A stretch of DNA of 62,855 nt from the NCBI GenBank assembly GCA_938003925.1, contig CALKWQ010000054.1, positions 1 through 62,855 on the forward strand, read 5' to 3'. Positions 1 to 62,855 of this stretch are shown piece after piece. A program made the translations under genes and the position numbers. The notes beneath the pieces were generated by a model. That model was not told where the DNA came from. It made no database searches and saw nothing but the letters and a program-made list of their open reading frames with translations. The DNA comes from an uncultured bacterium (GTDB taxonomy: Bacteria; Patescibacteriota; Patescibacteriia; Patescibacteriales; UBA12465). Numbering within the stretch: the first letter of the stretch is position 1; each line of letters starts with the position of its first letter.

Positions 1-91
1 CCCCAGCTGAAATGTTGGCATAGTGTTTCCAAGCTATTGATTAGAAAACGGAATAGCCGACAGTCGGGAATAAGTATACAATATACAATAT

Positions 92-1264
92 ATGATTGGT
101 GGCTTACCTTTAGCGGCATATCTGCGCCCTAAAAATTTAACAGAAGTCGTTGGGCAAAAACATGTTTTGACAACTGACGGCTGGTTTGTGCAAGCGCTTA
201 AACAAGATCGCGTGTCTTCGCTTATTCTTTGGGGCCCTCCAGGATCTGGTAAAACCACTTTGGCCTCCTTGATTGCCAAAGAAACTAAAGCTGAATTTAT
301 TGAATTATCTGCCACCGAAAGTGGGGTGAAAGACTTGAAGCAAGTAGTGGAAAAGGCTCGTTCCGGTAAAAGGTTGGGGGTAAAAACTATTCTTTTTATT
401 GACGAAATTCATCGCTGGAATAAAGCTCAACAGGACGCGCTCTTACCTCAAGTGGAGAACGGCACTGTTATCTTAATTGGTGCAACGACTGAAAATCCAA
501 GCTTTGCGGTTAATGGCGCTTTGTTGTCTCGTGTGAAGGTAGTAGTTTTAGAAGCTTTAAACGAAGAAGATTTGTTAATTATAGTTAAGAGAGCTGCTAA
601 AATTTTAAAAGTAAAAATTAAAGCCGATGCCGCCCGTTTAAGTGCCCGCTTGGCTAATGGCGATGCGCGTAAAGCTATTAATCTAGTAGAAACTGCAGCT
701 GAACACCAAACTGAAATTAATATTCCTTTAATTAAGCAGATTATTAATAAACCTAACTTATTGTACGATAAGGGTGGGGAGGAGCACTATAATCTGATTT
801 CAGCTTTGCATAAGTCTATGCGCGGCAATAACCCCGACGCCGCCCTGTATTATTTAGCCAGGATGTTGGAGGCGGGTGAGGACCCAGTTTATATCGCTAG
901 GCGTTTAGTACGTTTTGCCAGTGAAGACGTAGGGTTAGCTAATAACAGCGCGCTCTTGTTGGCGACAGCTGCTTTTGACGCTTGCAAGAACATCGGTTTG
1001 CCTGAATGCGGGGTTCACTTGGCGCATGCCGCTGTGTATTTAGCCAAGTCACCCAAGAGCATCGCCGTTTATAATGGTTTTAATGCTGCCGTCGCTGAAG
1101 TTCGTCAAAGCGGTAACTTAGCCGTACCCTTACATTTGCGCAACGCGCCTACTAAATTAATGAAAGATTTAGGCTACTCTAAGGGTTATAAATATACGCC
1201 CTTGGAAGATGATTCTGACCAAGAATATTTGCCCACTACTTTAAAGGGGCGTAAGTTTTTGTAA
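92..1264 (+). CDS. rarA: Replication-associated recombination protein A (RarA/MgsA AAA+ ATPase)
   Basis: Walker A WGPPGSGKTT, Walker B FIDEIHRWNKAQQD, IGATTENPSF, and C-terminal LISALHKSMRG and RRLVRFASEDVGLA motifs. Confidence 0.95.
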   Translation: MIGGLPLAAYLRPKNLTEVVGQKHVLTTDGWFVQALKQDRVSSLILWGPPGSGKTTLASLIAKETKAEFIELSATESGVKDLKQVVEKARSGKRLGVKTILFIDEIHRWNKAQQDALLPQVENGTVILIGATTENPSFAVNGALLSRVKVVVLEALNEEDLLIIVKRAAKILKVKIKADAARLSARLANGDARKAINLVETAAEHQTEINIPLIKQIINKPNLLYDKGGEEHYNLISALHKSMRGNNPDAALYYLARMLEAGEDPVYIARRLVRFASEDVGLANNSALLLATAAFDACKNIGLPECGVHLAHAAVYLAKSPKSIAVYNGFNAAVAEVRQSGNLAVPLHLRNAPTKLMKDLGYSKGYKYTPLEDDSDQEYLPTTLKGRKFL

Positions 1265-1276
1265 AGTCAGCCACTA

Positions 1277-1954
1277 CTAATAGCGCTTGAGGCCGAAGCG
1301 GTAACCGCGACCTGGAAAAGTATGAATATAATCAATTTCTCCAGGAAGATTTAATTTCTTACGCAGACTCATGATGTGAGCTTCAATCGTGTTAGAGAAA
1401 GGATCGGCGTTATTTTCCCAAACTTGATCCATAATTTGTGCACGGGAAAGAATTTCATCTTGTCTTCGAAAAAATAATTCTAAAAGGGCATACTCTTTAC
1501 CAGTTAAATAAATGCGTCGCCCATCCCTGATGGCTATCTGGCTTTTAGTTTCTAAAGTCAGTTTACCAATTTTCCAATTTTTAGTTTCTAGTTGCTGAGG
1601 GCGTCTCATTAAGGCTTCGGCGTGCCATAGAAACTCTTCAAATAGAAACGGTTTAGTCAGGTAGTCATCGGCGCCATTGCTAAACATTTCACTTTTATGT
1701 TCCAGTTCGGCGTTAACAGTTAACACGAGTACAGGCGCCTTAACGCCTTCACGCCTTATTTCTTTTAACACAGCTGGACCCTGCATTTTGGGTAAATTAT
1801 TATCCAACACGATGAGGTCGTAATGGTTGGTACGGGCCAAGAAAGAGCCTTGTTCACCGTCGTAAGCGGCGTCTACCGTGTGCGCCTTGCCTTTTAGCCC
1901 TTTACTGAGAAAAGCGATAATATCGCGCTCGTCATCAATAATTAAAATTTTCAT
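1277..1954 (-). CDS. OmpR/PhoB-family DNA-binding response regulator
   Basis: Receiver domain (IIDDE, LDNNLP, VLT, KPF) plus winged-helix output (LTGKEYALLE, NTIEAHIMSLRKKL, IHTFPGRGY). Confidence 0.93.
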   Translation of the reverse strand: MKILIIDDERDIIAFLSKGLKGKAHTVDAAYDGEQGSFLARTNHYDLIVLDNNLPKMQGPAVLKEIRREGVKAPVLVLTVNAELEHKSEMFSNGADDYLTKPFLFEEFLWHAEALMRRPQQLETKNWKIGKLTLETKSQIAIRDGRRIYLTGKEYALLELFFRRQDEILSRAQIMDQVWENNADPFSNTIEAHIMSLRKKLNLPGEIDYIHTFPGRGYRFGLKRY

Positions 1955-2118
1955 AGAGTAAAATAATTAACCAGCTAGTGCTGATTTTCACCTTTAATTA
2001 TATATAACCCTACTTAAATTTTAGTTAACTTTCTTTTGGCTGGAAGATGAAATTTTATTGCCAAGCTTCCGTTACCTAGTTATAATGTAGTTAAGTCTCA
2101 TTTGTTTAATTTTCTTAT

Positions 2119-3402
2119 ATGTCTAAAAGTAAGCTCAATAATCAAGAACCTAAGGGCACGTCCGACTGGTTGCCCGAAGAATTTGCTATCCGCAGTTACA
2201 TTTTTGCTACTTGGCGGCGTGTTTGTCGTAGTTACGGTTTCCAGGAGTATCTTACGCCTTTAGTTGAACACGCAGAAATTTATCGTGCTAAATCAGGCGA
2301 GGATGTTGGCGGCAAAGAATTAGTTACTTTTACTGATTTGGGCGGTCGGGAGTTGTGTATTCGTCCAGAAATGACGCCGTCGGTCACCCGCTTGGTGTCT
2401 AAGATTTACGGCGGCGCCCCTAAACCGTTGAAATTTTTTTCTATCGCTAATTTTATGCGTAATGAAAAACCTCAGCGTGGACGTAATCGCGAATTCTGGC
2501 AGCTTAATTGTGATATTTTTGGCAGCGCTTCTTTAGCGGCTGATTTAGAGATTCTGCAGCTTTCTTTAGATATTATGCAAGCTTTCGGAGCTCCGGCTAA
2601 ATCTTTCACTCTGCGTCTCAATAGTCGTAAACTGCTAGACAATCTATTGCCAGTATTTGGTATTGAAGCAGTAGCTAAGTCGCCGATTTTTAGGATTTTA
2701 GATAAATATACTAAGTTGCCAGCCGAAGAATTTGAGCGCCGCTTAGTAGCTGCTGGGGCTTCAGCGTCAGGAGCAGCTAGTTTGTCCGCTTTTATGAGTG
2801 GACAGGATTCATCTTTATTTACCAACGCTTTGGCAAATAATGATGGTCTGCGCGCTGCCAAGCAAGAGCTTGATTTTGTATTAGCGCAATTGCAAGCTCT
2901 GGGCTATACACAAGCCGAATTTGATCCAACTTTAATTCGTGGTTTTGATTACTATGATGGCTTGGTGTTTGAGGTTTTCGACAATCATCCAGATAATCGT
3001 CGCGCCCTGTTCGGTGGAGGCAGGTATAACGGTTTGGCGGAGTTGTTTGGAGCCGAAAGCTTCCCAGCTGTTGGCGTAGCTCCTGGTGATGAAACTACGC
3101 GCTTGTTCTTAGAAAGTTGGGGTTTGCTGCCAAAAATAGTTGATCAACGTTATTATTTTCCCCTACTGAGCGTTGATTTGTTAGCTGAGAGCCAGCGTTT
3201 AGCCTCATCTTTGCGTGCTAGCGGCCAAGAAATTCTTTTTGCCTTTGAGCCACAACGACCGGGTAAGGCCTTAGAATTTGCTAACAAGCAGGGTATTGAA
3301 AGAGTTATAATTTTTGGTCCAGATGAAAAGGCCGCCGGACACTATAAAATCAAGAATATGTTGAGTGGGGAAGAAGCCGTCTTTACTTTACCCAAGTTCT
3401 AA
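2119..3402 (+). CDS. hisS: Histidine--tRNA ligase
   Basis: PKGTSDWLP, LCIRPEMTPS, RNEKPQRGRNREFWQ, RGFDYYDG, GGGRYNGL and an anticodon-binding C-terminus. Confidence 0.95.
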   Translation: MSKSKLNNQEPKGTSDWLPEEFAIRSYIFATWRRVCRSYGFQEYLTPLVEHAEIYRAKSGEDVGGKELVTFTDLGGRELCIRPEMTPSVTRLVSKIYGGAPKPLKFFSIANFMRNEKPQRGRNREFWQLNCDIFGSASLAADLEILQLSLDIMQAFGAPAKSFTLRLNSRKLLDNLLPVFGIEAVAKSPIFRILDKYTKLPAEEFERRLVAAGASASGAASLSAFMSGQDSSLFTNALANNDGLRAAKQELDFVLAQLQALGYTQAEFDPTLIRGFDYYDGLVFEVFDNHPDNRRALFGGGRYNGLAELFGAESFPAVGVAPGDETTRLFLESWGLLPKIVDQRYYFPLLSVDLLAESQRLASSLRASGQEILFAFEPQRPGKALEFANKQGIERVIIFGPDEKAAGHYKIKNMLSGEEAVFTLPKF

Positions 3403-3414
3403 TTGTTAGTTATT

Positions 3415-3450
3415 AAAAGCGCCCGCGGTTTAGCGGGCGTTTTTATTTTT
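3415..3450. terminator. Bidirectional intrinsic terminator between convergent hisS and rnhB
   Basis: AAAAGCGCCCGC-GGTTTA-GCGGGCGTTTTT hairpin with T-tracts on both strands; overlaps the last codons of rnhB. Confidence 0.75.
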
Positions 3451-4068
3451 TAGTCTTATCTTGAAGGGGGCAAAACTGAGTCGATGGAGGGGACAGGGAC
3501 CGAATTCTTTGATTTTTTCTAAGTGCCTTTTAGTGCCGTAACCTTTATGTTGTGCAAATTCATATTCTGGATATTGCTTGTCTGCTGCTAACATCAACCA
3601 ATCGCGGCTCACTTTGGCAATAATAGAGGCAGCAGCAATCGCGAAAACTTTAGCATCACCATCAACAATAGCGCTCTGTTTCTGTTTTATGCCTGGTATT
3701 TTAAGATTGCCATCAACTAAGATATAATCGGGGGTAATTGGTAGGAGACTAATTGCTTGTCTCATCGCCAGAAAAGCTCCTTGGAGAATGTTAATCCTGT
3801 CTATCACGCGATTATTGACCACGCCTATTTCTACGGCGAGAGCCGATTTTTTAATAATCCCAAACAGTTGCTCTCGGCGCTTAGGGCTGAGTTTCTTGGA
3901 GTCAGCTATTAACTCTAATCCTTCACTATCAATTTTGAAGTCAGGGCCAATTAGGACACAGGCTGCTACCACCGGACCGGCTAAGGGGCCGCGTCCAGCT
4001 TCGTCAATGCCGCCGATTATTTGGTGTCCAGCTTGAAAGATTTTTTGTTCAGTCTTGAGGTCAAGCAT
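3430..4068 (-). CDS. rnhB: Ribonuclease HII
   Basis: GIDEAGRGPLAGPVV, DSKKL, ILVDG, GDAK..AIAAASIIAKVSRD, HKGYGT, HRLSF. Confidence 0.96.
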   Translation of the reverse strand: MLDLKTEQKIFQAGHQIIGGIDEAGRGPLAGPVVAACVLIGPDFKIDSEGLELIADSKKLSPKRREQLFGIIKKSALAVEIGVVNNRVIDRINILQGAFLAMRQAISLLPITPDYILVDGNLKIPGIKQKQSAIVDGDAKVFAIAAASIIAKVSRDWLMLAADKQYPEYEFAQHKGYGTKRHLEKIKEFGPCPLHRLSFAPFKIRLKNKNAR

Positions 4069-4181
4069 ATTTTTTAATTATACCATTTTCTCCTGGTTAG
4101 CCAGCATTGACATAAAATTAATAATATGATAATTTAATTTGATAATTTCTGTTCTTTTAATCACTTAAAACCCCACCGATC

Positions 4182-4673
4182 ATGAAGCAGATGGTTTTAT
4201 TTTTATTGGTTTTTTTGCTCGGCATTACAGCCAAAGCTCAATTTCTATCGTGTTGCCGTGTAGATCCCGACGTTAGTCCCTTAGTTAGGCGGCTCGCTAT
4301 AGACATGGTAGATGCTAAGGCGTCTTTCATCTTGAAGGGTGTGCTACCTACCAGCGACCCTTATTTACACGAAATATTTCGTGTATTCGAGTATAAGGGG
4401 AAAAGATTTTCTTTGTACTACCAGTGGGATGTGCGCGAGCCAATTTCCTTGAATAATCAGGAGTATTTTGCTATCTATGTCCGTCCCATCGGTACAACCG
4501 ACCCCGAGAGCCTATTGTACTTCAAGGACTACCATTTGAATGGTTCCTGGGACGAGTGCGGAGACTCGGGAATACAATATTCCTGGGAATACTTTGAAGG
4601 CTCCTGGTTTGATGAGGAACGGCAAAAGCAATTTATAGCCACCCTAAAAGAAGCCTTGGAATATATAAATTGA
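4182..4673 (+). CDS. Exported hypothetical protein
   Basis: 163-aa ORF with a Sec-type signal peptide (MKQMVLFLLVFLLGITAKA-Q), an upstream TTGACA (4107-4112) and a downstream terminator. No family recognised. Confidence 0.7.
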   Translation: MKQMVLFLLVFLLGITAKAQFLSCCRVDPDVSPLVRRLAIDMVDAKASFILKGVLPTSDPYLHEIFRVFEYKGKRFSLYYQWDVREPISLNNQEYFAIYVRPIGTTDPESLLYFKDYHLNGSWDECGDSGIQYSWEYFEGSWFDEERQKQFIATLKEALEYIN

Positions 4674-4694
4674 TTGATGGTCTCGTGAGTCTTT

Positions 4695-4734
4695 AATCCG
4701 TGTTGGTGAAATTTATTTCCCACACGGATTTTTA
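4695..4734 (+). terminator. Intrinsic terminator after the 163-aa gene
   Basis: AATCCGTGT...ACACGGATT interrupted hairpin followed by TTTT. Confidence 0.65.
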
Positions 4735-4794
4735 TTTGTATAAGCATCTTTACAAACTTTTGTGCCTATGGCAATCTATAGGGAGAATTTGTCA

Positions 4795-4881
4795 GCCCGG
4801 ATGGCGGAATTGGTAGACGCGCTAGCTTCAGGTGCTAGTCTTCGCAAGGGGGTGGGGGTTCGAGTCCCCCTTCGGGCACCA
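4795..4881 (+). tRNA. tRNA-Leu (anticodon CAG), CCA encoded
   Basis: Acceptor stem GCCCGGA/TTCGGGC-A-CCA, D-loop GGAATTGGTAGAC, anticodon arm CTAGC-TTCAGGT-GCTAG, long variable arm, T-loop GGTTCGAGTCC. Confidence 0.96.
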
Positions 4882-4885
4882 TTAA

Positions 4886-4962
4886 GGTCGTTTAGCTCAG
4901 CTGGTTAGAGCGCTGCGTTCACATCGCAGAGGTCAGTGGTTCGAGTCCACTAACGACCACCA
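4886..4962 (+). tRNA. tRNA-Val (anticodon CAC), CCA encoded
   Basis: Acceptor stem GGTCGTT/AACGACC-A-CCA, D-arm GCTCAGCTGGTTAGAGC, anticodon arm CTGCG-TTCACAT-CGCAG, T-loop GGTTCGAGTCC. Confidence 0.96.
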
Positions 4963-5020
4963 AACATCTAAACCCATAGTTGCTTTTAGAGTGGGATTAA
5001 TAAGCTATAACCGCGGTAAG

Positions 5021-5173
5021 GGCTGTTTTTTAGTATAAAAAAAGGGGGACACCTCAGCGTCCCCCGGCCGTGCTTCAATTTAAAGCCATCTCTTTGTGAG
5101 TTAAAGCAGCAAACTCACAAAAGCAGACGCGTTAAAACCCCGTTCCGCACAGCAATATTTTTTCTAAAGAGCC
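5021..5173 (-). ncRNA. Candidate structured ncRNA, 6S-RNA-like rod
   Basis: Minus-strand sigma70 promoter directly upstream and no ORF. Nested stems with G-U pairs that work only on the minus strand, and 5'/3' end complementarity. Family assignment is inference. Confidence 0.5.
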
Positions 5174-5178
5174 ACTAT

Positions 5179-5207
5179 ATACTACTACTTATATTATTTA
5201 TTGTCAA
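5179..5207 (-). promoter_or_regulatory. Sigma70-type promoter for the candidate ncRNA
   Basis: TTGACA (5207-5202), 17-nt spacer, TAGTAT (5184-5179). Confidence 0.75.
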
Positions 5208-5291
5208 TAGCTAGAAGCCATGTATTGGTTTAGGCTTAAAATGATAGATTTTTTTAATTTATGTGTTAAAATAAAGGTGTTTATTAACTAT

Positions 5292-5921
5292 ATGAAAAAA
5301 CGCTATCTTTGGTTGCTAATCGGTCTAGTAATTATCCTTTCGGCTATTTTTTTGCGTTTAAGTAATCCACGTTCGCATTGGGTTTGTAAACAAGGACAGT
5401 GGCATCCTCAAGGTGAGTCTCAGGAGCCAAGACCAACGACTGATTGTCGAGATGAATTATCAATGGAAGAGGAGCTTAAGGCTTTGTCAGCTCTGTTTGC
5501 TAAGCCTATGTCTAAACCGACTCCGATTCCAGCAACGGAAATAATATCGGTTGAAACAGTAACTCCCAGTTCAACACCAGAAACTAAGACACTAGTTTCT
5601 GGGGAGGTGGTGTTAACGTCTCCTGCGGTTGGCGAGCCCATTAGTAGCCCCTATTTAGTTACCGGGCAGGCCCTTGGCTCTTGGTTTTTTGAAGCCAGTC
5701 TACCAATCATATTAAGGGGGACTAGCGGTCGTATATTGGCAGAGACTAACGCCAGAGCTCAAAATGATTGGATGACTAATGAGCTGGTCCCTTTCCAAGC
5801 TGAATTATTATTCGATGCCGAGGGTGAACAGTTTGGTGAGATAATAATTAAAAAAGATAATCCTTCGGGCCTGCCTGAGTATGATGCTTGGGTATCCTAT
5901 CCAGTCACTTTTAAACAGTAA
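5292..5921 (+). CDS. Membrane-anchored Gmad2 (spore-germination Ig-like) domain protein
   Basis: N-terminal TM, W-x-C-x2-G-x-W motif and Pro/Thr linker, then GSWFFEASLPI...NDWMTNELVPF...KDNPSGLPEYD typical of Gmad2 in CPR. Start moved to ATG 5292. Confidence 0.7.
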   Translation: MKKRYLWLLIGLVIILSAIFLRLSNPRSHWVCKQGQWHPQGESQEPRPTTDCRDELSMEEELKALSALFAKPMSKPTPIPATEIISVETVTPSSTPETKTLVSGEVVLTSPAVGEPISSPYLVTGQALGSWFFEASLPIILRGTSGRILAETNARAQNDWMTNELVPFQAELLFDAEGEQFGEIIIKKDNPSGLPEYDAWVSYPVTFKQ

Positions 5922-5925
5922 TATT

Positions 5926-7329
5926 ATGGATTTATATTTATACAACACCTTAAGTTTGTCTAAGGAAAAATTTGAGCCGATTGTCGCCGGCCAAGTCGGA
6001 CTTTATACCTGCGGTCCGACAGTCTATAATTTTGCACATATCGGCAATCTTCGCACCTACCTATTTGAAGATTTTTTGGTGCGCACTTTAAAATATAATG
6101 GTTATCGGGTAAAAAGGGTGCTTAATATCACTGATGTCGGTCATTTAAGCGGTGATATGGATATGGGTGATGACAAGATGGAGCAGGGTGCAGTTCGTGA
6201 GGGTCGGAGCGCGTGGGAGATAGCGGCCTATTATACCGATGCCTTCCGAGAAGATTTGCATCACTTAAATATCATTGCCCCTGATGTTTGGTGTAAGGCA
6301 ACAGATAATATTCCTGAACAAATCGCTTTAGTTAAGATTTTAGAGGATAAAGGTTATACTTATGCTACCAGTGATGGCATTTATTTTGATACGGCCAAAT
6401 TTCCAACTTATAATAGTCTCAGCCATTTGCCTTTAGCAGATTTACTCGAGGGAGCTAGAGTGGAAAAAAATCCAGAGAAAAGAAATCCTACGGATTTTGC
6501 ATTATGGAAATTATCGCCAGCTGGTGTTAAGAGGCAAATGGAATGGGATTCACCTTGGGGTGTTGGTTTCCCAGGCTGGCATTTAGAATGTTCGGCGATG
6601 AGTTTAAAGTATTTAGGCACTGAGCGTGATATCCATTGTGGCGGTATCGATCATATCAATGTCCACCATAGCAACGAAATTGCTCAGAGCGAGGCGGCTA
6701 CTGGTAAAAAATTTTTCAACTATTGGTTGCACGGCGCCTTTCTTAATATTAGTGGGGGCAAGAAGATGGCTAAGAGTAGCGGTGATTTTTTGACTTTAGA
6801 TAACGCTTTATTACAAAAGCACATTAATCCCCTAGCTTATCGTTTCGCGGCTCTGCAGGTACATTATCGCAAGCCCATGGAATATAGCGAGGAGAATCTG
6901 CGTCAAGCAGAGCAGGGATTACAATCTCTCTATCGTCAGATCAATCTATTAGGAGAAGATCTTGGTGTCGTTGATGATGTCTTGAGGAATGAATTTGTGG
7001 GAGCAATTAATGATGATTTAAATATGCCCCAAGCTCTAGCGATATTGTTTAAAACTCTAAAATCCGATTTAGATCCAGCAGATAAATTAGCTACAGTGTT
7101 TGATTTTGATCGAGTATTAGGTTTAGCTTTGTCTGAACCAGCTATGCGCCCCGATTATGTAACTGAAGTCTGTGATTTGCCTGAAGCAGTCACCGGACTG
7201 TTAGCAGCTAGACAGCAAGCACGTTTAGCCAAAAATTGGGCACAGGCTGATGCTCTGCGCTTAGAAATTTTAGCGGCTGGTTATACGGTGGAGGATGGCA
7301 TAGACGGTCAGCAGATTAAACCGGTTTAA
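5926..7329 (+). CDS. cysS: Cysteine--tRNA ligase
   Basis: YTCGPTVY, HIGN, DFALWK, GFPGWHLECSAM, KMAKS. Start moved to ATG 5926. Confidence 0.97.
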   Translation: MDLYLYNTLSLSKEKFEPIVAGQVGLYTCGPTVYNFAHIGNLRTYLFEDFLVRTLKYNGYRVKRVLNITDVGHLSGDMDMGDDKMEQGAVREGRSAWEIAAYYTDAFREDLHHLNIIAPDVWCKATDNIPEQIALVKILEDKGYTYATSDGIYFDTAKFPTYNSLSHLPLADLLEGARVEKNPEKRNPTDFALWKLSPAGVKRQMEWDSPWGVGFPGWHLECSAMSLKYLGTERDIHCGGIDHINVHHSNEIAQSEAATGKKFFNYWLHGAFLNISGGKKMAKSSGDFLTLDNALLQKHINPLAYRFAALQVHYRKPMEYSEENLRQAEQGLQSLYRQINLLGEDLGVVDDVLRNEFVGAINDDLNMPQALAILFKTLKSDLDPADKLATVFDFDRVLGLALSEPAMRPDYVTEVCDLPEAVTGLLAARQQARLAKNWAQADALRLEILAAGYTVEDGIDGQQIKPV

Positions 7330-7333
7330 TATC

Positions 7334-8305
7334 ATGTCGCTTAACTTTTGGCAGCAATTAAAGAACACTAAGCAGCCTATTCTAGCTTTAGCGCCGATGG
7401 CTGGTTTTACCGATATCGCTTTCAGACAAATCTGCTCCGCTTACGGAGCCGATGTTGTCTATAGTGAAATGGCTTCAGCTACGGCTTTATTCTATCAGCA
7501 GCAGGTGGCAGATAATCGCACTCTAGAGCTGCTGCGTTGGGATAAGCAGAAGGAGAGTAAGTACGTGGTGCAGTTGTTTGGTTCTAAACCGGATCATTTT
7601 GCTGTAGCCGCTAGGATGGTGACCGAGTATATTAAACCGCACGGCTTAGATATTAATTTTGGTTGTCCGGTAGGCAAAGTAATTAAGCAGGGTGCTGGTG
7701 CTGATTTAATGAAAAATCTAACTACCGCTCGTGCAGTAATCGAGGCGGTCTTGGCCAATACTAACCTGCCTGTTTCTATTAAAGTTCGCTCTCAGTCTGG
7801 TGCCATGAGCGCGGTAGAGTTTATGCGGCATATTTCCGATTTACCCTTAGCAGCTTTAATGATTCATGGCCGTAGTTTAAGTCAGGGTTTTGTAGGTGAA
7901 CCCGATTTCAGTCTGCCGGAACAAATTAGACCTTACTTTACAGGTGTTATTTTGATGAATGGTGGCGTGGTAAGTCTAGCCACTGCTCAGCGTGCGTTAG
8001 AATTAAGCGGCGCTGACGGTTTAGGCTTAGCTCGTGGTGCCTTAGCTCGCCCCTGGTTATTTCAGGAAATTAAGGCAGCGCGTTTAATAAATTATAATCA
8101 GACAGCTATTAGTAATTTATTATATCGGCACGCGCTAATGCTGACAATCTTAAAGGGCGAAAAGGCTTTATTAGAATGGAGAAAGCAAGCTTGTTGGTAT
8201 GTGCAAGGATTGCCCAGCGCTAGTCAGTTACGCAGTCAGTTGGTAAAGGTTTCTAGTCTAAATGAGCTCAAGATAATTTTAAAAGCATATGGTCTTAACG
8301 ATTGA
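7334..8305 (+). CDS. dus: tRNA-dihydrouridine synthase (DusB-like)
   Basis: LAPMAGFTD, VQLFGS, DINFGCP, GAGADL, PVSIKVR, IHGR, NGG, ARGALARPW. Confidence 0.92.
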   Translation: MSLNFWQQLKNTKQPILALAPMAGFTDIAFRQICSAYGADVVYSEMASATALFYQQQVADNRTLELLRWDKQKESKYVVQLFGSKPDHFAVAARMVTEYIKPHGLDINFGCPVGKVIKQGAGADLMKNLTTARAVIEAVLANTNLPVSIKVRSQSGAMSAVEFMRHISDLPLAALMIHGRSLSQGFVGEPDFSLPEQIRPYFTGVILMNGGVVSLATAQRALELSGADGLGLARGALARPWLFQEIKAARLINYNQTAISNLLYRHALMLTILKGEKALLEWRKQACWYVQGLPSASQLRSQLVKVSSLNELKIILKAYGLND

Positions 8306-8663
8306 TACAGCGTCAGATAATTTAATTAAAGTAACTTTATCGGGTCCAGGTGGCACTAAAACTAAACGGCTAGTTGCTAGTCGTCAGCAGGCTGAAAAAT
8401 TACTGCCTCTGGTTGTCGGATTGCTGTCTGGTCAGGGTGTTGCTTGGCGTCAAATCAAATCAGTGCAGGTGAAAAATGAGGGTGGTAGCTTTACTTCTTT
8501 GCGTATTGGCGTGTTAACTGCTAATGCCCTAGCTTATGCTTTGGGCGTGCCGGCTGAATCTGCTACCAACAAGGATGTTTTTGTTTTTTCAGGAGGGCAG
8601 GCGGTTAAGCCTCGTTACCAAACTGAACCAAATATCGGTCGGCAGCGAGGGGCTACCTGTTGA
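8289..8663 (+). CDS. tsaB: Short TsaB (t6A biosynthesis), N-terminal domain only
   Basis: VLTIDTA, LLPLV, GGSFTSLRIGVLTANALA match the TsaB N-terminal half; only 124 aa. Confidence 0.75.
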   Translation: MVLTIDTASDNLIKVTLSGPGGTKTKRLVASRQQAEKLLPLVVGLLSGQGVAWRQIKSVQVKNEGGSFTSLRIGVLTANALAYALGVPAESATNKDVFVFSGGQAVKPRYQTEPNIGRQRGATC

Positions 8664-8756
8664 TAACTTTTTTAAAAATTTCTACAGATTAAAAGCAGCT
8701 TGTGTAAAAGGCTGTCTTTTTTTAATTTTTCCTTTATTTTTTAAGTTTTTGCAGAG

Positions 8757-8820
8757 TTGACCGCTGGGGTTAGGTGGTGTATAATTAAATCATAAAGGTG
8801 AAAAGTGGGGAACAAAGGTG
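8757..8820 (+). promoter_or_regulatory. dcw/mraZ promoter with candidate MraZ boxes
   Basis: TTGACC (8757-8762), 17 nt, TATAAT (8780-8785). Downstream GGTG/GGGG/GGTG at 8797/8807/8817 recur with a 10-bp period like known MraZ operators. Confidence 0.65.
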
Positions 8821-8857
8821 AATATGATTGTTGACACTTTATCCACCGCCGATACTT

Positions 8858-9289
8858 ATGTTTATAGGCGAATACAATCACAACCTGGATGATAAGGGTA
8901 GGCTGGCTATTCCAGCCAAGTTTCGCGTCATTTTAAAGAAGGGTGCAGTTGTGACCAAGGGTTTGGATAACTGCCTGTTTTTGTATTCTAAAGAGCAGTT
9001 TGAAAAGATTGCACAGAAATTTGCCGCTCTGCCTATTAGTCAGGCCAAAGCCCGTGCTTTTTCTAGACACATGTTGGCCGGAGCTATGGATGTTGAATTC
9101 GATAATCAGGGCAGAATTACCTTGCCTGAATATTTACGGAAGTTTTCTGCTTTAAAAAAAGGTGTAATTATTGCTGGTTTGTATAATCATTTAGAAATTT
9201 GGGATGAAGGTGCCTGGAATAGCTATAAGCAGGCGGCTGAACAAAATAGTAATAGTATCGCTGAAGAATTAGGAGATTTAGGCATTTAA
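8858..9289 (+). CDS. mraZ: Transcriptional regulator MraZ
   Basis: MFIGEYNHNLDDKGRLAIPAKFR and DNQGRITLP duplicated AbrB-like motifs. Start moved to ATG 8858. Confidence 0.97.
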   Translation: MFIGEYNHNLDDKGRLAIPAKFRVILKKGAVVTKGLDNCLFLYSKEQFEKIAQKFAALPISQAKARAFSRHMLAGAMDVEFDNQGRITLPEYLRKFSALKKGVIIAGLYNHLEIWDEGAWNSYKQAAEQNSNSIAEELGDLGI

Positions 9290-9290
9290 T

Positions 9291-10232
9291 ATGTCTTATC
9301 ATCATATCCCCGTACTTTTGCCAGAAGTTCTTGAGACCTTAAATCCTCAACCCGGGCAGACTTATATAGATTGTACTTTGGGCGGCGCCGCCTATACTTT
9401 AGCTCTAGCCTCTGCGGTTGGTAAAACCGGCAAAGTGCTAGCAATCGATGCTGATGAGATGGCTATTGCCAATGCCCATGAGTTAATATCTGCCAAAAAA
9501 TTAAATAACATTGTTTTAGTTCATGATAATTTTAGGAATTTAGCCGCCATAGCCAGTGAGTACTTATCAACCCCACTTAACGGTATTGCTTTTGATCTTG
9601 GTTTATCTTCGGCTCAGTTGGCTGATGAAACACGCGGTTTCTCTTTTCAGGGTAACCGTCCACTGGACATGGCCTTTGGTGCTGGTAAATCAATTAGTAC
9701 CACAGCCTTGTTACGCACAGCTTCTTTGTCTGAGTTGACGGCTATCTTTAGGGATTTGGGTGAGGAACCACAAGCATATCGCTTAGCTAAAGAGCTGGTA
9801 TTAGCTCGGAAAACAAAACCTTTAAGTACCACCAAGGAATTAGTTGATATTATCCTTAAAATCACGCCCACGCGCTTTCAGACAAGCAAAATTCATCCCG
9901 CCACCCGCGCCTTTCAAGCTCTGCGCTTGGCTACTAATGACGAATTTGGTAGTTTAAATGCTGCTTTGTCGGCCGTGACCGAAATATTAACTGTGGGAGG
10001 CAGGGTTGCTATCGTTTCTTTTCATAGTGGTGAAGACAGAATAGTAAAGCGTTGGTTAAAAGAAGAAAGCACTGATTGTCTGTGTCCGCCCCAAGCCCCG
10101 GTTTGTGTCTGTGGCCATCTCGCTCGCTTAAGACCTTTGTTTAAAAAACCACTTTTATCTGGAAATCAGGAATTAAGTGTTAACCCTAGGGCTCGTAGCG
10201 CTAAACTGCGTGGAGCTGAAAAAATAAGATAA
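9291..10232 (+). CDS. rsmH: 16S rRNA m4C1402 methyltransferase
   Basis: HIPVLL, IDCTLGGAAY, DLGLSSAQL, RGFSF, HPATRAFQALR, SFHSGEDRIVK, NPRARSAKLR. Confidence 0.97.
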   Translation: MSYHHIPVLLPEVLETLNPQPGQTYIDCTLGGAAYTLALASAVGKTGKVLAIDADEMAIANAHELISAKKLNNIVLVHDNFRNLAAIASEYLSTPLNGIAFDLGLSSAQLADETRGFSFQGNRPLDMAFGAGKSISTTALLRTASLSELTAIFRDLGEEPQAYRLAKELVLARKTKPLSTTKELVDIILKITPTRFQTSKIHPATRAFQALRLATNDEFGSLNAALSAVTEILTVGGRVAIVSFHSGEDRIVKRWLKEESTDCLCPPQAPVCVCGHLARLRPLFKKPLLSGNQELSVNPRARSAKLRGAEKIR

Positions 10233-10286
10233 TTTTCAATTTTAAAATAAAGCAGTCGTGTGAACGACTTCTCCATTTATCTTAAT

Positions 10287-10622
10287 ATGATCATTCGTGC
10301 CAATCAACTTAAACAACGCCGTCAATCAGTTAGAGCAAAATTCCCTTGGCAAAAAATTAATGTCTTTTTGGGAATCGCCTGTCTAGCTTTGGGTGTAGTT
10401 TATTTGGTCACCATGAATGATTTAACAGTCAAAGGATTTGCTCTTAAAGATTTAAAGAGTCGCAGCAATCTGTTGGCGGAGGAGAGTCAAGACTTGCAAG
10501 CTAAAGTCCTAACTTTGCAATCATACACCGCCTTATCTCCTCGTCTGCAGGGTCTTAATATGGTTCAAGTGGAAGACGTCGCTTATTTTTCTCCCAAAAC
10601 ACCAGTTGTTGCCAAGAAATAA
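10287..10622 (+). CDS. ftsL: FtsL-like cell-division protein
   Basis: Short basic N-terminus, one TM and a coiled coil; lies between rsmH and the PBP gene. Start uncertain (10260 or 10287). Confidence 0.65.
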   Translation: MIIRANQLKQRRQSVRAKFPWQKINVFLGIACLALGVVYLVTMNDLTVKGFALKDLKSRSNLLAEESQDLQAKVLTLQSYTALSPRLQGLNMVQVEDVAYFSPKTPVVAKK

Positions 10623-10638
10623 TTTTTTCTGGAAATAT

Positions 10639-12714
10639 ATGTTAAGGGATTATCGGCAACAAAAAACGGTAACCAATAATATTAGTCCGCGTTTGCGCCT
10701 CTTTGCGGCGCTTATTTTTTTATTGTTAGGAGCAGTGATTTATCGTCTCTACTTTTTGCAAATAGCCCAAGGTGACTGGTATGGTGTGTTGGCTTCCAAT
10801 CAACATCAAATTTCTAGTCGCCTACAACCAGAGAGGGGTAAGATTATGTTGCACGAGAAGCTTAACGGGCAGGATCAGCTCTATCCTTTAGCGACTAATA
10901 AGGATTTTTCTTTCTTATACGCTGTACCTAAAGACATTAAAGAACCTAGAGTGATAGCGGAAAAACTGTTCACTTTTTTTGACCGACCACAATTAGAGGC
11001 GCAAGTGCGAGCCGAATTAGAACGACAAGACGAAGCGGCCTTACGCTCTGAGGTGGCAGCTATTAATGAGTCAGATTATAGCGAGGAAGATAAAATAGCG
11101 CGGTCAAAAGCAGCACAAGCTTTGGCTGCCGAGAAAAAAACTAGAACCGAGTGGCAAGAAATTAAAGAAATAGCCCTAGATCGTTTATTGCAGTCCAGGC
11201 AAGAAGAGATAGTTCAGACTTATTTAAAAAAATTAGACAAGCCGGGTGATCCTTATGAGCCAATCATGGATAAGATGTCCGATGGTGACCTGGTTTCACT
11301 GTATGCCTTGTTGGCTAGCACCCCAGATCAAATGATTGCTAGTACCGATTTAGAGAGACGTTTGGATAAGGTGGTTTTTAAAAATAGTGGGGAAGAGCTG
11401 AAAATTGAAGGCATAGCTTTTAATTTAAAGAGCTATCGTTTTTACCCAGAGAATAATACAGCCGCCAATATTGTCGGTTTTGTTAGCTATGTTGATGATG
11501 AGGGGTATGGTCGTTATGGCTTAGAGGAGTTTTTTAATGAAGAATTAGCAGGTAAAGCCGGCTATCTTAAAGGTGAGCGTGGAGTTAGTAATACCATTAT
11601 TGTTAACGATCGTGAATATGTGAAGCCTGAGGCTGGTAGTGATTTGATTTTAACCATGGATCGTAGCGCTCAATTTCAAGCTTGTGCGGCTTTGGAGGCA
11701 GCGGTAGCAGCCCATAATGCTGAAGGAGGCAGCGTTATTGCTGTTAATGCCAATACGGGAGCAATTTTAGCCATGTGCTCTGTTCCTAGTTTTAACCCTA
11801 ACAATTATCGAGAAGTTAAAGATCTTAAGACCTATAATAACCCTGCTATTTTATATCAGTATGAGCCTGGCTCAGTCTTTAAGGTAATAACAATGGCTGC
11901 AGCTATTGATCAAGGCAAGGTTAGTCCTAGCACCACTTATCAAGATGAGGGGCAAATTATGATTACGGGCTGGCCCAAGGCTATTAGTAATTCCGATTTT
12001 AGTACTAAGGGTGCTCACGGCATTGTAGACATGAACGCGGTATTAGAAAATTCTCTTAACACTGGCGCCATTTTTGCTATGCGGCAAATTGGTCCCAAGG
12101 TGTTTTCTGACTACGTGAAGAGTTTTGGTTTTGGGGAAAAAACGGGCATAGAGTTGGGCTCGGAGAGTAAGGGTAATATTGATAATCTGTTAAAGAATAA
12201 GGTGAGAGAAATAGATGCTGCTACCGCTTCTTTCGGTCAAGGCATTGCAGTCACACCTTTACAGATGGTGATGTCTTATCAGGCTTTAGCCAATCAAGGA
12301 GTCCTAATGCAGCCTTATATTGTGCAGGAAATTAGACACAGTAATGGTAGCGTAGATGAGCTAAAGCCCAAGTCAGTTCGTCAAGTAGTATCCGAACAAA
12401 CAGCCAATACCATTTTGGCCATGATGGTAAATGTGGTTGAGAGCGGTCACGCTAAGGGCGCCCAGATACCTGGTTATTATATTGGCGGTAAGACCGGTAC
12501 CGCCCAAGTTGCAACTGCTGGCGGTTATAGCGAGGATAAATACATTCATACTTTTATTGGCGTGGTGCCAATTGACAATCCGCAGATAGTGATGTTGACT
12601 AAGATTGACGCCCCTCAGGGCGCTCGTTATGCCGAGAGTACTGCCGTGCCTCTATGGCATGATGTTGCGGATTTTTTATTGAAATATTACCAAATTCCTA
12701 AAACTAGGCAGTAA
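10639..12714 (+). CDS. ftsI: Class B penicillin-binding protein (FtsI-like) with a helical insertion
   Basis: N-terminal TM, RGKI and RFYPE pedestal motifs, SxxK (EPGSVFK), SxN (SLN), KTGT; dcw context. Confidence 0.88.
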   Translation: MLRDYRQQKTVTNNISPRLRLFAALIFLLLGAVIYRLYFLQIAQGDWYGVLASNQHQISSRLQPERGKIMLHEKLNGQDQLYPLATNKDFSFLYAVPKDIKEPRVIAEKLFTFFDRPQLEAQVRAELERQDEAALRSEVAAINESDYSEEDKIARSKAAQALAAEKKTRTEWQEIKEIALDRLLQSRQEEIVQTYLKKLDKPGDPYEPIMDKMSDGDLVSLYALLASTPDQMIASTDLERRLDKVVFKNSGEELKIEGIAFNLKSYRFYPENNTAANIVGFVSYVDDEGYGRYGLEEFFNEELAGKAGYLKGERGVSNTIIVNDREYVKPEAGSDLILTMDRSAQFQACAALEAAVAAHNAEGGSVIAVNANTGAILAMCSVPSFNPNNYREVKDLKTYNNPAILYQYEPGSVFKVITMAAAIDQGKVSPSTTYQDEGQIMITGWPKAISNSDFSTKGAHGIVDMNAVLENSLNTGAIFAMRQIGPKVFSDYVKSFGFGEKTGIELGSESKGNIDNLLKNKVREIDAATASFGQGIAVTPLQMVMSYQALANQGVLMQPYIVQEIRHSNGSVDELKPKSVRQVVSEQTANTILAMMVNVVESGHAKGAQIPGYYIGGKTGTAQVATAGGYSEDKYIHTFIGVVPIDNPQIVMLTKIDAPQGARYAESTAVPLWHDVADFLLKYYQIPKTRQ

Positions 12715-12733
12715 TTACTATTTTTCTTAACAT

Positions 12734-14023
12734 ATGCGCCGACTCCTACAACTTCAACTTAAATATCTCAGTCGTCTCGTTTTAAAGAAGTATCAGCCCG
12801 AGATTATTGCGATTAGCGGCTCTATCGGCAAAACTAGTGCCAAAGAGGCTATTTATACAGTTTTATCTTCACGTTTATCCGTGCGCACAAGTATAAAAAA
12901 TTACAATAATGAAATTGGGGTGCCTCTGACCATTATCGGAGCGGAGTCTCCAGGATCTTCTCTTTGGGGGTGGCTTCAGGTGTTTGTCCGAGCTTTAAGT
13001 CTTTGTCTGTGGCGAGATAACACTTATCCCCGTTTTCTAATTCTGGAAATGGGCATTGATCGTCCAGGGGACATGGCTTATTTAACTAGTTTAGCACCAC
13101 CAACAGTGGGCGTGATGACGGCGGTGAGCTATTCTCATTTGGAATATTTTGGCAGCCTGCAAAACATTAGGAAAGAGAAGCAGGTTTTAATTGAAAAAGT
13201 TAATCGTAAGGGGATCAGTATTTTAAATTATGATAGTGAAAATGCTCGGGCGATGGCTGAAGTCAGTCCGGCTAGAGTTATGACTTATGGCTTGAACGAA
13301 GGGGCTGATTTGATGGCTCAAGATGTGCATTACCAATTTAAACGCGGGGATTATGATTTAGCCGGTGTTAATTTTAAATTAAGTTATGAGGGGAGCATTG
13401 TGCCCATGAGTCTGCCTAATATTTTGGGTGAAGGCGGTGTTTATGCCGCCTTAGCTGCTGTAGCTGTTGCTTTGCATTTCGGCTTTAATTTAATGGAAAT
13501 AGCTGAAATCTTACGCCCTTTTCGTCTGCCTGCTGGTCGCATGCAGTTATTGCCAGGCATCAAACATTCTTTTTTAATTGATGATAGCTATAATTCTTCT
13601 CCAGAAGCTTGTTTATCAGCGATTAAAGTGTTGGGATCTATTAAAACTGACGAGAACTCTAGTAAATACGCGGCTTTGGGAGACATGTTAGAAATAGGGG
13701 CTTACAGTGAAGAGGGCCATAAATCCGTCGGTCGCGCCGTCTTTAACCAAGGCATAGATTATTTGATTACTGTTGGCGAGAGATCGCGCGATATTGATCG
13801 AGGAGCTCAAGAGGTGGGCATGAGTTTGGATTATATTTTTCATTTTGATCGGCCGGATGTAGCAGGAAAGTTTATCCAGGAACGCTTGAGGGAAGGTGAT
13901 ATCGTTTTAATTAAAGGTTCTCAGGGAGCACGTATGGAAAAAATTAGTAAAGAGTTGTTGGCCGAACCAGAAAAGGCACCTGAGCTATTAGTACGACAAG
14001 GAGGAAAGTGGCAAGATGTCTAA
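12734..14023 (+). CDS. murF: UDP-MurNAc-tripeptide--D-Ala-D-Ala ligase
   Basis: ISGSIGKTSAKE, NYNNEIGVPLTI, LEMGIDRPGDM, IDDSYNSSP, LGDMLEIG, LIKGSQGARME. Confidence 0.9.
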   Translation: MRRLLQLQLKYLSRLVLKKYQPEIIAISGSIGKTSAKEAIYTVLSSRLSVRTSIKNYNNEIGVPLTIIGAESPGSSLWGWLQVFVRALSLCLWRDNTYPRFLILEMGIDRPGDMAYLTSLAPPTVGVMTAVSYSHLEYFGSLQNIRKEKQVLIEKVNRKGISILNYDSENARAMAEVSPARVMTYGLNEGADLMAQDVHYQFKRGDYDLAGVNFKLSYEGSIVPMSLPNILGEGGVYAALAAVAVALHFGFNLMEIAEILRPFRLPAGRMQLLPGIKHSFLIDDSYNSSPEACLSAIKVLGSIKTDENSSKYAALGDMLEIGAYSEEGHKSVGRAVFNQGIDYLITVGERSRDIDRGAQEVGMSLDYIFHFDRPDVAGKFIQERLREGDIVLIKGSQGARMEKISKELLAEPEKAPELLVRQGGKWQDV

Positions 14024-14042
14024 ATGTCATCATTAGCTGCTT

Positions 14043-14065
14043 AAAGCGCCGTGCAGGCGCTTTTT
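14043..14065 (+). terminator. Intrinsic terminator after murF
   Basis: AAAGCGCC-GTGCA-GGCGCTTTTT. Confidence 0.75.
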
Positions 14066-14101
14066 GCTTGATTTTTCGTGATATTAGGTTATACTCAAGT
14101 T

Positions 14102-14977
14102 ATGTCTATTTTGATTTTAGGTGCCGCTGGTAATCTGGGTGGACAACTAAGGTTAGCTTTTGCTGATCAAAAACCGGTCTCTTGGGATCGTGTAGATTTT
14201 GATTTTCTTGACTTCAGCGAACTGCGTCAACGCCTGCAAGCTTTACGACCGACTATTATTATTAATGCAGCCGCTTATAACGCAGTTGACAGGTGTGAGC
14301 AAGAAAAAGACGAGGCAACTCTGGCCTGGAGTTTAAACCGAGATTTGCCGGAGGCTTTAGCTGACTATTGTTTATACTCCAATGCCTTATTGATTCATTA
14401 TTCTACTGACTATGTTTTTGGCGGCGATCAACGTTTGTCTGGGGCTTACAAGGAAATTGATCATCCTTCGCCCTTGAATGTCTATGGCCAAAGTAAATAT
14501 GGCGGTGAACAAGCTTTAGCTAGAAAAGCTCTTAAGGGCCTAAATTATTATTTGATTCGCACTTCTAAGTTGTTTGGACCACCAGGAGAAAATCCTCAGG
14601 CCAAGCCCAGTTTTTTTGATATCATGTTATCCCTAGCTGCTAAAGGGGGGAATATCAAGGCCATTGACGGCGAAATGAGCTGTTTTACTTATACTCCAGA
14701 TTTGGCGCTAGCAACTCGGCAGCTCTGTGAAGAGCAAGCGGCGCGTGGTATTTACCACCTAGTTAATAGCGGACAGGCAACCTGGTATCAAGGAGCTCAA
14801 TACTTGTTTCAGCTCGCTGGTATAGAAGCTGACTTGCAAGCAATTACTCCAGCTGAATGGCCACGTCCTGCTGTTAGGCCGGCATTTTCTGTTTTAGCCA
14901 ATTATCGTCGACGACCTTTGCGTTCCTGGCAAGAAGCTTTAGCTGATTATTTAGTTATTCTTAAAAATAAGGCTTAA
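14102..14977 (+). CDS. rmlD: dTDP-4-dehydrorhamnose reductase
   Basis: GAAGNLG, INAAAYNAVD, HYSTDYVF, PLNVYGQSK, PAVRPAFSVL. Start moved to ATG 14102. Confidence 0.93.
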   Translation: MSILILGAAGNLGGQLRLAFADQKPVSWDRVDFDFLDFSELRQRLQALRPTIIINAAAYNAVDRCEQEKDEATLAWSLNRDLPEALADYCLYSNALLIHYSTDYVFGGDQRLSGAYKEIDHPSPLNVYGQSKYGGEQALARKALKGLNYYLIRTSKLFGPPGENPQAKPSFFDIMLSLAAKGGNIKAIDGEMSCFTYTPDLALATRQLCEEQAARGIYHLVNSGQATWYQGAQYLFQLAGIEADLQAITPAEWPRPAVRPAFSVLANYRRRPLRSWQEALADYLVILKNKA

Positions 14978-14997
14978 TTTTTTTAATATAAAATAAT

Positions 14998-15723
14998 ATG
15001 CGTGGCATTATTCTTTCCGGTGGTAGCGGTACTCGTTTGCGCCCTCTAACTAAAATTACCAGTAAACAATTACTCCCCATCTATAATCGACCGATGATTT
15101 ATTATCCTTTGAACACCCTCATTCAAGCTGGTATTAAAGAGATTTTAATCATTGTTTCTCCGGAGAGAGCGGGAGATTATCTTAATCTATTAGGAAGTGG
15201 TAGGGAATTTGGTGTGAAATTTACTTACGAAATCCAAGATAAGCCGGAAGGTTTAGCCCAGGCTTTTATTATTGGTGAAAAGTTTATTCAAGGAGAAAGC
15301 GTGGCTATGATTTTGGGAGATAATATTTTTGAGGATGATTTCGCTCAAGATATTGCTAGCTTTGAGAGTGGTGCTAAAGTCTTCGCTAAGCATGTGCCTG
15401 ACCCAGAGCGTTTCGGAGTGGTTAGGTTTAATGAGGCTATGAAGGCAGAGAAGATTATAGAAAAGCCACAGGAGTATTTAAGTAATTACGCCGTGACCGG
15501 ACTTTATGTTTACGATCATCGTGTGGTCGAAGTAGCCAAGAACCTCAAGCCTAGCCCGCGAGGAGAGCTAGAGATTACAGATGTTAACAACTGGTATCTA
15601 GATAAGGATGAATTGACGGTTGCGATGGTTAAAGGCGAATGGCTAGATGCTGGCACTTTTGATAGCTTGTTACGCGCTCAAGTATTTGCCAAGGAAAAAT
15701 TGGATAAGAAGATGATAATATAA
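14998..15723 (+). CDS. rmlA: Glucose-1-phosphate thymidylyltransferase (short form)
   Basis: [57 protein letters not shown]. Confidence 0.93.
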
Positions 15724-15779
15724 GGCTTAGCTTTTTTCTAGTTAATCCATTGTTTTTACTATTAATTTTTTTGCCAGAC

Positions 15780-16736
15780 ATGAAACTAGTAGTTGCTTTT
15801 CTTTGTTACAATCAGAGTTCGGCTCCATACTTACCTGAATTTTTAGATAGTTTAGAAATCTCTCTTTCCAAGGTGAAGGCTGAGATTTTAGTGTTGGCTG
15901 GTGATAACAGCGATCAAGCACCTTATACTAATAATTTGCTCATAGATCAGTACAATCGTCGGGCGAGTTTTCCTGTGAGGCTATTATCGTTTGCTAGCAA
16001 TTTAGGTTTCGCGGTTGCCTATAATAATTTAATTGCCGTAGCTCATCAAGAAGGGGCTGATTATTTTTTGATGCTTAACCCAGATATGTTGGTGGGGGAG
16101 GAGATGGTTAAAGAGCTGGTATCAGCTTTAAGTATTAACAAAGAGTTAGCGGTTGTTTGTCCAAAGATTTACCGTTGGGATTTTGCTAATAGAATTAAAA
16201 CTAATATATTAGATTCTTGCGGCATTATCATGCGTCCAGGTTTACGTTTTTCCGATTTAGGGCAGGGTGAACTGGATCGAGGACAATATGACCGGGCTAA
16301 TATTTTGGGCCCTTCTGGCGCCGCCGCTTGCTTCCGTTTGGATGCCCTGCGTACCATTAAAGAAGACGACGGTTATTTTGACGCTAATTTTTTTATGTAC
16401 AAGGAGGATTGTGATCTCGCCTACCGTTTTTACCGGGCCGGCCTAAAGTCATGTTTAGTGCCGCAAGCGACGGCGTATCATGATCGTAGCGCTGCTTCTA
16501 AGGGGGGGCTAGTCAGTACTTGGCTTGATTGGCGTCGTCGCAACCCCTTGACGCGCTCTTGGTCTTTTGTTAATCAGCATCGTTTATTTATAAAACATTG
16601 GTCACGGGAAGGGCTAAAATCACGCTTTTTAATTGTTGTTCAGGTTGTCTTTTTGGGGATATTTTCTTTAATATTAGCCCATTTTCTCCTAAAAAGCTAC
16701 GCCCAGATTTGGCGTATTTATCGTGGTCTTGACTAA
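15780..16736 (+). CDS. Family 2 glycosyltransferase
   Basis: SNLGFAVAYN, MLNPD, GPSGAAACFR, FFMYKEDCDLAYR, AYH and C-terminal TM. Start moved to ATG 15780. Confidence 0.88.
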   Translation: MKLVVAFLCYNQSSAPYLPEFLDSLEISLSKVKAEILVLAGDNSDQAPYTNNLLIDQYNRRASFPVRLLSFASNLGFAVAYNNLIAVAHQEGADYFLMLNPDMLVGEEMVKELVSALSINKELAVVCPKIYRWDFANRIKTNILDSCGIIMRPGLRFSDLGQGELDRGQYDRANILGPSGAAACFRLDALRTIKEDDGYFDANFFMYKEDCDLAYRFYRAGLKSCLVPQATAYHDRSAASKGGLVSTWLDWRRRNPLTRSWSFVNQHRLFIKHWSREGLKSRFLIVVQVVFLGIFSLILAHFLLKSYAQIWRIYRGLD

Positions 16737-16808
16737 TATAAATTATTATGATAGATTGAGTCTATATTAAAAATATTAAAGTTATAGCCCGGCTATACCT
16801 CTGTTTAT

Positions 16809-17852
16809 ATGGAAAACTTGCTTGATAGCATCGTGCGCGAGAAACGCAGTGAAGAATTAGCGAAGTTAAACGCCATTCATATCGTTAATGGTCTTTTTTC
16901 TGATTTAATGGATCGTGAACGCGATATTCTGACCCGTCGCTTTGGATTAAATGGGGACAAGAATGAAACTTTGGAAAAAATTGGTCAACTGCATAAGTTG
17001 ACTAGAGAGCGTGTGCGTCAGATTGAAAATGCCAGCATTAAGAAGATTAAACGCTTGGATAATTTGGGTGAATATTTAGCTACCTTAAAGGGCGTAGTGG
17101 GTGATTTATTGAAAGAACATGGAGGTCTATTACGTCGCGATTTTTTGTTGGACATCTTAACCGTCATGAGTTTAGAAATGAGCAACGAATCAGACATTAA
17201 TAGTGCTGAATATGAGAAAAACCGTCAGGTTTACAAGAATCGTTTCGATTTTTTGTTATCCAAGCTATTAGGCGATGATTTTGATATTTTGCCGGATTCT
17301 GCTAAATTCAATGCCGCCATTAAGTTAAAAGACGAATCTCTTGATCATTTTGAGACCTTGTCTCAAGATATGATGGCTAAAATTGAATCTCTAAATAAGA
17401 CCTTAGACACTGATGAGTTGTTGTCTATGCTTAAGCAGCTAGACGCTTATCAGACTTTTCAAGACCGTCTAGTTAAAGATGATAGCACTGATATTACCCC
17501 TGTGTTTAAAAGCAAAGTTTTTCCAGATAAAGCTGAGGTTATAAATAGCAATAAAACCCTATATTCTTTTCTGCAGGCAGTTAAAGACCTGGAACAAAAT
17601 AAATTTGGTAACTGGGGCAAAGCTGATTGGCAGGAAATTAAGCCCAAGACCATTAATGATAAGATTTACTTAGTGTTAAAAAACTCCGGCCAACCTTTGC
17701 ACTTTACTGAAATCGCTGCCAAGATTAATGAGGTCAAATTTGATCACAAAAATGCTAATCCGGCCACAGTTCATAATGAGTTAATTCTTGACGAGCGTTA
17801 TGTTTTGACTGGCAGGGGCATGTATGGTTTGAGGGAGTGGCAGCTGGCTTAA
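16809..17852 (+). CDS. Sigma70 region-4-like HTH fused to a C-terminal HARE-HTH (RNAP delta-like) domain
   Basis: RERDILTRRFGL..ETLEKIG...LTRERVRQIE at the N-terminus; GQPLHFTEIA...ATVHNELILDERYVLTGRGMYGLREW at the C-terminus. No sigma region 2. Confidence 0.75.
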   Translation: MENLLDSIVREKRSEELAKLNAIHIVNGLFSDLMDRERDILTRRFGLNGDKNETLEKIGQLHKLTRERVRQIENASIKKIKRLDNLGEYLATLKGVVGDLLKEHGGLLRRDFLLDILTVMSLEMSNESDINSAEYEKNRQVYKNRFDFLLSKLLGDDFDILPDSAKFNAAIKLKDESLDHFETLSQDMMAKIESLNKTLDTDELLSMLKQLDAYQTFQDRLVKDDSTDITPVFKSKVFPDKAEVINSNKTLYSFLQAVKDLEQNKFGNWGKADWQEIKPKTINDKIYLVLKNSGQPLHFTEIAAKINEVKFDHKNANPATVHNELILDERYVLTGRGMYGLREWQLA

Positions 17853-17880
17853 ATCCACAATTTTACTTAATTAGACTCTA

Positions 17881-17910
17881 GCCGTCGCGTTTTACGCGGC
17901 GGTTTTTGTT
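17881..17910 (+). terminator. Intrinsic terminator after the sigma4/HARE-HTH gene
   Basis: GCCGTCGCGT-TTT-ACGCGGCGGT followed by TTTTGTT. Confidence 0.7.
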
Positions 17911-17982
17911 TTCTTAAATTTATGCTAAAATATGTAGGTAAAGTCTGATATCTTTGTGATTATCAGCTCTTATCATTTTGTT

Positions 17983-27551: not shown

Positions 27552-28841
27552 ATGAAAATTCAAAAAATTACTGCTTTAGAAATTCTAGATTCTCGTGGCA
27601 ACCCTACAGTTTCTGCTCGGGTAATTTTAGAAAATGGTATAAGTGGTGAAGCCGCAGTACCTTCGGGCGCTTCTACCGGCAGCTATGAAGCGGTGGAATT
27701 ACGAGATGGTGACCAGGCTCGATACCATGGCGCTGGTGTGATTAGTGCCATTGAAAATATTGAAAAGATAATCGCCCCAGCTTTAACTGGCTTTGATGCT
27801 AGTGATCAGGCTGGTTTGGATGCCGTCATGCTATCTTTAGATGGTACAGAGAATAAGGCTAAATTGGGTGCCAATGCTATTTTAGCCGTTTCTATGGCTT
27901 GCGCTCGTGCGGCGTCTGCTGCTTTGGGTCAACCATTATATCAATATCTGAATAAATTTAATCCAGATTTCGATGGTAAATATTATTTGCCCGTGCCCAT
28001 GATGAACGTTTTAAATGGCGGTAAGCACGCCGATTGGGCCACTGATATCCAGGAATATATGATTTTACCGGTAGGGGCGAAGAGTTTTGCCAGTGCTGTC
28101 AGAATGTGTGCAGAAATATATCAGGCTTTGAAAAAAATTCTTAAAGCCAAGCGCTATGCTATTAGTGTGGGCGATGAGGGAGGCTTTGCTCCAGCTTTTA
28201 GGAGCAACGAGGAACCTTTTCAGGTCTTGGCTGAAGCAGCCGTCGCTGCTGGTTACACCTTAGGCGAAGAAGTGGTCTTTGGCATTGACGCAGCTGCTAC
28301 TGAATTTTATCATGATGGCGTATATGAGCTGAAAAAAGAAGGTAAAAAGCTATCCAGTCAAGAGCTCATTACGTTTTATCAGGATTTAAGTGCGCGTCAT
28401 AAATTAGTGTCCTTTGAAGATGTTCTAGCCGAGGATGATTGGGATGGTTTTAAGCAGTTTACCGCAGCTTTTGCTCCCTTGTGCCAAATAGTCGGCGATG
28501 ATCTTTATGTGACTAATGTATCCCGTTTACAACGGGGTATTACTGAACGCAGTAGTAATTCTATTTTAATTAAGTTAAACCAAATAGGCACGCTAACTGA
28601 AACTATTGCCGCCATTGACTTAGCTAGAAAAAATGGATTAACGGCAGTCGTATCTCATCGAAGTGGTGAAACAGAAGATACGTTTATTGCCGATTTAGTC
28701 GTAGCTATGGGTACCGGCCAAATTAAGACGGGAGCTCCTTGCCGCAGTGAGCGCACAGCCAAATACAATAGATTGCTAACTATTGCTGCTGAATTAGGAG
28801 AAAAGGCAGAATATGCAGCCTTTCCATTTGCTGGTAGATAA
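27552..28841 (+). CDS. eno: Enolase
   Basis: [68 protein letters not shown]. Confidence 0.98.
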
Positions 28842-28844
28842 TAT

Positions 28845-28872
28845 TTAGAGGTGCCCGATGGGGCACCTCTAA
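28845..28872 (+). terminator. Strong hairpin after eno
   Basis: TTAGAGGTGCCC-GATG-GGGCACCTCTAA, 12-bp perfect stem with a weak U-tract. Confidence 0.6.
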
Positions 28873-28885
28873 GCTTATTGTGGTT

Positions 28886-29986
28886 ATGAAATATATATTT
28901 TTTGCTTTGAATATAATTGTAGATTTATGTGGTCATCTGCTGATGTTTTTAATTTGGCGCTATGCTTTTAATGTGACTGATATTTATATCCAGTTGGCAC
29001 TGGCCTTTATTCTGCTTACTGGAGTTTTTTTGACGGCAGTTGCGCCCCTATTAATCCACTGGCGTGATAATATTTTCAGTCGTTCGATTTATTTGGTAAC
29101 CGGACTCTGGTTAGGCTTTATGCTTAACACGGCTTTGGTGGCTGCTGTTTTCTGGTCACTGTCTGGATTGAGCTTACTGGGAGGTTATTTATCTTTGCCG
29201 TCTTTGCGATATTTAGCTTTTGGTGTTTTGCCGGTATTAATGTTGTTACCAGAGGCATGGTTAGCACAGGCTCACAAGATTAGGCGTTTAAATGTGAAGA
29301 TTAAAGATTTGCCGGATGCTTGGTCGGGGCGCGAAATCATTCATGTTTCCGACATTCATCTTGGACCTATTTGGCGACAACGTTTTTTTGATTTGTTGGT
29401 GAGCAAGGTTAATGATATTGGCGCAGACGCTATTTTTATCACTGGCGACTTATTTGACGGTATGGATGGCGATTTTTCTTGGTTTCATCAACGTAAATTT
29501 TTCGCTCCTCTAGGAGTTTACTACGCTTTTGGTAACCATGATTTAATTCTAGGAGAGGAAAAGGTTCGTCGTTTGCTGGATTCTTCTAATATTCAAGTAT
29601 TAGATAATGAGTTGCGTGAAGTGGCCGGCCTGCAAATACTGGGTTTGAGTTGTTATTATCAAGGACGTCTGGATGTAGAGGGTAAGATTTTATCACAACT
29701 GGGTTATGAGCCAGCTAAGCCAAGTATTTTGATGTATCATGAGCCTAAAGATGTTGAGGCGGCGCGTAAGGCGGGAATCAATTTGCAACTATCCGGACAT
29801 ACTCATGGCGGACAAATGTTTCCTTTTAACCTGGTGGCTCATTTACTTTATCGAGGTTTTGGTAGTGGTCTGTATTATTTGCATAATTTTGTGCTTTCAG
29901 TTAGTGTTGGTGCTGGTACCTGGGGGCCACCTTTACGTTTAGGTAGCCGTTCAGAAATTTTAGTCTTAAAATTATTAAAAGAGTAG
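28886..29986 (+). CDS. Membrane-bound metallophosphoesterase (YkuE-like)
   Basis: Four N-terminal TMs, then SDIH, TGDLFD, GNHD, MYHEP, SGHTHGGQ, GAGTWGPPLR. Confidence 0.9.
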   Translation: MKYIFFALNIIVDLCGHLLMFLIWRYAFNVTDIYIQLALAFILLTGVFLTAVAPLLIHWRDNIFSRSIYLVTGLWLGFMLNTALVAAVFWSLSGLSLLGGYLSLPSLRYLAFGVLPVLMLLPEAWLAQAHKIRRLNVKIKDLPDAWSGREIIHVSDIHLGPIWRQRFFDLLVSKVNDIGADAIFITGDLFDGMDGDFSWFHQRKFFAPLGVYYAFGNHDLILGEEKVRRLLDSSNIQVLDNELREVAGLQILGLSCYYQGRLDVEGKILSQLGYEPAKPSILMYHEPKDVEAARKAGINLQLSGHTHGGQMFPFNLVAHLLYRGFGSGLYYLHNFVLSVSVGAGTWGPPLRLGSRSEILVLKLLKE

Positions 29987-30024
29987 GTGTGAGCCTGCCT
30001 GTTTCTAATTACTCATTTGATTAT

Positions 30025-31038
30025 ATGGATTTATCAAAATTATCAAGCATCCTGCAGTCAGAGCCTAAGTTCCGTTTTCGTCAAGCTTATCAAGCACTGT
30101 ATCAAGATTTAATTAATGATTGGTCTCGGGCCAGTGTCTTGCCTTTATCTCTGCGTGAACGCTTGAATCAGGAATGCCCGTTGACGATTCAGTCGGAATT
30201 ACTGCAAGATGATCATGGCACCCGTAGCGAGAAAGCGCTCATTACTTTTGCTGATAAGGTGTCAGTGGAAACTGTTTTGATTAGACAACGTGGTGGTCGT
30301 TATACTGTCTGCTTATCTTCTCAGGCCGGCTGTCCTTTGGGTTGTTCCTTTTGTGCTACTGGTGCCGCTGGTTTTTTTCGTAATTTAGAGGCGGCGGAAA
30401 TTGTAGAGCAATTCATTTTCTGGGCTCGACGCTTACATCATCGGGCAGAGGCCGACAAGATTGATAATGTAGTGTTTATGGGTATGGGCGAGCCTTTTTT
30501 AAACTACGAGCAGTTTATTAAGGCAGTGAAGACCTTGCACGATCCGGAGAAATTTAATTTTGGCTCCAGGAGAATGTCAGTATCTACGGCCGGCATTACT
30601 GAAGGTATTAAAAAATTAGCGGCGGAAAAATTGCAAGTTAATCTAGCTATTTCTCTGCACGCCGCAGTTGATTCTCTGCGCGAACAATTAATGCCTATTG
30701 GCAAGAAATACAAAATAGAGACCATCTTGCGGGCGGTAGACGATTATATTAACAAGACTGGTCGGCGGGTAATGTTTGAGTATATTATGATTAGGAATGT
30801 TAATGATGGCGATGATGATGCTGCTGCCTTAGCTCAGATTATGAAAAAACCCCTGTATTTGGTCAATCTTATCCCATACAATCCTACCGGTAAATTTCAA
30901 GCTTCTTCTCCAGCGAGAATTACAGCTTTTAAAGAAAAACTAGAAGCAGCTGGAATAGCGGTAACTCAACGCCATAGCCAGGGGCAGGGGATTAGCGCCG
31001 CTTGCGGGCAGTTGGCCGGCAAAAAGAATAAACGTTAA
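30025..31038 (+). CDS. rlmN: 23S rRNA/tRNA m2A radical-SAM methyltransferase
   Basis: VCLSSQAGCPLGCSFC, VVFMGMGEP, LAISLHA, VNLIPYN, ISAACGQL. Start moved to ATG 30025. Confidence 0.95.
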   Translation: MDLSKLSSILQSEPKFRFRQAYQALYQDLINDWSRASVLPLSLRERLNQECPLTIQSELLQDDHGTRSEKALITFADKVSVETVLIRQRGGRYTVCLSSQAGCPLGCSFCATGAAGFFRNLEAAEIVEQFIFWARRLHHRAEADKIDNVVFMGMGEPFLNYEQFIKAVKTLHDPEKFNFGSRRMSVSTAGITEGIKKLAAEKLQVNLAISLHAAVDSLREQLMPIGKKYKIETILRAVDDYINKTGRRVMFEYIMIRNVNDGDDDAAALAQIMKKPLYLVNLIPYNPTGKFQASSPARITAFKEKLEAAGIAVTQRHSQGQGISAACGQLAGKKNKR

Positions 31039-31051
31039 ATTTCTTGAATAT

Positions 31052-31097
31052 AAAAAAATAACCGCACATCTCCTTTTTTTAGAAGACGTGCGGTTTT
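31052..31097. terminator. Terminator between convergent rlmN and the 294-aa gene
   Basis: On the minus strand a 14-bp stem with two G-U pairs (AACCGCACGTCTTC/GGAGATGTGCGGTT) then ATTTTTTT; T-tract also on the plus strand. Confidence 0.75.
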
Positions 31098-31982
31098 TTA
31101 TTGTTTGAGAGTGGAGAATGATTGCCGGAGCAATCTGATAATAGTTTTATGGGGGCCAACTAAGATGGCCTCATGAGGGTCCCCCTTCTTTAAATTAAGC
31201 AGGTTGCGCAAATTTATTTCGCGCGAACCCAACCAGGTGTATTCTTTGGTATTGCCATTAGGCGTCTTTTGGCGGTATTGAATTATGCCTAGGTAGGGCG
31301 AGATAGACAGTGTTTTTATTTTTAGAGCATCTAGGTCTACGCCTTCCGCAATTTGGTGTAAATAACAACTGGCAATTTCTCGTCCTGCCACAGTTACCAA
31401 GTCGCTGTTTAGCTCTATTTTATTCTGCGCTTTTTTAGTAACTATTTTTACAACACTATTGTAGTAGTTCTGTAATGCAGTTATAACTGCGCTCTGTTTT
31501 TGCGATGCTATTTCCATAGCAGCCTCTATTAAAGAGAAGCTAAATGTTTTTGGATTGCGCCGGTGTTCGGCTTGAATGCGGGCAGCTTCTAGTGCTTCGC
31601 CATAGCGCCTGGCGATGTTGTTATGCTCCCAAGTTTCAGGGTGGCGCACATCGCGCGCATCTGCAATTAGCTCCCTAGACAGCCGCCGCAATATTTCCTG
31701 GGCACCTTCGCCCTTATTCTCTGTCTGTATTTTGACGTTGTTAACGTCTTGCAAACTGAGAACGCCAGTAATTCTTGGTCCTTGTAAGTAAGAATACGTG
31801 TTCATATCTACAAAGCTTGGATTATCAGGGAAGATATCTAGCAGCACTAGGCTGTCAGCGTCTAGGTCCCACAGCTCTTCCATGGAAGAGGCGGGAACAA
31901 CTTTGTAGCCGGCTATAATGGCGGCTGCCAAAGCGAAAGGAATGCTCTTTTCCTTAGGATGAAACAATAATACCTTTTCCAT
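31098..31982 (-). CDS. Hypothetical cytoplasmic protein, possibly a degenerate DHH/DHHA1 fold
   Basis: 294-aa standalone ORF with its own terminator; alpha/beta N-terminus, helical middle, alpha/beta C-terminus. Family unconfirmed. Confidence 0.7.
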   Translation of the reverse strand: MEKVLLFHPKEKSIPFALAAAIIAGYKVVPASSMEELWDLDADSLVLLDIFPDNPSFVDMNTYSYLQGPRITGVLSLQDVNNVKIQTENKGEGAQEILRRLSRELIADARDVRHPETWEHNNIARRYGEALEAARIQAEHRRNPKTFSFSLIEAAMEIASQKQSAVITALQNYYNSVVKIVTKKAQNKIELNSDLVTVAGREIASCYLHQIAEGVDLDALKIKTLSISPYLGIIQYRQKTPNGNTKEYTWLGSREINLRNLLNLKKGDPHEAILVGPHKTIIRLLRQSFSTLKQ

Positions 31983-32184
31983 TGTTATGAGTTTTTAAGT
32001 TGTAATTAACTGTTAGTATATTGGCACATTAATTGATTTATGTCAATATTAGCCTTTTTTAGAGATTAAATTACTAATATTAAGCAAATTAAATAGTTAG
32101 AAATAGTTTTTAACTATATTAGGCTTCTCGGTCATTATTTGTTATAATAAAAGGACTTATTAATTAATTTTTTATTATAAATAT

Positions 32185-32781
32185 ATGTTTACTTTACAAG
32201 CTTTGCCTTTTGCTCTTAATGATCTGGAGCCACATATCTCTGCGCGAACTTTGGAATTTCATTATGGCAAACATCATCAGACTTATGTTGATAACTTGAA
32301 TAAGTTTGTGTCGGGCACCGATTTAGAGTCACTATCGTTGGTAGAAATTATTAACACTAGCGTCAATAAGCCTGAACAGGCTGGAATTTTTAATAATGCT
32401 GCCCAGGTTTATAATCATGATTTTTTCTGGGCCAGCTTACGACCGGCGGGGCAATCAATGTCTGTTCCCGAGAGTTTAATGACTTTAATTGTCAGAGATT
32501 TTTCTTCGTTGGAGCAACTGATGGAAGAATTTAAGACGGCGGCTTTGGGTCAGTTTGGTAGTGGCTGGGCTTGGTTAGTGTTAGCGGATGATAAATTAAA
32601 GATTATGAAAACCGCTAATGCGGACACGGCTTTCTTGCACGGCGTCAAACCGCTCTTAGTTTTGGACGTTTGGGAGCACGCTTATTATTTAGATTATCAG
32701 AATCGCCGCGGTGATTTTGCTGTTGCTGTATTGGCTAATTTGTTAAATTGGGAATTTGCTGCGAAGAACGCTGGCCTATAA
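32185..32781 (+). CDS. sodB: Fe/Mn superoxide dismutase with Fe-type signature
   Basis: HYGKHHQTY, NNAAQVYNHDFFW, FGSGWAWL, DVWEHAYYLDYQN. Confidence 0.93.
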   Translation: MFTLQALPFALNDLEPHISARTLEFHYGKHHQTYVDNLNKFVSGTDLESLSLVEIINTSVNKPEQAGIFNNAAQVYNHDFFWASLRPAGQSMSVPESLMTLIVRDFSSLEQLMEEFKTAALGQFGSGWAWLVLADDKLKIMKTANADTAFLHGVKPLLVLDVWEHAYYLDYQNRRGDFAVAVLANLLNWEFAAKNAGL

Positions 32782-32785
32782 GTTT

Positions 32786-33457
32786 ATGAAAAAGAACCCT
32801 TATACCCGTCTCCAGCCAAAGACTCGCGAACCATACACTGTAATTTATTTAATTCGTCACGCTAACTCTGATTATCGCTTGGAAAAAAAATTAGGCGATC
32901 ACCTCATGCCTCTATCAACTGCCGGCAAGAAGCAAGCTAAATTTTTAGCTGCTCGTTTGGGTAAGTTAGGTATAAATGTTGTGTACGCCAGTTCTTTGGC
33001 GCGGGCTCAAGAAACCGCTTCTATTTTTACCAATAGTAATAATTTGAATATTCAGGTAGACGCGCGTTTGGACGAAATTGATTGGAAGGATTGGCATCGG
33101 GTAAAATATTTTCGCACTTCCGAAGAGCGTCGTAGTCAATATCTGCCCGGCTACCATTATTTGGATCGACAACTAGATAAAAGCCAGGCGCTTACCCGTC
33201 GCTTTTTGGCTGATGTTTTTAAGCGTCATCGTGGTAGTAGTGTTGCCCTCTTTTGCCATGGCAATATTATCAAGACTTTTTTAACTGGGATTATGAACGC
33301 TGATGTGCTTGGATTCCTGTCATTAGAAATTTACCAAGCCTCGATTAGTAAGTTGGTGATTGATCGCGACGGTTATGTTAAAATCGGTTTTATTAATGAT
33401 GCTACCCATTTACCCAAGCCACCTTTGGAAGATATTTTTATTACCTTGGTAGATTAA
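32786..33457 (+). CDS. Histidine phosphatase superfamily protein
   Basis: YLIRHA, LSTAGKKQA, YASSLARAQETA, LDEID, LFCHGNII. Start moved to ATG 32786. Confidence 0.88.
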   Translation: MKKNPYTRLQPKTREPYTVIYLIRHANSDYRLEKKLGDHLMPLSTAGKKQAKFLAARLGKLGINVVYASSLARAQETASIFTNSNNLNIQVDARLDEIDWKDWHRVKYFRTSEERRSQYLPGYHYLDRQLDKSQALTRRFLADVFKRHRGSSVALFCHGNIIKTFLTGIMNADVLGFLSLEIYQASISKLVIDRDGYVKIGFINDATHLPKPPLEDIFITLVD

Positions 33458-33461
33458 AATT

Positions 33462-34937
33462 ATGCTAAGGAGTTTAAGACTCACAACTTACGTTATTTGT
33501 TTGACTGGTTTATGGTTGTTAATTATACCAACTGGTGCGGCTAACGCTGAGACTATTGCTAATCGTTTGTCCGGTCGTATCTTATTGCAGGTTCAGTCTC
33601 AGGGGGAGGCTTGGTATGTTTATCCGGTGAATAAACAACGCTATTACTTAGGTCGACCAGCTGACGCTTTTACGGTGATGCGTTCTCTGGGTTTGGGGGT
33701 GAGCGAAAATGATTACAAGACCTTGTCTAAGAACGGGGCGCCCAAGTTATCTGGCAGGATACTACTACGCGTTCAAGCTACGGGTGAAGCTTATTATGTT
33801 AATCCCACGGATCAACGCTTGTATTACTTAGGTCGACCAGCCGACGCTTTTGCGGTGATGCGCCGTTTTGGCCTAGGTGTCAGCAATCAAGATTTAGACA
33901 AAATTACTCCCTTTGTTACTGCCACTAGCGTTGCCCCAGTCCAAACGGATGGTAGCCATGTTTATACTTGGACCTATCAAAATAAAAGTTATCATCTTAA
34001 TGCCAATCTCAGTTCTAGTTTGTATCAGTCTTACAGTTCTAGTTCCAAAGTTTTTACGTACTATGTTGGCCAGGAACCGGCAGATATGCGTGAGGCTTTT
34101 TACGGTTTATTTTTAAAGGTTAAAACTGAAGACAATCAAACTGGAGCAGTGTTAGCTTCTTTGCGCCGTCAAGCCGCTGATTTAGGCTTAACCTCAGACC
34201 AGACAGTTGCTTTTATTATGGCCTTTATTCAGTATTTGCCCTACGACCATGCTAAGATAGAATCCGGCAGCAACACTCCTTATTATCCTTTTGAAACTCT
34301 ATATTTACAAAAGGGCGTGTGCGCAGATAAAAGTTTTTTAGCAGTTTTATGGCTGAGAAGTCTTGGTTATGGAGCGGCTATATTAGATTTTCCAGAGAGT
34401 AATCATTCAGCTGCCGGCGTTGCTTGCCCGATAGCCGATTCTTTAAGCTCCTCTGGTTATTGCTATATTGAGACTACTAATTATTTTCCTGTAGGCATCG
34501 TCCCGCCAGCCATTAAAAATGGTCAGGCAGATAATAGGGAGGAGAATCTTGCCGATTTATTTAAAGCTGATCAACTTGGTCGAATGGATATTAAACAGAA
34601 AAGTGCGGGTAAGATTTATCAAGGTATTACCAATCTTAAAGCCGAAGTGTCGTCTCTACAAACAGAAAGATTGACTCTAAATGCCTCTCAATTAAATTTA
34701 AAGCAGCTTAGTGTTGAATTGGATGATGCTTATCAGTCTTTGCGGGAAAAGGAGGCGGTTTTATTGGGATACAAAAGCGCTGGCGACTGGGCTACTTATA
34801 ACAGTTTGGTGGCGGCTTATAACGATGAAGTAGCAGCTTATCAAGTTCAGGCTAGCGCTTATGAACAGGCGGTGTCAGCGTATAATGGTGCTGTGACCGC
34901 TTTTAATCAACACTATCGCTCTTTTTATCAACAATAA
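33462..34937 (+). CDS. Exported transglutaminase-like (Cys-His) protein with two N-terminal 60-aa repeats and a C-terminal coiled coil
   Basis: Signal peptide; repeats GRILL(Q/R)V..GEA(W/Y)YV.P...YYLGRPADAF; core FIQYLPYD, YPFETL, GVCADKS, NHSAAG, YIETT. Confidence 0.75.
   Translation: MLRSLRLTTYVICLTGLWLLIIPTGAANAETIANRLSGRILLQVQSQGEAWYVYPVNKQRYYLGRPADAFTVMRSLGLGVSENDYKTLSKNGAPKLSGRILLRVQATGEAYYVNPTDQRLYYLGRPADAFAVMRRFGLGVSNQDLDKITPFVTATSVAPVQTDGSHVYTWTYQNKSYHLNANLSSSLYQSYSSSSKVFTYYVGQEPADMREAFYGLFLKVKTEDNQTGAVLASLRRQAADLGLTSDQTVAFIMAFIQYLPYDHAKIESGSNTPYYPFETLYLQKGVCADKSFLAVLWLRSLGYGAAILDFPESNHSAAGVACPIADSLSSSGYCYIETTNYFPVGIVPPAIKNGQADNREENLADLFKADQLGRMDIKQKSAGKIYQGITNLKAEVSSLQTERLTLNASQLNLKQLSVELDDAYQSLREKEAVLLGYKSAGDWATYNSLVAAYNDEVAAYQVQASAYEQAVSAYNGAVTAFNQHYRSFYQQ
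33573..33905 (+). repeat. Two intragenic ~180-nt tandem repeats (60-codon period)
   Basis: Units start at 33573 and 33753 and share TATTACTTAGGTCGACCAGCYGACGCTTTT. Confidence 0.9.
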
Positions 34938-34975
34938 TTTATTTATTATTAGCCTATAAAATTCCAATAGATTGC

Positions 34976-35004
34976 TTGACAGTCTCATTTTTTTAGGCTA
35001 TTAT
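34976..35004 (+). promoter_or_regulatory. Sigma70 promoter of rpsB-tsf
   Basis: TTGACA (34976-34981), 17 nt, TATTAT (34999-35004). Confidence 0.75.
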
Positions 35005-35163
35005 TAAGTATATTATAAAAGCGAATTGCTCGCTTTTATTTATTGTTTTAAAAAATATTAATATGTCACGTCGGCATAATTTTTCTTGGTTTATATCTTA
35101 AACAAAAGATATGAATTAGTCGGCGGAAGTCCTGTTTTTATAAACGGGAGACAAAGAAAATCT

Positions 35164-35859
35164 ATGGTTAAATTACCAAGTTTAGAAGAGATGTTAAAAG
35201 CAGGTATGCACTTTGGTCATCGGACTCATCGTTGGCATCCGAAAATGAAACCCTACATTTTTGCCGCTAAAAATGGCATTTATGTAATTGATTTAGAAAA
35301 GAGCCGACAAATGTTGGAGGAGGCTTTAAACTTCATGTCTCAACTTATTAAGGAGGGTAAATCAGTTTTATTTGTTGGCACTAAAAGTCAGGTTAAGGCT
35401 CCTATGAAGAAAATGGCAGAAATGACAGGTCAGCCTTACATTGTTGGTAAATGGCTTGGTGGCTATTTAACCAATTTTACCGTAGTTAAGAAATCAGTGA
35501 AGAAATATCAAGAATTAATGGAAAAGCGAGATGCTGGTAAATTAGATAAGTATACTAAGAAGGAGCGTCTTGATTTTGATCGCGAAATCAAACGGTTGGC
35601 TGAGCGCGTAGGCGGTTTAACTTCTTTAAATAAGATGCCCGATGCTGTCTTTGTCTGGGATATTAAAGAAGAAGAGACCGCAGTAGCAGAAGCTCGCAAG
35701 AAAAACATCCCGGTGATTGCTATTTGTGACACTAATGTTAATCCCGAGTTAGTTAATTATCCTATTCCGGCTAACGATGATGCCACTAAGACTGTCAAAT
35801 TAATCTTGGAAGTGATTCAGTCAGCAATCATTGATGCCAAGAAAGATTTAAAAAATTAA
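35164..35859 (+). CDS. rpsB: 30S ribosomal protein S2
   Basis: GMHFGHRTHRWHPKMKPYI, LFVGTK, KWLGGYLTNF, ICDTNVNP, PANDDA. Start moved to ATG 35164. Confidence 0.98.
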   Translation: MVKLPSLEEMLKAGMHFGHRTHRWHPKMKPYIFAAKNGIYVIDLEKSRQMLEEALNFMSQLIKEGKSVLFVGTKSQVKAPMKKMAEMTGQPYIVGKWLGGYLTNFTVVKKSVKKYQELMEKRDAGKLDKYTKKERLDFDREIKRLAERVGGLTSLNKMPDAVFVWDIKEEETAVAEARKKNIPVIAICDTNVNPELVNYPIPANDDATKTVKLILEVIQSAIIDAKKDLKN

Positions 35860-35907
35860 ACAGCTGCTGGGAAGGAGGGATAATCGTCCTGCAGCCTTAA
35901 TAATCAT

Positions 35908-36702
35908 ATGGAATTAATTAAGCAGTTAAGAGAAATGACCGGCGCCGGTATGGTTGATTGTAAGAAGGCTTTAGATGAAGCTAACAATGATTTACAATTA
36001 GCCGTAGAAATATTACGTAAGAAAGGTATCGCTAAGGCCGCTAAGCGTACTGACCGCGACACCAATGAGGGCGTGGTAAAAGTGGCTATCAATGATGCTG
36101 GTAATGAAGCTTATATCTTTGAATTGACTTCAGAAACAGACTTTGTGGCTCGCAATGAAAAATTTCAAGGTTTCGCTGATGAAGTTATGTCTTTAGCCTT
36201 GTCAGCTCAACCCGCTGATCTTGAGTCTTTATTAGCTTTACCTATGACTCAAGGCGATGTCAAAGAAAATCTGGCCAACTTAAGTGGTACTATTGGTGAA
36301 AAGATGGAAATTCGTCGTTTTGGCCGTCTTCAGGGTTCTAGTTTGGCCGCCTATTCTCATTTAGGTGGCAAGCTTGGTGTGTTGGTAGCCTTGGATCAGA
36401 CTGAAAAACAGGAATTAGCTATGGAAATCGCTATGCAGGTAGCTGCAGCTAATCCCAAATACTTAGAGTCCACTGAGGTTCCGGTAGAGGAATTAAATAA
36501 AGAAAAAGAAATTTATCGTGAGCAGTTATTAAAAGAGGGCAAGCCGGAAGCTATGGTAGAAAAGATTCTGGAAGGGAAGACCGGCAAGTATTACGGTGAA
36601 GTATGCTTAGTGGAGCAAGAATTTATCAAGGATGACAAGAAGAAAGTCAAAGATATTTTAGGCGGTGCTAAAATCTTAGCTTTTTTGCGCTTTGCTCTGT
36701 AA
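35908..36702 (+). CDS. tsf: Elongation factor Ts
   Basis: IKQLREMTGAGMVDCKKAL, ELTSETDFVARN, GEKMEIRRF, LVEQEFIKD. Confidence 0.98.
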   Translation: MELIKQLREMTGAGMVDCKKALDEANNDLQLAVEILRKKGIAKAAKRTDRDTNEGVVKVAINDAGNEAYIFELTSETDFVARNEKFQGFADEVMSLALSAQPADLESLLALPMTQGDVKENLANLSGTIGEKMEIRRFGRLQGSSLAAYSHLGGKLGVLVALDQTEKQELAMEIAMQVAAANPKYLESTEVPVEELNKEKEIYREQLLKEGKPEAMVEKILEGKTGKYYGEVCLVEQEFIKDDKKKVKDILGGAKILAFLRFAL

Positions 36703-36768
36703 TTTAATAGTGAAATAAGGTGAGCCGCGTGTCCGTTTTAGTCGGATTAACGCGGCTTTCCCGTTTTT

Positions 36769-37626
36769 ATGCAAATAGTTCAGGTTCAATTTTCACCTTG
36801 GGACAAGACTTATGACTTTTCTTTGCCAACGGATATTAAAGCCGGGGTGGGTGATTTTGTGATTGTTGATACCGAATTAGGAAGAGAACTGGGCAAGATT
36901 ATTGCTTTTATTGACAAGGTAATAGCGGCTGATCAGGTCTTAAAACCGGTATTACGTCTAGCTACTTTAGATGATGCTCGTTCTGTTTATAATGATGAGC
37001 GCCGCCAAGAGGCCATGTCTATTTGTCAGGAATTAATTGTTCGTCATAATCTACGCATGAAATTAATAGATGTACGTTTTGCTTTTGCTGGCGGACGTAT
37101 GACTTTTGCTTTTGTGGCGGATGGTAGGGTTGATTTTAGAGATTTGGTTAAAGATTTAAATTCCGCTTTTAATCTTAATATTCGTCTTTTGCAAATTGGT
37201 TCTCGCGATGAGGCTCGTTGTAGTGGTGATTGTGGTCCCTGCGGATTAGGTTTGTGCTGTCGTAGTTTTGTTCACGACTTTGCTTCCATTACCTCTGAAA
37301 TGGCCGAAGCCCAACAGGTAGTACACCGCGGTAGCGAGCGTATTTCCGGTATGTGCGGCCGTTTAATGTGCTGTCTTAGTTTTGAATATGAAGGCTATAA
37401 GCACCTAGCGACTGAGCTGCCACCTTTGGGTACAAAAATCAAGGCGGAGGGTCGCACTGGCGTTGTGGTCGGTCACCACCTGCTAAAACAGACCGTCGAT
37501 GTGCGTTTTGCTGCTGAAAACGTAGGTGAGAGAGATTTAATTATTCAGGTTGACCCCAAAAAACAGGCTGCTCAGCCAGATTCTCGTCCAACAGACAAAT
37601 CTCGTCGTTTCGGTCGTCGTCGCTAA
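36769..37626 (+). CDS. PSP1/RicT (YaaT) family Fe-S protein
   Basis: FAFVADGRVDFRDLVKDL, RIQLLQIGSRDEA-like segment (RLLQIGSRDEA), CGPCGLGLCC, ISGMCGRLMCCLSFE. Confidence 0.88.
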   Translation: MQIVQVQFSPWDKTYDFSLPTDIKAGVGDFVIVDTELGRELGKIIAFIDKVIAADQVLKPVLRLATLDDARSVYNDERRQEAMSICQELIVRHNLRMKLIDVRFAFAGGRMTFAFVADGRVDFRDLVKDLNSAFNLNIRLLQIGSRDEARCSGDCGPCGLGLCCRSFVHDFASITSEMAEAQQVVHRGSERISGMCGRLMCCLSFEYEGYKHLATELPPLGTKIKAEGRTGVVVGHHLLKQTVDVRFAAENVGERDLIIQVDPKKQAAQPDSRPTDKSRRFGRRR

Positions 37627-37643
37627 ATTGTGTTTGCACTAGG

Positions 37644-37667
37644 AAGCCCTGACAGTGGGGCTTTTTT
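37644..37667 (+). terminator. Intrinsic terminator after the PSP1 gene
   Basis: AAGCCC-TGACAGTG-GGGCTTTTTT. Confidence 0.65.
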
Positions 37668-37727
37668 AGGAGTAAAAATGTGTTATAATTAAGTTATCGC
37701 TTTTATTAATTTAATTACCTCAAAAAT

Positions 37728-38738
37728 ATGCCTTTGCAAGTAGCTATCAATGGTTTCGGTCGTATTGGCCGAGCTGCCTTTAAAATTATCCTAGATCAAC
37801 ATCCGGAGCTGAAAATCGTAGCTGTTAATGATTTAACTGATACTTCGACTTTGGCTCATTTACTGCAGAGTGATTCTTGTTACGGTCGGTATGGTCGCAA
37901 GGTCAGCGGCGATGCTAAAGGTTTATTGGTTGATAACAAACGTTACCCAGTATTTGCGGAGAAAGACCCCTCCTTATTGCCTTGGCAACGTTTACAGGTT
38001 GATGTAGTGTTGGAGTGTACTGGTCGTTTCTGTGATAAAGAGGGGGCAGGCTTACATTTAAAGGCTGGGGCCAAAAAGGTGATTATTTCAGCGCCAGCAA
38101 AAAAGGGGGGCGTTAAAACTATTGTTTTAGGGGTTAACCAGCAGCAGTTAAAAGCGAGTGATCATATTATTTCTAACGCATCTTGTACAACTAATTGTTT
38201 AGCGCCAGCGATGTCGGTACTAAAAGAGAAATTCGGAGTGAAGAAAGCTTTAATGACTACTATTCATTCTTATACAGCCGATCAAAATTTAGTGGATGGG
38301 CCTCATAAAGATCCGCGTCGCGCTCGAGCGGCGGCCATTAATATGGTTCCGACTACTACTGGTGCGGCTATCGCTGTGGCCGAATGCATTCCATCATTAA
38401 AGGGCAAATTTGACGGCTTGGCAGTACGCGTGCCCACTCCTGTAGCCTCTTTGTGCGATATCGTGTGTGTATTAGGCAAGAAAACTACAGCTGAAGCAGT
38501 TAACCAGGCTTTTGTTAAAGCCGCCGCTTCTAAGCTGAAAGGCATCTTAGAAGCTTCTAATGAAGAATTGGTTTCTACTGATATTATTGGTAATCCCTAT
38601 AGTTCTATTATTGATCTCAAAAATACTAAAGTAGTGGACGGTGATCTATTAAAGATTGTTGCTTGGTATGATAATGAATGGGGTTATTCTCAGCGCTTGG
38701 TGGATTTAGCTGCCAGTTTAAAAAAATTTATCAAATAA
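37728..38738 (+). CDS. gap: Type I glyceraldehyde-3-phosphate dehydrogenase
   Basis: INGFGRIGR, ECTGRF, ASCTTNCLAP, RRARAAA, PTTTGAA, VAWYDNEWGYS. Confidence 0.98.
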   Translation: MPLQVAINGFGRIGRAAFKIILDQHPELKIVAVNDLTDTSTLAHLLQSDSCYGRYGRKVSGDAKGLLVDNKRYPVFAEKDPSLLPWQRLQVDVVLECTGRFCDKEGAGLHLKAGAKKVIISAPAKKGGVKTIVLGVNQQQLKASDHIISNASCTTNCLAPAMSVLKEKFGVKKALMTTIHSYTADQNLVDGPHKDPRRARAAAINMVPTTTGAAIAVAECIPSLKGKFDGLAVRVPTPVASLCDIVCVLGKKTTAEAVNQAFVKAAASKLKGILEASNEELVSTDIIGNPYSSIIDLKNTKVVDGDLLKIVAWYDNEWGYSQRLVDLAASLKKFIK

Positions 38739-38787
38739 TGCCTAACTTAGTTGGTTGGCCTTGCCGCCGCCGTCTAGTTTTAATCGT

Positions 38788-39531
38788 ATGGATACAAACA
38801 AAAACGAAGTTACTGTTCCTCAAAAAATAGCATTAATGGGCGCTGCCGATTTATTACGAGCCGCCTGGAAAGTTTATGTATTAAGATTTGTCGATTTCGT
38901 AGAGATGTATTTACGCGGTTTGGTTGGTGTTTTGCCTTTAGTTGGGATTGGGGCTGTGTTTGCTTTATTAGCTTGGCTAAAGATTGAGTCCATTCCGCTA
39001 TATGTCTTAATTGGTATATTAGCTTTGTTGGCAATGCTGTGGTCTATCTACTATGGCACGCGCGCTAGAATAGGTTTATTATTACTGTTAAAAGATGAGA
39101 CTGTTAGTGTCAAGGAAAATTTTATTCGCAGTAAGTCTTTTTTCTGGCCTTATTTGACCGTGAGCGTAGTCACGGGTTTGTTGATCTTTCTGGCCTGCTT
39201 ACTTCTCATCTTTCCGGGTATAATTTTAGCTATTTCTTGGGCCTTTGCAGTTATGTTGGTAGTCTTGGAAAATAAAAAAAGCGCCACCGAAGCCATGCGG
39301 CGCAGTAAAGAATTAGTTAAGGGTTATCGCTGGTCAGTTTTTTGGCGATTTTTGTTCTTAGTAGTTTTGGCCTTAGTGGTTTCTATAGTTTTGGATATTC
39401 CCACTTCTTTCTTGAATGACGATGGTGATAAAGTTTATACCTTGGTAATTAATATTTTTTGGGCCTTGCTCAGTCCTTTATTTTTAGCCTACACCTATCT
39501 TTTATATAAGGATTTGGTAACTAAAAAATAA
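38788..39531 (+). CDS. Polytopic membrane protein of unknown function
   Basis: Five to six hydrophobic segments, LLIFPGIILAISW, EAMRRSKELVKGY.WSVFWR pattern. Start moved to ATG 38788. Confidence 0.7.
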   Translation: MDTNKNEVTVPQKIALMGAADLLRAAWKVYVLRFVDFVEMYLRGLVGVLPLVGIGAVFALLAWLKIESIPLYVLIGILALLAMLWSIYYGTRARIGLLLLLKDETVSVKENFIRSKSFFWPYLTVSVVTGLLIFLACLLLIFPGIILAISWAFAVMLVVLENKKSATEAMRRSKELVKGYRWSVFWRFLFLVVLALVVSIVLDIPTSFLNDDGDKVYTLVINIFWALLSPLFLAYTYLLYKDLVTKK

Positions 39532-39560
39532 AATTTAGACTAAGCCCTGTCAGTGATTAA

Positions 39561-41027
39561 ATGCTTATTCCTGAATACATTTTAGATATTATTAAAGTGA
39601 TGGCTGGCGCTGGCTTTAGTGCCGAATTAGTAGGCGGTTGCGTGCGTGATTTGTTAATGGACAAGCAGCCGCATGACTGGGATTTGGCTACCAATGCTCG
39701 TCCAGAGCAAGTCCTGTCTTTATTTTCTGCAGCCAAATACGAAAATGCTTTTGGTACAGTTATTATTCCTTACCGTCAAACAGACGGCACGGTTTTAGAT
39801 GTAGTGGAAATTACCACCTATCGTAGTGAGCGCGGTTATGCTGATTCGCGCCATCCTGACGAGGTTCTTTTTGAAGATGTGTTAGATAAAGATTTAGAGA
39901 GGCGTGACTTTACTATTAACGCGATGGCCTTGCGTCTAGATGAAAAAGGTAATCATGTTTTTGGTGATAATCACTTTGCTTTAATTGATTTATTTGGTGG
40001 TCTGAAAGATATTAGAAAAAAGGTGATTCGTGCTGTCGGCGAACCGGCTGATCGCTTTAAAGAAGATGCTTTAAGAATGATGCGGGCAATTCGTTTTTCC
40101 TCGCAGCTAGGTTTTGAACTGGAACCAAAAACTCAACGAGGTATAATTAAGTTAGCGGGTAGTTTGAAATTTGTAGCCAAAGAACGTATTCGCGATGAAC
40201 TGATTAAGATTATTGCTTCTGATCGGCCAGCTGCTGGCATAATGGCCTTACATGATAGTAAACTGCTGCAGTACTTAATACCAGAACTGGAGCAGGGAGT
40301 GGGGGTAAAACAAAATCATCATCATATTTATCCTGTTTTTAAGCATAATGTTTTGTCTTTACAATATTGCCCAAGTGCTGAGTGGCCAGTACGTTTTGCT
40401 GCCTTACTTCATGACGTTGCCAAGCCTAAGACCCGACGTTTATTGGCTGGTCAGGCCACTTTTTACAATCATGAGTATGTTGGCGCGAAGATGGTGGATA
40501 AAATAATGACTCGTTTGAAATTTAAGAATGAGGATCGCGAGAGGGTGGTGAATCTGGTCAAGAATCACATGTTTTATTATAATGTAGGGGAGGTTACTGC
40601 GGCCTCAGTGCGTCGCCTAATTAGCCGAGTGGGTCGTGATAACTTACAAGATTTAATTCATCTACGCGTAGCCGATCGACTTGGTTCTGGCACGCCTAAA
40701 GCAGTTCCTTATAAGCTCAGACACCTACAGTACATGATGGAGAAGGTCCAACATGATCCAGTATCAGTGAAAATGTTAGCTATTAATGGGCATGATTTGA
40801 TGTCAGAACTTAATCTCCCGCCCAGCCCCAAAATAGGAGCAATTTTAGATGTTTTATTGGGTGAAGTTTTGGCCGACCCTCTTAAGAATGAGCGTAATTT
40901 ACTTTTAACTAGGGCGCGGAGCTTGCAGTCTGATGATTTAGAAGATTTGCGCATTCAAGCACGCAGCCTAATTGAAGAAAAGCGAGAAGGTGATGATGTG
41001 GAGTTACAACATCGTTTTAAAGTTTAG
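39561..41027 (+). CDS. cca: CCA tRNA nucleotidyltransferase with HD domain
   Basis: LVGGCVRDLL, DWD, EITTYR, RRDFTINA, FKEDALRMMRAIRF, ERIRDEL, LLHDVAKP. Confidence 0.88.
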   Translation: MLIPEYILDIIKVMAGAGFSAELVGGCVRDLLMDKQPHDWDLATNARPEQVLSLFSAAKYENAFGTVIIPYRQTDGTVLDVVEITTYRSERGYADSRHPDEVLFEDVLDKDLERRDFTINAMALRLDEKGNHVFGDNHFALIDLFGGLKDIRKKVIRAVGEPADRFKEDALRMMRAIRFSSQLGFELEPKTQRGIIKLAGSLKFVAKERIRDELIKIIASDRPAAGIMALHDSKLLQYLIPELEQGVGVKQNHHHIYPVFKHNVLSLQYCPSAEWPVRFAALLHDVAKPKTRRLLAGQATFYNHEYVGAKMVDKIMTRLKFKNEDRERVVNLVKNHMFYYNVGEVTAASVRRLISRVGRDNLQDLIHLRVADRLGSGTPKAVPYKLRHLQYMMEKVQHDPVSVKMLAINGHDLMSELNLPPSPKIGAILDVLLGEVLADPLKNERNLLLTRARSLQSDDLEDLRIQARSLIEEKREGDDVELQHRFKV

Positions 41028-41073
41028 CTTATTTGTCACCGCGCCAACGCCCGGTGTTTAATTATATAATAAT

Positions 41074-41862
41074 ATGTCAACAATTAATAAATCGTTCTTG
41101 TTTACCGCTTTAATGGCGTTAGCGTTAACGTTATCCGCTTGCGGTACCGAGACTCCTAATGTTAATGATAATATGGATACACAAGAAGAGGTGGTTGCCA
41201 ACCAAACTAGTAATCAGACGGTAGCTGGCACTAGCCAGAAATTAGATTTAGGCGAATTTTCAGCTGAGACTAATCCTGGTAGTACAGTAGCAGAACCAGC
41301 GAAGGAATTGTCAGATGAGGCGTCAGAGATGTTGTCTTCCCAAATTTTAGCTCCCGACAAGCAAGCAGATTTAATTTCCAAATATAGTCGAGCTATTATT
41401 AAAACTAACCAGGGTGATATTGAAGTAGAGTTTTACAAAGAAGAATCACCAGTGACTGTTAATAATTTTATGTATTTAGCCCAGGCCGGTTTTTATAATG
41501 GTAGTAAGTTTCATCGGGTGATTAAGGATTTTATGATTCAAGGGGGTGACCCTAATAGCAAAGATGACGATTGGTCTAATGATGGCTTCGGTGGCCCTGG
41601 CTACACTTTTAAAGACGAGTTTAATACTCATAAATTAGTTAAGGGTTCTCTGGCTATGGCTAATGGCGGCCCCGGGACTAATGGTTCGCAATTTTTCATT
41701 GTTACCGCCGAGTCCACTCCTTGGTTAGATGGTGCTCATACTAATTTTGGACAGGTAACTGCCGGTATGGAGGTAGTAGCGGCAATTGAGGCAGTTAGTG
41801 TTAATGCTAGTGACCATCCAACCACTGACATGGTAATTGAAAGCATTGAATTATTGAAATAA
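41074..41862 (+). CDS. Cyclophilin-type peptidyl-prolyl isomerase lipoprotein
   Basis: Lipobox LSAC, acidic linker, FHRVIKDFMIQGGDP, LAMANGGPGTNGSQFFI, WLDGAHTNFG. Confidence 0.93.
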   Translation: MSTINKSFLFTALMALALTLSACGTETPNVNDNMDTQEEVVANQTSNQTVAGTSQKLDLGEFSAETNPGSTVAEPAKELSDEASEMLSSQILAPDKQADLISKYSRAIIKTNQGDIEVEFYKEESPVTVNNFMYLAQAGFYNGSKFHRVIKDFMIQGGDPNSKDDDWSNDGFGGPGYTFKDEFNTHKLVKGSLAMANGGPGTNGSQFFIVTAESTPWLDGAHTNFGQVTAGMEVVAAIEAVSVNASDHPTTDMVIESIELLK

Positions 41863-41879
41863 TTAAAGCGCTAGTATTT

Positions 41880-41908
41880 AAGCAGGCTCTTACCGAGTCT
41901 GCTTTTAA
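41880..41908 (+). terminator. Intrinsic terminator after the PPIase gene
   Basis: AAGCAGGCTC-TTACC-GAGTCTGCTTTT. Confidence 0.7.
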
Positions 41909-41967
41909 TTGGACAAAATAACTGTTTGTTTTATAATAATGAGATGGTAGACTATTAATTATAATTT

Positions 41968-43119
41968 ATGCATATATATCTAGATAATGCTGCTACTACT
42001 CAGCTCGACCCCCGTGTCTTAAAGGCAATGATGCCATATTTAGGGCCTAAGTACGCTAATGCTTCTTCCATTCATGCTCTAGGTCAAAGTAATAATTTGG
42101 ATTTAGAATCGGCTCGTCAAACGGTGGCTGGTATTTTAGGACTAAATAGCGCCGGTTTAGTGTTTACCAGTGGGGCTAGCGAGGCTAATAACTTTATTTT
42201 GCGGGGTATTATGCAGGCTAATCAGGCTAAAGGCAAGCATTTGATAGTTTCAGCCATTGAGCACCCTTGTGTCTATCAAACTGCCAGAGTTTTGGCTCGT
42301 AATGGCTATGAAGTCGACATCGCGCCAGTTGACAAGAATGGTTTAATTGATTTGGCGTCTCTAGCTAAGTTAATCCGTTCAGACACCGTCTTGGTGTCAG
42401 TGATGGCGGTTAATAACGAAATCGGTAGTGTGCAGAATTTAGCGGCTATTGCTAAAATTGTACATCAGCAGGGCGCTTATTTCCATAGCGATATTGTGCA
42501 GGCAATTCCTTATTTACAACTTAATTTAAGCAAATTGGGCGTAGACTGCGCCAGTTTTTCGGCACACAAATTTTACGGTCCAAAGGGTGTTGGAGCTGCA
42601 TATATCCGCCCCGGCATCAAGTCTGAGCCATTAATCAGCGGAGGAGAGCAGGAAAATGGCTATAGAGCTGGTACTTATAATTTACCAGGTATTATCGGTC
42701 TAGCGTCGGCGCTTGAGGTTGCTTATAAGGAAAGAAGCCTCTATTTACCTAGGGTTAAAACTTTACGAGATTATTTTTGGCAGTGTTTACGCAAAGAATT
42801 ATCTGGACTTAAGCTAAATGGTAATCTGAAAAATCGGGTAGCCAACAACCTTAACGTTTGTTTTTCTAAAATTGAAGGTGAGGCGATTTTAATGGATTTA
42901 TCACTCAAAGGGGTTTATGTTTCTACTGGTTCAGCTTGTAGTGCTCATAATTTAAAGAGCTCTTATGTACTGTCTGCCATCGGTTTGGCTGATTATGATT
43001 TGAATAGTAATATTCGTTTTTCCTTGGGTCGTTATAACACTAAAAGAGAAATTGATCTTACCGTAGCCGCTTTAAAAAAGACAGTAAGTCGTTTACGCGC
43101 TTTTTCCCCAGTTAAATAA
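41968..43119 (+). CDS. iscS: Cysteine desulfurase (group I, IscS/NifS)
   Basis: YLDNAATT, FTSGASEANN, IEHPCV, NNEIGS, SAHKFYGPKG, STGSAC. Confidence 0.93.
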   Translation: MHIYLDNAATTQLDPRVLKAMMPYLGPKYANASSIHALGQSNNLDLESARQTVAGILGLNSAGLVFTSGASEANNFILRGIMQANQAKGKHLIVSAIEHPCVYQTARVLARNGYEVDIAPVDKNGLIDLASLAKLIRSDTVLVSVMAVNNEIGSVQNLAAIAKIVHQQGAYFHSDIVQAIPYLQLNLSKLGVDCASFSAHKFYGPKGVGAAYIRPGIKSEPLISGGEQENGYRAGTYNLPGIIGLASALEVAYKERSLYLPRVKTLRDYFWQCLRKELSGLKLNGNLKNRVANNLNVCFSKIEGEAILMDLSLKGVYVSTGSACSAHNLKSSYVLSAIGLADYDLNSNIRFSLGRYNTKREIDLTVAALKKTVSRLRAFSPVK

Positions 43120-43128
43120 TTTTTATTT

Positions 43129-43596
43129 ATGTCTTTAAATTATACCAATAAAACCATTAATGCCTTTCTTAAACCCAAGAATATCGGGAGCATTAAAAAT
43201 CCCGATGCTTTAGCTTCAGTTGGCAATCCAGTCTGCGGCGATCAGCTATCTTTCTCTATTAGAGTTAAAGGCGATAGAATTAAGGATATTAAGTTTTTAT
43301 CTTTCGGTTGTGCTTCCAATATTGCCACTGCTTCCGTGCTAACTCAACAAGTCAAGGGAATGACTATTGCCGAAGCAAAAAAATATGATTGGCAGAAAAT
43401 CGTATCCATTTTAGGCGGACTCCCGCAACAAAAGGTACACTGTTCCATGATGGCCATAGAAGCTCTACAGCGAGTTTTGGCCGCTTATGAACAGCGTTTA
43501 TCTTTAGCATCTGATAAAAAATTAACTATCACTAAAATCACTAAAAATAAGTTATCGTCAAAGACGATGGCTTCTAAGCAAAAAAAAGTAAGTTGA
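43129..43596 (+). CDS. iscU: Fe-S scaffold, IscU/NifU N-terminal type
   Basis: PKNIG, GNPVCGD, FGCASNIA, KVHCS: three conserved Cys. Confidence 0.9.
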   Translation: MSLNYTNKTINAFLKPKNIGSIKNPDALASVGNPVCGDQLSFSIRVKGDRIKDIKFLSFGCASNIATASVLTQQVKGMTIAEAKKYDWQKIVSILGGLPQQKVHCSMMAIEALQRVLAAYEQRLSLASDKKLTITKITKNKLSSKTMASKQKKVS

Positions 43597-43606
43597 GTAT
43601 GTTAAT

Positions 43607-43640
43607 AACATAAAACCCCCTTATAAGGGGGTTTTATGTT
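43607..43640. terminator. Perfect 34-bp palindrome, bidirectional terminator between iscU and the RRM gene
   Basis: AACATAAAACCCCCTTA|TAAGGGGGTTTTATGTT is exactly self-complementary. Confidence 0.8.
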
Positions 43641-43669
43641 TGAGCTATCTTCAAATGGCTATATTTAGC

Positions 43670-43927
43670 TTAGAAGCGCTTTTCTAGGGGGCGAGCTTCA
43701 TTAACGGCAACGCGGCGACCATCTAATTCTTGGCCATTCCACATTGCGATTGCAGCCTGCGCCTCTTCCTCAGTTTCCATCTCCACGAAGCCGAAGCCTT
43801 TGGAGCGCTGAGTCATGCGGTCTTTGATGATGACAGCAGAAATGACGTTGCCAGCTTTGGCAAAAGCATCTGCTAAAACATCTTCAGTGGTCTGAAAAGA
43901 CAAACCGCCGACAAATAACTTTTTCAT
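43670..43927 (-). CDS. Single-RRM RNA-binding protein
   Basis: RNP2 LFVGGL, RNP1 KGFGFVEM, C-terminal VNEARP. Confidence 0.95.
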   Translation of the reverse strand: MKKLFVGGLSFQTTEDVLADAFAKAGNVISAVIIKDRMTQRSKGFGFVEMETEEEAQAAIAMWNGQELDGRRVAVNEARPLEKRF

Positions 43928-44127
43928 GTGTTTGCTTTATCTGCTAGTTCTGCCGGAGCAGAACTTTCAGATTACTTGTGTTTACAAAACTCGTAAGGCG
44001 ACCTTTGTTGCCTACAAACTACAAGCGGCTAGTCGGTATCATTTCGCTTGAAGCGATACGGACTAGCCGCTCGTGTCTCTAACAAAACTTACTCGTTAAT
44101 ACTAACTTTTTATCTTATAAAAGTCAA
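43928..44127 (-). promoter_or_regulatory. Promoter and ~165-nt structured 5' leader of the RRM gene
   Basis: TTGACT (44127-44122), 17 nt, TAGTAT (44104-44099); hairpins at 44024-44071 and 43939-43972. Confidence 0.7.
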
Positions 44128-44130
44128 TAA

Positions 44131-44847
44131 TTATCCTAAATTAACCTTCACGCTTGGGCTCATAGAAGAGCAGATAGTGACATTTTTAATATAAGTACCT
44201 TTAGCGGCAGCTGGTTTGGCTTTGCGGATAGTGTCAATCAGAGCTTGAAAATTTTCCACTAGTTTAGTGTCTTCAAAGCTTAATTTACCAATGACGGCGT
44301 GTAAGTTACTGGTATCGTCATTTTTAAAACTGATTTTACCTTTTTTCAATTCTTCCACTGCCTTAGCTGGATTAGGTGAGACAGTGTCATTTTTGGGGGA
44401 AGGCATTAAGCCGCGGGTACCAAGAATTTTAGCAATCACCGCCAGGTTTTTCATCATTAACGGTTCGGCAATGGCAACTTCAAAGTCAGTTTTTTCAGTC
44501 TTTTTAATTTCAGCGATTAATTCATCACCGCCAACAAATTCAGCGCCGGCAGTCTTGCAGGCAGCTTCATTACCAGGTGAGACGAAAGCAGCAATGCGAA
44601 CAGTTTTGCCTGTACCATGAGGTAAGCTGACGGCCCCACGTACCTGCTGGTCGCTCTTTTTAGGGTTGACGCCTAGGCGAATATGCACTTCTACCGATGG
44701 GTCAAATTTAGTCTTGTTAATTTTTTTTACAATCGCAATCGCTTCGTTCAAGCTGTAAGATTGTAAGCGATCGTAGATAGCAGAGAAGTCAGCTGCTTTC
44801 TTCTTGGTTGCCGGAGTGGCGACCGTTTTTTCTAATTTTTTTGGCAT
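44131..44847 (-). CDS. rplA: 50S ribosomal protein L1
   Basis: KFDPSVEVHIRLGVNP, VRGAVSLPHGTGK, LGTRGLMPSPK, TICSSMSP. Confidence 0.97.
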   Translation of the reverse strand: MPKKLEKTVATPATKKKAADFSAIYDRLQSYSLNEAIAIVKKINKTKFDPSVEVHIRLGVNPKKSDQQVRGAVSLPHGTGKTVRIAAFVSPGNEAACKTAGAEFVGGDELIAEIKKTEKTDFEVAIAEPLMMKNLAVIAKILGTRGLMPSPKNDTVSPNPAKAVEELKKGKISFKNDDTSNLHAVIGKLSFEDTKLVENFQALIDTIRKAKPAAAKGTYIKNVTICSSMSPSVKVNLG

Positions 44848-44854
44848 ATTGTTC

Positions 44855-44903
44855 GTGGTGAGATAGCGCTTTTAACCGTTTAATTACAGTTTTAAGCTCC
44901 CAC
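44855..44903 (-). promoter_or_regulatory. Candidate L1-binding autoregulatory RNA element between rplK and rplA
   Basis: Minus strand GTGG-GA-GCTT...AAGC-GCTATCTCA-CCAC: two helices around an asymmetric loop with GGGAG, as in L1 operators. Confidence 0.55.
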
Positions 44904-44922
44904 AATTAATTATTTATTAACT

Positions 44923-45348
44923 TTAATCTTTAATTTCCACACCCATCTGTCTAGCAGTGCCAGCGATGATATTCATAGCAGCATCAAGATCGTTGGCGTT
45001 TAAATCGGGCATTTTAACTTTCGCAATTTCAGCTAGCTGGGCTTTGGTTATTTTGCCCACCTTGTCGGAACGAGGTTTGCCTGAGCCTTTTTTAATTCCA
45101 GCTGCTTTCTTTAACAATTCAGAAGCTGGTGGAGTTTTAAGGATGAAGGTGTAAGTGCGGTCATCAAAAACAGTAATCTCTACCGGCACTACATCACCCA
45201 TTTTATCACGAGTGGCTTCATTGAACTTTTGGCAAAATTCAGCAATGTTTAAGCCGTGCTGACCTAAAGCCGGACCGACAGGAGGCGCAGGATTGGCTTG
45301 ACCACCGGTGATTTGCAGTTTAATTTTAGTTTTGATTTTTTTAGCCAT
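44923..45348 (-). CDS. rplK: 50S ribosomal protein L11
   Basis: [43 protein letters not shown]. Start moved to ATG 45348. Confidence 0.98.
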
Positions 45349-45414
45349 ATTGATTAATGCTTGTTCGGCAGAAGCGGACCGGTGCAAGCTTTAGATAATT
45401 ATTTCGGTAATAGC

Positions 45415-45960
45415 TTATGACTTTTTGATTTGCAGGAAGTCTAATTCTACCGGAGTTTCGCGACCGAACATAGATACGGACACCTTTACTTTGCCTTTAG
45501 CCTCGTCAATGCTGGTGACTTTGCCCTCCATATTTTTAAATGGGCCTTCGTTGATTTTTACCGGAGAGCCAACAACCACGTCGATGGTAAACTTCGGATC
45601 TTCTACGCCCATACGTTTCTGTAAAGCCTTAACCTCGGTATCGCTGATTGGGGTAGGGATCGTGCCGGTACCGATGAAGCCGGTGACGTTAGGTGTATTG
45701 CGTACCACATACCAAGAGTCATCAGTTACTTCCATTTCTACTAAGATATAACCGGGAAAGATTTTTTCTTCTACTACTTTGCGCTTGCCGTTTTTGATCT
45801 TAATCTTCTTTTCGGTTGGTATGAGAATGTTGAAAATCTTATTCTCCATGTCTAGAGATTCCACTCTTTGTTTCAAATTCTGGGCGACATTTTCTTCGTA
45901 GCCGGAGTAAGTGTGCAATACATACCAGCGACGTCCTTGATTTAAAAGTTGTTTAGCCAT
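45415..45960 (-). CDS. nusG: Transcription factor NusG
   Basis: WYVLHTYSGYE, KIFPGYILVEM, VRNTPNVTGF, GPF, MFGRETPVEL. Confidence 0.98.
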   Translation of the reverse strand: MAKQLLNQGRRWYVLHTYSGYEENVAQNLKQRVESLDMENKIFNILIPTEKKIKIKNGKRKVVEEKIFPGYILVEMEVTDDSWYVVRNTPNVTGFIGTGTIPTPISDTEVKALQKRMGVEDPKFTIDVVVGSPVKINEGPFKNMEGKVTSIDEAKGKVKVSVSMFGRETPVELDFLQIKKS

Positions 45961-46021
45961 AAGTTTAAAAGCATCTGCCGGCCGGCTGTGGACGCCGCCG
46001 TAGTACGCATTGGGGGGAAGT

Positions 46022-46207
46022 TTATTGAATAATAAGTTCTTTGAAGCCTAAATTAAAGCCGTAATCTAAGATGCCTAAAAAGGCAGCCACAACCAAAGAA
46101 ATGCTAATTACCAGTAGGGTGTAATTATAGGTTTCTTTTTTTGTGGGCCAAGTGACTTTTTTCATTTCCTCCAGGGATTCCTGGAAGTAGCGGTTAATTT
46201 TGCTCAT
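46022..46207 (-). CDS. secE: Preprotein translocase subunit SecE
   Basis: EMKKVTWPTKKE plus one TM; directly upstream of nusG. Confidence 0.95.
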   Translation of the reverse strand: MSKINRYFQESLEEMKKVTWPTKKETYNYTLLVISISLVVAAFLGILDYGFNLGFKELIIQ

Positions 46208-46267
46208 ATTAGGTTAAATTTGTAATATTAAAAAGAGCCTTTAAGGCCACTTTTTGTATCTGCTTAT

Positions 46268-46296
46268 ATATTACCGAAATCGCTTGTCACTGTCAA
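46268..46296 (-). promoter_or_regulatory. Sigma70 promoter of secE-nusG-rplK-rplA
   Basis: TTGACA (46296-46291), 17 nt, TAATAT (46273-46268). Confidence 0.7.
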
Positions 46297-46365
46297 GGCA
46301 TTTCTCCTTTTCCCGTTGCTTTTTCAAGTCAAACAAGATAAAATGGAGTTGAATAAAAAATACAT

Positions 46366-48090
46366 ATGGTTAGCCCTAATTTAGCTACTAAAAAAACTTC
46401 CACCGGCGGAGAAGAGCTTAATGATAACGCTAAAAAGCTCTTTCAGGCTATCTACAATGACTTACACCGTCCCGTAGATCAAGATGATGAAAGTCCGCGC
46501 CTACAAGTATCGGAATTAATTTCCAAGATGGCTTTTTTCTATGAGAAAGTTAGGAATGCCGTAGATTATGAGGAAGATCATTTGCTTAGAAAGAATGCGA
46601 TTGCTCGCATTCTTAAACGCCAAGTAGTAATTGAAGGCTTATTAAAGACACAAAGCACTGAAGCCTTGGCTCGTCACTTGTTGGCAGAATTAATTCGTGC
46701 CAGCTACTTGCCAAATAATGTCTTGCCCGAGTCTAAGGCTAGTGAAGTAACTCAGATTTTGGATAAATATTTGCGTTTACGTCAGGAGTGTTTGAAGACT
46801 TTTGATCCTAGTTTGAATCTTCAGACAGATATTAATAAGGCTAAAAATGAATTACAAGAAAGGAATCGTCTAGTAAATTGGATTTTGACTTTGGCCGCTT
46901 GTGAGATTGAAGAGAATTTAGTGAGCAGTCAGACCAAGCAAGCAATGGTTAACGTGATGTTTGATTCTTTGCGTAGTATTGTACAATTACCTCCTGATTT
47001 GCCTTATGCTCAGGATTTGGATATCCAATTATATTTAAGTATTAGCCGGACTTATTCTCGTTTTGATGAGGATATGCTCTCTTTTGTCCTGTTTAAATAT
47101 TATAATCAAGACTGGACGAGCGACAAAATTGATCCGATGTTTGCTCCTAAAGATAGTCAAATTGTTGCCGTGGCCAAAAACATTCAAATTTTAAGAGCAG
47201 CTATTAATAACCAATTGAAGCATCCTTTAAATAAGCAGCTTGATCGCTTGGTTCGTCGCTACGCTTTATATTTTACCGTCCTACAAGAAACTATCGATGG
47301 TGACCCCGCTAAAGTTTATAATGAATTTAAACAGAATCCTAAAACCTTTTTAAACGCCGTTCGTAAGGTTTGTAATAAAAAATATAAAAAAGCCAAGTCT
47401 CGCTTGTGGCGAGCCGCGATGCGCAGTATTGTTTATATTTTTTTAACAAAATCAATTTTTGTTTTCTTAATTGAGGTCCCAGCTATTCATTGGTTTAATC
47501 AACCTTTAAATCATATTGCTTTGGCTATTAATGTGGTTTTCCCGGCGATTCTTTTGTTTTTGATTGTTACTTTTACGCGCGTACCCGGCGAGAGCAATAC
47601 TGATAGGATTGTGGAAGGGGTTAAAGAGATTGCTTTAGTCAGCGCCGCCAGGCAACAGCCAATCAAATTACGTAATCCCAAGAAAAGAGGCACAACTATT
47701 AACTTTATCTTTAACTTGGTTTATGCCAGTACTTTCTTGCTTTCTACTTATTTCATAGTTTGGTTTTTAACCAAGGTTAATTTTAATTGGGTTAGCATTG
47801 TTATTTTCTTATTTTTCTTAGCTTTTGTTAGTTTTTTCAGTATCATTGTTACTCGCGGCGTCAAAGAATTATTAGTTATTGAAAAGAAGGAGAATTTACT
47901 CTCTTTCTTGGCTGATTTATTCTATATGCCGATTATTATGGCCGGTAAATGGCTGTCGAGCAATGTCTCTAAAGTTAATGTTTTTATCTTTATTTTTGAC
48001 TTCATTATTGAGGCCCCCTTTAAAATTATTGTAGAAATTGCTGAAGAATGGACTAAGTATATTAAGGAGCGCAAAGATAACATGGTTTAA
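46366..48090 (+). CDS. Hypothetical membrane protein with a large helical N-terminal domain and about four C-terminal TMs
   Basis: 574-aa ORF, motif FFYEKVRNAVDYEEDHLLRKNAIARILKR, hydrophobic segments after residue ~355. No function assignable. Confidence 0.8.
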   Translation: MVSPNLATKKTSTGGEELNDNAKKLFQAIYNDLHRPVDQDDESPRLQVSELISKMAFFYEKVRNAVDYEEDHLLRKNAIARILKRQVVIEGLLKTQSTEALARHLLAELIRASYLPNNVLPESKASEVTQILDKYLRLRQECLKTFDPSLNLQTDINKAKNELQERNRLVNWILTLAACEIEENLVSSQTKQAMVNVMFDSLRSIVQLPPDLPYAQDLDIQLYLSISRTYSRFDEDMLSFVLFKYYNQDWTSDKIDPMFAPKDSQIVAVAKNIQILRAAINNQLKHPLNKQLDRLVRRYALYFTVLQETIDGDPAKVYNEFKQNPKTFLNAVRKVCNKKYKKAKSRLWRAAMRSIVYIFLTKSIFVFLIEVPAIHWFNQPLNHIALAINVVFPAILLFLIVTFTRVPGESNTDRIVEGVKEIALVSAARQQPIKLRNPKKRGTTINFIFNLVYASTFLLSTYFIVWFLTKVNFNWVSIVIFLFFLAFVSFFSIIVTRGVKELLVIEKKENLLSFLADLFYMPIIMAGKWLSSNVSKVNVFIFIFDFIIEAPFKIIVEIAEEWTKYIKERKDNMV

Positions 48091-48092
48091 TT

Positions 48093-48794
48093 ATGTCGTT
48101 GGGAAATCTTTTTGTGGCGGCGACGCCAATCGGTAATTTAGAAGATATCAGTTTGCGGGCCTTGCGCATCTTGCGTGAGGCCGATTATGTTTTGTGTGAG
48201 GACACCAGAACTACTAGGCAACTCTTGCAAAAATATGGTATTAAGACGGCCAGTATTTCTTATCACCAGCATTCTGGTTTGGGCAAAATAGATCAACTAA
48301 TTCGTTATCTGGATGAAGGGAAGAATCTGGTGTTAGTGTCTGATGCTGGCACGCCGGGCATTTCCGACCCCGGCTCTTTGTTGGTGGCAGCCGCTCGCCA
48401 GGCCTATGGGGAAGAACTTAAGGTGATACCTTTGCCCGGAGCTAGCGCTGTAATTGCTGCTTTGTCTGTTTCCGGTTGGCCAGCAGATCGCTTTACTTTT
48501 TTTGGTTTTTTGCCTCACAAGAAGGGCCGTCAGACCATGATTAAGGAGGTATTACGCTCACCTTATCCAGCCGTGTTTTATGAGTCAAAGCACCGCTTAA
48601 TCAAGTGCTTGTCGGAATTAGATCTTTTTAGCCAGGAACTTAACTTTAAAATAGAGGTGATGCTGGGTCGCGAATTGACAAAAATGTTTGAGAGTTTTTA
48701 TTTTGGTCAGCCGGCTGATTTGGTTGCTCGCTTGGCCGAGGATTTAGATATGCAAAAAGGAGAGTTTGTTGTCTTAGTTAGAAAGTTAAAATAA
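48093..48794 (+). CDS. rsmI: 16S rRNA Cm1402 methyltransferase
   Basis: ATPIGNLEDISLRAL, CEDTR, VSDAGTPGISDPG, PGASA, YESKHR, RELTKMFE, KGEFV. Confidence 0.96.
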   Translation: MSLGNLFVAATPIGNLEDISLRALRILREADYVLCEDTRTTRQLLQKYGIKTASISYHQHSGLGKIDQLIRYLDEGKNLVLVSDAGTPGISDPGSLLVAAARQAYGEELKVIPLPGASAVIAALSVSGWPADRFTFFGFLPHKKGRQTMIKEVLRSPYPAVFYESKHRLIKCLSELDLFSQELNFKIEVMLGRELTKMFESFYFGQPADLVARLAEDLDMQKGEFVVLVRKLK

Positions 48795-48798
48795 ATTT

Positions 48799-50253
48799 AT
48801 GTCTCAAAATAAAAATTTTTATATTACCACTACCTTACCCTATACTAACTCCGACCCTCATATTGGTTTTGCTGCCGAGATGGTCAAGGCTGATGTTATT
48901 GCTCGTTGGCAACGCCTGCAAGGACAGAAGGTTATCTTTAATACTGGCACCGATGAACATGGTTTAAAAATTTATCAGCAAGCGGTCGCCGCTGGTTTAG
49001 ATGCTCGCACTTACTGTGACCCTTATGCTGCTCGTTTCGCAGCTTTACAGACAGCTTTAAATTTAAGTTTTACTAACTTTATCAGAACCTCTGACCCTGA
49101 ACACTGTCTGGCAGCTCAAGCTTTTTGGCGGCTCTGTGAAGAGCGTGGCGATATTTATAAAAAGTCTTATAAAGTAAAGTACTGTGTTGGTTGTGAACTA
49201 GAAAAAACCGACTCAGAGCTTACAGACGGACGCTGTCCTTTCCACCCTAATCGAGATTTAGAAATTATTGAAGAGGAAAATTATTTTTTCCGTTTTTCTA
49301 AATATCAACAACCTTTGTTAGCTTTTTACGAAGCTAATCCCGATTTCGTTATCCCTAACCATCGTTTTACTGAGATTAAAAACTTTGTGGCTGGAGGTTT
49401 GCAAGATTTTAGTATTTCTCGTTTGCGCGCTAAAATGCCCAATGGTGTGCCCGTGCCTGGTGACGATGATCAAGTAATGTATGTTTGGTTTGATGCTTTA
49501 GTGAATTATATTTCTACTTTAGGCTGGCCCGATGATCAGGTTAATTTTGAAGCTTTTTGGCCAGCAGTGCAGGTGTGTGGCAAGGATAATTTGCGTCAAC
49601 AGACTGCTATGTGGCAAGCGATGTTATTATCAGCCGGCTTACCTTTATCCAAACAGGTGCTGGTTTTCGGTTTCTTAACCGCTAATGGGCAGAAAATTAG
49701 CAAAAGCCTAGGTAACGGCGTTGACCCCTTTTCTTTGTCCAGCTCCTACGGTGCTGAGGCTCTACGTTATTACTTGTTAACTGAAATTTTACCGTTTGAA
49801 GATAGTGATTTTTCCGAAGAGCGCTTGCAACAAAAATACAATGCCGACCTAGCTAATGGTTTAGGTAATCTAGTAGCCCGGGTGAGCACGTTGTTGGAAA
49901 AAAATGGCATTGCCACTCAACTGTCCCCGAATAATTTAGCAGCTATAGCCGAATTACGTGACCATAGCGGTTTACCAGAGTATCAGTTTAACCGGGCTTT
50001 ACAGTTTATTTGGCAGAATATTGCCGTTTGTAATGAAGAATTAACAGCTAAAGCTCCTTGGAAGTTAAGTTCTGCGGAAGAAGTAGGGGCAGTGTTGAAA
50101 CCATTGGCTGCTAAAATTTTAGATATTGCCTTGATGTTGCAACCCCTCTTACCGCTTACAGCCACTAAGATTATTGATCAATTTTCTCAACCACAAATAA
50201 TAAAAGGCGAGTCTCTGTTCCCACGTTTAGTGGCAGACACAAAGACTGCTTGA
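48799..50253 (+). CDS. metG: Methionine--tRNA ligase, short form without the C-terminal dimerisation domain
   Basis: YITTTLPY, PHIGF, TGTDEHG, FIRT, YVWFDAL, KISKSLGN, LANGLGNL. Confidence 0.95.
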   Translation: MSQNKNFYITTTLPYTNSDPHIGFAAEMVKADVIARWQRLQGQKVIFNTGTDEHGLKIYQQAVAAGLDARTYCDPYAARFAALQTALNLSFTNFIRTSDPEHCLAAQAFWRLCEERGDIYKKSYKVKYCVGCELEKTDSELTDGRCPFHPNRDLEIIEEENYFFRFSKYQQPLLAFYEANPDFVIPNHRFTEIKNFVAGGLQDFSISRLRAKMPNGVPVPGDDDQVMYVWFDALVNYISTLGWPDDQVNFEAFWPAVQVCGKDNLRQQTAMWQAMLLSAGLPLSKQVLVFGFLTANGQKISKSLGNGVDPFSLSSSYGAEALRYYLLTEILPFEDSDFSEERLQQKYNADLANGLGNLVARVSTLLEKNGIATQLSPNNLAAIAELRDHSGLPEYQFNRALQFIWQNIAVCNEELTAKAPWKLSSAEEVGAVLKPLAAKILDIALMLQPLLPLTATKIIDQFSQPQIIKGESLFPRLVADTKTA

Positions 50254-50258
50254 AACAT

Positions 50259-50774
50259 ATGTCTTATTTTGATATTGCCTTGGTTGTAGTGCTGGCCGGT
50301 TTTGTATTTAACGGCCTAAGCAAAGGTTTAATTAGATTGTTGGGCAACATTGTTGGTCTCATCGTCGGCGCTTTTATCGCCAGTCGCTTTTATTTGCAAT
50401 TTTACGAATGGAGCCAGAATTTTTTTGGTGGCCGAGAAGGCTTGGGTAAAGTTATTTCTTTTATCGTGGTGTTTGTAGTGGTAACCATGGTTGTTGATTG
50501 GTTATTTATAATTTTAGAGAAGATTTTTAATGTTATTTCTATCATACCTTTCACTAAAACCATTAATCGCTTGCTGGGCGGGGCTTTGGGTTTGCTAGAA
50601 GGTTCTTTATTTATCGGTTTGATTTTATTTGTAGCCTCGCGTTATGCCTGGGTGGGAGGATTGTTTGGTGAACATTTAGTTTCTTCTCAGGTAGCGCCTT
50701 TTTTCTTGAAGGTGGTGCGCTTAGTGATGCCAGTGTTACCAGATGCGCTTAAAGCTTTGCAGTCACTGATTTAA
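50259..50774 (+). CDS. CvpA-family membrane protein
   Basis: FDIALVVVL...GLSKGLI, four TMs, NRLLGGALG. Start moved to ATG 50259. Confidence 0.85.
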   Translation: MSYFDIALVVVLAGFVFNGLSKGLIRLLGNIVGLIVGAFIASRFYLQFYEWSQNFFGGREGLGKVISFIVVFVVVTMVVDWLFIILEKIFNVISIIPFTKTINRLLGGALGLLEGSLFIGLILFVASRYAWVGGLFGEHLVSSQVAPFFLKVVRLVMPVLPDALKALQSLI

Positions 50775-50777
50775 TCT

Positions 50778-51371
50778 ATGAAGCGTCTGGTTTTACCGAC
50801 AGAAGATGATTTATCTTTACGCCGCCTATTGCAAGTACGTCTATCGGCGGGTGCAGTGTTAATGTTGCCCACTGATACTATCTATGGCTTATCTTGTCGC
50901 GCTGACTCAAAGCGGGCTATCGCTAAAATTTTTGCCATTAAGCGACGACCGTCTGACCGCCCTTTGCTGGTGTTGGTTTCCAGCTTATCTATGGCTCAAA
51001 AATTCTGTCGTCTAAATCGCAGACAGGTGGTAGCTTTAAAAAATATTTGGTCACAACCGCGCCCAACTACCGTTTTATTGCCTCATCGTGGTTATTTGCC
51101 GAGTAATTTAACTGCCGGCAGTCCTAATTTGGCGGTGCGTTTGCCCAAAAGTATTTTTTTACGTAAAATGATAAGAGCCTTAGGCGTGCCCTTGGTTTCG
51201 ACCAGCGCTAATTTCAGTGGTCAGGAAGTTTTATCCGTAGAGATGGCTTTAAACATTTTTAAAGGTCAAATTGGTCCCGAGATAGTAGTTGAAGCTAGAT
51301 CTAAGCCCACTAGAGCTTCTCGTTTAGTTCTTCTAGGTCAAGACGGTCGCCAGCAGGTTTTAAGAAAATAA
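50778..51371 (+). CDS. tsaC: Threonylcarbamoyl-AMP synthase (TsaC/YrdC, short form)
   Basis: PTDTIYGL, IFAIKRRP, AVRLP, PLVSTSANFSG. Confidence 0.9.
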   Translation: MKRLVLPTEDDLSLRRLLQVRLSAGAVLMLPTDTIYGLSCRADSKRAIAKIFAIKRRPSDRPLLVLVSSLSMAQKFCRLNRRQVVALKNIWSQPRPTTVLLPHRGYLPSNLTAGSPNLAVRLPKSIFLRKMIRALGVPLVSTSANFSGQEVLSVEMALNIFKGQIGPEIVVEARSKPTRASRLVLLGQDGRQQVLRK

Positions 51372-51380
51372 TAATTTTTT

Positions 51381-52628
51381 ATGGATAATGAGATCAATAA
51401 TAATGTGCGGAAACCTTTTTCGTGGCGCTGGTTATTGGTAGTAGTTTTAATGGCCAGCTCTTTTGTGGCTGGGCTTTCTTGGTCAAACCAAAGTGATGGC
51501 CGTGGCAAACAGATTGCTTATTCTCCAGAAGCTAATAATGTTTCAACGGAATCAGCTTTTGACTTTAATCTTTATTGGGAGGTTTGGGATAAGTTAAAAA
51601 GCGATTATGTAGATAAAAATAAGGTTAAAGATGATGAGCTGTTCTACGGTTCTTTGCGCGGCTTAGTGGCCTCGGTGGGCGACCCTTATACTGTATTTAT
51701 GGACCCCAAAGAAGCTAAAGAATTTACCGATGATTTGTCTGGTACTTTTGAAGGCATCGGTGCCGAAGTGGGGATGCGCGATGATATAATCACTATTATT
51801 GCGCCTTTGGCGGGCATGCCCGCAGAGAAGGCTGGTTTAAGATCGGGCGATAAGCTCTATGCTATTGATGGTGAAAGTACTTTGGGTTTAAGTGTTGATG
51901 CGGCTGTTAAAAAAATTCGTGGCCCCAAAGATACCACTGTGACCCTGACCGTGATTAGGGCGGATGAAGACAAGCCTTTAGAAATAAAAATTGTACGTGG
52001 TTTGATTGTGGTTAAAAGCGTAAAAACAGAACTGCGCAGTGACGGTGTTATGGTGATTACGGTGAGCAATTTTAACGATGATACCATGAGTTTATTTGAT
52101 CAAGCGGTTAAAACTGTTTTAACAAAAAATCCAAAAGGACTAATTCTTGATTTACGCAATAACCCCGGTGGTTATTTGGACACAGCCATTGCTATGGCCA
52201 GCGCTTGGGTTAAGGAAGGGCCGGTGGTAGTAGAACAATTTGGTGAAGGTAGGCGCCAAGAATATTTTGCTGAAGGCAGTGCTAGTTTGGGTGCGTTTAA
52301 GACTATTGTCTTAATTAACGGCGGCAGCGCTTCGGCTTCAGAAATTGTAGCCGGCGCTTTACGTGATTATAAGAAGGCGACCTTAGTCGGTGAGCAATCT
52401 TACGGTAAAGGCTCAGTTCAGGGCTTACGCGATTTAAGTGACGGTTCAGCTCTGAAGGTAACCGTAGCTAAATGGCTCACGCCTAATGGCGACTTTATTA
52501 ACGATAAAGGCATAGCGCCCGATATTGAAGTAAAGCTGACTAAAGAAGATATTAACAAGAACAAAGATCCGCAAATGTCTAAAGCTTTAGAACTAATTTT
52601 AAAGCCTGTTTCTGCAGTTAAAAAATAA
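51381..52628 (+). CDS. S41 C-terminal processing protease (CtpA-like) with PDZ domain
   Basis: DPYT, GIGAEV, RGPKDT, LDLRNNPGGYL, SASASEIVAGAL, YGKGSVQ, GIAPDI. Confidence 0.93.
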   Translation: MDNEINNNVRKPFSWRWLLVVVLMASSFVAGLSWSNQSDGRGKQIAYSPEANNVSTESAFDFNLYWEVWDKLKSDYVDKNKVKDDELFYGSLRGLVASVGDPYTVFMDPKEAKEFTDDLSGTFEGIGAEVGMRDDIITIIAPLAGMPAEKAGLRSGDKLYAIDGESTLGLSVDAAVKKIRGPKDTTVTLTVIRADEDKPLEIKIVRGLIVVKSVKTELRSDGVMVITVSNFNDDTMSLFDQAVKTVLTKNPKGLILDLRNNPGGYLDTAIAMASAWVKEGPVVVEQFGEGRRQEYFAEGSASLGAFKTIVLINGGSASASEIVAGALRDYKKATLVGEQSYGKGSVQGLRDLSDGSALKVTVAKWLTPNGDFINDKGIAPDIEVKLTKEDINKNKDPQMSKALELILKPVSAVKK

Positions 52629-52665
52629 GTCAAGCTGAGGTTATAAGCGTCAGCCGATTTTCTTT

Positions 52666-54345
52666 ATGAAAAAAGCAAATAAACTCGTGGTTAAAGACAA
52701 TAAGACTGTTAATCCAAAATTTATTTTTGTGGTCGGAGGCGTTATGTCTGGCGTGGGCAAAGGCGTAAGCACGGCGTCAATTGGCCAGATTTTACAAGCT
52801 CGTGGCTATAATGTGAGCGCGATTAAGATGGATCCTTATATAAACGTGGATGCTGGCACCATGAACCCAATTGAGCATGGCGAGGTTTTTGTGACTGAAG
52901 ATGGAGATGAAACCGATCAAGATTTAGGTAACTATGAGCGTTTTTTGGGTAAAAACATTTACAAAGAGAACTACATGACGACTGGTCGTATCTACCAAAC
53001 TGTCATTAACCGAGAACGTAATTTGGAATATAAAGGTAAGTGCGTGCAAGTTGTTCCTCATATCCCTCAGGAGATACGTCGTCGTATTGATTTAGCTGTA
53101 GCTAAAACTGGCGCTGAAATAATGATTATTGAAATTGGCGGCACGGTTGGAGAATATGAGAATTTGCTGTTTTTAGAGGCGGCGCGCGTGATGAAGCTTT
53201 ATAATCCTAAAGATGTTTTGTTTGTGATGGTTTCTTATTTGCCAGTGCCTAGCACTATTGGCGAGATGAAGACTAAGCCGACTCAACACGCTGTGCGTAG
53301 TCTTAATGGCGCTGGCATTCAACCAGATTTTCTTATCGCCCGCAGCGAAAAACCGATAGACATGGCGCGCAAAGAGAAACTAGCTATTAATTGTAATGTT
53401 GCTATTGCTGATGTAATTTCCGCGCCAGATGCTGATTCTATTTATGACATTCCTTTGAATTTTGAAAAAGAAAATATTGGCCAGCGTATTTTAAAAAAAT
53501 TAGATTTGCCTTTGCGGCATCAGCAAGCAGATAACGCTGCTTGGAAAAAATTTGTTACCGCTACGAAAAATCAGGATAAATTGGTTAACATTGGTATTGT
53601 CGGTAAGTATTTTGCTAGTGGTGATTTTTCTTTAACTGATTCTTACATCTCTGTAATTGAGGCAGTAAAGCATGCTGCCGCGGCCAACCATTGTCGAGTA
53701 AAATTAAACTGGCTGAGTGCAGAAGAGGTAGAGCAGAGCGGTTCAGTCGTTTTAAAGGGTATGGATGGTTTAATCATACCTCAGGGCTGGGGTGGTCGTG
53801 GCGCAGAGGGCAAGATTGAAGCTATTAAATATTGCCGGGAGCAAAAAATTCCTTATTTTGGTTTATGTTATGGCATGCAAATGGCTGTGATTGAATTTGC
53901 CCGTAATGTGGCTGGCCTCACTCTAGCTAATTCTGCCGAAATAAATCCTAAGACCCCTGACCCGGTAATTCATATTATGCCTGGGCAGGAAAAACTTATT
54001 GCCCAGAAGGGTTATGGCGGCACCATCCGTTTGGGTGGTTGGCCTTGTGCTTTGAGTTCCGGTACGCAGCTAGCGGCAGCCTATGCTAAATATACTCCCG
54101 CTAAGACAGTTTCTGAAAGACACCGACACCGGTATGAATTTAACAATCATTATCGCGAGCAGTTGGAAAGATTAGGTTTAGTAATTTCAGGAACTTCTCC
54201 TGACGGTCAGATTGTTGAAGCCATTGAACTAAAAAATCATCCTTTTTTTGTCGGTGTGCAGTTTCATCCAGAATATATTTCTCGCCCCCTTTCGCCTCAT
54301 CCCTTATTTGTAGCCTTTGTAAAAGCTGCTCTTGGCGGCAAATAG
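52666..54345 (+). CDS. pyrG: CTP synthase
   Basis: GGVMSGVGKG, KMDPYINVDAGTM, EIGGTVG, KTKPTQH, GLCYGMQ, ERHRHRYE, QFHPE. Confidence 0.97.
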   Translation: MKKANKLVVKDNKTVNPKFIFVVGGVMSGVGKGVSTASIGQILQARGYNVSAIKMDPYINVDAGTMNPIEHGEVFVTEDGDETDQDLGNYERFLGKNIYKENYMTTGRIYQTVINRERNLEYKGKCVQVVPHIPQEIRRRIDLAVAKTGAEIMIIEIGGTVGEYENLLFLEAARVMKLYNPKDVLFVMVSYLPVPSTIGEMKTKPTQHAVRSLNGAGIQPDFLIARSEKPIDMARKEKLAINCNVAIADVISAPDADSIYDIPLNFEKENIGQRILKKLDLPLRHQQADNAAWKKFVTATKNQDKLVNIGIVGKYFASGDFSLTDSYISVIEAVKHAAAANHCRVKLNWLSAEEVEQSGSVVLKGMDGLIIPQGWGGRGAEGKIEAIKYCREQKIPYFGLCYGMQMAVIEFARNVAGLTLANSAEINPKTPDPVIHIMPGQEKLIAQKGYGGTIRLGGWPCALSSGTQLAAAYAKYTPAKTVSERHRHRYEFNNHYREQLERLGLVISGTSPDGQIVEAIELKNHPFFVGVQFHPEYISRPLSPHPLFVAFVKAALGGK

Positions 54346-54374
54346 CTTAATATTTTCTACGGATGCTTTTATAC

Positions 54375-54407
54375 AAAATACCTCGGATAAAATCCGAGGT
54401 ATTTTTT
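54375..54407. terminator. Bidirectional terminator between pyrG and rpmA
   Basis: AAAATACCTCGGAT-AAA-ATCCGAGGTATTTT, 14-bp perfect stem. Confidence 0.8.
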
Positions 54408-54436
54408 ATGATTTTTGATTTATCTGGTGACAGGTA

Positions 54437-54712
54437 TTATTTAATCACACTGACAATTTTGGTGGTTTTTAAATTGCCATCAAATTTTTTCAATTTTTTA
54501 GTACTGAATTTTACCTTGCCGTCAACCACCGAAAAAAGAGTATCGTCGTTACCGCGACGTACATTTTCTCCAGGATGATACTTGGTTCCGCGTTGGCGGA
54601 TAATAATGTTGCCGGCTTTTGCGCTCTGACCGTCAGACAGCTTAACGCCAAGGCGCTTACTTTCTGAATCACGTCCTAACGAAGTTGAACCGGCGGCTTT
54701 CTTATGTGCCAT
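54437..54712 (-). CDS. rpmA: 50S ribosomal protein L27
   Basis: [42 protein letters not shown]. Confidence 0.98.
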
Positions 54713-54824
54713 ACAGGTGTGGTGGCAGCCGTCGCCCTAATAAAAAGAAAACGGCCAGCCGCTTTTTCGTTAAAGATTTTTTAATCAATACAGCTAATAT
54801 AACAAAATATTTTATCCTTGTCAA
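54713..54824 (-). promoter_or_regulatory. Own promoter and ~75-nt hairpin leader of rpmA
   Basis: TTGACA (54824-54819), 17 nt, TATATT (54801-54796); leader stem GGC(T)GGCCGTT/GACGGCTGCC with G-U pairs on the minus strand. Confidence 0.6.
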
Positions 54825-54948
54825 CCTTAACTAATTAGCCTCAGTTTGGGTGTTATTTTTTTAAAAACATGCTATAATTTTAATGTTAATATTCTTAAAA
54901 AAGAGGGGCGGCAGGCCTAAGCGTGCTGTTTTTCCTTTGTTTAATCAT

Positions 54949-55119
54949 ATGATTAAAGTTAATCAAAATCAATGCATTGGTTGTGGTTTATGTGTCGGTA
55001 TGTGCCCAGAAACTTTTATGATGAATGCTGATGGTAAGTCTGAAGTTCTTGCTCAGACTGATAACGAATGTGCGCAAAATGCTGTTGCCAGTTGTCCAGT
55101 TAATGCGATTAGTCTTTAA
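54949..55119 (+). CDS. Single-cluster [4Fe-4S] ferredoxin
   Basis: CIGCGLC...CP and distal SCPVNAI; 56 aa from ATG 54949. Confidence 0.92.
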   Translation: MIKVNQNQCIGCGLCVGMCPETFMMNADGKSEVLAQTDNECAQNAVASCPVNAISL

Positions 55120-55120
55120 T

Positions 55121-55606
55121 ATGGCTGCAGAAAATAAAATTGAACAAGTAGTGCCAGTTGCACCAGAAAAAGGTGCCGCTGGTAAAAGCATAGAAAAATT
55201 GTCTGCCACCACTTTTGAACAGCCTATAAATAAGGTCGAAGCTTTGCCTAAAAAAGATATTATCCAGGAGCCTCAGAAGCCGGCAATCTCCGCCTCTCCT
55301 GTTATTAATCAAATCGACGCGGTCCAGAGCCAACGAGTGCAGGCTATTGAAAATATCTTAGCTGATGGCCTGGATAAAGTTTTTTTACAGATGAATCCCC
55401 AGGAGCAAAAGAAATTTAAGGAAGAGGGCGAAAAAACCGCTAATAAAATCAGCCAACTGTTAGATAAAGCCAAATTGAGTGTAGATAAGGTGGTGACTTT
55501 AATCAGGCGTTGGTTAGGCCTTATTCCTCGTGTCAATCGTTTTTTCTTAGAGCAGGAAGCAAAAATCAAAGCTGATAAAATCTTAAAAATTAAAAAAAGC
55601 TTTTAA
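55121..55606 (+). CDS. Hypothetical protein directly upstream of the VirD4-like ATPase
   Basis: Low-complexity N-terminus, helical C-terminus WLGLIPRVNRFFLEQEAKIKAD; ends 3 nt before the ATPase start. Start moved to ATG 55121. Confidence 0.75.
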   Translation: MAAENKIEQVVPVAPEKGAAGKSIEKLSATTFEQPINKVEALPKKDIIQEPQKPAISASPVINQIDAVQSQRVQAIENILADGLDKVFLQMNPQEQKKFKEEGEKTANKISQLLDKAKLSVDKVVTLIRRWLGLIPRVNRFFLEQEAKIKADKILKIKKSF

Positions 55607-55609
55607 TCT

Positions 55610-58159
55610 ATGCCTTCTTTCTGGCAAAATTTACAAATCTTTTTTCAAACCGACAGCGGGTCAGCCGTTTTAGCTGTAATAATTTTAATAGGGGTAATTG
55701 CTGCTTTAGCTGTTTTAGTTTTGGTTTTTCGTTTTTTTATTCGTCGCTTTTCTATCGATAACACCTATTTTGATCATCAGATTTTTCTCATCAGATTGCC
55801 CAAGGAAAAGCCGCAAGACGAAAATAAAGAAGTCTCTTTACAGCAGATGCGTGAAGAAATAGCTAAGGGTGAGACCATCTTTGCTAGCATTGGTGGCTTG
55901 AAAGCTCAGCGAGGATTTATTGCTTGGCTTTTGGGTCGCAATGATCATTTTGCTTTTGAGATTGTAGCTAGTCGTAATAAGATTGCTTTTTACGCAGCAG
56001 CTCCTCGCAGTTTAGCGCGTTATTTAGAGCAGCAAATTACCGCCCATTATCCAGAGGCCGTGATTGAGGAAATAGAAGATTATAATGTCTTTGGTATGAA
56101 TGGCCAGATTGCGGCCGCATCTTTAAAAACCAGAAAGCACTTTGTTTTACCTTTGCGCACTTATCAAAAGATGGATGTTGATCCTCTGAATTCTTTAATT
56201 AACATCATGTCTAAACTAGACAATGATGAAAGCATCGCAGTGCAGTATGTCGTTCGTAGCGCCTATGGTAGTTGGCATCGCCTGGTGCGAAGAATTGTGA
56301 GAAGAATTCAAGCTAAAAATTCAGTCAGCGAAGGCATCCGTTATGGGGCTATGTCGCAAATTTTTTCTTCCTTAGGTGATATTGCTAGTGCTTCTTTCAA
56401 GTCAGATCCTAAAACGCCGACAGATAAAGCACCTAAGCGGCTATCGGCAATAGAAGAAGAATCTTTAAAATCAATTGAGGAAAAGAATCTGCGTGCCGGC
56501 TTAGATGTTAATTTGCGCGTTATCGTTTCTAGTGCCACCAAAGAGCGATCGGCGGCTTACTTGGAGAACGTAACTACTGTTTTTACTGAATATAATAATT
56601 ATAGTTACGGTAACAACTTTTCTCGTGCTATCAAATCCGGACAAGAACGTCAAATTAAAGACTTTATTTACCGACGTTTTCGTGAAGATTATAGTTTTTT
56701 GCTTAACACCGAAGAACTTACTAGCGTTTTTCATTTGCCTTTAAAGCACATGGAAACACCGAACATTCTTTGGTTGACGGCTAAGAATGCACCAGCGCCA
56801 GCTGATGTGCCCACGGAAGGTCTTAGCTTGGGTCAAAACGTTTATCGCGGTGTTAAGAAAGATATTCGTATTAAGCGCCAAGATCGTCGTCGCCATACTT
56901 ATATTATTGGTAAATCTGGTGTAGGTAAATCAGTCTTATTAGCTAACATGGCTATTCAAGATATTCAAAATGGCGAAGGTGTTTGCGTGCTTGACCCCCA
57001 TGGTGACTTGATTGAGGATATTTTACAGCGTATGCCTCCGGAAAGAGCAGAAGATGTTGTGATTTTTTCTCCGGCTGATTTAGAGAGACCTTTAGCTTTA
57101 AATTTGTTAGAATACGACCCACGTTACCCAGAACAGAAAAGTTTTGTCATTAACGAGATGATTGGTATTTTTGATAAGTTATACGATCTAAAACAGACTG
57201 GCGGTCCGATGTTTGAGCAATATATGCGCAACGCTCTCCTGTTAATTATGGAAGATCCTGAGAGCGGCTCTACCTTGATGGAAATCCCTAAGGTTTTGTC
57301 TGATGAAAATTTCCGTCGCATGAAATTATCACGTTGCCATAATCGCACCGTAGTTGATTTTTGGAAAAAGGAAGCAGAAAAAGCTGGCGGTGACGCTGCT
57401 TTAGCTAATATTGTTCCTTATATTACCTCCAAGCTGACCGCTTTTATTTCTAATGACATGATGCGTCCAATTATTGGACAGCAAAAGAGCTCTTTTAATT
57501 TCCGCGACCTTATGGATCGTCAGAAAATTTTACTCATAGATTTGCCTAAGGGTGTGGTCGGGGAAATGAACGCTTATCTTTTGGGTATGATTGTGGTGGG
57601 TAAGATCCTTATGGCCGCTTTGTCTCGTACGGATATGCCAGCCGAAGAGCGTAAAGATTTTTATTTATATATCGATGAATTCCAAAACTTTACCACTAAT
57701 TCAATTTGTCAGATATTATCAGAAGCTCGTAAATACGCCTTAAATCTGATTATCGCTCATCAGTATATTGGTCAATTGAGTAAGAATAATAATACTGAAA
57801 TCAAAGACGCAGTTTTTGGCAATGTAGGCACGATGATTACTTTTAAGATAGGTACGGAGGATGCTGAGTTTTTGGTTAAAGAGTTTGCTCCAGTATTTAA
57901 TGCCTACGATCTTATTAACATTGACAAAGGTACAGCTTATATTAAGCTTTTAGTTGACAATAGTCCTAGTAGACCTTTTTCCATGAAAACCATTTGGCCA
58001 CTATTAGGAGTTAGGAGGGAGGGGGTCTCGCCTAAAATTAGAGCCTTAAGTCGTTTAAAGTTTGGTCAAGATCGTACTATTGTGGAAGCAGAAATTATTA
58101 GACGTACAGAGACTCCGACGCCAGCTTCTATAAAAAATTCTCAGCCCGCCCTAAATTAA
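55610..58159 (+). CDS. Membrane-anchored VirD4/TraG-like (HerA/FtsK superfamily) ATPase
   Basis: N-terminal TM, ~350-aa accessory domain, RRRHTYIIGKSGVGKS (Walker A), LDPHGD, LYIDEFQNF (Walker B), SEARKY, AHQYIGQL, FGNVGT. Confidence 0.9.
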   Translation: MPSFWQNLQIFFQTDSGSAVLAVIILIGVIAALAVLVLVFRFFIRRFSIDNTYFDHQIFLIRLPKEKPQDENKEVSLQQMREEIAKGETIFASIGGLKAQRGFIAWLLGRNDHFAFEIVASRNKIAFYAAAPRSLARYLEQQITAHYPEAVIEEIEDYNVFGMNGQIAAASLKTRKHFVLPLRTYQKMDVDPLNSLINIMSKLDNDESIAVQYVVRSAYGSWHRLVRRIVRRIQAKNSVSEGIRYGAMSQIFSSLGDIASASFKSDPKTPTDKAPKRLSAIEEESLKSIEEKNLRAGLDVNLRVIVSSATKERSAAYLENVTTVFTEYNNYSYGNNFSRAIKSGQERQIKDFIYRRFREDYSFLLNTEELTSVFHLPLKHMETPNILWLTAKNAPAPADVPTEGLSLGQNVYRGVKKDIRIKRQDRRRHTYIIGKSGVGKSVLLANMAIQDIQNGEGVCVLDPHGDLIEDILQRMPPERAEDVVIFSPADLERPLALNLLEYDPRYPEQKSFVINEMIGIFDKLYDLKQTGGPMFEQYMRNALLLIMEDPESGSTLMEIPKVLSDENFRRMKLSRCHNRTVVDFWKKEAEKAGGDAALANIVPYITSKLTAFISNDMMRPIIGQQKSSFNFRDLMDRQKILLIDLPKGVVGEMNAYLLGMIVVGKILMAALSRTDMPAEERKDFYLYIDEFQNFTTNSICQILSEARKYALNLIIAHQYIGQLSKNNNTEIKDAVFGNVGTMITFKIGTEDAEFLVKEFAPVFNAYDLINIDKGTAYIKLLVDNSPSRPFSMKTIWPLLGVRREGVSPKIRALSRLKFGQDRTIVEAEIIRRTETPTPASIKNSQPALN

Positions 58160-58167
58160 TACTATTT

Positions 58168-59760
58168 ATGCCTACCCTTTATCGTGATTATCGTCCGCAG
58201 AAGTTCGCTGATATTTTGGGACAAAATCACCTCAAAATTACTTTACAGAATGAATTAGCCACTACCAGCCTTGGCCAGGCTTATCTTTTTTGTGGACCAA
58301 GGGCGGTGGGTAAGACCACCATGGCTAGAGTTTTGGCCCAAGCAGTTAATTGTGAACGTAGGTCGCTAGGTGAGTATGAACCTTGCGGTGAGTGTCCTAG
58401 TTGTCAGAGTATTAAAAAAGGTAATTTCTTAGACGTAATGGAAATAGATGCCGCTTCTAATACGGGGGTGGACAATGTGCGTGAAAGTATTATTGCTTCT
58501 GCTCGGTTAGCTCCTACTGGTGGCAAGATGCGGGTTTTCATTATTGACGAAGTGCACATGTTGTCTTTATCGGCTTTTAACGCGCTGTTAAAAATTGTAG
58601 AGGAACCCCCTAAACACGTGCTGTTTATCCTGTGTACCACTGAGGCCCATAAAGTCCCAGCTACTATCATTTCTCGTTGCCAGCGTTTTGATTTTAAAAG
58701 GATTAGTCCTATAGAAATTGTTAAAAAATTATCTCTGATTGCCGCTCAAGAGGGTGTTGAGGTTAGTCGTGAAGTTTTAGAAGATGTTGCTAGACAGTCA
58801 AGCGGCCATCTGCGCGACGCCGAAAGTCTTTTAGGACAGGTATTAGCTTTGGGCGATAAAAAAATAGGTGTCGAAGAGGCAGAGCTAGTCTTACCGCGCC
58901 ATCATCATCAAGAAGCCTTAGATTTAATTGAATATTTAGCTAAGCGCAATCCCGGAGGTGCTGTGTCTTTAATTAACCAATTAGCCGACAATGGTGTTAG
59001 TTTTAAAAATTTTTTAGAAGAAATTTTAATGATGTTGCGCAAAATCATGCTGCAATCAGTTCAGCCTGGCTTAGCCGAGAGATTGGGCTTAGACTTCGGC
59101 GAACAACTGGAAATCAGAATAGGTGAATTAGCTGGCGAATTTTCTCTAACAGCTTGTTTGCGAGCTTTACGCCGTTTTTTAGAAGTAGCTCAAGAGCGGT
59201 CTTCGGCCATACCTCAGTTACCTTTAGAAATGGCAGTAGTTGAATTATGCACCAATGCCGACGAAGCTATTACTGGCTCTACTCCAGTTCATTCTACGTC
59301 TTTGCGACGAGCAGCTGTCACTCCTTCGCACGTAGAGAAACAGTCCACACAAGCCAATCTGCCGCCAGCTCCAGATTTAAGTGCTGCGGAAGTTGCGTCA
59401 CGCTGGCCAGAAGTGTTAGTTAAAATTAAAAAGTATAATCATTCCTTGTCTTTTGTCTTGCAAAATTGCGTGCCTCAGGATTTAAAATCTGGCGTATTGG
59501 CTCTCAGTTTTAAATACAAGTTTCATCGTGACCGAATTCTTGATCTTGCTATCCGCGGCATTGTAGAGTCAAGTTTGGCCGAAATTTTCGGGGGTAGTTT
59601 AACTATTGCGGCCTCTCTAGATGAGAGCGTTGAGCCGGTTGTTGAAGAGATGAGCGCAAAGCCGCCCTCAGCCCCCAGCCTTGATGAATTTAAAGAAGAA
59701 AAACCAAAATCAGAGGTGTTAGGAAGTCTTTTGGAAAGCTTTGGCGGTGAAACAATTTAA
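58168..59760 (+). CDS. dnaX: DNA polymerase III subunit gamma/tau
   Basis: LYRDYRPQKF, GPRAVGKTT, PCGECPSC, EIDAASNTGVD, IIDEVHML, NALLKIVEEPP, SRCQRF. Confidence 0.97.
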   Translation: MPTLYRDYRPQKFADILGQNHLKITLQNELATTSLGQAYLFCGPRAVGKTTMARVLAQAVNCERRSLGEYEPCGECPSCQSIKKGNFLDVMEIDAASNTGVDNVRESIIASARLAPTGGKMRVFIIDEVHMLSLSAFNALLKIVEEPPKHVLFILCTTEAHKVPATIISRCQRFDFKRISPIEIVKKLSLIAAQEGVEVSREVLEDVARQSSGHLRDAESLLGQVLALGDKKIGVEEAELVLPRHHHQEALDLIEYLAKRNPGGAVSLINQLADNGVSFKNFLEEILMMLRKIMLQSVQPGLAERLGLDFGEQLEIRIGELAGEFSLTACLRALRRFLEVAQERSSAIPQLPLEMAVVELCTNADEAITGSTPVHSTSLRRAAVTPSHVEKQSTQANLPPAPDLSAAEVASRWPEVLVKIKKYNHSLSFVLQNCVPQDLKSGVLALSFKYKFHRDRILDLAIRGIVESSLAEIFGGSLTIAASLDESVEPVVEEMSAKPPSAPSLDEFKEEKPKSEVLGSLLESFGGETI

Positions 59761-59780
59761 TTATTAATACTCAAAAACAT

Positions 59781-61043
59781 ATGTTGGACATCAAATATAT
59801 TCGTGACAATTTGAATGCGGTACAAACAGCCTTATTGAAGAGAATGGATGAAGATAAGCTGGATTTAACCGCTTTAATAAAATTAGATGATCAAAGAAGG
59901 GAATTAATTAAAAAAAGTGAAGCTTTGAAAGCTGAACGTAATCAGAATTCTAAGTCCAAACCCAGCCCTGAAACCATCGCGGCCATGAAAAATATCGGCG
60001 AAAGCATTAAAGTTTTAGAGACCGAGTTACAAGTCCTAGAGAACTCTTTGGCGGAGTCTTTAGCCGCTTTGCCTAATATCCCGGCCGATGATGTGGTGGC
60101 TGGCGGCAAGGAAAACAATGAAGTTGTCTATACTTTTGGTTCACAGCCAACTTTTAATTTTAACTTTCAAGACCATGTGACCTTAGCAGAAAGTCTAGGT
60201 ATTATTGACTATGAGCGGGCAGCTAAGATGTCTGGTAGTGGTTTTTGGTGCTATCGTGGCTGGGGCGCCTTATTAGAGTGGGCTTTGCTGTCTTACTTTA
60301 TCTCTTTCCACACCAAAAATTCTTATCAGTTTCTAATCCCTCCTTTTTTGTTAACTGAAAAGTCTGCGTATACCTCTGGTCATTTACCTAAGTTTCGTGA
60401 TGATCTTTTTTGGACTCAAGATAAGCTCTGTCTTAATGCAACTAGTGAGATGATGTTGGGTAATTATCATCGCGAAGAGATTTTGCCGAGTGAACGCTTA
60501 CCTTTGAAATACTTTGCTTATTCCCCCTGTTTCCGTAGGGAGGCTGGTAGTTATCGTCAAGAAGAGCGGGGCATGATTCGTGGTCATCAATTCAATAAAG
60601 TGGAAATGTTTATTTTCTGTAAGCCAGAAGACTCTTGGCAAATGTTTGACGAGTTAGTTAAAAACGCCCAGGGCTTAGTAGAAGGCTTAGGTCTGCATTA
60701 TCAGGTGTCCAAGTTAGCTGCTGGTGATTGCAGTTCGGCTATGGCTAAAACTTATGATTTAGAAGTTTGGTTGCCTAGCATGGGTATTTATAAGGAAGTT
60801 AGTAGTATTTCTAATGCTTTAGCTTATCAAGCTCGTCGAGGTCAGACCCGTTATAAGAATCAACAAGGAGAAAATGATTTTGTTCATACTTTAAACGCTT
60901 CTGGTTTAGCTACTAGTCGTTTACTACCAGCCATTTTAGAGCAGAATCAACAAGCCGATGGTTCAGTACGTATTCCTGAAGTCTTACGACCCTATTTGCC
61001 GGGGGCGCCAGAGTTTATTCTGCCTGATAATTTTAAGATTTAG
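59781..61043 (+). CDS. serS: Serine--tRNA ligase
   Basis: MLDIKYIR, coiled-coil arm, LPNIP, CFRREAGS, HQFNKVE, AKTYDLEVWLP, EVSSISN, VHTLNASGLA. Confidence 0.96.
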   Translation: MLDIKYIRDNLNAVQTALLKRMDEDKLDLTALIKLDDQRRELIKKSEALKAERNQNSKSKPSPETIAAMKNIGESIKVLETELQVLENSLAESLAALPNIPADDVVAGGKENNEVVYTFGSQPTFNFNFQDHVTLAESLGIIDYERAAKMSGSGFWCYRGWGALLEWALLSYFISFHTKNSYQFLIPPFLLTEKSAYTSGHLPKFRDDLFWTQDKLCLNATSEMMLGNYHREEILPSERLPLKYFAYSPCFRREAGSYRQEERGMIRGHQFNKVEMFIFCKPEDSWQMFDELVKNAQGLVEGLGLHYQVSKLAAGDCSSAMAKTYDLEVWLPSMGIYKEVSSISNALAYQARRGQTRYKNQQGENDFVHTLNASGLATSRLLPAILEQNQQADGSVRIPEVLRPYLPGAPEFILPDNFKI

Positions 61044-61048
61044 TCGCC

Positions 61049-62855
61049 ATGAATTTACGGATTTTAACTGGGATTTTTATTGCTTTGCTTGTCTTGCCTC
61101 AGGCTGCTCGTGCAGATGAGGTTTATCCGCGTTTGGCTAATTATTTTTTGAAATGGGAGATGACGGCGAACGAGGCTGTAGAGCTAGCTAAATGGGACTT
61201 AGTGATTGTAGATATGGAAAATCAGGAAAATAATCCTGAATTTTTAAGACAGATGCGACGCCTTAATCCAGACATTAAAATTCTAGCTTACATTACTCCT
61301 CAAGAAATGATTGATAATCCAGAAAATTATCAACATGCTACTTTGCGTCAGCGTTTAGCTGCGCAGATTTTGGACGGTTGGTGGTTGCGAAATGAAAACG
61401 GAAACTCAGTGGTTAACTGGCCTCACACGGCCATGTTCAATTTGAGTGAAAAGGTAGAGAATAATATTCAGGGACGCAAGCTGAATGAGGTTTTGCCTCG
61501 TTTTGTGCACGAGCATCTGCAGTCTAGCGGTCTTTGGGATGGCGTGTTCTATGATAATCTCTGGGGGGATATCTCCTGGATGAATAATGGTCATTTAGAT
61601 TTCAATCGTGACGGGATTAAGGATACCTCAGTTTTAGCAGATAGCTTGTGGGTAGAGGGAACAGCAAAATTATTGCGTTTGAGTCGGGAATTATTGGGCT
61701 CTAACTTCATTATTATCGGTAATGGCCGTGTCCATTGGCCTTATCAGCCTTTGCTTAACGGCATGATGTTGGAAGGATTTCCTCCAACCTGGGAAAATGG
61801 CGGTACTTGGTCTGGAGCCATGTCTTCTTACGCTAAATTACCAACAATTAATCTAAAACCCAACGCTACTATTATCAATGTCTTTAAAAAGAATGCGGAG
61901 GATTATCAAGCTGTTCGTTTTGGCTTGACTAGCGCTCTATTGGGCAACGGTTATTACAGCTTTGATTATGATGTTACTAATCATGGTCAAACTTGGTGGT
62001 ATGATGAATACGATGTTAATTTAGGTAAGGCTCAATCTGCTCCTTATAATCTGCTTAACGGCGGTAAAAGTGATTGGCAACCCGGACTATGGCGTCGCGA
62101 TTTTAAGAATGGGGTAGCGATTGTAAATTCTACCGACAAAGTACAAAGTTTTGTGTTCAGTAAAGAGGAATTTGAAAAGATTAAGGGTTTACAAGCGCCA
62201 AATATTAATAATGGTTTAAAAATAAACTATTTAAAACTTAACCCTTATGATGGTGTTTTATTGCTTAAAAAATTAGCTGCTTGGCAGGGAAGCGCGTTTA
62301 CCAATGGTGGTTTTTTAAGAATTTTTACCATCGATGGAGAGCAGTCTCGTAACGGTTTTTTCTCTTACGTCAGCTCCTTACCAGCGGGCAGTGAAGTGCT
62401 AGTTGGTGATTTTTCCCATAATGGCGATACAGAGTATATTTTAAGTTATCAGGGCAAATTAATACGTCAACAGTCGGGTAAAAATTTATGGTCGGTACAG
62501 CCTTTTGCCGCTGGCTTTAAAGGCACCGCTTCAATAGCCGTTGCTGATATTAATGGCGACGGACAAGTAGAGATCATTATTGGAGCCGGTCAGGGCGGTG
62601 GTCCACAGGTTCGAGTATTTACTGATGGCGGCAAATCTTTACTTAATTTTTTTGCTTATGACAAAAATTTCCGTGGAGGTGTAAATGTGGCAGCTGGTGA
62701 TATCAATGGTGACGGTAAGGCTGAGATTATCACTGGCGCTGGACAAGGTGGCGGACCGCACGTACGTTTTTTTGACGGCAAAGGTCAATTGGTAGGTCAA
62801 TTTTTTGCTTATGACAAAAATTTCCGTGGAGGTGTAAATGTGGCAGCTGGTGATA
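61049..62855 (+). CDS. Exported putative glycoside hydrolase (TIM-barrel) with C-terminal FG-GAP repeats; 3'-truncated and absent from the ORF track
   Basis: ATG 61049 opens 602 codons with no stop to the window end. Signal peptide MNLRILTGIFIALLVLPQAARA; WDGVFYDN, NGMMLEGF, WWYDEY, WRRDF; repeats VAAGDINGDGKAEIITGAGQGGGPHVR. Confidence 0.8.
   Translation, partial: MNLRILTGIFIALLVLPQAARADEVYPRLANYFLKWEMTANEAVELAKWDLVIVDMENQENNPEFLRQMRRLNPDIKILAYITPQEMIDNPENYQHATLRQRLAAQILDGWWLRNENGNSVVNWPHTAMFNLSEKVENNIQGRKLNEVLPRFVHEHLQSSGLWDGVFYDNLWGDISWMNNGHLDFNRDGIKDTSVLADSLWVEGTAKLLRLSRELLGSNFIIIGNGRVHWPYQPLLNGMMLEGFPPTWENGGTWSGAMSSYAKLPTINLKPNATIINVFKKNAEDYQAVRFGLTSALLGNGYYSFDYDVTNHGQTWWYDEYDVNLGKAQSAPYNLLNGGKSDWQPGLWRRDFKNGVAIVNSTDKVQSFVFSKEEFEKIKGLQAPNINNGLKINYLKLNPYDGVLLLKKLAAWQGSAFTNGGFLRIFTIDGEQSRNGFFSYVSSLPAGSEVLVGDFSHNGDTEYILSYQGKLIRQQSGKNLWSVQPFAAGFKGTASIAVADINGDGQVEIIIGAGQGGGPQVRVFTDGGKSLLNFFAYDKNFRGGVNVAAGDINGDGKAEIITGAGQGGGPHVRFFDGKGQLVGQFFAYDKNFRGGVNVAAGD
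62648..62855 (+). repeat. Identical 55-nt direct repeat (62648-62702 and 62801-62855), 153-nt period, inside the FG-GAP units
   Basis: TTTTTTGCTTATGACAAAAATTTCCGTGGAGGTGTAAATGTGGCAGCTGGTGATA occurs twice; the second copy ends on the last base. Confidence 0.95.

What the first reader, a model, noticed from the sequence alone, without database searches (positions are those of the whole stretch)
5021..5207. Unannotated ~150-nt 6S-like RNA on the minus strand with its own promoter
A near-consensus promoter (TTGACA-17-TAGTAT) predicts a start at G5173/G5172, and the transcript has no ORF longer than about 11 codons. It folds into a rod: terminal hairpin TTTGTGAGTT/AACTCACAAA, then CGTCT/AGATG, TTTAACGC/GCTTTAAA and GCTGTGC/GCACGGC. 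The G-U pairs work only on the minus strand, which agrees with the promoter. The predicted first bases GGCT-C-TTTAG pair with CTAAA-AAAC-AGCC at the far end. This closes a central bubble with an A-rich 5' side and a GGGGGAC/GTCCCCC hairpin on the 3' side. A closing stem, bubble and terminal rod is the architecture of 6S RNA, the open-promoter mimic that binds sigma70-RNAP (inference). The alternative is a ~135-nt sRNA that ends at the GC hairpin plus U7 (about 5037). Either way it is an undescribed ncRNA candidate in a lineage with few annotated regulatory RNAs.
Basis: partly seen in the sequence, partly recalled or inferred. Interest (0 to 1): 0.72.

Follow-up and report, generated by a model that had tools for sequence, protein, structure and literature searches.

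The report
Genus-conserved small RNA, not 6S-like
The flagged stretch is a real small RNA gene with its own promoter and terminator, kept in at least 13 of 16 related species of uncultured Falkowbacteria (CPR bacteria), but it is a hairpin-plus-terminator regulatory RNA with a conserved loop, not a 6S-like decoy of RNA polymerase.

Summary
The sequence features are real. On the minus strand there is a TTGACA-17-TAGTAT promoter (5207-5179), a predicted start at G5173/G5172, no meaningful ORF, the listed helices, and a GC hairpin plus U7 terminator (5065-5037). The same unit sits at the syntenic site in 13 of 16 species of the genus: promoter, short leader, one hairpin or rod (P1), then terminator. 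P1 differs in sequence in every species but stays paired: all 12 pairs show changes on both sides, and 91% of cells pair against 53% in shuffles. Its loop keeps CUGCUUU in 11 species.

The 6S reading fails. No Rfam 6S match was found. The proposed closing stem is no better than chance, is not conserved, and is weakened by the majority allele at 5024. Most relatives are 75-110 nt with one 8-14-bp hairpin and cannot mimic an open promoter.

No Rfam family or paper describes this RNA. The most likely function, by inference only, is a trans-acting regulatory sRNA that contacts RNA or protein through its exposed U/C-rich loop. Expression data are inconclusive.

The parts
5202..5207 (-). -35 hexamer TTGACA of the sRNA promoter
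   Evidence: Found by the promoter scan. TTGAC(A/G/T) sits at the same place in all 12 relatives whose 5' part is available.
5179..5184 (-). -10 hexamer TAGTAT, 17-nt spacer
   Evidence: Strain variant 5182 C>T turns it into TAATAT, the form seen in two sister species.
5154..5173 (-). Predicted 5' end and single-stranded leader GGCUCUUUAGAAAAAAUAUU
   Evidence: The start is inferred from the spacing to the -10. GGYUCUUU and AAAAAUAU recur in five or more relatives. No 5'-end mapping is available.
5067..5153 (-). P1 rod: GCUGUGC/GCACGGC, UUUAACG/CUUUAAA, CGUCU/AGAUG, and the apical helix
   Evidence: Energy of the rod is -45.7 kcal/mol against an MFE of -49.0. Two other members also have lengthened rods. 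The outer helices are specific to this species and could not be tested by covariation.
5092..5122 (-). Apical P1 hairpin UUUUGUGAGUU-[UGCUGCUUU]-AACUCACAAAG
   Evidence: Perfect inverted repeat. It aligns to the family model R3 at 22.8 bits and is the only hit in the genome. All 12 P1 pairs covary across 10 species.
5103..5109 (-). Conserved loop motif CUGCUUU, at the 3' side of the apical loop
   Evidence: The motif is identical in 11 of 13 members. The variants are CUGCUACUUUU in G002 and UAGGUUUU in G014.
5120..5126 (-). Second copy of CUGCUUU, partly within the 5' arm of the apical helix
   Evidence: Read directly from the sequence. G006 also carries two copies, in tandem inside its loop.
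5037..5065 (-). Intrinsic terminator: 9-bp GC stem, UGAG loop, U7
   Evidence: A terminator is present in every member, and 8 of its 12 pairs show changes on both sides.
5021..5036 (.). Not part of the RNA: a post-terminator A-run plus a GC stretch.
   Evidence: The pairing with the 5' end is at chance level. In G007 the homologous stretch is an intact plus-strand terminator, GCUCC-GUAA-GGGGC-U6, for a convergent gene that the window lacks. Position 5024 varies without compensation.

Best explanation
Window 5173..5037 (minus strand) is a stand-alone small RNA gene of about 135 nt.

Shown: it has a near-consensus sigma70-type promoter and an intrinsic terminator. It is single-copy. It is conserved at the same chromosomal site, near rnhB, tRNA-Leu(CAG), tRNA-Val(CAC) and a Gmad2-domain membrane protein gene, in at least 13 of 16 species of one Candidatus Falkowbacteria genus. 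The common design is a short unpaired leader, often GGYUCUUU...AAAAAUAU, then one hairpin or rod (P1) of variable length, then the terminator. P1's stem sequence is free to change as long as it stays paired. Its apical loop displays a U/C-rich motif, CUGCUUU in 11 species, directly next to the 3' arm. The window copy is the longest version, because P1 is extended into a rod of about 87 nt.

Inferred: the RNA acts in trans, and the hairpin serves to present the loop motif, perhaps together with the pyrimidine-rich 5' end, as a contact surface. The most likely contact is short base pairing with AAAGCAG-like sites in mRNAs. This would follow the Hfq-independent, loop-seed style known from Gram-positive sRNAs. 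It is not a 6S RNA.
For: - Promoter and terminator are present in the window.
- The same unit is found by synteny in relatives whose DNA shows no blastn similarity.
- Covariation over both helices (8 species): 92% of cells pair against 66% in shuffles and at most 62% when partners are slid. Twenty of 24 pairs change on both sides.
- Covariation of P1 alone, 10 species including the window: all 12 pairs change on both sides; 91% of cells pair against 53% in shuffles.
- The loop motif is invariant while the stems diverge.
- Every member's predicted fold exposes the motif in a loop.
- No ORF is conserved.
- The model finds one copy per genome.
- The sRNA body 5066-5173 is invariant in strains from four unrelated metagenomes, while the flanks vary.
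- Strain variants keep or improve the -10 element.
- tblastn finds no Hfq, CsrA or ProQ homologue, which fits chaperone-independent loop pairing.
- In G009 the unit is replaced by a short remnant, so it behaves as a discrete gene that can be lost.
Against: - No transcript ends are mapped. RNA-library contigs cover the locus only at depth 3-4, are unstranded, and run past the predicted start, so they may be DNA carry-over or plus-strand read-through.
- No target was identified. AAAGCAG sites near start codons in the genome number only 14 and have no comparative support.
- The loop motif differs in the two most divergent members, G002 and G014. A strictly conserved seed therefore does not hold for the whole genus.
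- The covariation alignments were fitted by the covariance model and lean towards the structure.
- The family was not found outside one genus, although the models have limited reach.
Confidence: 0.55

Rival explanations
1. Protein-binding or protein-sequestering sRNA. The CUGCUUU loop is a recognition site for an RNA-binding protein, and the RNA titrates or guides that protein rather than pairing with mRNAs. Candidates are the highly conserved 85-aa RRM protein encoded at 43670-43927 and the KhpA-like KH protein.
For: - The motif is short, pyrimidine-rich and displayed in a loop.
- It occurs twice in the window and twice in tandem in G006.
- A second pyrimidine stretch, YUCUUU, sits at the 5' end.
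- The genome encodes an RRM protein that is 81-99% identical across the genus, and a KH protein. No Hfq, CsrA or ProQ was found.
Against: - Most members carry only one motif copy, unlike CsrB/RsmZ-type sponges.
- The RRM protein is also present in species where the sRNA was not found, so there is no phyletic link.
- No binding data exist.
Confidence: 0.2
2. 6S-like RNA. The transcript reads through to about 5021, a closing stem and central bubble form, and the RNA binds the sigma70 holoenzyme as an open-promoter mimic.
For: - The window copy is a long, irregular rod with an internal loop of about 10 x 5 nt.
- No Rfam 6S RNA is detectable anywhere else in this genome, so that role is unfilled.
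- One 151-nt RNA-library contig spans 4997-5147, past the terminator.
Against: - There is no Rfam 6S match even at E<=10.
- The closing stem is at chance level and is absent in relatives.
- The majority allele at 5024 breaks one of its pairs.
- A strong terminator precedes the proposed 3' strand.
- Ten of the 13 family members have a single 8-14-bp hairpin and total 75-110 nt. That is too small for the two long helices flanking a bubble that define 6S.
Confidence: 0.04
3. A cis or antisense element rather than a trans regulator. Two variants are possible. Either convergent transcription from this strong promoter collides or pairs with read-through from the tRNA-Leu/tRNA-Val operon, or the divergent promoter pair tunes the Gmad2 membrane protein gene and the RNA product itself is incidental.
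For: - The unit is always convergent with the upstream tRNA or ORF, and in 11 of 13 species it is divergent from the Gmad2 gene, with the two promoters about 60-70 bp apart.
- The tRNA genes have no good plus-strand terminator before the sRNA.
- RNA-library contigs run from tRNA-Val into the locus.
Against: - Covariation that preserves an RNA hairpin, together with an invariant loop motif, shows selection on the RNA product.
- In G006 the Gmad2 gene has moved away and the sRNA remains.
- In five species another gene separates the sRNA from the tRNAs.
Confidence: 0.1
4. A small protein-coding gene. The promoter serves a tiny ORF.
For: Short ORFs of 6-30 codons can be drawn in every member.
Against: Their positions, frames, lengths and peptides are not conserved. 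Most lack a ribosome-binding motif, and the longest run through the terminator hairpin.
Confidence: 0.02

Closest known systems
6S RNA (SsrS; Rfam RF00013)
   Same: It is a stand-alone non-coding RNA driven by a strong housekeeping-type promoter. The window copy can fold as an irregular rod.
   Different: It does not match the covariance model. It has no conserved closing stem or central bubble. The family is typically 75-110 nt with one short hairpin. It is lost or not found in some species of the genus.
Hfq-independent loop-seed sRNAs of Gram-positive bacteria such as RsaE/RoxS, and the 6C sRNA of Actinobacteria (comparison from my own knowledge)
   Same: The size is about 100 nt, with its own promoter and intrinsic terminator. 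A stem that is free to covary presents a short, conserved pyrimidine-rich motif in an apical loop. The genome appears to have no Hfq.
   Different: The motif is CUGCUUU, not a C-run. There is usually one motif copy rather than two to four. No sequence or Rfam relation exists. Targets are unknown. This lineage shows no Shine-Dalgarno enrichment, so blocking of ribosome-binding sites by pairing with G-rich sequences is less obvious.
Cyanobacterial Yfr1 (comparison from my own knowledge)
   Same: It is a short sRNA restricted to one clade, with an invariant unpaired motif held between structured elements and ending in a terminator.
   Different: In Yfr1 the motif lies between two hairpins. Here it lies inside a loop. 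The sequences are unrelated.
CsrB/RsmZ-type protein sponges
   Same: A short motif is displayed in loops and is duplicated in two members.
   Different: It has only one or two motif copies, no GGA motif, and no CsrA gene was detected.

Membership tests
6S RNA (RF00013) | Match to the Rfam 6S covariance model | tested here: not met
   No hit at the gathering score or at E<=10 in the locus, in 11 family members, or in the whole genome. The same search rang in 7 control genomes.
6S RNA (RF00013) | Conserved architecture: long closing stem, large central bubble, terminal stem; about 180 nt | tested here: not met
   The closing stem is at chance level in the window and in relatives. The 5024 allele breaks it. 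Most members are 75-110 nt with one 8-14-bp hairpin.
6S RNA (RF00013) | Binds sigma70-RNA polymerase holoenzyme and templates product RNA | not testable with these tools
   This requires in vitro binding and transcription assays.
Stand-alone bacterial regulatory sRNA (trans-acting) | Own promoter and intrinsic terminator, conserved across species | tested here: met
   TTGAC-17/19-TAnnnT and a GC hairpin plus U-run are present in all 12 members whose sequence is complete. G015 is cut by a contig end.
Stand-alone bacterial regulatory sRNA (trans-acting) | Non-coding: no conserved ORF | tested here: met
Stand-alone bacterial regulatory sRNA (trans-acting) | Conserved secondary structure supported by compensatory changes, plus a conserved unpaired motif | tested here: met
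   for covariation. for the motif.
Stand-alone bacterial regulatory sRNA (trans-acting) | Discrete transcript of the predicted size and strand | tested here: inconclusive
   Four RNA-library runs hold the sequence, but only as unstranded contigs at depth 3-4 that do not respect the predicted ends.
Stand-alone bacterial regulatory sRNA (trans-acting) | Conserved complementarity to target mRNAs | tested here: inconclusive
   A crude scan of the window's own genome found 14 AAAGCAG sites near putative start codons. Orthologues were not compared.
CsrB/RsmZ-type protein sponge | Many repeated protein-binding motifs, and the cognate protein encoded in the genome | tested here: not met
   There are only one or two motif copies. 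tblastn found no CsrA.
Structured repeat or mobile elements trailing tRNA genes in Patescibacteria (earlier notes of this scan) | Multi-copy, and an arm complementary to the 3' end of the preceding tRNA | tested here: not met
   The unit is single-copy. It shows no complementarity to tRNA-Val. It has its own promoter on the opposite strand.

The most novel reading that the evidence does not exclude
In these reduced CPR genomes, which lack Hfq, CsrA and ProQ, this sRNA could be the RNA partner of the genus's near-invariant 85-aa RRM protein or of the KhpA/B-type KH protein. The CUGCUUU loop, duplicated in two species, and the pyrimidine-rich 5' end would be the binding sites. That would make it the first RNA-protein regulatory pair defined in Patescibacteria.
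Probability: 0.1. Interest if true: 0.7.

Novelty: new member of a known kind. Interest (0 to 1): 0.4.

Why it matters
My searches found almost nothing described about regulatory RNAs in the Candidate Phyla Radiation: no Rfam family and no paper. This locus is a clean sRNA family supported by covariation, with defined promoter, structure, conserved loop and terminator, in organisms found worldwide in digesters, wastewater, landfill and groundwater. It gives a concrete RNA to look for in metatranscriptomes and to test for partners. It also removes a tempting but unsupported claim that CPR bacteria carry a miniature 6S RNA.

Tried and rejected
- blastn of the locus against 60 relatives found nothing. 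Homologues were found only through synteny.
- MAFFT plus RNAalifold on the raw sequences recovered only the terminator, because the loops differ in length. Three successive covariance models were needed.
- The first two models were dominated by the A-rich leader and by terminators. They gave 25-33-bit false hits across the family.
- The trimmed model's best hit outside the genus (G298, 42 bits) is the 3' end of an ORF plus a terminator.
- Pairing with the neighbouring tRNAs was rejected. No complementarity was found, and reading the sequence shows the loop's CUG could pair with the tRNA-Leu anticodon only as a 3-bp match.
- An Hfq-like tblastn hit turned out to be an unrelated 190-aa protein.
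- A phyletic link to the RRM protein was tested and not found.
- The 119-aa ORF lying between tRNA-Val and the sRNA in some species has no Pfam family and no homologue in the window's genome.
- I considered pairing of the sRNA 5' end with the Gmad2 mRNA leader. Only 5-7 bp of purine/pyrimidine pairing is possible, so it carries no weight.
- I considered a pseudoknot between the loop U-run and the leader A-run. I rejected it on geometry, because the motif abuts the 3' arm, and because G013 and G014 lack the A-run.
- Strain variation could not test the window-specific outer rod helices, because the sRNA body is invariant in all runs.

Full report
**What is in the window**

On the minus strand, TTGACA (5207-5202) and TAGTAT (5184-5179) are 17 nt apart. 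G5173 and G5172 follow the -10 element by 6-7 nt. A 9-bp GC-rich hairpin with a UGAG loop and seven U's lies at 5065-5037 and is a textbook intrinsic terminator. The transcript in between would be about 135 nt.

The minus strand folds to -52.0 kcal/mol (z -3.8) and the plus strand to -40.6 (z -3.1). The terminal hairpin TTTGTGAGTT/AACTCACAAA is a perfect inverted repeat. Taken together as a rod they score -45.7 kcal/mol against an MFE of -49.0, so the rod is a plausible alternative fold.

tRNA-Leu(CAG) and tRNA-Val(CAC) lie convergently at 4795-4962. A gene for a membrane-anchored Gmad2-domain protein is transcribed divergently from about 5286.

**Known families**

Rfam 15 gives only the two tRNAs at gathering scores. 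At E<=10 there is one chance match to a terminator. The 6S model finds nothing in the whole 1.2-Mb genome, although the same search rings in 7 of 14 control genomes. Eleven family members scanned together hit no family consistently. Papers on CPR small RNAs or on 6S in CPR were not found.

**Relatives**

Record titles of related loci place the genome in Candidatus Falkowbacteria, within Patescibacteria. blastn finds no similarity in 60 relatives. I therefore used orthologues of the Gmad2 protein and the tRNA pair as anchors.

The gap next to these anchors holds the same unit in the same orientation:
- a TTGAC-17/19-TAnnnT promoter;
- a short leader, often GGYUCUUU...AAAAAUAU;
- one hairpin (P1);
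- a GC hairpin plus U-run.

The unit is present in 13 of 16 species representatives of the genus. G015 is cut by a contig end. G009 shows a short remnant at the site. The unit was not seen in G001 or G003, but G001's contig ends 255 nt beyond tRNA-Val and G003 is only 84% complete.

In G006 the Gmad2 gene has moved away while the sRNA stays beside rnhB, tRNA-Leu and tRNA-Val. In five species an unknown 119-aa ORF lies between tRNA-Val and the sRNA. The sRNA is therefore a gene in its own right, not an appendage of either neighbour.

**Structure and conservation**

Every member folds so that P1 exposes a U/C-rich loop. The motif CUGCUUU, 0-2 nt from the 3' arm, is identical in 11 species. The window and G006 each carry two copies. 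G002 has CUGCUACUUUU, and G014, the most divergent species, has UAGGUUUU.

Stem sequences differ in every species. I built three covariance models in turn.
- On the alignment of 8 species, 92% of cells pair, against 66% in shuffles and at most 62% when partners are slid. Twenty of 24 pairs change on both sides.
- For P1 alone, with 10 species including the window, all 12 pairs change on both sides and 91% of cells pair against 53%.

These alignments were fitted by the model and lean towards the structure, but the margin is large.

P1 length varies from 8-14 bp in most species to lengthened rods in G002, G005 and the window. No ORF is conserved. The model finds a single copy per genome. A descriptor scan of the window's genome finds no second convincing hairpin of this type.

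**Distribution**

Searches of 121 family genomes and 316 order genomes gave no credible member outside the genus. The best outside hit is the 3' end of an ORF. The models have limited sensitivity, so wider but more divergent relatives cannot be excluded.

**The 6S hypothesis**

The proposed closing stem pairs the 5' end with 5021-5033, which lies beyond the terminator. Its duplex energy is -6.6 kcal/mol, against -5.2 +/- 1.9 for shuffled flanks; 20% of shuffles are as good. No relative has an equivalent stem.

In G007 the homologous post-terminator stretch is an intact plus-strand terminator for the convergent gene. In the window it looks like a degenerate leftover.

In four DNA metagenome runs and three RNA-library runs, position 5024 reads G, not T. 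That breaks U5170-A5024 without compensation. The sRNA body 5066-5173 is invariant in the DNA runs.

Ten of the 13 family members are too small and too simple to mimic an open promoter. I put the 6S reading at about 4%.

**Expression**

The organism occurs in digester, wastewater, landfill, hot-spring and groundwater metagenomes. Several RNA libraries contain the sRNA sequence. However, the data are unstranded assembler contigs at depth 3-4, some of which extend past the predicted start or the terminator. This is compatible with DNA carry-over or plus-strand read-through. It neither confirms nor refutes the transcript.

**Function (inferred)**

The design matches a trans-acting sRNA: a strong promoter, a stem that covaries, an invariant loop motif, a pyrimidine-rich 5' end and a terminator. 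The genome shows no Hfq, CsrA or ProQ by tblastn. It does encode a KhpA-like KH protein and an RRM protein that is 81-99% identical across the genus.

- **Base pairing through the loop.** This is the reading I favour, in the Hfq-independent style known from Gram-positive bacteria.
- **Protein binding.** The duplicated motif keeps this alive as a rival.
- **No target found.** A crude scan gave 14 AAAGCAG sites near start codons, with no comparative support.
- **No ribosome-binding-site mimicry.** Upstream regions show no Shine-Dalgarno enrichment, which argues against simple mimicry of the anti-Shine-Dalgarno sequence.
- **No link to the neighbouring tRNAs.** No complementarity to tRNA-Val was found.

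**Verdict**

The thing itself is a sound new sRNA family restricted to one genus. Its function is unknown.

Noticed in passing
window 5236-5275 (+), and the same place in L032-L042 and L151: Upstream of the Gmad2 membrane protein gene, every genus member keeps ATAGATTTTTT followed about 15 nt later by an extended -10 (TGnTAAAAT-like, here TGTGTTAAAAT). The -35 position is poor, so the conserved ATAGATTTTTT may be a regulator or UP-type site shared by the divergent promoter pair.
   Followed up: partly
window 5021-5036: The A-run plus GC stretch after the sRNA terminator looks like a decayed convergent terminator. It is intact in G007 as GCUCC-GUAA-GGGGC-U6 on the plus strand. The window allele T at 5024 is the minority; seven runs read G.
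   Followed up: yes
window 43670-43927 (-): The 85-aa single-RRM RNA-binding protein is present in 15 of 16 genus genomes at 81-99% amino-acid identity. For comparison, the Gmad2 protein is 39-51% identical. This conservation is unusually strong.
   Followed up: partly
L038 (G009), upstream of the Gmad2 orthologue: The sRNA site holds only CTTGAAAGC...GGGGGCTTTCCCCC. This looks like a deletion that joins the -35 region to a terminator-like hairpin, that is, a loss of the sRNA gene.
   Followed up: partly
window 5182: Strain variant C>T in several metagenomes changes the sRNA -10 from TAGTAT to TAATAT, the form found in sister species G007 and G008.
   Followed up: yes
L033 900-1259 (G008); also G004, G007, G011, G014: A 119-aa ORF with no Pfam family lies between tRNA-Val and the sRNA, convergent with the sRNA. 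It has no homologue in the window's genome.
   Followed up: partly
whole genome G000: No conserved 16S rRNA 3'-end sequence was found in the assembly. The 25 nt upstream of 671 long ORFs show only A/T-rich 5-mers and no Shine-Dalgarno enrichment.
   Followed up: partly
window 4864-4872 and 5042-5050: The 3' arm of the sRNA terminator (GUCCCCCUU) is identical to 9 nt of the tRNA-Leu(CAG) T arm. This is probably a chance match of GC runs.
   Followed up: no
L093 (JBLNBA010000004.1): The public record carrying the G013 copy of this locus is titled 'Bacillota bacterium'. Its gene content and the sRNA place it with the Falkowbacteria-like genus, so it is probably mislabelled.
   Followed up: no
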